Virus record (IMG/VR): IMGVR_UViG_2721755643_000006
Location: 1-49,995 of that record
Reading direction: 5' to 3' (one strand)
Length of the DNA: 49,995 bases
Source: a virus
Taxonomy: Duplodnaviria > Heunggongvirae > Uroviricota > Caudoviricetes
Under the pieces are notes generated by a model that was not told where the DNA came from, made no database searches, and was given only the letters and a program-made list of their open reading frames with translations. Positions within the stretch are counted from its first letter, which is position 1. Every line of letters begins with the position of its first letter. This document shows, in pieces, positions 1 to 49,995 of this stretch. Made by a program: the position numbers and the translations under genes.

Positions 1-9844: not shown

Positions 9845-12800
9845 TACCGGTATGCTCCACTTAACCGGCCACCATCACGGGCCTGCTGTTGCATAAAGTC
9901 CGCGGCCGCTTTTTTCCCGAGGTCATAAACCACCTTCAGGGCAGCCGGACCTATCTGCCCGTTCGTGCCGTCGTTATTGATCTCAATGTTGTACTGCGGG
10001 GCAAACATCACCATGCCTGAACCACCAGTATCCGCCACAACCCCCAGCTTACCATCAGCACCGCGACGCAGTGGCAGAATGGCTTCAGGTCCCGCTTCCC
10101 CCATCACACCCGCGCCTTTTGCAAAAGCAAAAAACGTCGGACGGTTAACCACCGTGCCACTGTAGCGACTCAAATCAGCAGACTGGTAAACACCGCCATC
10201 AGCATTAGTCGTGAAGCCGAATAAAGAACCGACGCCCTTTACCGCCTGCATCATGGCCATCTGTGCCATAATTCTGGCCATATCTGACAACAGGGAAGAG
10301 GTGAAGGATTTAAAATTCAGCTTACCGGTGGTACAGAATGTCGCCAGTGCATTACCGGCACTGCTGAATGCCACTGTAAACATCTGTTCTGCCGTTCCCG
10401 CCGCATTATCCGCATCCGCCGTAAAATTCTGAAACGCCCGCATGGCACCGTTTTTCCAGTCGCCCTGCGCCACTTCCAGTTCCTGCCAGTAGCGTTTGTT
10501 TTCATTCAGTTGTCGCTTCAGGCTCCCCTTCAGCACCTCCTCAGCCCTCCGGTAGTCCTCCGTCCCGTAAGTGCCTTTCTGGCGACTGTCATTCTCAAGC
10601 TGTTGCAACTGTTGCCGGTATTCCTGCCGGATGCGCAACTGTGCCTGGTAGCGCTGCCGCTGCTTATCCCCCATACCTGCAGTGGCAATATCCAGATTGT
10701 GCTGCTCACGCAGTGCACGTTCTTTGTCTGCCAGCTGGCTGGTCAGCTGAACCGTTTTTTTTCTCAGGTCGTTAAGCGCTGTCTGTTTCTGCAGCTCCTG
10801 CTGTTTCACATCCAGCAGCGTCAGCGCCTGAATCAGCTCATTCTTACGGGCCAGCACACTCTTTTCATCTGCCGTCAGCTTTTTCCCGTCCAGGTCGCTG
10901 ATGCGCTGCTGCAGGGCCAGAAGCTGTTTATGCGCTTCAGTCATCCTTTCAGTGGCAATGCCTGCTGACTGTCTGGCAGCAGCAATCTGCCCTTCCACCT
11001 GTGCCTGCTGCTGACTGTACTGCAGCAATAACCGGGTGGCCTCATCATTACGGGTTGCCCGTGTATTTTTCTTAATGGCTTTTTCGTAACGTTCATTTTC
11101 ACGCTGTATCGCCGCATCCCTGACAGCCTGGTCGGCGTACTGCATGGCATTAATACGCGCAATTTCCCGCTGATGTCGTGCAGCTTCCGTTTCATTCATC
11201 CGGTTCAGCGCGGCATTTTCAGCATTCCGGCGTTTCTGTTGCTCCTGGTAATTCCGTTCTGCCTGCGCTTTTGCATCCTGCAAATCCTTCCGGCGTTTTT
11301 TCTCCTGAAGATCGTTAAGACGCTGCTGATCGTACTCCACCTGTGTGGAGGCGTTTGTCCACGGATATTTTTTCGCGCGCTGAATTTTTTCCTGTAACGC
11401 ATCAATCTGCGCATCCAGCGAGTCTTCACGACCAATATTCATGGCCGCATCCCAGAACTGCTTCCACCAGTCAGACAAGGTTTGCAGCGTACTACCCAGC
11501 GCATTGAGATTATTATCAATATCAGATGTGCGTTTACCGGTTTCCTCTGCCAGCGCAGACATGGCGATCCGGGCCGCATCACTGGACCGCCCCTGCTCCC
11601 CAAGGACGCGTATCTGCTCAAGCTGAGTGGCAGTCAAAAAATGCAGCGCATTGTCCAGCGCCTTCGCGGCATTTACAGGATCATCCTTCAGCCGCTTAAA
11701 CTGATTTATGGTATCGCTGACCGACTGGCCAACCGATCGCTCCATCTGTGCGGCAGCTTTCGCCACCATACCAATATCGTTTCCATGAAATGCCCCACTG
11801 CCCACCACCTGTGCCAGCGCACCGGCTGCCGCATGTTGCGTGATACCATTCCCGGATATGGCCCGGCTGAGTTTCCACAACTGCCCGACAGTGACACCGG
11901 CATAATGTCCCGTCAGCGCCAGCTGACGGTTAAATTCCTCGCCCTCCTTCCGGCCGTCATGCCAGGCTTTACCCAGACCCAGGACCGCCGCGACAAGTCC
12001 GCCAATAACGCCGCCAGTCATCATGCCTTTCGGCGACATCAGTGCGCCTGTCCATCCGGCACGGTTAGCCAGCGTTATCCCGGATCCCCTCAGCGCACCA
12101 AAATTGCCGCGCGCCATCTGACTGATTAACACCCCCAGCTCCCGCCGGGCTGCCGCACTTTTCAGCCCCAGCGAATGTGTGGCTTTTCCTGCCCGCTCCA
12201 TTTTGCGGATATACACTTCTGCAGCACTGCTTACCCCCAGCTGAGCCGCCCTGGCGCGAAGCAACTCAGAAGACGACAGATTCTGGCGGGTTGCCTGCTC
12301 TTTAAGCTGGCGGATAAACGCCGCTTTCTGCCGGGTGGCCTGTTCCTCTGCCTGCGTCAGGGCACGGGTTTTCGCCGTGATCTCCGAAATCAGCGCCAGA
12401 TAATCCTGCTGACCAACCCCGCCACTGTTTCTGGCCTGTCGGATCTGCTGCTGAATACGCTGTAATTCCTGAAGCCCCGCACCGGCCTGTTTCACACTGT
12501 CAATCTGGCGATAAAAGGCGGCAGCCGCTTTATCCTGCGCCTCCGCCAGTGCCCTGGCCTGCGCCTGTTCCTCGAGCATTTTCTGATTCAGGGCATCCAC
12601 GCGCAGACGGGTTTGTTCCACCTCACGGGCCATGCGTTCATGAGCCCGTGCGTTCTTTTCCACCGTCTGCGCATGGGCTGATGCTGCTGTTGCAGCCGAA
12701 GAAGCCACCTGCATTGTCTGCCGGGCCGCCTGAGTCTGACGCTCCATAAAACGCTGCATACGGGCAGAAGACCGTTCTGCATCGCTGGCTGCACCATTCA

Positions 12801-12885
12801 GAAGGTTTTTGATACGGGGAATTTCATTTTTAAACTCTGCCGCATCAATCCCCAAATCAATGACCAGGTTGGCTATCTGGTCCAT
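9844..12885 (-). CDS. H: Tail tape measure protein H
   Basis: About 1013 aa, coiled-coil rich, C-terminus NNDGTNGQIGPAALKVVYDLGKKAAADFMQQQARDGG matches lambda gpH; start taken at MDQIANLVIDLG just after the T stop. Confidence 0.9.
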   Translation of the reverse strand: MDQIANLVIDLGIDAAEFKNEIPRIKNLLNGAASDAERSSARMQRFMERQTQAARQTMQVASSAATAASAHAQTVEKNARAHERMAREVEQTRLRVDALNQKMLEEQAQARALAEAQDKAAAAFYRQIDSVKQAGAGLQELQRIQQQIRQARNSGGVGQQDYLALISEITAKTRALTQAEEQATRQKAAFIRQLKEQATRQNLSSSELLRARAAQLGVSSAAEVYIRKMERAGKATHSLGLKSAAARRELGVLISQMARGNFGALRGSGITLANRAGWTGALMSPKGMMTGGVIGGLVAAVLGLGKAWHDGRKEGEEFNRQLALTGHYAGVTVGQLWKLSRAISGNGITQHAAAGALAQVVGSGAFHGNDIGMVAKAAAQMERSVGQSVSDTINQFKRLKDDPVNAAKALDNALHFLTATQLEQIRVLGEQGRSSDAARIAMSALAEETGKRTSDIDNNLNALGSTLQTLSDWWKQFWDAAMNIGREDSLDAQIDALQEKIQRAKKYPWTNASTQVEYDQQRLNDLQEKKRRKDLQDAKAQAERNYQEQQKRRNAENAALNRMNETEAARHQREIARINAMQYADQAVRDAAIQRENERYEKAIKKNTRATRNDEATRLLLQYSQQQAQVEGQIAAARQSAGIATERMTEAHKQLLALQQRISDLDGKKLTADEKSVLARKNELIQALTLLDVKQQELQKQTALNDLRKKTVQLTSQLADKERALREQHNLDIATAGMGDKQRQRYQAQLRIRQEYRQQLQQLENDSRQKGTYGTEDYRRAEEVLKGSLKRQLNENKRYWQELEVAQGDWKNGAMRAFQNFTADADNAAGTAEQMFTVAFSSAGNALATFCTTGKLNFKSFTSSLLSDMARIMAQMAMMQAVKGVGSLFGFTTNADGGVYQSADLSRYSGTVVNRPTFFAFAKGAGVMGEAGPEAILPLRRGADGKLGVVADTGGSGMVMFAPQYNIEINNDGTNGQIGPAALKVVYDLGKKAAADFMQQQARDGGRLSGAYR

Positions 12886-13186
12886 AACGCACACCTCCGG
12901 AAATACCTTCCCCAAGATGCATCAGTTCTTCGTCCGTTCGCTCCGGTATCCCGTTCTCTTCCGGTAAAAGGCTGAAATCAGCCACCGCAGCATCGCTGCT
13001 GCCGGACACCATTCTCACGATCAATGCCTTCAGCGAGGCAAACTGCGCATCCATCCACACATCACTGAAGCTCTGCATCCGGAAATAATCGCCCCACTCA
13101 CCAAGCTCAGTGGCCGACATTTCCGACAGCATCCGCCGCCAGTCTGCCCGCCGGAACTCCCGGGCAAGCCGCATGACAAACTGCAT
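12857..13186 (-). CDS. T: T segment of the tail assembly chaperone G-T fusion (reached by -1 frameshift from G)
   Basis: ORF overlaps the 3' end of G in the -1 frame and ends just before H, the conserved G/G-T arrangement of lambda-like siphophages. Confidence 0.6.
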   Translation of the reverse strand: MQFVMRLAREFRRADWRRMLSEMSATELGEWGDYFRMQSFSDVWMDAQFASLKALIVRMVSGSSDAAVADFSLLPEENGIPERTDEELMHLGEGISGGVRYGPDSQPGH

Positions 13187-13194
13187 TTCCCGCG

Positions 13195-13581
13195 TCAGGA
13201 CTTTTCCGGCGTCAGCGCCTCATGATCATCATCCCCGGCATTCTCAATGGTCCCCATACCGCTCAGCGACAGAACCCTCTCCGCCCCCGCGCCCAGCGCA
13301 TCATACGACCATGTTGTCATAATGGATGCGCAAAGCGTCTCAACATCCTGAGACTGCTCAGCATTCCACAGTGAGCGGGAAACCAGCCAGGCATTGATAT
13401 CCATTCCCATACGCAGAAAAGCAATCTGTCGTTCAGCCTCCGGCAGTTCTCCCTCCTGTGCATCAAACTTTGCCGTTCGCTGCTGAACAAACGTCAGATA
13501 TTCAATTCTCTGCAGCCCGGACAGCTCACTGAGCACCACGGACTGTTTTTCATAATTAAACGTATCCTGTTTCAGAAACAT
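13195..13581 (-). CDS. G: Tail assembly chaperone G
   Basis: MFLKQDTFNYEKQSVVLSELSGLQRIEYL resembles lambda gpG (MFLKTESFEHNGVTVTLSELSALQRIEHL); sits between V and H. Confidence 0.8.
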   Translation of the reverse strand: MFLKQDTFNYEKQSVVLSELSGLQRIEYLTFVQQRTAKFDAQEGELPEAERQIAFLRMGMDINAWLVSRSLWNAEQSQDVETLCASIMTTWSYDALGAGAERVLSLSGMGTIENAGDDDHEALTPEKS

Positions 13582-13639
13582 CATGTTCTCCGGATGCAAA
13601 AAGCCCCGGATAACCGGGGCAATGATGAGTATCGTCCTG

Positions 13640-14380
13640 TTATGGTGCGCTGACGGTCACCGCAGCCACTGCCACAAACTCTCCGTCAGAGGTCATGCCC
13701 ACGATGCTGACACTGCCCTGCTTCACGCCTTTCACCGTGGCCACAAGCCCGCTCAGGGTCACCGAAGCAGTCTGAGGATCTGACGAATGCACACTGATCG
13801 CTTTGTCACTGGCCCCGTCAGGTTTTACTGTAAAGGTCAGCGTGGTGGTTGCTCCCGCTTTGACACTGGCAGATGCCGGTGCCACCGTCAGCCCGGTAAC
13901 GCCCACGGTTTCAGCGCCCTCCTCTGCCAGATACGGACGCCCCACACCGCTGATTTTTACAGTACGGGTCATCACCTCTTTTGAGGTAATGGTTTTACCC
14001 AGTGAACTCAGCCAGCCACGGAAAACATCAACCGTACCGTTGGGGTATTTGATACGAAACGCGCAGACTTCACCGGAATCGAACAACTGAACCAGTTTTT
14101 TCTGCCCGCTGTCACCCGGACGCCAGGCCAGCGTCGCCAAAGTATCACCGACGGATTTCTGCCCCTGGGTTGTCGTTTTCCAGTCTGCATCTTCATCATC
14201 GAGATAAGTGTCATCTTCTGCATCAGCGGTCATCTCGCCAGGTTGCAGATCCTTCACCATCGCAAGACGCAGCCAGTCAGTGTCCGACAAAGGGTTCGCA
14301 AATGCGTCGCCGTTGCCGGTATACATCCAGAACGTCGTCCCCGCACCTTTCGTTTTTGCCAGTGGATTTGGTGTGGTCAT
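13640..14380 (-). CDS. V: Major tail protein V
   Basis: MTTPNPLAKTKGAGTTFWMYTGNGDAFANPLSD...YLDDEDADW...FPNGTVDVFRGW matches lambda gpV, including the C-terminal Ig-like region. Confidence 0.92.
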   Translation of the reverse strand: MTTPNPLAKTKGAGTTFWMYTGNGDAFANPLSDTDWLRLAMVKDLQPGEMTADAEDDTYLDDEDADWKTTTQGQKSVGDTLATLAWRPGDSGQKKLVQLFDSGEVCAFRIKYPNGTVDVFRGWLSSLGKTITSKEVMTRTVKISGVGRPYLAEEGAETVGVTGLTVAPASASVKAGATTTLTFTVKPDGASDKAISVHSSDPQTASVTLSGLVATVKGVKQGSVSIVGMTSDGEFVAVAAVTVSAP

Positions 14381-14390
14381 TGCCACCTCC

Positions 14391-14792
14391 TTAATTCGTG
14401 TACGTGATCTGGTACGTGATTTCCGCCATCGCCCAGGTGGCCATCTCATTATCACGTTGATAGTTAAAACCGAGTGGGATCAGGGTGTCGATGAGTCCGG
14501 AAAGTGCTGGTACATCATTCAGGGCCGGGAAAATGGTGCTCTCCATCCACATATCCAGCTCTGAATCCGGTGCCTGTGCCCGGATGAAGACAGCAATATG
14601 CAGAACAGCCTGCCAGTCATCTTCATCCGTCATTTTTCCGGTGTACAGAGCATCACTCAGCCACACCGCCACGGCAGGCAGTTCCTGCGCATCAACAAAT
14701 GCCGGAAGCCCGTCAAAAAACGTGGCGCTGTCTCCACACTGTTCCCGAAGGCGTGCCAGTACGACCTGGCGGATTTGTGTATGTCGGTTCAT
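14391..14792 (-). CDS. U: Tail terminator protein U
   Basis: ATFFDG...FPAVAV...PDSELDMWMES...PALSGLI...TYQITY matches lambda gpU. Confidence 0.85.
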   Translation of the reverse strand: MNRHTQIRQVVLARLREQCGDSATFFDGLPAFVDAQELPAVAVWLSDALYTGKMTDEDDWQAVLHIAVFIRAQAPDSELDMWMESTIFPALNDVPALSGLIDTLIPLGFNYQRDNEMATWAMAEITYQITYTN

Positions 14793-15373
14793 CGGGTCAG
14801 CCATAACCTCAGTTGTTGTTTCAGTGCATACCCCAGCTGTTTCGGCATTTCCGCAGCAATGATGCGGTCGCGGGCATCTTCAAATGCCTGTGTCAGCGGT
14901 CCGGACATCGGGATTTTCACCACATCAATGGGGTAACGATTTTTGCCGTCAATACGCCGCATCACATGCCAGCGACCATTCGCCAGTTGCTGAATAAACG
15001 CATCCCGGAAAAGGTATTTCCCCACTTTCAGTACGCTGCCACGATGACGTGAGTTGCTGCCATGCCGGGAGCGGGCCAGTCTGACCTGTGCGGTACCCAG
15101 CTTAATGGCGGGCAGGTTACCCCGGTTAACACGCATGCGGGCATACATTTTTCCTGAGGGGCTGGCTTTAAGCAGCCTGACACGCTCCCTGACCGTTTTC
15201 AGGGGAATACCTTTCACCTGGTTATCCCCGGCAACGGTATTCTGCGCAACCTGCCGTGTGGCGACAGAAATAATCTTTGCCGCCACACGGTTTACCGCCC
15301 ATGCGCTGGCCTGCGGTACCATACGGGTATCAAGGCTGTTCAGATTGCGGATGGCATTCTCAAGCCCCTTCAT
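14789..15373 (-). CDS. Z: Tail completion protein Z
   Basis: KGLENAIRNLNSLDTRMVPQASAWAVNRVA...GIPLKTVRERVRL...NGRWHVMRR...NRYPIDVVKIPM matches lambda gpZ. Confidence 0.85.
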   Translation of the reverse strand: MKGLENAIRNLNSLDTRMVPQASAWAVNRVAAKIISVATRQVAQNTVAGDNQVKGIPLKTVRERVRLLKASPSGKMYARMRVNRGNLPAIKLGTAQVRLARSRHGSNSRHRGSVLKVGKYLFRDAFIQQLANGRWHVMRRIDGKNRYPIDVVKIPMSGPLTQAFEDARDRIIAAEMPKQLGYALKQQLRLWLTR

Positions 15374-15731
15374 AATATCGTCCTGCCCTTACGTTTCCCG
15401 GCAGCCCCTCACGCCGCAACCGGATATAACTACATCCGCCATCATCAGGGGTGATACGATCCACACAGAAAGACTCACGACCAATCATCAGCGAATCATT
15501 GCGACACAGCCGTAAAATATCTGCTGTTTTCACAAACAGGGATGGTAAAGAGTCTTCAATACGCACACCGCCGGCCACCAGAGAAATATTTTCAGGATCA
15601 TCAAAAACCCCGGAAATCATGATCCCTTTTAGCCGGCCTGACGTAATGACCGCTCTAATCCCCATATTGCGAATAATGGCCTTGTCTGCGAGATCAAGTG
15701 CAACATCAAACAGATTATCGAAATCAGCCAC
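15360..15731 (-). CDS. FII: Head-tail joining protein FII
   Basis: MADFDNLFD...GVFDDPENIS...PSLFV...DRITPDDGG matches lambda gpFII. Confidence 0.9.
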   Translation of the reverse strand: MADFDNLFDVALDLADKAIIRNMGIRAVITSGRLKGIMISGVFDDPENISLVAGGVRIEDSLPSLFVKTADILRLCRNDSLMIGRESFCVDRITPDDGGCSYIRLRREGLPGNVRAGRYYEGA

Positions 15732-15742
15732 GCAGCCTCCCG

Positions 15743-16144
15743 TTATTGCATTCTGGCCAGGCCACGTTCTGTCATTCCGGCTGCCACACCGGCAGAGACA
15801 CGGAACGCCATTCCCGGCGGCACAAATGCCAGAGGTTCATCCCGCGTGGCATGAAGTGCATCGGTATGCAGCGTCACCAGTGCCACGACTGTAACCAGAT
15901 CATCCATATTCTGAATCACGGTCTCCGGCTGCGCTGATATCACCTCATTTTCATGTCCGGTCAGCGCATTTTCCGGGTGGGCAGACTTATCCCGGATGTC
16001 AGTGTCATCCATATTGGCAAGTTCCTCCTCCAGCTCAGCCACACGCTGCGCAATATCTGCTGCGCTTCCCGAGATATCCGGCTCACGTCCCAGCGATGCT
16101 GCCAGTTCTCTCAGACGTTTCAGGTTTTCTTCTTTCGTAGCCAT
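15743..16144 (-). CDS. FI: DNA packaging protein FI
   Basis: C-terminal LTGHENEV-SAQP-TVI...LVTVVALVTLHTDALHATRDEPLAF...FRVSAGVAAGMTERGLARMQ matches lambda gpFI; start at MATKEEN has AGGAG 6 nt upstream. Confidence 0.85.
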   Translation of the reverse strand: MATKEENLKRLRELAASLGREPDISGSAADIAQRVAELEEELANMDDTDIRDKSAHPENALTGHENEVISAQPETVIQNMDDLVTVVALVTLHTDALHATRDEPLAFVPPGMAFRVSAGVAAGMTERGLARMQ

Positions 16145-16195
16145 ACCCGCTCCTGATTGAATGAAAAACGGGAGCATTTAGCTCCCGCTCACGGA

Positions 16196-17224
16196 TTATT
16201 TCACCTGCACCACCACAAACTCATCCGGATCCGGCAGCACCATCAGCGGCGCGGACTGCGTCATGGTGAATTCACGCGCCGGATCACCCACGGTCAGCCA
16301 GTGTTTCGGATAACGGGAAGACGCCACCACGCCTTCAGACAATGCCTGCGCATCCTGAATGGCACCGTAGCAACGAATACCCTCTGCGGCCGTATTTCCC
16401 AGTACCAGTGTGCCGTCCGGCAGATAACGTTTTTCGGTACCGTCCTCTGCCACATAGGACGTTTTTGCCACCACGATTGCCAGATCACCATAATACCCTT
16501 TGAAGGACACCACCGCCCCCAGGTCTTTCACTGCCGTTTCCAGCTGTGAATTTGAGCCACGACGGGTATCCAGTTTTTCGCGGAACAGCTTAAAGCCATT
16601 CAGCAGACGCCAGACCTTACCATCCATAATGGCAATATTGATGGTGCCGGAAGCAAAATCACAGTACGCATCCAGATCATGCGTCGGATCAAAGGTATCG
16701 CGGTCCTGAGCGCTCCACTCCGTCCCTCCTGCCTGCGTAATGTTATTTTCCACCGACCGGCCAAAATCGACCTCAACAGTTTCAAACTGCTCTCCTTCCA
16801 TGGTGTATTTGCCATACAGCACGGCATTCACCGCCTGCATCTCTTCCACCTGGACAATGGCGTGCTCTTCCTGTTTGAGGTTATCGGTGATGATACGCAG
16901 GCGACGGTAAGCCGGGTCGTTCAGCTGGGCCGGATCTTCACCGGGAAGACGCTCCACCGCCTGCTGGTAATTAAATTCGTGTTTCGGCTTAACGTAGCCC
17001 GGGCGCAGTACACGAGTTTCACCGCCACGGTGACGCAACACCTTTCCTTCAACAACCGGGGAGACATAGGCCGCCACCGGCGTTTTTCCGGTAATTTTGT
17101 CCAGCATTACCTCTTCGGTATGGAAATTCACCGTACGGCGGAAAAACAGCTCCAGAAACAGCGCACGAAATTTAACTTTTTGTTCGGTATAACCGAGTAA
17201 CTGGCGGGTCGTAAACAATCCCAT
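16196..17224 (-). CDS. E: Major capsid protein E
   Basis: 342 aa colinear with lambda gpE (LFLELFFRR...PGYVKPKHE...EEMQAVNAVLYGKYTM...KLDTRRGSNSQLETAVKDLG...TMTQSAPLMVLPDPDEFV). Confidence 0.95.
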   Translation of the reverse strand: MGLFTTRQLLGYTEQKVKFRALFLELFFRRTVNFHTEEVMLDKITGKTPVAAYVSPVVEGKVLRHRGGETRVLRPGYVKPKHEFNYQQAVERLPGEDPAQLNDPAYRRLRIITDNLKQEEHAIVQVEEMQAVNAVLYGKYTMEGEQFETVEVDFGRSVENNITQAGGTEWSAQDRDTFDPTHDLDAYCDFASGTINIAIMDGKVWRLLNGFKLFREKLDTRRGSNSQLETAVKDLGAVVSFKGYYGDLAIVVAKTSYVAEDGTEKRYLPDGTLVLGNTAAEGIRCYGAIQDAQALSEGVVASSRYPKHWLTVGDPAREFTMTQSAPLMVLPDPDEFVVVQVK

Positions 17225-17281
17225 AAATCAGTTCCTTTCATTCAGAAATCAGTCAGGCCACCGCAGTGACCTGATAACGTG

Positions 17282-17629
17282 TTACGGCAGCGCCGCGTGA
17301 CTCAGGGCGCTGCCGGCAAAGGCATTCGCCTTTTTGTGTGTATCCACTCTCTCAGGCCAGTGGATGGCCTCCGTCGCAAAGGTCCCCGACTTGTAATACG
17401 TCAGCACCGTCTCTGTACCTTCAAGCGGCAGTACCAGTATGCCAACCGCATGGCCTGCCTTCTGTCCGTCCCAGACCACCAGTTTCCCGGTATCCTCATC
17501 CAGCATCAGGGGCGTCAGAGCCGGTGTTGCCGAGGAAATCCCGCTGCTGCCTGTGGCGGTATGGGCCGGATCATTACCGGCAAAAATACGTACTTCTGCA
17601 CGCTGTTCAGTGATGGTTTTCGTCACCAT
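17282..17629 (-). CDS. D: Capsid decoration protein D
   Basis: NDPAHTATG...PALTPLMLDEDTGKLVVWDG...AVGIL...TYYKSGTF matches lambda gpD. Confidence 0.9.
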   Translation of the reverse strand: MVTKTITEQRAEVRIFAGNDPAHTATGSSGISSATPALTPLMLDEDTGKLVVWDGQKAGHAVGILVLPLEGTETVLTYYKSGTFATEAIHWPERVDTHKKANAFAGSALSHAALP

Positions 17630-17663
17630 ATAGTTAACCTCGTATAGATGCTCAGCACTGATT

Positions 17664-19169
17664 TCATGGCATGGCCATGAGCATTTTCACGTCCGCATCA
17701 CCGTCTGCTGACGTCTGTGACATACCGCCCTGCAACGCAGTCGGTGAATGGTTCGCCATGAAGCGTTCAAACATGGCTGTTGTGGACGCAGAAACCGGTT
17801 CTGCTTTACCTGATGCAGCAGCCAGCACATCCCGGGCGTTCTCCACGGTCATTCCCGGGCAGGCAGCCAGTTTTTCAGCCTGCACCTCAGCCCCTTTTGC
17901 CTCATCCAGGGCCATGATCTGATCACGGAGTGATGGCCCGGCATCCGCCTGCGGTGAAGCAGCCAGGATCGGGCGGGCTTTTTCCACCGTCATATCCGGC
18001 ATCGCAGCCAGCGTTGCCGCCAGCTGTTCTCGGCCTTTCGCCTCTTCACATGCCATAATGCGATCGGCTTCACTCTGCGGGGATGCCACCGGCTGCTGCG
18101 GTGCCGCCGCGGCCAGAATCGCCCGGGCCTGTTCAACGCTCATGCCCTGTTGCCCTGCCAGCATCATGGCAAGCTGTTCACGTCCTTTCGCTTCCTGGCA
18201 TGTCAGGATCCCCATCACTCGCTGGTTCTCCTGCGCGACGGCTTCCGTTGCAGTTAATTGCGGCATAGTGCCTCCTGTATCATGTGTGTTCAGCGTCGCA
18301 GCCATCACGCTGATGGCGTCCGACGCATTGATTAATTCATCCGCCAGTCCGGCCTCAATACCGGACTGACCTTCAAAAACGGCGGCCTCTGTTCCCATAA
18401 CCGCATCCACAGATAAACCGGTATACATCGCCACTTTTTCAGCAAACATCCGGCGCGCCGCATCAATGCGCTGCTGCATGTCCTGGCGAACCTTTGCTGG
18501 CAGGGATTCAAACTGATTGCCATCCACCTTGTGCGATCCGGCGTAAATCAGCGTGATATCCACACCGGCCTGTGCCAGATGACCGGCATAGCTGACATGG
18601 CCCATCATCACCCCAATGGAGCCGATACGGGATGTCTGGGTAACCAGCCGTCGGGAGCAGGCCGATGCCAGTAACATGGCGGCTGAACAGGCCGTGTCAT
18701 TGCACAGTGCCCAGACAGGCTTCAGCTGCCGGAGACGGTAAATCATGTCAGCGCAGTCAAACGCGCCGGTGGCCTGCCCGCCAGGACTGTCAATGTCCAG
18801 CAGTACGCCCCGTACCTGAGTGTCCGCCATTGCCTGCTGAAGACAGGCGACAATGCCGTCATAGCCAGTCATTCCGGAAAATGGCCGCATGCCACCCAGC
18901 CGGTGTACCAGCGTGCCGGTCACCGGCAGTACAGCAATACCGTTCACCACCCGGTAAACACGGGCAGGTCGTTTGCCTCCGGCCATGTACTCGTCCGTTT
19001 CAGCCAGCATCCCGGGAGCGTCAAGCTGTACCTGCTGTTGCGGTACCGAAAGGCTTGCTGCGCCCATCTCACGCCCGAGCGCGCAAAAGAAAACCCGCGC
19101 ATAGGCGGGCTCCAGAAGCAGCGGCTCATTGAATGCCGCAGCGATAATATGTGAAAGATTACGTCTCAC
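17664..19169 (-). CDS. C: Head maturation protease C (S49/ClpP-like), with Nu3-like scaffold region in the 3' part
   Basis: N-terminal ClpP/SppA-like region followed by three tandem ~45-aa repeats (EAKGREQLA...VEQARAILAA), as in lambda C with nested Nu3. Confidence 0.88.
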   Translation of the reverse strand: MRRNLSHIIAAAFNEPLLLEPAYARVFFCALGREMGAASLSVPQQQVQLDAPGMLAETDEYMAGGKRPARVYRVVNGIAVLPVTGTLVHRLGGMRPFSGMTGYDGIVACLQQAMADTQVRGVLLDIDSPGGQATGAFDCADMIYRLRQLKPVWALCNDTACSAAMLLASACSRRLVTQTSRIGSIGVMMGHVSYAGHLAQAGVDITLIYAGSHKVDGNQFESLPAKVRQDMQQRIDAARRMFAEKVAMYTGLSVDAVMGTEAAVFEGQSGIEAGLADELINASDAISVMAATLNTHDTGGTMPQLTATEAVAQENQRVMGILTCQEAKGREQLAMMLAGQQGMSVEQARAILAAAAPQQPVASPQSEADRIMACEEAKGREQLAATLAAMPDMTVEKARPILAASPQADAGPSLRDQIMALDEAKGAEVQAEKLAACPGMTVENARDVLAAASGKAEPVSASTTAMFERFMANHSPTALQGGMSQTSADGDADVKMLMAMP

Positions 19170-20751
19170 GTGATGTTGTCTCCTCTTCCGGCCTGCGACT
19201 CTCCGCTATCTGCTGCTGATACGCCTGGGCTATCCACACCGGACGTGAGAGTCCGGCTTTTTCGCGCTCTGCGGATTCCCTGACCTGCTGGCGGAAAATG
19301 TCCTGATAATCTTCGCCCATCAGTGCCAGTTCTTTCTCATACGTGCTCAGTCCGGCCTCAATGCGCATCACCGATTCCTGGACCTCCTTGAGCCCGTCAA
19401 TGGCCATTCTTCCGGAGCCAATCCACTCTGCCCGTGACCAGGCTGAACGCGCCTGGTAAAAATCAAAACGCGCCCGTGGCGGACGAATAATCCCCCGAAG
19501 AAGCGCCTCTTCCAGCCAGCAGGAAAACATCTGCGTGGCCAGCCGGGCCGCAATAAATTTTCGCCGCCCCATAAAATAGCGCCACGACTCATTGGCGGAG
19601 GCGCGGGCACTTGAGTAACTGACCTTCGAGTAATCACGGGACAACTGTTCGTAGGAAACGCCAAGACCGGCTGCAATATACCGCAGCAGCGCCTGTTCAA
19701 GCGCCGAAAATCCATTGTCTGAATCCTGCGCTGTCTGCAGGTTCAGCGCATCGCCAGGAAAAAGGTGCGGAATTTTAACACCGCCCAGCGTCACGTTATT
19801 CGTGTCATACCAGCGGGTGAACTTCTCCAGAATATTAATAAGCGGATTATCCTGCTGACCTTGCGGTGCCCCCGCGATATATTCAAATGCCTTTTCGGTA
19901 TCAAGTTCACTTTCGATTGTGGCTGCATACATCGCCTTCACAATGGCCGACTGAAGCTGCGTGGCCTGCAGGGAGTCCAGCATCTTCATCCGCTCCATTA
20001 CGCTGTAAAACTGATTAGCCCCACGGGTCTGCCCGTCCTCCACCGGCTCAAAAATATGCAGCATGGCCGGACGCCCGGTGGGAAGCTCACGCGGGATCCG
20101 CTCCCAGCGTCCGGCACCAGAGAACGGAAAATCATCCTCACAGATATGGTACGCAATCGCCCGCCCATACCGATCGACCTCAACCCCGGCCCGCAGAAAG
20201 TGGTTCCCCATACCGTGTCCTGGCGTGTCCACCCGTTTCGGACTCACGGCTTTAAAACGCGTACGGAATAACTGCGTGGTTTCCGTATCCCAGACCGGCT
20301 GCACAAAGATTTCGCCGTTAAAGGCATGCACGCCCACCCCTTCACGGATAAATTCCGTAAACGTGCGTTTCCCTTCCACGTCGATCTCGCCAAACATTCC
20401 TTCTGCGTATTCCGACCAGGCTGCTTCCACCTCCCCGACAAAACTTTTTGCCGTGGTCTCCCGCATCCCCAGCCAACGCCAGTTCAGACGGTAGCTGATA
20501 AGAAACATGTGCCCGACGATATGATCCTTATGCAGGGCCACCGCATTAGCCGCGATACCGTTATTGCGCACCAGATCATCTGCCCGGGCATTCCCCAGAC
20601 GCAATGCAGGCAACAGGGCCGCATCGGCACTCTGCGCCGGTGGTAACCACTCTGCCATTTGCCCGCCAAATCCTGCGCCGCCTCCGTTGTAGCTGAGACT
20701 CTCACGAAGCGGAACGCCGTTCACATCAATCAGGACAGGCGTTCGTTTCAT
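19159..20751 (-). CDS. B: Portal protein B
   Basis: 530 aa colinear with lambda gpB (DDLVRNNG...NGEIFVQ..WDT...LFRT.F..VSPKR...FEPVEDGQTRGAN.FYSVME.MKMLD.LQ.TQLQSAIVKAMYAATIESELDT). Confidence 0.95.
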   Translation of the reverse strand: MKRTPVLIDVNGVPLRESLSYNGGGAGFGGQMAEWLPPAQSADAALLPALRLGNARADDLVRNNGIAANAVALHKDHIVGHMFLISYRLNWRWLGMRETTAKSFVGEVEAAWSEYAEGMFGEIDVEGKRTFTEFIREGVGVHAFNGEIFVQPVWDTETTQLFRTRFKAVSPKRVDTPGHGMGNHFLRAGVEVDRYGRAIAYHICEDDFPFSGAGRWERIPRELPTGRPAMLHIFEPVEDGQTRGANQFYSVMERMKMLDSLQATQLQSAIVKAMYAATIESELDTEKAFEYIAGAPQGQQDNPLINILEKFTRWYDTNNVTLGGVKIPHLFPGDALNLQTAQDSDNGFSALEQALLRYIAAGLGVSYEQLSRDYSKVSYSSARASANESWRYFMGRRKFIAARLATQMFSCWLEEALLRGIIRPPRARFDFYQARSAWSRAEWIGSGRMAIDGLKEVQESVMRIEAGLSTYEKELALMGEDYQDIFRQQVRESAEREKAGLSRPVWIAQAYQQQIAESRRPEEETTSRET

Positions 20752-20951
20752 AACCTCACTCCCAGCGGTCGGCGGCGTCGGGTCGTACCCAGAACCGACT
20801 CCGCATCGTTGATCGCACGGTTAAGCTCATTCAGGGACGCTGCCGTATATTCGATCCTGCGACCGTCTTTCTGTACCGACACAACCCGTTTACCGGTTAA
20901 TAAATCAAGGCGCGCCTGACGCAGCGCCTGCAGTTCAGCGACTGTAACCAT
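20748..20951 (-). CDS. W: Head-tail joining protein W
   Basis: 67 aa, position between A and B, lambda gpW-like. Confidence 0.85.
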   Translation of the reverse strand: MVTVAELQALRQARLDLLTGKRVVSVQKDGRRIEYTAASLNELNRAINDAESVLGTTRRRRPLGVRL

Positions 20952-22863
20952 TCACTCCTCCGGACAGCTTCGCTGCCAGTTCTTCAAGGGTCGGTTGTGC
21001 AGTTGCATCCTTGCGGGATGCCGCCAGCACAGCCAGATCAAGTTGCCAGCGTTGCACGGACACACGTAATGCCGCATAGGCATACACCAGGCAGTCCAGC
21101 GCTTCGTTACGCCGCTTTTTGTTATCCCACAACAGACGCATCTTTCCTTTTTCCCACTTTTCCACCAGTTCCTCCGCCACCAGTTGTTGTGCCTCTGTCT
21201 GCGAAAAAATCTCCGGATTATCAGGAAAGCGGATGGCATACGATGTGGCCTCATTCACAGGGGTGGGATCGGCCTTCATTCGGGCATAGAGAATTTCTTT
21301 TGCGGTATCCGTCCCCACCTCACACAGATACACACCCCGCTGATTACGGGTTTTCGGCATGGTGATAACTGGCTTGCCATAGACAGATGCGCCTTTCACC
21401 GGCAGCACCCGAAAAACACCGTGTTTTTTCGATCTCTGATAAACGATTTCGCCATCGATCCCCCCGATGTCCCAGCAGATACGGGAAATGGTCATTTCAG
21501 TTCCGTCTGCATGGCGGTATTTTTTGTTGATCGCCGCATCCACACGTAACAGCGTCTCTTCCTCATCAGGTCGTCCCATAATGATGATTTTATCCACCAG
21601 AAAGGCTTCCTCTCCCGGAGCCCATCCCCAGACATACATCTCAAAACGGTTTCGCTGCGAGTCAATACCAGCAGTCAGGTAAACCACCCGGACAGGCACC
21701 GCCGCCGGGTAATGCACAACCTTATCCATCAGCACCTGGTGATCGAGTTTTTCGCCCACGGCCTCTTCCCAGGTCTCCCCCAGTGTGGTGTTTACAAACG
21801 TCTTGACGCCGTTAGGATCCTTCAGTGCATCCAGCCAGTCATAAACAATCTGCGCCCAGGTAGTGAACGGGCTGTACGCCGTCCAGATGTGGAAAGTGAC
21901 AGAACGTGGCGGGGGTATCTCCTCATCACCGACGCTGTAAAATGTCAGGCCGTCACGCGTCCACATCCCGGTATTGTCACAAATCCAGCGCCCCCCGGTC
22001 TGATCAAGTTCAGACTGACGGATCACGCAACCATTATGTTCACACAGGTAATACACCGTTTCCGGTTTGCCTTTCTCCCATTTCAGGCCAAACGGCGTCG
22101 CATCATCGCCAAATTTCAGATACTGCTCCTCCCCGCAATGAGGGCAAGGAACATAAAACCGCATGAAATGTGCAGATTCATTCGCGGCTTTTTCAATCTG
22201 GCAGGAGCCTTTGATTTTTGGCGTTGAACCGCGTATGGATTTTGGCCATACCGAACCTTCAATACGTTTATCGCCAAGCAGTGTTGGCGAACCTTCTTTT
22301 TCCACATCCGGTTCAAACGAGGAGAGTTCGTCATAGCAGACCACATCGACAGATTTTTCACGGTAGTTTTTGGCAGCAGCACCACCCAAACACCAGAACC
22401 CCACACCAGAGGAAAAACGCTTCAGTGTGAGCGTATTATCCCGGTGTTTCCGGCCCAGCCAGGGAGAAAGTTTTTTCAGGCAAGGAACATCACGAATTGT
22501 TGCTTCCACGTGAGACTTCATAAAATCTTCAGCAGCTGAGTCCGTCGGCTGAAAAAGAAGAGTGTTGCGGGATTTGTGCTCAATAAAATACCCGATCACA
22601 CCAAGCACCATTTTTGTATAACCAACACGGGCAGATTTAATCAGGTTAACTGTACGAATCTCGTCATTGCCCATGCAGTTCATGATGGCGACCTGAAACG
22701 GCAGCGTTTTCCATTCCCCCTCACCGTATGACGATTCTTTAGGCAGGTAATAATTTTGATCGGCCCATTCTACAGCCGTCACCGGCAATACCCTGACCAG
22801 TGGCTGCAGTGCGATAGTGACTGCCACCATCATATTACTCAGTTGTTGTTCTGATATATTCAT
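20935..22863 (-). CDS. A: Terminase large subunit A
   Basis: From MNISEQQ the product is colinear with lambda gpA (TAVEWAD.NYYLPKES...FMRF.V.CPHCGEEQYLKFGD...FVNTTLGETWE...ICWDIGGID...EALDCLVYAYAALR). Confidence 0.95.
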   Translation of the reverse strand: MNISEQQLSNMMVAVTIALQPLVRVLPVTAVEWADQNYYLPKESSYGEGEWKTLPFQVAIMNCMGNDEIRTVNLIKSARVGYTKMVLGVIGYFIEHKSRNTLLFQPTDSAAEDFMKSHVEATIRDVPCLKKLSPWLGRKHRDNTLTLKRFSSGVGFWCLGGAAAKNYREKSVDVVCYDELSSFEPDVEKEGSPTLLGDKRIEGSVWPKSIRGSTPKIKGSCQIEKAANESAHFMRFYVPCPHCGEEQYLKFGDDATPFGLKWEKGKPETVYYLCEHNGCVIRQSELDQTGGRWICDNTGMWTRDGLTFYSVGDEEIPPPRSVTFHIWTAYSPFTTWAQIVYDWLDALKDPNGVKTFVNTTLGETWEEAVGEKLDHQVLMDKVVHYPAAVPVRVVYLTAGIDSQRNRFEMYVWGWAPGEEAFLVDKIIIMGRPDEEETLLRVDAAINKKYRHADGTEMTISRICWDIGGIDGEIVYQRSKKHGVFRVLPVKGASVYGKPVITMPKTRNQRGVYLCEVGTDTAKEILYARMKADPTPVNEATSYAIRFPDNPEIFSQTEAQQLVAEELVEKWEKGKMRLLWDNKKRRNEALDCLVYAYAALRVSVQRWQLDLAVLAASRKDATAQPTLEELAAKLSGGVNGYSR

Positions 22864-23344
22864 CGAGTAAATCCGGTAATTTATCCCCCGCACGCGCGCA
22901 CTGATTCGCTCCCTTAGCAATAAGGATTTTCAGATGATCAATATGACGCGGCGTTAAATCCGGGAACTGTCGTTGCATGGACAAAGGAATGGAGTCAAGC
23001 GTACTGGATAAAGCCATCGCCAGCTTACTAAGGGCAAAAATACAAAATCCGCTATCAATAAGATTTCCTTTTGACACCTGATTTTTTAACTGCTGTGCGA
23101 CAGCCTGTTCTGCGGTCAGTTCCCATCTCGCAATGAGTAGTTTCTCTTCATAATCCTCTTCCGGATCACCATCAGGCACATCGTTTTTACTTCTTCTCAG
23201 ATACGATATGTAAAAATCACGCCAGGCATCCAGATCCAGTTGTCCTCGCTTGTTCGAAACCGGGGCACCCGGCAGTTTCTGTAATCTGCGAAGCTGGCGA
23301 TCGGTCAGACTCAAATGCCTGGCAACTTCAGTCTGAGTAGCCAC
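22835..23344 (-). CDS. Nu1: Terminase small subunit Nu1
   Basis: N-terminal winged-HTH (EVARHLSLTDRQLRRL) and C-terminal similarity to lambda Nu1 (GFCIFALSKLA...LDSIPLSMQRQFPDL..RHIDHLK); GTG start with GAGGTG 5 nt upstream; overlaps A start. Confidence 0.8.
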   Translation of the reverse strand: MATQTEVARHLSLTDRQLRRLQKLPGAPVSNKRGQLDLDAWRDFYISYLRRSKNDVPDGDPEEDYEEKLLIARWELTAEQAVAQQLKNQVSKGNLIDSGFCIFALSKLAMALSSTLDSIPLSMQRQFPDLTPRHIDHLKILIAKGANQCARAGDKLPDLLDEYIRTTTE

Positions 23345-23414
23345 TGTTCACCTCGCCAAAAAATCTCCCCTCATGCGTTTTAAACATGCATCTTGCGAAC
23401 AACTTTATGAAACG

Positions 23415-23575
23415 CGGCATATATGTCCGGTTTGAGTGTTCAATTTTTGCGCATGTCCGGTTCGCAGAAAGCACATTTCTATATTTTTCAAATGGTTAAC
23501 CTTCAGAGAAACCGGACATGGTTTCCGAAAAATTTTCATAAATAGTGAAATTCTGCGCCGCTCCCGCCCCGTGGC
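23415..23575 (-). other. cos region: cosN-like end plus cosB-like segment with three CCGGACAT-type repeats
   Basis: Minus-strand sequence GGGGCGGGAGCGG-CGCAGAATTT-CACTATTTATGAAAATTTTT closely parallels the lambda left end (GGGCGGCGACCT-CGCGGGTTTT-CGCTATTTATGAAAATTTTCC), ~215 bp upstream of Nu1; repeats containing CCGGACAT at ~23426, ~23455, ~23511. Confidence 0.55.
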
Positions 23576-23705
23576 AGGCCACCCCACCGGGAGGACCCGT
23601 CAGCCTGACAGCCATGACGAACGTCTGATACAGCGCCCTGCATGAATGACATCGGGATAATCCAGAAAGGAATAGCATCGTACCCACAAGAATCAGTGTA
23701 AGTGT

Positions 23706-23882
23706 CCTGTTTCTTCCACCCCCGCACAGGACTGGCGAGCATGAGGGACAAACCCGCGAACCATAAACGCGGTAAAAACCCGGTGTGCATCGTTTTTGAT
23801 TATTCCCGCACACTCGCGCAGAAGGAGTTCCCCGTCGGGCTACGGTCATGGTTAATGCGGGAATACAGCGACGATACAGCGC
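23706..23882. repeat. 177-bp direct repeat, copy 1 (between cos and the IS)
   Basis: Near-identical to 26408-26584 by direct alignment, only a handful of mismatches. Confidence 0.85.
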
Positions 23883-24069
23883 ATGATGTGTCAGGCCTGA
23901 ATACCTTTATCCGTTAAAAGGGATATCAGTTAAGTTATCCCGTGTAGGGTATAAGCCATTATCAAAGCCACTCAGTAGCGAATGGCTTTTGTAATGGGCT
24001 ATTTAATTAGGCTGTGTCCCTTAATCATCTGAGCTATAGTAACTGTCTGTTTACACAACATATTGAACT

Positions 24070-24519
24070 ATGGCTCGCTACGACCTTCCCGATGAGGCAT
24101 GGACCATCATCAAGCCCCTGTTACCTCCTGAACCCGCCACACCACGGGCCGGACGCCCATGGGCTGAGCACCGTAAAATCATCAATGGCATGTTCTGGGT
24201 GTTATGTTCCGGTGCACCATGGCGCGATTTACCCGAACGATATGGGTCATGGAAAACTGTTTATAACCGCTTTAACCGATGGTCAAAGTCAGGCGTGATT
24301 AATATTATTTTCAACAGGTTGCTTTCGCTACTTGATGCAAACGGCTTTATTGACTGGTCTGCCACCGCGCTGGATGGCAGTAATATCCGGGCGCTGAAAT
24401 GTGCCGCCGGTGCTCAAAAAAACATCCCGATATCGACGGAGATAATGGGCTGGGTCGCTCTCGCGGCGGTTTTGGCACCAAAATCCATCTGGCAACAGAC
24501 GGAAGTGGCCTCCCGTTAA
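24070..24519 (+). CDS. IS transposase OrfA (DUF4096-type N-terminal domain)
   Basis: MARYDLPDEAWTIIKPLLPP...RPWAEHRKIINGMFWVLCSGAPWRDLPERYGSWKTVYNRFNRWSKSGV is the characteristic N-terminal domain of IS5-family transposases. Confidence 0.8.
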   Translation: MARYDLPDEAWTIIKPLLPPEPATPRAGRPWAEHRKIINGMFWVLCSGAPWRDLPERYGSWKTVYNRFNRWSKSGVINIIFNRLLSLLDANGFIDWSATALDGSNIRALKCAAGAQKNIPISTEIMGWVALAAVLAPKSIWQQTEVASR

Positions 24520-24914
24520 ATATCGTGCTAAGCCCCGGACAAGCTCATGAAAGCCAGTTCGCGCAACGACTTCTGGACGGGATTGGCGTTCAGCGTCAGA
24601 ACGGCAGCATGAAACGCCGTGGACATGCGGTACTGGCTGATAAAGCGTATTCAGGGCGCGCATTGCGCAACGAGCTGAAAAATAACGGTATAAAGGCAGT
24701 AATCCCCCGAAAGTCAAATGAGAAAATGGCATCGGATGGACGTGCACAGCTTGATCGTGATGCGTACCGCAATCGTAATGTCGTTGAACGGTGCTTTGGG
24801 CGGCTGAAAGAATATCGCCGCATCGCCACGCGTTACGACAAAACGGCGAGAAATTACCTGGCGATGGTGAAACTGGGCTGCATCCGACTCTTTTATCAAC
24901 GCTTACGTAATTAA
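24399..24914 (+). CDS. IS transposase OrfB (DDE domain), expressed by -1 frameshift fusion
   Basis: DDE-type C-terminal domain ORF overlapping orfA; fusion predicted at the A7 slippery run. Confidence 0.75.
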   Translation: MCRRCSKKHPDIDGDNGLGRSRGGFGTKIHLATDGSGLPLNIVLSPGQAHESQFAQRLLDGIGVQRQNGSMKRRGHAVLADKAYSGRALRNELKNNGIKAVIPRKSNEKMASDGRAQLDRDAYRNRNVVERCFGRLKEYRRIATRYDKTARNYLAMVKLGCIRLFYQRLRN

Positions 24915-25366
24915 GGGACACAGCCTAGTGATGCTGCGTATTCGATTAGATATAACTTAGGTGCCAGCCAGATTTTTAACCATGTCATATTGGCTACTAT
25001 AGAAATAATAAAACTTAACCATAGAATAAAAACTGCTACTAATGGTAAGACAAAAGCACTTAACCTACCGTCACTTTCCCAAATCATAGTCGGTTTGTAT
25101 TTAGGCTGTCCATTATCACATGAGCGTCCGTCATTATCGAACTTACCAATTTCAACTTTTTTGCACTGTTTCTTCATAAACCAAATAACCAGCGGGATTG
25201 TTGAAATGGCTATTAATGTTTTAATCAGGCTATCAACTATATTCCATACCAGCAACTGATGAACAACATCCGGAATCTGAGCCTGACTGAATGCAATGGC
25301 GGAATCAATTCCATCGCTGGCATTGTTCAATAAATCAACAAGAATTTTCTTTGCTTCTTCTTGCAT
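24911..25366 (-). CDS. Small membrane protein with two predicted TM helices; 3' end altered by the IS insertion
   Basis: 151-aa ORF with hydrophobic stretches LIKTLIAISTIPLVIWFM and LSAFVLPLVAVFILWLSFIISIVANM; AGGA 8 nt upstream of ATG; last codons and stop lie inside the IS right inverted repeat; AT-rich. Confidence 0.6.
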   Translation of the reverse strand: MQEEAKKILVDLLNNASDGIDSAIAFSQAQIPDVVHQLLVWNIVDSLIKTLIAISTIPLVIWFMKKQCKKVEIGKFDNDGRSCDNGQPKYKPTMIWESDGRLSAFVLPLVAVFILWLSFIISIVANMTWLKIWLAPKLYLIEYAASLGCVP

Positions 25367-25489
25367 GTATATATCCTGTAAGTTGTAAGCCTGTTCGAAA
25401 AAATAAACAACTACGAGAGACAGAAAAAAATATCTCAGGCTCTCTTTCTATAAGCTTTTAGTTGAGGATGTTCTGCAAAACAAAACTGG

Positions 25490-26350
25490 TTAGTTATGTA
25501 ACTGCTTCTGGAATACAACAGCCGACGTGCTACAACGTAAAATTCGTTTGATTGTGGCAGTTGAGGAAACAGACTTGCATTTCTCAATATCATCAATGAT
25601 GACCACATCCGGTACAGGCATGATGCGGGTATGCAATGTTTTTGCACTAATAACATCACAGCCATTCAGTGGACGAATATCTGCATCTTCAGGCACTACC
25701 AGAAGCACACGTTTCTCCGTTGCAGAAAAGCCAGCAGCAAGAGTTCGCGACAATAAAGTCATTCCACTACGTGGCTTCATACAAATTTCAGAAATATGAT
25801 TTTTTTCGTCCAAATGATGCTGGCCATCATTTTTATCATCACTCAACAACTCTGCTGTTAATACAATCCCTGCTGTCTCAGATTTCCAGGAAATGCTGAT
25901 ATCCTGATCATCTGCATCAACATCATATTTCATCGAGTAAGGACTAAAGCAACGTCCAACGAACGCATCGTTTACCAGTACACGCCCACCCTGTCTGACC
26001 TGAAAGTCAACGCGCCCTGAAAGCTGATTTACTGTTACAAGCAATGCCTTTTTTCTTTTTGTTTTATTACTCATTGCCACAAACTGTTCAGCCATCTCTC
26101 TTGTCACACTACCAGAAACTCTTTCTTGAATTTTCACAGTAAATTTTCTGGATGTAGTAGCATCGACATTAAAAAATCTGGATGTCATTAGGCAGTTATT
26201 AACAATTGGCATCAGCTCACTTACAATTGTAACAAATTCCCGGTAAAGCTCATTTTGCTTTTCAGCACACAGTTTTCCGCAATCGGCCAGCTTAAGCTCA
26301 AGAGCAATTAATCGTTCCATTATTGAATTAATTTTTTGCAACTCTTTCAT
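25490..26350 (-). CDS. Hypothetical 286-aa soluble protein, first gene of cos-proximal cassette
   Basis: ATG at 26348-26350 preceded by AGGAGG with 5-nt spacing; N-terminal coiled-coil-like region; no family recognised; the longer ORF-track version (to 26650) reads through the 177-bp repeat and is an artefact. Confidence 0.65.
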   Translation of the reverse strand: MKELQKINSIMERLIALELKLADCGKLCAEKQNELYREFVTIVSELMPIVNNCLMTSRFFNVDATTSRKFTVKIQERVSGSVTREMAEQFVAMSNKTKRKKALLVTVNQLSGRVDFQVRQGGRVLVNDAFVGRCFSPYSMKYDVDADDQDISISWKSETAGIVLTAELLSDDKNDGQHHLDEKNHISEICMKPRSGMTLLSRTLAAGFSATEKRVLLVVPEDADIRPLNGCDVISAKTLHTRIMPVPDVVIIDDIEKCKSVSSTATIKRILRCSTSAVVFQKQLHN

Positions 26351-26407
26351 CAAAACCTCCTGACAAAGATACCGTGCGACCACGGTCGCACGCTCCTGAA
26401 TACATGC

Positions 26408-26584
26408 CCTGTTTCTTCCACCCTCGCACAGGACTAGCGAGCATGAGGGACAAACCCGCGAATCATTAGCGCGGTAAAAACCCGGTGTGCATCGTTTTTG
26501 ATTATTCCCGCACACTCGCGCAGAAGGAGTTCCCCGTCGGGCTACGGTCATAGTTAATGCGGAAATACGGCGACGATGCAGCGC
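26408..26584. repeat. 177-bp direct repeat, copy 2 (upstream of the cassette)
   Basis: Near-identical to 23706-23882; flanked by two copies of CGACCACG[G/A]TCGCAC (26380-26394, 26599-26613). Confidence 0.85.
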
Positions 26585-26631
26585 GGAATTTAGCGAGCGA
26601 CCACGATCGCACACGAGAAACAAAGAGATTT

Positions 26632-26943
26632 TTATACTGCAGAGGAACAAGCTGGCGGGTAATTCAGCGTAGTGAATACCGGCATCTCCATCTTGTATGC
26701 GTAATGATACTCAGCAGTTGCTCCAGCAGACGCTTTCCAGCCAGGAAGCATCAAAATAGCATCCGCACAACGAAGCATTGCAAAGCAAATATCCATGTAT
26801 TCACGTTGTGTCAGACCATTAGGCAAAGTGGCTGGATTCAAGACAGAGTGACCATGTCGTGACAAACGATCTGCCTCTTTATTAAAGGCGTCACGATTAA
26901 AGTTCTCATATCCCGTCATTGGCCCGGCAATATAAATTTTCAT
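26632..26943 (-). CDS. DUF4406-like protein (nucleoside 2-deoxyribosyltransferase-like fold)
   Basis: MKIYIAGPMTGYENFNRDAF...ADAILMLPGW resembles the phage-associated DUF4406 family; immediately downstream of Rz. Confidence 0.65.
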   Translation of the reverse strand: MKIYIAGPMTGYENFNRDAFNKEADRLSRHGHSVLNPATLPNGLTQREYMDICFAMLRCADAILMLPGWKASAGATAEYHYAYKMEMPVFTTLNYPPACSSAV

Positions 26944-26984
26944 TCACTATCCAACAAATTGAGTTCGTTTTTGATACAGAGGGA

Positions 26985-27452
26985 TTAATTCAGGCATTGC
27001 GTATTGATGTATTCCTGAAGCGTTCTCAGTGCTGTTTGGTCGCGGATAATTCCGTCCCGGATACCGAGAACGTTTCGTCCAGCAACTGAAGAGAGTTCGA
27101 CGGTGGCATCATTGCCCATGCCGGAGGCGCTGGAGGTTTTGGCTGAGGCTGGCACAGGGCATTTTCCTTTGACGAGCACCCGACCACCATTATCAAGCTT
27201 GCGCCGAAGAGCATCATTTTCAGCTTTCGCATCAGCTAACTCCTTCGTGTATTTAGCATCGAGTGCATCAACAGAACGCTGGCGCTGCTGCATGTCAGTA
27301 ATGGTTGCGTTCGCCAGCTTCAGTTCTCTTGCGTTTTTGTCGCGCTGCTCTTTGTAGGTAATGGCGTTATCACGGTAATGATTAACAGCCCATGACAGGC
27401 AGACGATGATGCAGATAACCAGAGCGGAGATAATCGCGGTGACTCTGCTCAT
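26985..27452 (-). CDS. Rz: Spanin inner-membrane subunit Rz
   Basis: [53 protein letters not shown]...[19 protein letters not shown] matches lambda Rz. Confidence 0.92.
27026..27232 (-). CDS. Rz1: Spanin outer-membrane lipoprotein Rz1, embedded in Rz in the +1 frame
   Basis: [21 protein letters not shown] (lipobox) followed by Pro-rich [16 protein letters not shown], as in lambda Rz1. Confidence 0.75.
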
Positions 27453-27982
27453 TGATCTATCCCCCAACAGGCTAATGCGCTTTCCTGGTCACGACGAATA
27501 ACCTGTCCATAGCAGTTATTTGAACGTATGCGGCAATCGCGCCCAACATCTTTTATCCACCAGCGAATCGCCTCGCATGCGCCCTTACGATCACCGGCAT
27601 TCAGCCGCTTATAAAACGTCGACGGGAAACACTTACCGGGGCCAATGTTATAGGGGCAAAATGACGCTATACCCGCTTTTTGTGGTTCGGTCAGTGGTAC
27701 TTTAATATTGCGCTCCACCCATGCCAGCGCCTTATCACGTTCAATGGCGTTAACCTGGTCGCATTTTTCCTTCGACAGTTTCATACCGGGAAAAACGGGT
27801 TTACCATCCACCATCGTGGCACCCCGACAGATGGTCCAGATGCCGGAACCATCGCGGTATGCCGTAGTGTGGTTACCTTCTTTTTCATCCAGAAACTGGT
27901 CGAGAATATCAGGCGCAGGCGCACCGATAGCAATCAGTGCCAGAACGGCAGCCGACAGGCCATATCTGATTTTTACGTTCAT
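27449..27982 (-). CDS. R: Endolysin R, T4-lysozyme-like with N-terminal SAR/signal-anchor segment (phage 21 R-type)
   Basis: Hydrophobic N-terminus then lysozyme-like region ([20 protein letters not shown]); stop overlaps Rz start. Confidence 0.88.
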
Positions 27983-28303
27983 GGATATTTATCAGGATTT
28001 ATCGGCTTCAAATCCCCGGATATGTTAAATCTTACCTCGCCAGTGATGGGCACTGGCGGGAGGAGGATGTCAATCTGATAAACACAGAGGTGACTACGGA
28101 TTACACAAATCTACCAAAACAAACTTTTGCTGATTTAATCGCACTCAGGCAAGCAGTCGTAGCTCTAATCAACTTGTTGCCGGAGAAGGAAAAGGAATTA
28201 GTTAAAGCGCTTCTTAACAGAACTGCCGCCGATTTTTCATCATATCCACTGACAGATGACCTTGCGGACCTTCCTGAATTAATTGCAGCGTCCGCCATTA
28301 AGC

Positions 28304-28834
28304 TTACTGAAGAGATTTACCCTCCTCAAAAATCTTCACAAAATTCCTGCGAGTAACTTCAATGCAATAATCGTAAAACGCCGCAAACTGCTCATCGCGG
28401 CGTTTTTTTTCATCTTCAGAAGGAATCAGCACCGACAATTTTTTCTCCAGTTTTTCAATGGGCGATTCAATATCATCTTTTTCTGACCGCAATGCCGTCG
28501 GTGGCGTCTTCAGAGAACCAGTAATTCTTCCCGGTAGCTTTCCTTTGTAGGTTATCCACACATTCTGCGCCTCTAAAATTATGGGGCGCTTTTCCGGCGA
28601 CTGCTCATCCCCTTCACATAACCCGGCAGCAACATCCAGGAATACCTGTCTGATTCTCATTCTGGCCGCTGCCTCATAAAACTCCAGCGCGGCACCTTCA
28701 ACACGGTCCAGCGAGATGTCCAGGTCAAAAATTTCACCGTCAAAGCGTTTTTTGTCCCGTAACGCTAAAGTTACCGCAACTTTATTCTCAAAATTGCGGA
28801 TCCCTTTCACAATCAGTTCATAGTTTTGTGTCAT
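28304..28834 (-). CDS. Conserved lysis-cassette protein between holin and endolysin (YdfR-like), function unknown
   Basis: 176-aa ORF; N-terminus MTQNYELIVKGIRNFENKVAVTLALRDKKRFDGEIFDLDISLDRVEGAALEFYEAAAR resembles E. coli Qin YdfR as far as memory allows; position mirrors essQ-ydfR-rrrQ. Confidence 0.55.
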   Translation of the reverse strand: MTQNYELIVKGIRNFENKVAVTLALRDKKRFDGEIFDLDISLDRVEGAALEFYEAAARMRIRQVFLDVAAGLCEGDEQSPEKRPIILEAQNVWITYKGKLPGRITGSLKTPPTALRSEKDDIESPIEKLEKKLSVLIPSEDEKKRRDEQFAAFYDYCIEVTRRNFVKIFEEGKSLQ

Positions 28835-28838
28835 TGAA

Positions 28839-29054
28839 TTACTCTCCCCGCGCAGCCTTACGCTTGTCTTCTCTTATTTTGAAATACAGATTCGTCAGAT
28901 AAGTCAGAAGCCCCAGAAGCAGACTTCCCAGCACACCAATCGCAGCCCACTGTGATGGACTGACCTGATCCAACCACTGCAAAAACCAGTAGCCGGCACT
29001 GCCGGCGGAGGTGCCGTAGGCAATGCCTGTTGATATTTTTTCCATCTGATACAT
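28839..29054 (-). CDS. S: Pinholin, phage 21 S-type, with dual-start motif
   Basis: 71 aa; [62 protein letters not shown] matches S21; Met1 and Met4 (MYQMEK) as in S71/S68. Confidence 0.88.
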
Positions 29055-29091
29055 ATCCCGCCCCCCGACAGACCTGTGCTATCGGAAAGAA

Positions 29092-29125
29092 AAAAGGCCA
29101 TCAGCAAAACTCTGATGGCCTGAAT
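29092..29125 (-). terminator. Rho-independent terminator just upstream of the lysis genes
   Basis: Minus-strand hairpin GGCCATCAG-AGTTTTG-CTGATGGCC followed by TTTTTTCTTTCC, ~40 bp upstream of the holin start. Confidence 0.6.
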
Positions 29126-29734
29126 CACCTTTACCAATATTGTATGAAAAAACACGCACGACTAATTGACAATAATTTTCATTTCCATTAAAAAAGATCG
29201 CGTAGCATTCTTAATTCATGAGGAACTTTACCCGCCAGCAATCTGAGTAGCGAAAGCTGTTCATCCCCAATGTTTTTGCTGGCGGGTCCTTTTTTCTACG
29301 GTCCTCCTCCCCGGAGGGGGGCATTTCATTATTTTTCTAATCGTTACTGGTGAGAAGGCGGAAGAAAAAGCCAGTTCTTCGCCCCTAAATAACAGCATGA
29401 TTCCAGTCCATGCAAAATCTGATTTCCAGCTCACACATACCGAGCGCTGTACAAAAAACCGCCAGCCAAGGCAGTTAAGAGTGTGTTCCCGGGGTTTGCT
29501 TAGAATATTTTGTAAGTTGTCCGAAGAGATATTTACAACACCAGAATGATGAATCATCAGTCCCCTGCCAGAGGTTCACTACGTAACCTGACCGACAATG
29601 CACCATTCTGGTGCTGAAAAAAGAGCACTGGAACTGCAACAAAACAACATCACAGAACAGGAGATGGTAAGGAGTCAGACATTCCCACACAATATTGTGT
29701 CAGTGCAAATAACAACCTTCGTCTCAAATCTCGC

Positions 29735-29809
<75 letters not shown>

Positions 29810-29812
29810 ATA

Positions 29813-29888
<76 letters not shown>

Positions 29889-29890
29889 GC

Positions 29891-29967
29891 TGGCCCACCA
29901 CCGAGGACTCGAACCTCGCACCGTCAACTTAGAAGGTTGATGCTCTATCCGGATGAGCTAGTGGTGG
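29891..29967 (-). tRNA. tRNA-Arg (anticodon TCT)
   Basis: 77-nt cloverleaf: anticodon stem TCAAC/GTTGA, loop CTTCTAA, T-arm CGAGG-TTCGAGT-CCTCG, CCA end. Confidence 0.75.
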
Positions 29968-29968
29968 T

Positions 29969-30044
29969 TGGTGGCCCTTGCTGGACTTGAACCAGCGACC
30001 TGGCGATTATGAGTCGCTCGCTCTCACCACTGAGCTAAAGGGCC
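29969..30044 (-). tRNA. tRNA with CAT anticodon, ileX/ileZ-like (Ile2 or Met)
   Basis: GGCCCTTTAGCTCAGTGGT.AGAGC...GACTCATAATCGC...GGTCGCTGGTTCAAGTCCAGCA.GGGCCACCA is nearly identical to E. coli tRNA-Ile2 as recalled. Confidence 0.8.
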
Positions 30045-30084
30045 GATAACATAATGATAACGTTACAGAATAAATTCAGCAATA

Positions 30085-31143
30085 TCACTCTCTCTTTCTG
30101 ATTGAATTCTGTACATCTCTTGCGGTCTGCTCAAAACGTTCAGCCTCCAGCTCGACACCAATTGCACGACGCCCCAGCGCCATCGCTGCTTTGACTGTCG
30201 AACCGGACCCCATGAAGAAATCTGCAACCAGGTCACCCGGACGACTGCTGGCGGTAATCATTTGCCGCAACATATCTGCCGGTTTTTCACAGGGATGTTT
30301 GCCCGGATAATACTGCACAGGCTTGTGCGTCCAGACATCCGTATAAGGAACGGCTGCCGATACGGAAAAATAACGCCGCAGGGATTTGTACTCTTCCAGC
30401 AGGCTGGCATACTGCCGGTTCAGCTCACTGTATGTGCTGACCAGTTGGTGATGTGGCTTTTCCAGTTCACCCCGCTGATGTTTCTCTTCTGCCACCCGGG
30501 CAAACAGCACCTGAAGTTTTCTGTAATCATCCTCGTTCGGTAACTGCCACTGGCTGGCACTGAACCAGTGCGACACCATGTTTTTCTTTCCTGAGACATC
30601 AGCAATCTGTTTTGCCGTTATCCCCAGAGCCGCACGCGCATCACGAAAGTAAGAAATCAGCGGAGCCATCACATGCTGTTTCAGTGCCCTGCCCTTCGCC
30701 TCATAGCCATCATCTTTTGGACGATACGGCCCCTGATAATGTTCCGCGAACAGAATGCGCTCTGTGGCGGGGAAATACGCCCGCAGGCTTTCCTTGTTGC
30801 ACCCGTTCCAGCGCCCGGACGGCTTCGCCCAGATAATGTGGTTCAGCACATTAAAGTGCTCACGCATCATGATTTCGATATCAGATGCCAGGCGATGACC
30901 ACAGAACAGGTAGAGACTTCCGGCAGGCTTCAGTACCCGCCAGAATTGCGCCAGACACTGATCCAGCCATTTCAGGTAATCCTCGTCGCCCTTCCACTGG
31001 TTATCCCAGCCCTCGGGCTTCACTTTAAAGTATGGCGGGTCTGTGACTATCAGATCGACAGAGTTTTCCGGTAAGGTCTGGATAAATTCCAGGCAATCAG
31101 CGTTGATTAACTCACAACTGGATATTTTTACAGTATTAGTCAT
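30085..31143 (-). CDS. Orphan DNA methyltransferase (N6-adenine/N4-cytosine, DPPY motif)
   Basis: N-terminal motif IV VTDPPYF followed later by SAM-binding FFMGSGST; no adjacent restriction gene. Confidence 0.85.
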   Translation of the reverse strand: MTNTVKISSCELINADCLEFIQTLPENSVDLIVTDPPYFKVKPEGWDNQWKGDEDYLKWLDQCLAQFWRVLKPAGSLYLFCGHRLASDIEIMMREHFNVLNHIIWAKPSGRWNGCNKESLRAYFPATERILFAEHYQGPYRPKDDGYEAKGRALKQHVMAPLISYFRDARAALGITAKQIADVSGKKNMVSHWFSASQWQLPNEDDYRKLQVLFARVAEEKHQRGELEKPHHQLVSTYSELNRQYASLLEEYKSLRRYFSVSAAVPYTDVWTHKPVQYYPGKHPCEKPADMLRQMITASSRPGDLVADFFMGSGSTVKAAMALGRRAIGVELEAERFEQTARDVQNSIRKRE

Positions 31144-31293
31144 AGATCAATAAGCACTTCTCTGATAGGCTCATTCTGCTTTTGCGCAAAGCAGATGGGC
31201 CTGAGGTTTGCTTGTGATCCCAACGCATGAGCAGATGGCTGGCAGGTGCCGCTAACACCCACCAGCCGCCCATTACCACAAATAAAAAAGCCT

Positions 31294-31473
31294 TCACTGC
31301 GGAAGGCGTCTGTAACAACCGAACTGATAATCTGCCAGACCCGCCATAACAAGCTGGGTCAGTATTAACTGGCAGCGTTCGCGTGAAAGATAAATGTTCT
31401 GCGCAATTTCCCCGACGGTCGCCGGTTCGGTGACGCTTAATTCATTAAACACCACTCTGGCGGTTTCGGTCAT
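31294..31473 (-). CDS. Small hypothetical protein, possible winged-helix DNA-binding
   Basis: Short ORF between antirepressor-like gene and methyltransferase; weak call. Confidence 0.3.
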   Translation of the reverse strand: MTETARVVFNELSVTEPATVGEIAQNIYLSRERCQLILTQLVMAGLADYQFGCYRRLPQ

Positions 31474-31715
31474 ATCCTGCTGTTTTAGCATGTCTTTTCC
31501 CTTTTCTGGTTAACGTGACATACCAATAACTCTTGTCTAAAAAGCCAGCAAGCTGAAAGACCGATATTCTCAACCACCAGCGCGTTTAACGTCCTGTACC
31601 GCTTTTCGGGCACAAAAAAAACCCGCTCATCGGCGGGTTTAAGCTGTGTGGCGTAGTAACCACTCTTAACAGGATATTCAACTTTTTACGATCGTAAAGC
31701 GTTCGGGGAAAATTT

Positions 31716-32276
31716 TTAAAGCCGCATCAGTCGTTCCACCAGCTGCTCTTTACGGGCAACGATCCAGCCGCGTTGTTCCAGATAAAATTTGAACCGTTCC
31801 AGAGTGCATACCATCACATCGGCAGGTACTTTTTCCGTGAAGTCGACCTGACCGTGTTTATCGAAGTGGATCAGTAATGCGCATCCATCATTTTCGGTGG
31901 GGGAATTTTGTGTTGCTGGTGGCTGTTTCTGGCTGAAATAACAGTCTTCCAGTTTTTCGAATACTTCCCACGCCTGATCGGTTTCGAGCATTTTGGCGTG
32001 ACGGGCTGCTCCGCGTTCTGTCCAGAGGATGAGGTGCTTTGTACGCGGTGCAACTAAGTTACTTTGAGTAACCTTGTTCTTAAATTCCCGCAATTCAGCC
32101 CCTTCCAATTTGAAGTAGTGTTTCCCACAAACAAAACGCTCGGCATTGCGTGTATAGTTCACTTTGATGTTATTAGTTTCGGTGCCATAAAGTTGTGCCA
32201 AAAGCTCGGTAGTAATGACAGGGATTTGGTTATGGGTAATCGGGGAAAGAGTTTCAACTGAGATTTGAATAGCCAT
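31716..32276 (-). CDS. Phage antirepressor-like protein (N-terminal Ant/ORF6N-type domain plus C-terminal domain shared with the Rha-like gene at 45098)
   Basis: LAQLYGTETNNIKVNYTRNAERFVCGKHYFKLEG; C-terminal LIHFDKHGQVDFTEKVPADVMVCTLERFKFYLEQRGW parallels VVHFDKFGNVEFTETVPDGALVCTLETFRFYLEKQGW in the other gene. Confidence 0.7.
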   Translation of the reverse strand: MAIQISVETLSPITHNQIPVITTELLAQLYGTETNNIKVNYTRNAERFVCGKHYFKLEGAELREFKNKVTQSNLVAPRTKHLILWTERGAARHAKMLETDQAWEVFEKLEDCYFSQKQPPATQNSPTENDGCALLIHFDKHGQVDFTEKVPADVMVCTLERFKFYLEQRGWIVARKEQLVERLMRL

Positions 32277-32352
32277 AGGATGATCCTTTTTCTATGTGAA
32301 TCATCACCAACCTGAGACCAATCAGGGTGGTGAGCTGGCGGCGTTGGTCTTA

Positions 32353-32384
32353 CCGGGAAAAAGGAACCGGCGCGCCGGAGCGCC
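32353..32384 (-). terminator. Candidate tR'-like terminator downstream of Q
   Basis: Minus-strand GC hairpin (GGCGC-loop-GCGCC within CCGGCGCGCCGG) followed by TTCCTTTTTCC. Confidence 0.3.
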
Positions 32385-32510
32385 ACCGCCAACCCACCAT
32401 AATGCGAGTGTGGCTATGCAAACGACAATAAAAAAGACGCGAGCGCGCCTATTGCCGCCTTTTTCATCCGGGAGACCAATCCCGACGCCAGATTTTGCTG
32501 ACGCGTGAGG

Positions 32511-32540
32511 AATATAGCCCCGGACAATGTGTCTGGTCAA
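32511..32540 (-). promoter_or_regulatory. Candidate late promoter (pR'-like) just after Q
   Basis: Minus-strand TTGACC, 18-bp spacer, TATATT, beginning 5 bp after the Q stop. Confidence 0.3.
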
Positions 32541-32544
32541 GCTA

Positions 32545-32940
32545 CTACATGATTCGTTCTACGTATCTGTCCATCTCCAGTCGGATATCAAGCATCATCA
32601 ACATGCCATCAATAACCCCTTCCGCTTTCTGCAGGCGCTTGCCAATACAGGTATCCGAACACCCATGCTTTCGTGCCAGCCCCATAAAAGTCATTCCACC
32701 TACGTAATAATCCACCAACAAATCGTGCAAATCCTGATTTTTCTTGTTCAACCGGGCCATACAGCCACAAATTATCATTGCATCATCATCAGAACACTGA
32801 GGGCGTGATTTCACTTTCGGCGGGATTAATCCTTTAAAACCAGCAGCTATTGACGCCCATGACACATCTTCGTGATTGTTTGCAGCCCATGCTCCCCACC
32901 GCTCCATAACCTGCTGAATATCACGCACCATCGTTATCAC
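32545..32940 (-). CDS. Q: Late-gene antiterminator Q (DLP12 QuuD-type)
   Basis: [60 protein letters not shown]...[37 protein letters not shown] matches QuuD as recalled. Confidence 0.8.
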
Positions 32941-33299
32941 CTGTAATTTCGTAAATCTTCACACCCAGCCGCCCCCCCAGGAACGAGCTGACCGCGCACA
33001 ATATTGATTTCATCAAACTGCTCGTCGTCTATGAGAAGTCCGGCATGCGTCAGCGCATCCAGTGGTGCTTTCAGGATATTGTCCAGGTCACGACGACGTT
33101 TATCCGGTGGCTCTGCAATCACCTTTATCGCCAGCCTTCCGGACAGGCTTAATTTCAACTGCTGCTGGCGAACAATAAGCGCCACATCACGGCGATAACG
33201 CTTTCCGGCTTCCGAGATGAAATACGTATTGCCATGACGTCGCCAGTAGGTATTCACCGTCGGCGGGTAAGGCAAAACAAATTCTATGCGTTCGGTCAT
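32937..33299 (-). CDS. rusA: Holliday junction resolvase RusA
   Basis: 120 aa; [28 protein letters not shown] matches the RusA active-site region. Confidence 0.88.
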
Positions 33300-34358
33300 T
33301 CATGCTTTCCACTTCAGGACACCCGAATTTCTCGCGTGCATTAAAAAACGAATCAGCAACAACAGCTGGCTGCCGTGTTTTTCTTCAAAATCTTTTACCC
33401 CGGTGTGCAGTTCGTTATGACATTTACGGCACAACGGAATAACAAACAAATCGTCAGCCTTTGTTCCCATCCCTCCCAGTCCATGACCAATGATGTGATG
33501 CGGATCATCTGCCTGATTGCCACACGTCATGCATTTCTGCGTTTTTACCCAGCGCGTGTATACAGGCATCTCTTCCCGTTGTGGTTTCTGGCGCTGGAGA
33601 TACTGAGCCGGAGATTCCGGATCAACGGCAATGCTGACCACCGTCTCTTCCTGTGGTGGATTCTGTTGCTGGTGGACGTGAGGCGGTAGCGCAATATTTT
33701 TTGTGCGCTGCTTTAGTATGCTGGTGGCAGTCTGCTCTCCCGGTATGATGTCGCTTTCGCGGTACACTGAGCGGATTTTTTCCGCACGCAACCCCAGAGA
33801 ACGACGTAATACTGCCTCCGGTAGCGCGTCCGCCACCTGATTGCAGACCGCCCACCAGGATAATTCAGCCAGCGATAATTCCCGCTCCTGCGTGCCATTC
33901 ACTGCATGGCGTATGACGTCAATCATCCATGCTGACAGGTTTTGATGAGCAAGTTGCCCGAGTGATTCGGATGTCTGGTCACGCAGCTGGTTGTCGCAGT
34001 GCCAGCACAACACCATCGCGCCGGTACCATAACGATGTATGACGATTTCACTGTGATGATAGTCACCATGAGGCCACTGGCAGGATTTAACATGACGCAG
34101 GAGCCAGTCAGACAGTGCACCAGCGCCGCAGGCAGCACGAACCACCCGCTCATCGCTGAAAAATGGCAGCAGAGATTTGTCTTCCGCCAGCGGCTGGCGA
34201 ACGGCAGGAACGACCCCGGACGGCAGACCGCGCATGCTTTTTGGTTCCGGTTCAACCAGCACTCTGCCGTTATGGAATACCTGCATGGATTCACGGCCTG
34301 GCTTAACGATAACCACCCCAAGTTCCGGTACCAGAACAGGTCGAAGTAATACCCGCAC
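33300..34358 (-). CDS. DUF968-family protein with HNH-like Cys/His C-terminus (YdfU-like)
   Basis: C-terminal CMTCGNQADDPHHIIGHGLGGMGTKADDLFVIPLCRKCHNELH; typical nin-region gene. Confidence 0.65.
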   Translation of the reverse strand: MRVLLRPVLVPELGVVIVKPGRESMQVFHNGRVLVEPEPKSMRGLPSGVVPAVRQPLAEDKSLLPFFSDERVVRAACGAGALSDWLLRHVKSCQWPHGDYHHSEIVIHRYGTGAMVLCWHCDNQLRDQTSESLGQLAHQNLSAWMIDVIRHAVNGTQERELSLAELSWWAVCNQVADALPEAVLRRSLGLRAEKIRSVYRESDIIPGEQTATSILKQRTKNIALPPHVHQQQNPPQEETVVSIAVDPESPAQYLQRQKPQREEMPVYTRWVKTQKCMTCGNQADDPHHIIGHGLGGMGTKADDLFVIPLCRKCHNELHTGVKDFEEKHGSQLLLLIRFLMHARNSGVLKWKA

Positions 34359-34359
34359 G

Positions 34360-34638
34360 TTACCTCCAGATGCGTTGCTGGAATATGCGGGACGGACGCG
34401 GTGGGCGTTCGGAGTAAGGGAGTCTGACTGAGATTATCCAGTGACGGTAGTCGAGGCTAAGAGCTTTCTTAACCTCGTATCCGCGCCTGCGGTAACACTG
34501 AATTATCCATTCCGCCTGCTCTTCAGTGCATGGAGGATGCTGGAACCAGTCTGATTTGAATGCGTGAAAACGCCGTCCGCACCTACTGGCAAAGACGGCA
34601 GAATCATTAGAATTGTGTAATTTGGTATCGTGCGCCAT
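34360..34638 (-). CDS. Hypothetical protein (nin-region)
   Basis: 92-aa ORF from MAHDTKLHNS; weak ribosome-binding site; no family recognised. Confidence 0.4.
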   Translation of the reverse strand: MAHDTKLHNSNDSAVFASRCGRRFHAFKSDWFQHPPCTEEQAEWIIQCYRRRGYEVKKALSLDYRHWIISVRLPYSERPPRPSRIFQQRIWR

Positions 34639-34805
34639 CGGTTGTCTCTGCTGGCGCAGCAGGTGCCAGTTGTTCAGGCTGGCGTGCGAATTGTAAACCA
34701 GAATGCCAGGAAAAAACAAAACCCGCCGAAGCGGGTTACGTGCGGGTGCGTTGAGGATGCCTGACACATCAGAGGTGGCGAGGGATTTCTCCCTCGCCTG
34801 GTCTC

Positions 34806-34961
34806 TTACTCCTCAGGTTCGTAAGCTGTGAAGACAGCGACCTCCGTCTGGCCGGTTCGGATTCGTACCTCGCAGAGGTCTTCCCTCGTTACCAGTGCCG
34901 TCACTATGACGGTTAAACAGATGACGATCAGGGCGACTAACATCGCCTTTTGCTGCTTCAT
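34806..34961 (-). CDS. hok: Hok/Gef-family type I toxin
   Basis: MKQQKAMLVALIVICLTVIVTALVTREDLCEVRIRTGQTEVAVFTAYEPEE is nearly identical to E. coli HokD/RelF. Confidence 0.88.
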   Translation of the reverse strand: MKQQKAMLVALIVICLTVIVTALVTREDLCEVRIRTGQTEVAVFTAYEPEE

Positions 34962-35296
34962 AGCCTGCTTCTCCTTGCCTTCCGGCACGTAAGAGGCTAA
35001 CCTACATTTGTGAGACATAGATTGGGCCTCAGATTAATGTTAAGCGTCCTGCAAGACGCGTAATGTTAACTGGGGCTTTTCTCTGTCTGCCTTACAGTGG
35101 CATGCCCGAGGCAGACAGCCTCAAGCACCCGCAGCCATTCTACTTAACCTTTTAGCTGTTTCCAACATTTTATCTTTGCACCAAAATTCGCTCGCAACCT
35201 ATCGATAAATCTAGAATTTTTAAATTAATAGATTGCAATAACATGCGATGTTCTCTTTAACCAAAATCAGGTCACACAAAAACCATTCTACAATTT

Positions 35297-35331
35297 TTGT
35301 TGACTAATTATCTGATAATGGTTTAATGTAT
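35297..35331 (+). promoter_or_regulatory. Candidate sigma70 promoter for the XRE/ImmA cassette
   Basis: TTGACT, 17-bp spacer, TTAATG/TAATGT in a very AT-rich leader ~45 bp upstream of the AGGAGG site. Confidence 0.4.
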
Positions 35332-35376
35332 CTTCAATGGTAGTAAAAGACTACCTCCCTTGATTAGGAGGTCACA

Positions 35377-35733
35377 ATGCAAGTTACAGCTCTTGGTAGG
35401 TTCTTACGGAAAATCCGTATTGATAAAGATCAGATATTGAAAGACATGGCAGAAAAACTTGGTGTGAGTGTCGCTCAACTTTCTGCAATTGAATTAGGTA
35501 AGCGTTCAATATCTGCTGATTTTGTAGACAAATTCATGAACGTTTATGCAGACACAGTCATCAGCAGAGATGATTTTCAATGTCTGGTGGACGTATCTCA
35601 ACCAGTTCATAAAGAAGATTTTAAGAATACTTCTTACAAGCACCGAGAATTGTTCGTCACCTTTGCGCGTAAGTATAAAGAGCTTCCAGAAAGTGAAGCA
35701 AATGACTGGCTTGAGAAGATAAAAAAAATGTAA
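35377..35733 (+). CDS. XRE-family helix-turn-helix transcriptional regulator
   Basis: N-terminal HTH (LRKIRIDKDQILKDMAEKLGVSVAQLSAIELGKRSIS); AGGAGG 7 nt upstream of ATG. Confidence 0.8.
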   Translation: MQVTALGRFLRKIRIDKDQILKDMAEKLGVSVAQLSAIELGKRSISADFVDKFMNVYADTVISRDDFQCLVDVSQPVHKEDFKNTSYKHRELFVTFARKYKELPESEANDWLEKIKKM

Positions 35734-35747
35734 GGTCAAAGTCAAAG

Positions 35748-36305
35748 ATGAAACAAAAGCGATTACTGTGTAATAAAGTAAATTTTATTGCTCCTCAAAC
35801 CATATGGAAAGTTGCTGCCGCCGCGCGCCAAAAAGCAAGGCAGTATCTCCCAGCGACATCGGATCCTTCAATTGACATTGTTAGGTTATTAGACAGGCTA
35901 AACGATACCGGTGCAATTTCGATGGAAATTTGTGAAATTCATGAAATGCCGCATGAGTATGCTAAGGCAAGACCTGCATTAGGCGAGTTATACGTACGTA
36001 AAGACACTTACATTAATGCAGCAAACGGCGTACCACGTGATCGTTTTACTCTGGCTCACGAATTAGGGCATTTAATTCTTCATGCGGATGTTACGCCTGA
36101 ATTTGCTTTCTCACAGACATCCTCCAATCATGACTTTAGAGAGGACGCAGAATGGCAAGCAAACGAATTTGCCGCTTGGTTCCTGGTTGATCCGCAAGAG
36201 AAAGAGATGATCAAAACCCCAAAAGAAATTGCTGTTAACTTCAAAGTTAGCCATGAAGTCGCAGGGATCTTGTGGAGGAAATTTCGTGAAAACCAGATCA
36301 TTTAA
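35748..36305 (+). CDS. ImmA/IrrE-family zinc metallopeptidase (COG2856-like)
   Basis: HEXXH motif in LAHELGHLILH with a downstream conserved Glu region (EWQANEFAAWFL); immediately follows the XRE gene. Confidence 0.8.
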   Translation: MKQKRLLCNKVNFIAPQTIWKVAAAARQKARQYLPATSDPSIDIVRLLDRLNDTGAISMEICEIHEMPHEYAKARPALGELYVRKDTYINAANGVPRDRFTLAHELGHLILHADVTPEFAFSQTSSNHDFREDAEWQANEFAAWFLVDPQEKEMIKTPKEIAVNFKVSHEVAGILWRKFRENQII

Positions 36306-36466
36306 TCGGCAAAAGAGCGCCAACTCTTTTGCCGATAAGGATAACGATTCTGAGAGCTTACTCACCGCTCTTAGAGCATCACTACCCGCCTACTTAATGA
36401 TTCACACCTTTAGTGTAGGCGTTTTGGTGATGACTTGTAAAGGTGAGATTTACAGGAAATCAAACC

Positions 36467-36610
36467 ATGACTACAGAAATGAACGCCAAAGGCGAAGAAG
36501 TTGTGATTGTGTTTACCCCGTACATTACTCGTGGTGGTAAACGTATTTTTAAGAAAGATGGTGGATATTATCGTCTAGAAATTCCTAAAGACAAGTACCG
36601 CCAGCGATGA
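36467..36610 (+). CDS. Small basic protein (47 aa), third ORF of the XRE/ImmA cassette
   Basis: MTTEMNAKGEEVVIVFTPYITRGGKRIFKKDGGYYRLEIPKDKYRQR; AGGAAA upstream; followed by a terminator; below the ORF-track length cutoff. Confidence 0.4.
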   Translation: MTTEMNAKGEEVVIVFTPYITRGGKRIFKKDGGYYRLEIPKDKYRQR

Positions 36611-36627
36611 GCAGCTAATGATGATCT

Positions 36628-36650
36628 AAGGGGCATTCGCCCCTTTTTAT
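36628..36650 (+). terminator. Rho-independent terminator closing the plus-strand cassette
   Basis: AAGGGGC-ATTC-GCCCCTT followed by TTTAT. Confidence 0.6.
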
Positions 36651-36659
36651 GTAGTCATA

Positions 36660-36854
36660 TCACTCCCATTTAATTTGCTGAGAACCGTGATTTCTCCAGC
36701 GGTTTTGTGTCGCGCTGGGCTTGTTGAGGGAACACATCACAATATCAGTTGTGTTTGTGAACAATCCCATTCTGCGGTTACTGAGTTTTAACCATTGCTG
36801 GACGCCGCGAGCGTTTCTACAGGTCAAAAGAATTTTTGCTTTACGGTTTTTCAT
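36660..36854 (-). CDS. Small hypothetical protein (64 aa)
   Basis: MKNRKAKILLTCRNARGVQQW... with AGGAGAG upstream; AT-rich. Confidence 0.4.
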   Translation of the reverse strand: MKNRKAKILLTCRNARGVQQWLKLSNRRMGLFTNTTDIVMCSLNKPSATQNRWRNHGSQQIKWE

Positions 36855-37193
36855 CGTTTTGCTCTCCTGCGTTTCTTTGCTGCACGTCGTGCCGCGGCAA
36901 TACCGGTATGGCGATTTGGTGCCGGGATGACGTTGCCAGCCATCAGGACATGCGGCATAACTATTAATGCTGCCCCATGAAACCAGACCAGATAAGGCGA
37001 TATCAGCATTACTCACCCCAACACCCATTCTTTAGTTAATTCTGTCATTTTTATTGCCGCCCTTTCGGGCGACCACCTGATGTATTGAGGGTGCAGGAAC
37101 CCCTCCGGTTAAGGATTAAATTTTATTTACAGAACTGAATTTAATTATTCAGATATACGTATCTGTAACCTTACGAACAAACTCACTGGATGC

Positions 37194-37667
37194 CTATTTC
37201 ATAAAAATAATCCAGTGGGTTTTATCGTTTTTTCCTGTTCGTTGACCGATAACAGGTTTTCTGTCGGTCAGTACCAATATTTGGCGAACAGGTATTTGCG
37301 TTTCATTCCATTTAAAAATCAGAACGCCGGATGGACGCAACACACGAAAGGCTTCTTTAAATCCCTGCCGCAAATCATCACGCCAGGTATCTTTATTCAG
37401 CCGTCCATATTTCTTTCCCATCCAGGCGTTATCACCAACACGCTCAAGATGCGGAGGGTCGAATATAACCATCGAAAAAGATGCGTCTGCAAATGGTAGT
37501 GCACGAAAATCAGCTATCAGATCAGGACTGATAATCAGGCATCGTCCATCACACAATGTGTGCTCTTCCTTTCTGATATCGCTAAATATCGCCCGGTCGT
37601 CATTCTTATCGAACCAGAACATACGGCTGCCACAGCACATATCAAGAATGGTTACCGGTGTACTCAC
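37194..37667 (-). CDS. Small putative methyltransferase (DPPH motif)
   Basis: VIFDPPHLER resembles motif IV of amino-methyltransferases; only 157 aa. Confidence 0.5.
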   Translation of the reverse strand: MSTPVTILDMCCGSRMFWFDKNDDRAIFSDIRKEEHTLCDGRCLIISPDLIADFRALPFADASFSMVIFDPPHLERVGDNAWMGKKYGRLNKDTWRDDLRQGFKEAFRVLRPSGVLIFKWNETQIPVRQILVLTDRKPVIGQRTGKNDKTHWIIFMK

Positions 37668-38086
37668 AGCATCACCTCCTGAAAGTTACCCTGATAGAAC
37701 GCCAGCACACGCTGCATAACCTTGCTTTTCCGGCACTCGCGACAGATTATGTTCTGACGCCTGTCGTAGCGGCGTATTTCTCCGTCAGGTAATGACCAGA
37801 TAAGGTCCGGATCAACAACAACCGGTTTCCTCACCTTTACTCTCAAGAGTTTTTTGCGGGCGCTTTGCCAGTCCTTGCGAGCCTGTTCAGACGGGAATAA
37901 GCCGTAGCCAGAATTATATACATCACCACTTGCGACCAGTTCCATGCATAAGCGACCGACAGACGCACGACTGATACCTGTTTCATCTGACAACTGCCGA
38001 ATCGTGACCCGACCGTCCTGATGCACGAGTTCCACAATTCGCGTCTTCAGTTCTTCCCGCTGTTCGGGAGTAAAAGGTTTCGCCAT
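37664..38086 (-). CDS. Hypothetical protein with predicted HTH and C-terminal Cys motif
   Basis: IRQLSDETGISRASVGRL HTH-like segment; CRECRK motif; downstream of the DnaC-like gene. Confidence 0.45.
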   Translation of the reverse strand: MAKPFTPEQREELKTRIVELVHQDGRVTIRQLSDETGISRASVGRLCMELVASGDVYNSGYGLFPSEQARKDWQSARKKLLRVKVRKPVVVDPDLIWSLPDGEIRRYDRRQNIICRECRKSKVMQRVLAFYQGNFQEVML

Positions 38087-38100
38087 AAATCCTCCTGAAA

Positions 38101-38847
38101 CTACTTAACAACCCTCGAATGGCTAACATTCGGACGCCAGCTCTCCCAGTTAAAATTCACCCAGCGCCCGCCGTTCATGACCATGCGATCCATCACCCGC
38201 TCGCCGAGAAGTGTATTCATCGCTGCATGGTTAATATTTGTCAGCATCCCCACACCGCGTAACGATGCCGTCCGGCGATCAACAATCTGGTTCAGTACCA
38301 CCTGCTCGTTTTTCGTATCCCGCTGCATGCCAATTTCATCCAGGACCAGCAGGTCAACACCACAAAGCTCCTGTAAAAATTTTTCACCGGATTTGCCGTT
38401 GTCGTAGCTCTCATGCAACACGCTCATGACATCGGACACGGTGACGATAATCACGCTACGCCCCTTCGCCATCAGCCGGTTGCCAATCGCGGCTGCAAGA
38501 TGATTTTTTCCGGTGCCGGGCTTACCGCTGAACACAAAATTCGTACAGCCTGTCATCAGTTCGTCAGCTATGGATTTCGCCTGACTCAGTGCATGTCGCT
38601 GACCGTCGTTCTGCGCCCGGTAATTCGCAAACGAACACTTCCGGTGCAACGGCTGGATGCCGGAGCGGTTCAGGATTTTTTCCACCCGCAACTGACGATT
38701 CTGACGGTTAATCTCCCTGCAACGCTTCCGACCTTCAGCAAGCTGCCACTCCTGCCATTCTTCCGCCGTCCGGAACAACGGTGTCACGTGCTGCGGTACC
38801 AGCCTGCGAATACGTTCCAGAGCGCCCCCTGACGCAATGTTTTTCAT
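38101..38847 (-). CDS. DnaC-like helicase loader (IstB-type AAA+ ATPase)
   Basis: Walker A FVFSGKPGTGKNHLAAAIG and Walker B LLVLDEIG; Rac YdaV-like. Confidence 0.9.
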   Translation of the reverse strand: MKNIASGGALERIRRLVPQHVTPLFRTAEEWQEWQLAEGRKRCREINRQNRQLRVEKILNRSGIQPLHRKCSFANYRAQNDGQRHALSQAKSIADELMTGCTNFVFSGKPGTGKNHLAAAIGNRLMAKGRSVIIVTVSDVMSVLHESYDNGKSGEKFLQELCGVDLLVLDEIGMQRDTKNEQVVLNQIVDRRTASLRGVGMLTNINHAAMNTLLGERVMDRMVMNGGRWVNFNWESWRPNVSHSRVVK

Positions 38848-38853
38848 GGTACG

Positions 38854-39963
38854 CTACCCCCTGAACCCCGGCGGTATTTCAGTATCCGGTTCAGAAATTT
38901 GATTCACACAACGCTGGTTGTTCGTACCGCTTACCGGGAGCAACCAGGGGTTTTCAAAATTCCGGTCCGGTCCAAAAAACGTCGTCGCTCGCTGAACAAA
39001 TTCCGTTCCCGTTTTCCCGGTAGCCGCCAGATATCTTGCGTAACGCCTCACGCCATCCAGCATGGCCTCTGGTGGCACCCCCTCGCGTAATCTGGCCTTC
39101 CAGGCACTGAAAGCGGATTTCTTCGGGTTTGCCCCGGCACGCAACGGGTACTCCCGCCAGACCTGTTCGAACACGTCCGGATAATCCACTCGTCCCACAG
39201 GCTGCCCGGTGTTTTCCGGGACTACCCAATCGGCTTCCCGCTGAATGGCGGAATCGGCTTCAGGCTGCTGCAGTTGGTGTGATTGCTCCGGCCTTGCGGT
39301 CATCACCTGCTGCACAGCGCCCGAATCGGCTTTCAGCGCATACGCTGAATCGGCTTCCGGTGTCGTGCCTGCTGGCTGACCAGGATTGACGGTCTGAACA
39401 TCCCCTGCCTGGTTCGTGGCGATTTTTTCGCCATGAACCATAGTGTTTTTGTCCTGTTCCTGTTCTTTCTCCTGTTCCTGTTCTTGGCTTCGAAGCCCCT
39501 TTAAAGCCCCTTCGAAGCCCCTTACCGTATTTCGGTTGTTATTTCGCCTTACATCCAGATGAAAATCCGTCTTATATCTGTCATAAAACGCTGAAAGAAA
39601 AGCGTTTTCAGGTAATGACGCATATTCACTCCTGACACCTGCACAACGGTTATCGCCAGGCTTTAACTTTCCCCCAACCTGCCAGGCTGCCATTTCATGG
39701 ACCCAGACCATCTCGGAATCATGGTCATAACTGCAAAAACCCACTTCGACAGCCCTTCGAAGCCCCTTCGAAGCCCCTTCCGGACCAAGCCCGGTTTCAT
39801 GAGCAAGGTACAAAACCGGCAGGTAATACAGGCCCAGCATGTTTGCGTGAGGGGATGTCATCAGGTAAAAAGCAACCACCTGCGCTTCTGCGCCTGCCTT
39901 TCTGAGTTCTTTCCCCGTTTCTCCCAGCCAGAATCGCGGGGAAACTTTTGCGTAATCACGCAT
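38854..39963 (-). CDS. Replication initiation protein (lambda O-like N-terminal domain, YdaU-like)
   Basis: N-terminus MRDYAKVSPRFWLGETGKELRKAGAEAQVVAFYLMTSPHANMLGLYYLPV typical of phage replication initiators; GAGGTG 4 nt upstream; contains iteron-like repeats. Confidence 0.7.
   Translation of the reverse strand: MRDYAKVSPRFWLGETGKELRKAGAEAQVVAFYLMTSPHANMLGLYYLPVLYLAHETGLGPEGASKGLRRAVEVGFCSYDHDSEMVWVHEMAAWQVGGKLKPGDNRCAGVRSEYASLPENAFLSAFYDRYKTDFHLDVRRNNNRNTVRGFEGALKGLRSQEQEQEKEQEQDKNTMVHGEKIATNQAGDVQTVNPGQPAGTTPEADSAYALKADSGAVQQVMTARPEQSHQLQQPEADSAIQREADWVVPENTGQPVGRVDYPDVFEQVWREYPLRAGANPKKSAFSAWKARLREGVPPEAMLDGVRRYARYLAATGKTGTEFVQRATTFFGPDRNFENPWLLPVSGTNNQRCVNQISEPDTEIPPGFRG
39449..39784. 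repeat. Iteron-like repeats inside the O-like gene (candidate origin)
   Basis: Two clusters of CCTTCGAAGCCCC-type repeats (39488-39523 and 39751-39784) plus a CTGTTCCTGTTC repeat (39449-39487). Confidence 0.5.
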
Positions 39964-40184
39964 GTCCACCTCATCTGGTGCCGAACCTTCCTCCGGATAT
40001 AATCTGTGATTCCCCAATCAACAGAACCAGAGGAGGTTCGACATGTCTTTTTTGAAAAGCCTTTATCGGGCTCATATATTAAAAGTTGCAGCAACAAATC
40101 ACTGGCAAGAAGGAACAGATGAAATGTTGCCGGATTACCGGGCATGGCTGCGCGCCGAAACATACCTTCGTCTCGATATGCTGA

Positions 40185-40694
40185 TTAACGATCTTCAAAA
40201 AGAGGCTCCATCCACTCAAACCCTTCAGGGTGTCGGCGCTGTTCGCGTTCTGGTATCTCGCCATAACGCTCTCTCAGTAACTGAAGTGCGTCAGCTTTCT
40301 TTTGCTGAACTGATTTTCTTGCTTCAGCCAGCTCTGGAATCAGTGAATATCCCATCGGAGGTGTTCCGGTATCCGCCCCACGTGAACCAACAGCTACAAG
40401 CTGCACAAGACAACAGGCATGCTGGATTGACTCCCTGCTCAGAGGCTGAATGGGATCATTCTCTGCTGAAGAGATACCAAGATTTGTATAATCCTCAATA
40501 AGCCGGGCGCACGCTTCAGCATCAGCCAGTTTTTTTCTGGTTTCCTTGCGCTGTTCTCTGACGGACAAACGCCAGAGCAGCGCATTGGCTTTATGCATCA
40601 GCCACTCTGCCAGTTCCACATCAGATAAACCGCCACGCCAGATGTGTGGACTGTTTTCGTAAACGCTCAGTGTCAGTTTTTTGTCATTGGTCAT
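40185..40694 (-). CDS. Hypothetical early-right protein
   Basis: 169-aa ORF from MTNDKK in the operon strand; overlapped antisense by ORF 40043-40501, see findings. Confidence 0.45.
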   Translation of the reverse strand: MTNDKKLTLSVYENSPHIWRGGLSDVELAEWLMHKANALLWRLSVREQRKETRKKLADAEACARLIEDYTNLGISSAENDPIQPLSRESIQHACCLVQLVAVGSRGADTGTPPMGYSLIPELAEARKSVQQKKADALQLLRERYGEIPEREQRRHPEGFEWMEPLFEDR

Positions 40695-40707
40695 ATTTAT
40701 TGCCCCG

Positions 40708-41133
40708 TCAATGCACAGCCAGAGTATTTCCTGCCGGACCACCACGATTCATCTGATCGAACAGAACGATCGCTGATGCAACGAAATCATCGATATCTTT
40801 CACCAGCTGTTCCTGCGTCTCCAGCAGTTCCCGAAAATAAACTGAACTGTGGCTGCGCATTCGGGCCACCAGCGGAGGCGGCATTGCCTTTTCGATCGCT
40901 GGTAACAACGCCTGAATTTTTTTAACAGCATCAGGGGTGTCTTTCTCTATCCAGCGGAAAATTTTCTGAGTATTGCGAGCCAGGGCTTCCGGATGGCTGT
41001 CGTCATATAGCTCCGGGAACGTCATACCCAGCTCAAAATAAGCCCAGGTTATTTCAGCTGCCGGAACTTTTTCACCGTCCGGATGCGCCCAGGCATTCAT
41101 CGCCATGCGGATGTGTTCATGCTTGATTTTCAT
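40708..41133 (-). CDS. YdaT-like protein (Rac prophage family)
   Basis: Begins MKIKHEHI and ends ...AVH as remembered for Rac YdaT; follows the Cro-like gene. Confidence 0.55.
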   Translation of the reverse strand: MKIKHEHIRMAMNAWAHPDGEKVPAAEITWAYFELGMTFPELYDDSHPEALARNTQKIFRWIEKDTPDAVKKIQALLPAIEKAMPPPLVARMRSHSSVYFRELLETQEQLVKDIDDFVASAIVLFDQMNRGGPAGNTLAVH

Positions 41134-41136
41134 GAA

Positions 41137-41418
41137 TCAACCTCCATCAGCCTTTTTGGTGTTAAGTTCATATTTGTGACGTGAAGGAGACGTGATTCCA
41201 GTGTATTCGGGCCATATAAGATCCCAGTCATTAGGTCTCAATTCTCGTCTTGTAACATGTCCTCCAGTTTCTGCTTCTATCATCAACGCACGAACAGGAG
41301 ACACAGGTGAAGTTCCAGATGCCATTTGGGACAAGAAAGACGGAGACACACCAAGATTGGTCGCAAATTTTTTTGCTTCTCCAGTTTTTAATGATTTGAT
41401 GAATTCCTTTAGCGTCAT
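41137..41418 (-). CDS. Cro/DicC/YdaS-like HTH protein, first gene of the early-right operon
   Basis: 93 aa with HTH (ATNLGVSPSFLSQMASG), divergent from the DicA-like repressor. Confidence 0.7.
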   Translation of the reverse strand: MTLKEFIKSLKTGEAKKFATNLGVSPSFLSQMASGTSPVSPVRALMIEAETGGHVTRRELRPNDWDLIWPEYTGITSPSRHKYELNTKKADGG

Positions 41419-41520
41419 AATTTTTATCTCAGCACATTTAGAACAAGTAAAAGTTTATACGCAACTAAATAAACCAGTCAAGTATTTGCTTGTTTTGCGA
41501 TTACTAAAGATAATGCATGT

Positions 41521-41892
41521 ATGGAAACAAAAGAGATTCGGCGTTTACGCCTCAAAGAGTGGTTCAAAGACAGGACTTTGCCGCCTAAAGAGAAAAGTTA
41601 CTTATCTCAGTTAATGAGTGGTAAAGCTACGTTTGGCGAAAAGGCAGCTAGACGTATTGAGCAAACATATGGGATGCCTGGGGGGTATCTTGATATGGAA
41701 CCTGAAGATACAACAGAATCTCCGTCATCAAGATCTATGGCATTAACTCCTAACCAATTGGAATTGTTGCAAATATTTAGTGCTTTTCCTGACGCTGAGC
41801 AGCAGGAAATCATAAAAGAGCTAAGAAACAAAAAAGAGGCAATGGAAGATCTTGTTGCACGTTGGTTGGCGCGGCAAGGTCGCCGAGCCTGA
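41521..41892 (+). CDS. DicA-like prophage repressor (HTH_XRE plus DicA-type C-terminal domain)
   Basis: HTH segment and C-terminal LTPNQLELLQIFSAFPDAEQQEIIKELRNKKEAMEDLVARWLA parallel to Qin DicA. Confidence 0.75.
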   Translation: METKEIRRLRLKEWFKDRTLPPKEKSYLSQLMSGKATFGEKAARRIEQTYGMPGGYLDMEPEDTTESPSSRSMALTPNQLELLQIFSAFPDAEQQEIIKELRNKKEAMEDLVARWLARQGRRA

Positions 41893-41922
41893 CGTGATAC
41901 TTACTAAAACAAGAGATATCAG

Positions 41923-42384
41923 ATGGGCGTACTCGAAATCAGTGCTCTTAGAATTAAGATGCTTCTATTGGCAAAAGGCTGGAGCCAAGCAGAACTTGCG
42001 CGCAGAATTGGTATTGCTCAACAATCCGTCCAAAGGTGGGTTTGTGGCATCTCAAGCCCTACAGCAGCCAACCTAGATAAACTATCTGATGTGACTGGAT
42101 TTCCTCAGTATTGGTTTTTCTTACCATTAAATGAAGAAAATAAGGACAGGGCACAGGATATATTAAAAATAACCCCTACGCAAAAGGAACTACTTCAAAC
42201 ATTTGAGGCATTTCCAGAGGAAGAGCAACAGCAAATGCTTAAAGATATGAAGGAGAAAAAAGAGACAATGGATCGTATAGTTGCAAAGTGGCTAGCAGCA
42301 CAACAAAAAGTTCCTAGGCAGGATTACCAGTACTTACAAGACGAGGTTCACCATGAACACGGCCCTTTCACCAATGGTTTCTGA
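41923..42384 (+). CDS. paaR2: PaaR2-like regulator of the three-component TA system (DicA paralogue)
   Basis: HTH (LLLAKGWSQAELARRIGIAQQSVQRWV) plus C-terminal domain paralogous to the upstream repressor; directly precedes paaA2-parE2. Confidence 0.75.
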   Translation: MGVLEISALRIKMLLLAKGWSQAELARRIGIAQQSVQRWVCGISSPTAANLDKLSDVTGFPQYWFFLPLNEENKDRAQDILKITPTQKELLQTFEAFPEEEQQQMLKDMKEKKETMDRIVAKWLAAQQKVPRQDYQYLQDEVHHEHGPFTNGF

Positions 42385-42544
42385 ATTTGAAACCGTCGAG
42401 CAAGAAAATAGTTATAACGAATGGCTGCGTGCAAAAGTGGCCGCAAGCCTTGCTGATCCACGTCCAGCCATTCCCCATGACGAAGTTGAACGCAGAATGG
42501 CTGAACGCTTTGCTAACATGCGCAAGGAACGGAGCAAACAGTAA
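42353..42544 (+). CDS. paaA2: PaaA2 antitoxin
   Basis: MNTALSPMVSEFETVEQENSYNEWLRAKVAASLADPRPAIPHDEVERRMAERFANMRKERSKQ nearly identical to E. coli O157 PaaA2 as recalled. Confidence 0.82.
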   Translation: MNTALSPMVSEFETVEQENSYNEWLRAKVAASLADPRPAIPHDEVERRMAERFANMRKERSKQ

Positions 42545-42832
42545 ATGTTACCGGTTTTATGGCTCGAAAGCGCAGATGCCGACCTAGATAATATAACCAG
42601 CTATATTGCACGTTTTGACATAGATGCGGCAGAACGTTTGTGGAAACGCTTAAGGACTTGCGTCCTGCCATTATCTGAACATCCGTATTTATACCCGCCA
42701 AGCGACAGAGTGCCTGGTTTGCGTGAAATTGTAGCTCACCCCAATTACATCATTCTGTACCGCGTGACAATTTCAGGCATTGAAATTGTTAACGTAGTTC
42801 ACGCCCGCCGACAGTTCCCTGTAACACCTTAA
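42545..42832 (+). CDS. parE2: ParE2 toxin (RelE/ParE superfamily)
   Basis: 95-aa ORF whose start abuts the antitoxin stop (TAAATG). Confidence 0.82.
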   Translation: MLPVLWLESADADLDNITSYIARFDIDAAERLWKRLRTCVLPLSEHPYLYPPSDRVPGLREIVAHPNYIILYRVTISGIEIVNVVHARRQFPVTP

Positions 42833-42843
42833 TCCCCCTAAGC

Positions 42844-42867
42844 CCCTCTCAAGAGGGGTTATTCCTG
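42844..42867 (+). terminator. Possible weak terminator after parE2
   Basis: CCCCTCT-CA-AGAGGGG hairpin followed by TTATTCC. Confidence 0.3.
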
Positions 42868-43097
42868 CCAAAGAGTTAAGTTAAATATTGACTGTTTAGT
42901 TTATTTTTGCATAAACTAGTTTTACCAACCCACTCCGCCCCACAGAACGCAGGGCAATACTTCGAGTTACCAGGCAGTGGTCAGGGGGTAAGTAGCCAGC
43001 CCGAGGCGTAAGAACATGACGGCAGGGTTCAACTTTAATAACTATGCAGCAGGTTTTTTGTTCCGCCACCCCGGCGTTAAGGGGAAATGAGGTCAGC

Positions 43098-43253
43098 ATG
43101 GATACTATCGATCTTGGCAACAACGAATCTCTGGTGTGCGGCGTGTTTCCCAACCAGGACGGCACGTTCACGGCGATGACGTATACCAAAAGCAAAACGT
43201 TTAAAACCGAAAATGGTGCCCGTCGCTGGCTGGAAAGAAACTCAGGCGAGTGA
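43098..43253 (+). CDS. ydfA: YdfA-like small protein
   Basis: MDTIDLGNNESLVCGVFPNQDGTFTAMTYTKSKTFKTENGARRWLERNSGE nearly identical to Qin YdfA. Confidence 0.8.
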   Translation: MDTIDLGNNESLVCGVFPNQDGTFTAMTYTKSKTFKTENGARRWLERNSGE

Positions 43254-43254
43254 T

Positions 43255-43383
43255 ATGGATTTCGACGCAGTCATGGAAAAGGCTTACGAAGAATACTTCG
43301 AAGGCCTTGCCGAAGGCAAAGAAGCTCTCAGCTTCAGTGAGTTTAAACAGGCGCTTTCCAGTTCGGCAAAATCTAACGGCTGA
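43255..43383 (+). CDS. ydfB: YdfB-like small protein (42 aa)
   Basis: MDFDAVMEKAYEEYFEGLAEGKEALSFSEFKQALSSSAKSNG; start overlaps ydfA stop; below ORF-track cutoff. Confidence 0.7.
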   Translation: MDFDAVMEKAYEEYFEGLAEGKEALSFSEFKQALSSSAKSNG

Positions 43384-43412
43384 TAAGCGAAACAGCACCG
43401 CGAGGAATCAGT

Positions 43413-43631
43413 ATGCAGAAACGAGAACCCGTCATCATCGCGCCAGACTATACCGATGATGAACTTTATGAGTGGATGCGCCAGAAAATTAATGCAGCGC
43501 AGGATCTGAAATGGGCCAATGAAGCCAGGGCTAAGCAGGCTGAAAATCTGTCCGCTCTGGAGCAGGATATCACCAATCTGGAAAAAGCAGCGGCATTAAG
43601 CATTGCCAGAATGATTGCATACCCGCGTTAA
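43413..43631 (+). CDS. ydfC: YdfC-like protein
   Basis: 72 aa in the Qin ydfA-ydfB-ydfC order. Confidence 0.75.
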   Translation: MQKREPVIIAPDYTDDELYEWMRQKINAAQDLKWANEARAKQAENLSALEQDITNLEKAAALSIARMIAYPR

Positions 43632-43653
43632 TAGCTAACCAACGAGGCTAATA

Positions 43654-43983
43654 ATGGAATTTAAAGATTTACCAATGCCATTCCAGGAAATGGCAGCGAA
43701 TATAGTTCGTTCCCAACTGGCGACTCTTGACCTGAGTACCGTAGAAAAAGAAACCATCGATACTATATCCGGTAACGTGCGTCGTGCCTTTATCGGTCTG
43801 TACGAAGAGAAGCAGCTCTCTGATAACCAGGATTTACATGAAAAATACTTCCTGGATCTAATGGACATCATTGATAAGGGGTTTGGCTTGTTAATGAAAA
43901 AGAAAGGGATTCGAATAGAACCCCTTGAAAATTACTTTGCAACAAAAAGCATTAATTCTTTTGATTCAAAACAAGAGAATTAA
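43654..43983 (+). CDS. Hypothetical protein (109 aa)
   Basis: GAGG 8 nt upstream of ATG; AT-rich; no family recognised. Confidence 0.5.
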   Translation: MEFKDLPMPFQEMAANIVRSQLATLDLSTVEKETIDTISGNVRRAFIGLYEEKQLSDNQDLHEKYFLDLMDIIDKGFGLLMKKKGIRIEPLENYFATKSINSFDSKQEN

Positions 43984-44227
43984 TTACAGATTTAACATGC
44001 TCTTTCTCATGATTGAAGCTCTCATGATTGAAAGTGCCTGGTTGAAGCGAGTCGATATAATCAACAAGACTCTGTCGTACGACTTCATTTTTATCCATTA
44101 CAGATGCAAGAAATGAAATTGCTAAAAGAGTTATATCACTACGCGCCGCAGCATGCTGCAATGCTTTATCAAAATTATTAATCTGGCGTATCAGGGAGTT
44201 AATGATTTCATCATTTTCAGTCGACAT
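43952..44227 (-). CDS. Hypothetical protein (91 aa), antisense to the early-left operon
   Basis: ATG at 44225-44227 preceded by AGGAGGG with 5-nt spacing; 3' ends of this and the preceding + gene overlap. Confidence 0.5.
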   Translation of the reverse strand: MSTENDEIINSLIRQINNFDKALQHAAARSDITLLAISFLASVMDKNEVVRQSLVDYIDSLQPGTFNHESFNHEKEHVKSVINSLVLNQKN

Positions 44228-44554
44228 TTCACCCTCCTGAGGGTTGGTGATTAAGGAGTTCTCCACGGGTGAGGTGGAGTGCGTGCGCCGGACACGGGTG
44301 AGCATCCGGCACTGACAGTTTACTGAAAGGATATTTCCCTGAAAAGTCAGACCATAACGCGAAAGCGCACGGCGAGGTAGCTGGTTCATAGATAGCCTGT
44401 CGTTAAATTATCGTCGACCGTACGCTTCCGGTTGTGGCAATCCGCGAAATGGCGCGGCGGTAAGTATGGCAGGGGTACTATTCTCCCTCCCCTGTGGAGC
44501 ACCGGGTTGTCAGGTTGACCATACGCTTAAGTGACAACCCCGCTGCAACAACCC

Positions 44555-44616
44555 ATGTTGATTACCTTTTGGCGGGTATCCGTTTTTTGTTTTCCCTTGT
44601 GATACCCGCCCTTTTT
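44555..44616 (+). ncRNA. dicF: DicF-like small RNA with intrinsic terminator
   Basis: TTTGGCGGGTATC...GATACCCGCCCTTTTTAAAGTGAATTTTGTGATG resembles E. coli dicF and its 3' flank as recalled; hairpin 44571-44610 followed by CTTTTT; upstream of dicB; 5' boundary uncertain. Confidence 0.5.
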
Positions 44617-45097
44617 AAAGTGAATTTTGTGATGCGGTGAATGCGGCTCAGCGCACGCGGAACAGTTAAAAAGCGATTAGTTCCCACGTATCGGGTGGTT
44701 ATGGGTATCCCTGTATCCGGCGTTAATTGTTAACTGGTTAACGTCACCTGGAGGCACCAGGCACCGCATCAACAAAGTTCACTTCGGTGATGAAAGGAAA
44801 GAGAAAATGTTGAATGTAGCTATTGAAAACCAGAACGGGTGGAATTATAGTGCACCTGCACCTCATAAAACGGGTGCCGGGATTGGCCTCCTGTTAATCA
44901 CATTGGTGCCTGAACACGCGCCAAAAGCGTGTTTTTTGTTGCCTGCATTTCATCATTCAATGGCAGCTCAGGCGGGAGCTTCTCACGAAGCGCCGGGTTC
45001 CGATGTGACCGGTAAGGCCAATCCCGTCTGGGCTACCACCAATCGGATTGGCCTCTGCGGTGGTGGCAGTACTGCTTTCACATCGGAGGATGCCGTT

Positions 45098-45655
45098 ATG
45101 GCTACTATCACTACCCTTTCTCACCCTTGTGTAACCATCGAAAATGGTCGCGCTGTCACCACATCTGTCGCCATTGCGGAATTCTTCCGCAAAATGCATA
45201 AAGACGTTCTGAAAAAAATAGACAACCTAGAATGCTCTGAGAAATTTAGCGGGCGCAATTTTGCGCCCGCCGAATATCTTGATGAGCAAGGCAAAAAACG
45301 CCCAATGTACCAGATCACCAAAAACGGCTTCGTTTTCCTGGTGATGGGCTTCACAGGCAAAAAAGCCGCTGCATTCAAGGAAGCCTACATTGCTGAGTTC
45401 GACCGCATGGAGGCCGAACTGCGCCAGAATAACACCCCACCTGCTGACAAGATGATTCCGGGTGATGGTCGCACTCTGGTTGTTCACTTCGACAAATTCG
45501 GCAATGTCGAATTCACCGAAACCGTTCCTGATGGCGCACTGGTCTGTACCCTGGAGACTTTCCGGTTTTATCTGGAAAAACAGGGATGGACTCTTGTTAA
45601 CCGGGGCGCAATTAAAAATATGACTGTGGAACAATTACTCAAAATTCATTGTTGA
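45098..45655 (+). CDS. Rha-family phage regulatory/antirepressor protein
   Basis: Rha-like N-terminus (VTTSVAIAEFFRKMHKDVLKKIDNL) and the C-terminal domain shared with 31716-32276; GGAGGA 7 nt upstream; the longer ORF-track N-terminus is probably not translated. Confidence 0.72.
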   Translation: MATITTLSHPCVTIENGRAVTTSVAIAEFFRKMHKDVLKKIDNLECSEKFSGRNFAPAEYLDEQGKKRPMYQITKNGFVFLVMGFTGKKAAAFKEAYIAEFDRMEAELRQNNTPPADKMIPGDGRTLVVHFDKFGNVEFTETVPDGALVCTLETFRFYLEKQGWTLVNRGAIKNMTVEQLLKIHC

Positions 45656-45665
45656 GGACGCAATA

Positions 45666-45854
45666 ATGGAGACGTTATTACCAAACGTTAATACGTCTGA
45701 AGGTTGTTTTGAAATTGGTGTCACTATCAGTAACCCTGTATTTACTGAAGATGCCATTAACAAGAGAAAACACGAACGGGAGCTATTAAATAAAATATGC
45801 ATTGTTTCAATGCTGGCTCGTTTACGTCTGATGCCAAAAGGATGTGCACAATGA
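45666..45854 (+). CDS. dicB: Cell division inhibitor DicB
   Basis: METLLPNVNTSEGCFEIGVTISNPVFTEDAINKRKHERELLNKICIVSMLARLRLMPKGCAQ nearly identical to E. coli DicB. Confidence 0.9.
   Translation: METLLPNVNTSEGCFEIGVTISNPVFTEDAINKRKHERELLNKICIVSMLARLRLMPKGCAQ

Positions 45855-49995: not shown

What the first reader, a model, noticed from the sequence alone, without database searches (positions are those of the whole stretch)
43654..44300. Convergent, 3'-overlapping gene pair of unknown function inserted between ydfC and the DicF-like RNA
In Qin-like prophages ydfC is followed directly by dicF-dicB. Here two extra AT-rich ORFs are inserted: a 109-aa + strand gene (43654-43983) and a 91-aa - strand gene (43952-44227) whose 3' ends overlap by ~30 bp. 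The minus gene has a near-perfect SD (AGGAGGG, 5-nt spacing) and its upstream region carries a direct repeat of CTCACCCGTG spaced 29 bp apart (plus strand CACGGGTGAG at ~44264 and ~44293). A strongly signalled antisense gene inside an early operon suggests an independently regulated accessory module.
Basis: partly seen in the sequence, partly recalled or inferred. Interest (0 to 1): 0.5.

Follow-up and report, generated by a model that had tools for sequence, protein, structure and literature searches.

The report
Swappable antisense accessory-gene slot in prophage
The two extra genes are real; the minus-strand one is a self-contained accessory gene that sits where the related prophage Rac carries its superinfection-exclusion gene sieB, and it starts behind a conserved folded RNA leader that precedes at least eleven unrelated small genes in gut-bacterial prophages, none with a known function.

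Summary
ORF109 (43654-43983, +) and ORF91 (43952-44227, -) overlap by 32 bp. Together with ORF91's Shine-Dalgarno (SD) site they form a clean 590-bp AT-rich indel (43652-44241) relative to K-12 Qin. Both ORFs are coding (dN/dS 0.2-0.5, no other open frame, PHROG families) and neither has a known function.

The interpretation needs refining in three ways.

- The two genes are separable. ORF109-type genes occur with five different minus-strand genes or with none.
- The 'direct repeat' lies outside the indel. It is the loop plus 3' arm of two hairpins in an ~85-nt conserved leader. Covariation supports an anti-SD helix and a loop-to-spacer pseudoknot that cover the ribosome-binding site.
- The same leader, with its start codon at a fixed offset, precedes at least 11 unrelated small ORFs in prophages of Escherichia, Salmonella, Edwardsiella and Pluralibacter.

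ORF91 has its own intrinsic terminator, encoded inside ORF109 as 'MKKKGIRIEPL'. Its homologues always lie antisense to an early lytic operon or beside the repressor or integrase. In Rac, sieB occupies the equivalent interval.

Best reading: a lysogen-expressed, translationally gated accessory gene that early-operon transcription would silence. An exclusion or defence role is inferred only. Expression, promoter and phenotype are untested.

The parts
43652..44241 (.). 590-bp indel relative to K-12 Qin. It holds ORF109, ORF91 and ORF91's SD.
   Evidence: BLASTN against Qin: the flanks are adjacent in Qin at 2562/2563. GC is 35-38% against 51% in the flanks.
43654..43983 (+). ORF109, a gene of the early-left operon (phrog_6937, function unknown). 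Predicted as three long helices, soluble, pI 4.9.
   Evidence: phrog_6937 E 4.8e-69. 233 homologues, all 'hypothetical'. dN/dS 0.16-0.5. AlphaFold2 mean confidence (pLDDT) 69.
43654..43818 (+). Conserved N-terminal domain of ORF109 (aa 1-55). It is shared by proteins with at least four unrelated C-termini.
   Evidence: phrog_1363, phrog_2151 and phrog_9419 match only aa 1-55/66. Alignments. DNA breakpoints at query positions 115, 162 and 183.
43819..43983 (+). Variable 'tail' of ORF109 (aa 56-109). Tail type A travels with the ORF91 family in an unrelated phage backbone.
   Evidence: 40% identity over 35 aa (E 4e-7) to the C-terminus of a 214-aa early protein in P2-like locus L097, a gene that overlaps an ORF91 homologue.
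43952..44227 (-). ORF91, a counter-oriented accessory gene and a divergent member of the phrog_18692 family. Predicted as three helices, soluble, pI 5.4, with no transmembrane segment.
   Evidence: dN/dS 0.31 over 40 differences, and no other open frame. 28% identity, E 5e-6, to the type B 92-aa protein. Only 19 cluster representatives among 1.84 billion proteins. pLDDT 65. Maximum 19-residue Kyte-Doolittle hydrophobicity 1.43.
43952..43983 (.). 32-bp overlap of the 3' ends of the two coding regions.
   Evidence: An overlap is present in every allele: 11, 23, 32, 41 or 77 nt.
43894..43926 (-). Intrinsic terminator of ORF91: a 9-bp hairpin (43926-43904) followed by UCUUUUUCAU (43903-43894). It is embedded in ORF109 codons 81-91 (MKKKGIRIEPL).
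   Evidence: Terminator scan. Fold -14 kcal/mol, z = -3.0. Comparable terminators follow the homologues in L097 and L088.
44232..44238 (-). Shine-Dalgarno AGGAGGG of ORF91. The same SD and ATG position is used by every cargo gene.
44234..44258 (-). Leader helix 3: anti-SD CUCCU (44258-44254) paired with AGGAG of the SD (44238-44234).
   Evidence: 5 pairs, 100% paired in 14 distinct leaders. The closing pair changes U-A to A-U in 3 sequences.
44261..44279 (-). Leader hairpin 2: CUCCAC[CUCACCC]GUGGAG.
   Evidence: Compensatory changes at 2 pairs (L097, L007, Edwardsiella).
44285..44312 (-). Leader hairpin 1: 11 bp with loop UCACCC. It contains the second copy of the repeat. Loop bases 44301-44297 are complementary to GGUGA at 44233-44229, between the SD and the AUG, forming a pseudoknot.
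   Evidence: Two invariant U.G pairs, a third G.U pair kept in 12 of 14 leaders, and a C-G pair that becomes U-G in 3. All of these pair only on the minus-strand RNA. Loop and spacer covary (UCACC:GGUGA, UUACC:GGUAA, UUAUC:GAUAA). Homology to leaders from other genera begins exactly here.
44317..44345 (-). Candidate promoter of ORF91: TTTTCA-17 nt-TAAACT, 8 of 12 matches, weak. The predicted transcription start is at the foot of hairpin 1.
   Evidence: Below the scan threshold. However, a -10-like box sits at the same place in diverged leaders, usually as an extended -10: TGgTATTAT, TGtTATTAT, TGtGATAAC, TGaTAAGCT. This is inference only.
44264..44302 (+).
   Evidence: Reinterpreted as parts of hairpins 2 and 1.

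Best explanation
ORF91 is the cargo of a swappable accessory-gene ('moron') slot on the antisense strand of the DicA-repressed early-left (dicBF-type) operon.

Anatomy, shown by sequence comparison. The unit reads, on the minus strand:
- a weak -10-like box;
- an ~85-nt conserved leader (44312-44228) with two hairpins, an anti-SD helix, and a pseudoknot between the loop of hairpin 1 and the SD-AUG spacer, which together cover the ribosome-binding site;
- an ATG at a fixed position;
- a variable coding cassette;
- an intrinsic terminator buried in the 3' coding region of the convergent early gene ORF109.

Mechanism, inferred.
1. The unit can be transcribed only while the early operon is repressed, that is, in the lysogen.
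2. Its translation is held low by the leader until something opens the structure.
3. Derepression of the early promoter sends RNA polymerase through the whole unit in antisense. That would shut it off by transcriptional interference and by forming double-stranded RNA.

This is the logic of sieB in lambda, P22 and Rac, and Rac carries sieB in the equivalent interval. The product is a small, soluble, mildly acidic three-helix protein with no enzymatic motifs, so it most likely acts by binding another macromolecule. The most likely role is a benefit expressed from the prophage, such as exclusion or abortion of superinfecting phage. ORF109 is an ordinary early-operon gene of mosaic build. Its tail may, or may not, be a partner of ORF91.
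For: Coding status and gene boundaries:
- dN/dS is 0.31 and no other frame is open.
- The 145-aa upstream extension is not conserved: in-frame stops lie 0-14 codons upstream in other alleles.
- In 87 loci the minus-strand gene always starts at the same base, behind the same SD.

The slot:
- Homology between alleles resumes within a few bases of the ATG.
- Among 5,426 complete E. coli genomes, the slot is empty in 2,333 and holds type A in 197, B in 125, C in 88 and D in 650.

The leader:
- The minus-strand fold has z = -5.0, against -0.1 for the plus strand.
- 97% of cells are paired, against 38-52% in slid controls.
- 5 pairs change on both sides; only 1 of 500 shuffles reached that.
- The G.U pairs fit only the minus strand.
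- Homology to Edwardsiella, Pluralibacter and P2-like loci starts at hairpin 1 and ends at the ATG.
- At least 11 unrelated cargo ORFs start 54-60 nt after hairpin 1.

Own terminator.

Context of ORF91 homologues:
- a Salmonella lambdoid early-left operon;
- convergent with a cI-type repressor (two contigs);
- next to the integrase of an island;
- a P2-like early operon after cox.
Wherever an early lytic operon can be identified, the gene lies antisense to it.

Comparison with sieB:
- In Rac, sieB lies between ydaF (89% identical to the window's ydfA) and the sRNA KilS (80% identical to window 44600-44784). It is antisense and overlaps the 3' end of ydaF.
- Lambda sieB likewise lies opposite to N.
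Against: - There are no expression data. No sigma-70 match of 9/12 or better lies upstream in the window; the best candidate scores 8/12.
- The leader is also kept in Qin and in type C' loci that have no minus-strand gene, so it may have another role, or an additional one, on the plus-strand dicF precursor.
- In Salmonella, one pair of hairpin 2 pairs only on the plus strand.
- There is no homology to SieB or to any defence, toxin-antitoxin or anti-defence family.
- Both structure models have low confidence and the fold searches are uninformative.
- None of the cargo families has a known function, so the functional class rests on position and orientation alone.
Confidence: 0.55

Rival explanations
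1. Cognate two-protein module. The variable tail of the early (+) protein and the convergent (-) protein interact, as toxin and antidote or as effector and self-immunity. The (-) protein would be made in the lysogen, and the (+) tail would be made on induction to neutralise it, or the reverse. This would resemble Esc neutralising SieB in P22.
For: - The 3' ends overlap in every allele.
- The type B tail exists as a stand-alone 71-aa gene in Salmonella and is still convergent with, and overlaps by 41 nt, the type B minus-strand gene.
- The type A tail recurs (E 4e-7) at the end of an unrelated 214-aa protein in a P2-like prophage, overlapping the closest of the distant ORF91 homologues, at 38% identity.
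Against: - The type A tail occurs with the unrelated type C minus-strand gene and with no minus-strand gene at all: 24 of 87 loci, and about 1,000 E. coli genomes.
- ORF91 homologues stand alone beside cI or an integrase, with no ORF109-like partner.
- Part of the tail's conservation (MKxKG...PL) is explained by the terminator embedded on the other strand.
- The co-inheritance may simply reflect the physical overlap of the two genes.
Confidence: 0.25
2. The conserved hairpins act on the plus strand, as part of the ydfC-dicF precursor of the early transcript (processing, stability or antitermination). They would not be a leader for the minus-strand gene, and the cargo genes would merely have landed next to them.
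For: - The element is retained at 86% identity in Qin, which has no minus-strand gene.
- Watson-Crick covariation is the same on both strands.
- In Salmonella, hairpin 2 has a C.A mismatch on the minus strand that is a U.G pair on the plus strand.
Against: - The G.U and U.G pairs in hairpin 1 (two invariant, a third in 12 of 14 leaders) would be C.A or A.C mismatches on the plus strand.
- The plus-strand fold is no better than shuffled sequence, z = -0.1.
- Two of the helices involve the minus-strand gene's SD and SD-AUG spacer and covary with them.
- In Edwardsiella, Pluralibacter and contig L100 the element occurs without the dicF spacer, and homology starts exactly at hairpin 1.
- Hairpin 2 is lost where the minus-strand gene is lost (type C').
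Confidence: 0.2
3. ORF91 is a chance open frame in AT-rich DNA, and only ORF109 is a gene.
For: There is no family annotation, the structure model has low confidence, the family is tiny, and no strong promoter is evident.
Against: - Purifying selection, with an intact frame across variants that are 77-98% identical.
- Homologues at 25-38% identity keep their length and motifs in other genera and other phage types.
- The start and SD are fixed and conserved.
- It has a dedicated terminator.
- PHROG families exist for all the alleles.
Confidence: 0.03

Closest known systems
sieB (superinfection exclusion B) of lambda, P22 and the Rac prophage, with the P22 esc and sas controls
   Same: - A single small gene lies on the strand opposite to the early-left operon, convergent with an early gene and abutting or overlapping its 3' end.
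- In Rac it lies in the equivalent interval, between the DUF1391 gene and the sRNA at the DicF position.
- In P22, expression comes from the prophage and is countered by an RNA made from the early transcript. This is from my own knowledge of Ranade and Poteete 1993; sas is also mentioned in PMC7067206.
   Different: - There is no sequence similarity.
- SieB is 162-192 aa with hydrophobic membrane segments, whereas ORF91 is 91 aa and soluble.
- Rac sieB has a different leader.
- No Esc-like internal product has been shown for ORF91.
Morons of lambdoid phages (Hendrix and Juhala concept)
   Same: - An extra gene lies between genes that are adjacent in related phages.
- It has deviant base composition and its own terminator.
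- It is oriented so that it can be expressed from the repressed prophage.
   Different: Here the regulatory 5' part (leader, SD and ATG position) is not brought in by each moron. It is a fixed, conserved platform behind which at least 11 unrelated coding cassettes are exchanged.
Type I toxin mRNAs (hok/sok-like), in which long-range pairing occludes the SD
   Same: A structured 5' region sequesters the ribosome-binding site, and the gene is covered by an antisense transcript.
   Different: - The product is not a short hydrophobic peptide.
- No dedicated small antisense RNA gene is evident.
- Toxicity is unknown.
Defence and accessory hotspots of temperate phages and satellites (P2/P4 hotspots, Rousset et al. 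2022; from my own knowledge)
   Same: Conserved flanks hold highly variable cargo, and many alleles circulate within one species.
   Different: - The cargo is single, very small ORFs (30-104 aa, once with a second gene).
- None matches PADLOC models.
- The slot lies inside an operon, on the antisense strand, and shares a leader RNA.
phrog_18692 and phrog_6937 (PHROG families of unknown function)
   Same: - ORF109 is a clear member of phrog_6937 (E 4.8e-69).
- ORF91's type B relatives are phrog_18692 (E 5e-62).
   Different: ORF91 itself scores only E 0.018 against phrog_18692. It is a divergent subfamily linked through pairwise and profile searches. Neither family has any annotation.

Membership tests
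SieB superinfection-exclusion protein | Gene antisense to the early-left operon, convergent with an early gene, in the slot between the first early genes and the downstream kil/sRNA region | tested here: met
   Rac sieB lies between ydaF and KilS, and both flanks are homologous to the window.
SieB superinfection-exclusion protein | Sequence homology to SieB | tested here: not met
   No Pfam, NCBIfam or PADLOC family reaches its threshold. The only PHROG with any support is phrog_18692, which has no annotation.
SieB superinfection-exclusion protein | Membrane protein with hydrophobic N-terminal segments | tested here: not met
   The maximum 19-residue Kyte-Doolittle value is 1.43 and the protein is predicted as three soluble helices. 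Rac SieB shows long hydrophobic stretches.
SieB superinfection-exclusion protein | Aborts superinfecting phage, with self-protection through Esc and sas | not testable with these tools
   Requires plaque and burst assays.
Moron (independent accessory transcription unit in a prophage) | Present or absent between genes that are otherwise collinear | tested here: met
   Clean indel against Qin. The empty junction is present in 2,333 genomes.
Moron (independent accessory transcription unit in a prophage) | Own terminator | tested here: met
   Hairpin 43926-43904 plus a U-tract. Comparable terminators occur in L097 and L088.
Moron (independent accessory transcription unit in a prophage) | Own promoter, active in the lysogen | tested here: inconclusive
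   Only an 8/12 match is present in the window. Extended -10-like boxes sit at the same position in diverged leaders. There are no expression data.
Moron (independent accessory transcription unit in a prophage) | Base composition different from the surrounding phage DNA | tested here: met
   35% GC against 51%.
phrog_18692 | Significant match to the family HMM | tested here: inconclusive
   The window protein scores E 0.018. 6 of 8 aligned relatives match, down to E 5e-62. BLASTP against type B gives E 5e-6.
phrog_6937 (ORF109) | Significant match to the family HMM | tested here: met
   E 4.8e-69 over residues 1-107.
Type II toxin-antitoxin pair | Co-directional bicistronic operon with a recognisable toxin or antitoxin domain | tested here: not met
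   The genes are convergent, and no toxin-antitoxin domain is found.
Type I toxin-antitoxin | Short hydrophobic toxin peptide | tested here: not met
   ORF91 is 91 aa, hydrophilic (GRAVY -0.31) and has no transmembrane segment.
Type I toxin-antitoxin | SD-occluding mRNA structure | tested here: met
   Anti-SD helix and pseudoknot, both with covariation.
Any Rfam family (for the leader) | Covariance-model match | tested here: not met
   Nothing on either strand of 44228-44345 at E <= 1.

The most novel reading that the evidence does not exclude
The ~85-nt leader would be a new class of cis-regulatory RNA: a translational gate shared by a whole set of unrelated small prophage effectors. It would keep them silent in the lysogen until a trigger, such as a superinfecting phage product, an sRNA or temperature, unfolds the pseudoknot and the anti-SD helix. 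The cargo genes, ORF91 included, would be new exclusion or abortive-infection effectors. Tails of early genes such as ORF109 would act as cognate self-immunity during the prophage's own induction.
Probability: 0.17. Interest if true: 0.8.

Novelty: new variant of a known kind. Interest (0 to 1): 0.55.

Why it matters
- The slot is occupied in about 20% of complete E. coli genomes (1,060 of 5,426), including 650 with the allele found in O157:H7 and O121 strains. None of its cargo proteins has a known function.
- The slot occupies the same interval as the sieB exclusion gene in Rac.
- If the cargo genes are exclusion or defence effectors, this slot is a compact and easily searched source of new ones. 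The hairpin-1 motif, or the leader as a whole, finds it in several genera.
- If the leader is a real translational switch, it would be a new cis-regulatory RNA, common to many accessory genes and absent from Rfam.
- The locus also shows an intrinsic terminator written into the lysine codons of a gene on the other strand. This constrains how both genes can evolve.

Tried and rejected
Searches that gave no function:
- Pfam, NCBIfam, PADLOC and PDB sequence searches of both proteins, of the family profile and of the other cargo proteins gave nothing above threshold.
- PHROG hits all carry 'unknown function'.
- The AlphaFold2 models have low confidence (pLDDT 65 and 69). Foldseek against the PDB gave only non-specific helical matches with E >= 1 (ribosomal protein bS20, AcrIIC4), which I disregard.
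- The literature has nothing on these proteins or accession numbers.
- tblastn of the type B homologue against 50,697 phage records gave no match. The cassette DNA matches phage records only over the first 115 bp of ORF109.

Leads rejected:
- A 1,482-aa HEAT-repeat protein in the exhaustive HMMER search is a repeat artefact.
- A weak IraP anti-adaptor hit (E 0.039, one family member) is not significant.
- The 145-aa upstream extension of ORF91, annotated in some databases, is rejected. The extension is closed by stop codons in other alleles, and the leader carries indels that are not multiples of three.
- Homology of the type C minus-strand protein to the ORF91 family is rejected (hhalign probability 0.4%).
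- Homology between tail types A and B was not detected.
- Rfam's DicF model does not match the DicF-like RNA, even at E <= 1.
Full report
**1. The observation**

- ORF109 is 43654-43983 (+) and ORF91 is 43952-44227 (-). They are convergent and their 3' ends overlap by 32 bp.
- ORF91 is preceded by CAGGAGGGTGAA-ATG.
- CACGGGTGAG occurs exactly twice in the 50-kb window, at 44264 and 44293. Chance expectation is 0.08.
- Against K-12 Qin, the window aligns up to 43651 and again from 44242, to adjacent Qin bases. The extra DNA is therefore exactly 43652-44241, 590 bp.
- ORF91 is 35% GC and the ORF109 tail is 31.5% GC, against 51% around them.
- NCBI's PGAP annotation pipeline calls both genes 'hypothetical protein'.

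**2. Context**

The region is the early-left operon of a Qin/DicA-type lambdoid prophage. In order it holds:
- an HTH repressor;
- a PaaA2/ParE toxin-antitoxin pair;
- ydfA (DUF1391), ydfB and ydfC;
- ORF109, with ORF91 on the opposite strand;
- a conserved spacer;
- a divergent DicF-like hairpin RNA;
- an isrK/C4/Ash-Rha module;
- dicB, a DUF1482 gene and an exonuclease.

**3. Both ORFs are genes**

ORF91:
- Comparing the window with an 80%-identical variant gives 40 differences, dS 0.37, dN 0.12 and dN/dS 0.31. None of the other five frames is open.
- Homologues at 25-38% identity keep the length (90-93 aa) and a set of conserved residues (R29, L34, S38, R51, E74, K75, S84).
- The longer 145-aa version found in some databases is not real. 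In other alleles the in-frame extension is closed 0-14 codons upstream, and the leader carries 1-, 2- and 5-nt indels.

ORF109:
- It belongs to phrog_6937 (E 4.8e-69), with dN/dS 0.16-0.5.

**4. The locus is a slot, not a single insertion**

I compared 87 related loci and annotated E. coli genomes.
- The (+) gene has a conserved N-terminal domain (aa 1-55) joined to at least four unrelated tails.
- Downstream lies one of five minus-strand genes, or none:
  - A, 91 aa (the window's type);
  - B, 92 aa;
  - C, 73 aa;
  - D, 77 aa;
  - E, about 100 aa, which PGAP did not annotate in L007.
- A and B are distant homologues (28% identity, E 5e-6). C is not related to them.
- Every minus-strand gene starts at the same base, behind the same SD. 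Homology between alleles resumes within a few bases of that ATG.
- Counts among 5,426 complete E. coli genomes: empty Qin junction 2,333, A 197, B 125, C 88, D 650.
- The window's tail type occurs with minus-strand genes A and C and with none. ORF109 and ORF91 are therefore separable.

**5. The 'direct repeat' is part of a structured leader**

Read on the minus strand, 44312-44228 folds far better than shuffled sequence (z = -5.0). The plus strand does not (z = -0.1). I aligned 14 distinct leaders, including Salmonella, a P2-like prophage and type E. The consensus structure has four elements:
- Hairpin 1, 11 bp with loop UCACCC.
- Hairpin 2, CUCCAC[CUCACCC]GUGGAG.
- A helix pairing CUCCU with the AGGAG of the SD.
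- A pairing I proposed between the loop of hairpin 1 (UCACC) and GGUGA, which lies between the SD and the AUG.

Pair counts for this structure:
- 97% of cells are paired, against 38-52% in slid controls.
- 5 pairs change on both sides; only 1 of 500 shuffles reached that.
- The pseudoknot covaries: UCACC:GGUGA, UUACC:GGUAA, UUAUC:GAUAA.

Hairpin 1 has two invariant U.G pairs, a third G.U pair kept in 12 of 14 leaders, and a C-G pair that becomes U-G in three. These pair only on the minus-strand RNA.

The 'near-perfect SD' is therefore predicted to be occluded.

**6. The leader is a discrete, widely shared platform**

- An exact-pattern scan for hairpin 1 finds it in E. albertii, Edwardsiella ictaluri and E. 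anguillarum, Pluralibacter gergoviae, and at least 120 IMG/VR contigs.
- In the distant loci, homology to the window begins at 44310-44315, the foot of hairpin 1, and ends at the ATG.
- Upstream there is only a -10-like box at a constant distance: TGgTATTAT, TGtTATTAT, TGtGATAAC, TGaTAAGCT, and cagTAAACT in the window. This is the pattern expected of a promoter followed by a transcribed leader. In the window the promoter match is weak (8/12) and it is unproven.
- At 54-60 nt after hairpin 1 there are at least 11 unrelated cargo ORFs of 30-104 aa. One of them is followed by a 156-aa protein with two hydrophobic segments that I read as transmembrane helices.
- 77 of 127 hits have no SD and ATG, meaning the slot is empty.
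- No cargo protein matches Pfam, PADLOC or the PDB, and all PHROG matches carry 'unknown function'.
- Rfam has no family for the leader.

**7. ORF91 has its own terminator, written inside ORF109**

- On the minus strand, 25 nt after the ORF91 stop codon, a 9-bp hairpin (43926-43904) is followed by UCUUUUUCAU.
- On the plus strand the same bases encode ORF109 residues 81-91, MKKKGIRIEPL. The U-tract is read as lysine codons.
- Similar terminators follow the homologues in L097 and L088.
- No plus-strand terminator lies between ORF109 and the DicF-like hairpin. The early transcript therefore runs antisense through the whole unit.

**8. Where ORF91's relatives sit**

The family is tiny: 19 cluster representatives among 1.84 billion proteins. 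It is absent from 50,697 deposited phage genomes. Its contexts are as follows:
- Salmonella lambdoid prophages: antisense in the early-left operon, overlapping by 41 nt a 71-aa gene that equals the type B tail on its own.
- Two contigs: beside a cI-type repressor and convergent with it.
- One genomic island: next to the integrase.
- A P2-like prophage: overlapping by 41 nt the early gene that follows cox. The C-terminus of that gene is homologous to the window's tail (E 4e-7).

Wherever an early lytic operon can be identified, the gene lies antisense to it.

**9. The sieB parallel**

- In K-12 Rac, sieB lies between ydaF (89% identical to the window's ydfA) and the sRNA KilS (80% identical to window 44600-44784). 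It is antisense to the operon and overlaps the 3' end of ydaF by 4 nt.
- Lambda sieB is likewise on the strand opposite to N and abuts its 3' end.
- ORF91 is not a SieB: it shows no homology and no membrane segments, and Rac sieB has a different leader.

**10. Most likely mechanism**

Shown here: the anatomy in points 4-8 and the positional equivalence in point 9.

Inferred:
- The unit is transcribed from its own weak promoter while DicA keeps the early operon silent.
- Translation is gated by the leader.
- Derepression of dicBp silences the unit by convergent transcription and antisense RNA.
- The small, soluble helical product acts by binding, most plausibly to exclude or abort superinfecting phage.

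Main rival (confidence 0.25): the (+) tail and the (-) protein are a cognate pair. The tail travels with the minus-strand gene across different phage backbones, which supports this. Against it, tail A occurs with other minus-strand genes or with none, some ORF91 homologues have no partner, and the embedded terminator explains part of the tail's conservation.

Second rival, which does not exclude the best explanation: the hairpins act on the plus-strand dicF precursor. [quoted passage not shown]

**11. Novelty and verdict**

The kind is known: an antisense accessory gene (moron) in the sieB position. Three things are new.
- The protein families have no described function.
- A fixed leader, SD and ATG platform sits in front of exchangeable coding cassettes.
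- The leader's structure is supported by covariation.

No expression or phenotype data exist, so the functional claim stays an inference. Interest is 0.55.

Noticed in passing
window 44566-44616 (+): The 'DicF-like' RNA here is a divergent variant. It keeps the terminator and downstream sequence of Qin DicF, but its body differs (GGCGGGTATC...GATACCCGCC long hairpin). Rfam's DicF model does not match it, even at E <= 1.
   Followed up: partly
window 44782-45639: A second clean indel relative to Qin lies between the DicF-like RNA and dicB. It carries Rfam isrK (44858-44937) and C4 antisense RNA (44956-45043), plus a sub-threshold c4-a1b1 target site. All three lie inside or ahead of a 282-aa Ash+Rha ORF (44807-45655). 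This looks like a P1 immI-like antirepressor control module.
   Followed up: partly
window 44313-44560: The ydfC-dicF spacer upstream of the leader is nearly invariant across cassette types and is also found in the P2-like contig L097. In K-12, the 5' end of the 190-nt DicF precursor, produced by RNase III cleavage, would map to about window 44425. The reason for such strong conservation is unexplained.
   Followed up: partly
window 42353-42832: A PaaA2-type antitoxin and ParE-type toxin pair lies directly after the prophage repressor gene, in the same operon direction.
   Followed up: no
L001 1011-3626 (NZ_CM177020.1): The E. coli prophage that is otherwise identical to the window over the 1.4-kb query (strain RMDEC364) carries an IS66-family element (ISCro1) between parE and ydfA. 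The window lacks it.
   Followed up: no
L007 2793-3095 (-): A roughly 100-aa minus-strand gene (phrog_8894) sits in the same slot and PGAP did not annotate it. Hairpin 2 of its leader has a completely different sequence but still forms a hairpin.
   Followed up: partly
L099 and L100, downstream of the leader: In Edwardsiella and in contig L100 the leader drives a proline-rich 30-32-aa ORF. This is followed by a 156-aa protein with two hydrophobic segments that I read as transmembrane helices (phrog_6315, unknown function), convergent with a cI-type repressor. This protein looks the most like a membrane-acting effector, though that is an untested impression.
   Followed up: partly
window 44623-44776 (+): A sub-threshold Rfam match to STnc100 (34.6 bits against a gathering score of 47) lies in the stretch between the DicF-like terminator and the isrK module.
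   Followed up: no
proteins P0091 and P0094 (relatives of ORF109): Some relatives replace residues 8-31 of the conserved N-terminal domain with an unrelated stretch (KEIQTIAATTLGDSLVKIDPAYTK). The (+) gene is therefore mosaic at more than one breakpoint.
   Followed up: no
L100 (labelled Chryseobacterium sp.) and L103 (labelled Collinsella MAG): Enterobacterial prophage sequence appears in assemblies labelled as unrelated phyla. These are probably contaminating contigs.
   Followed up: no
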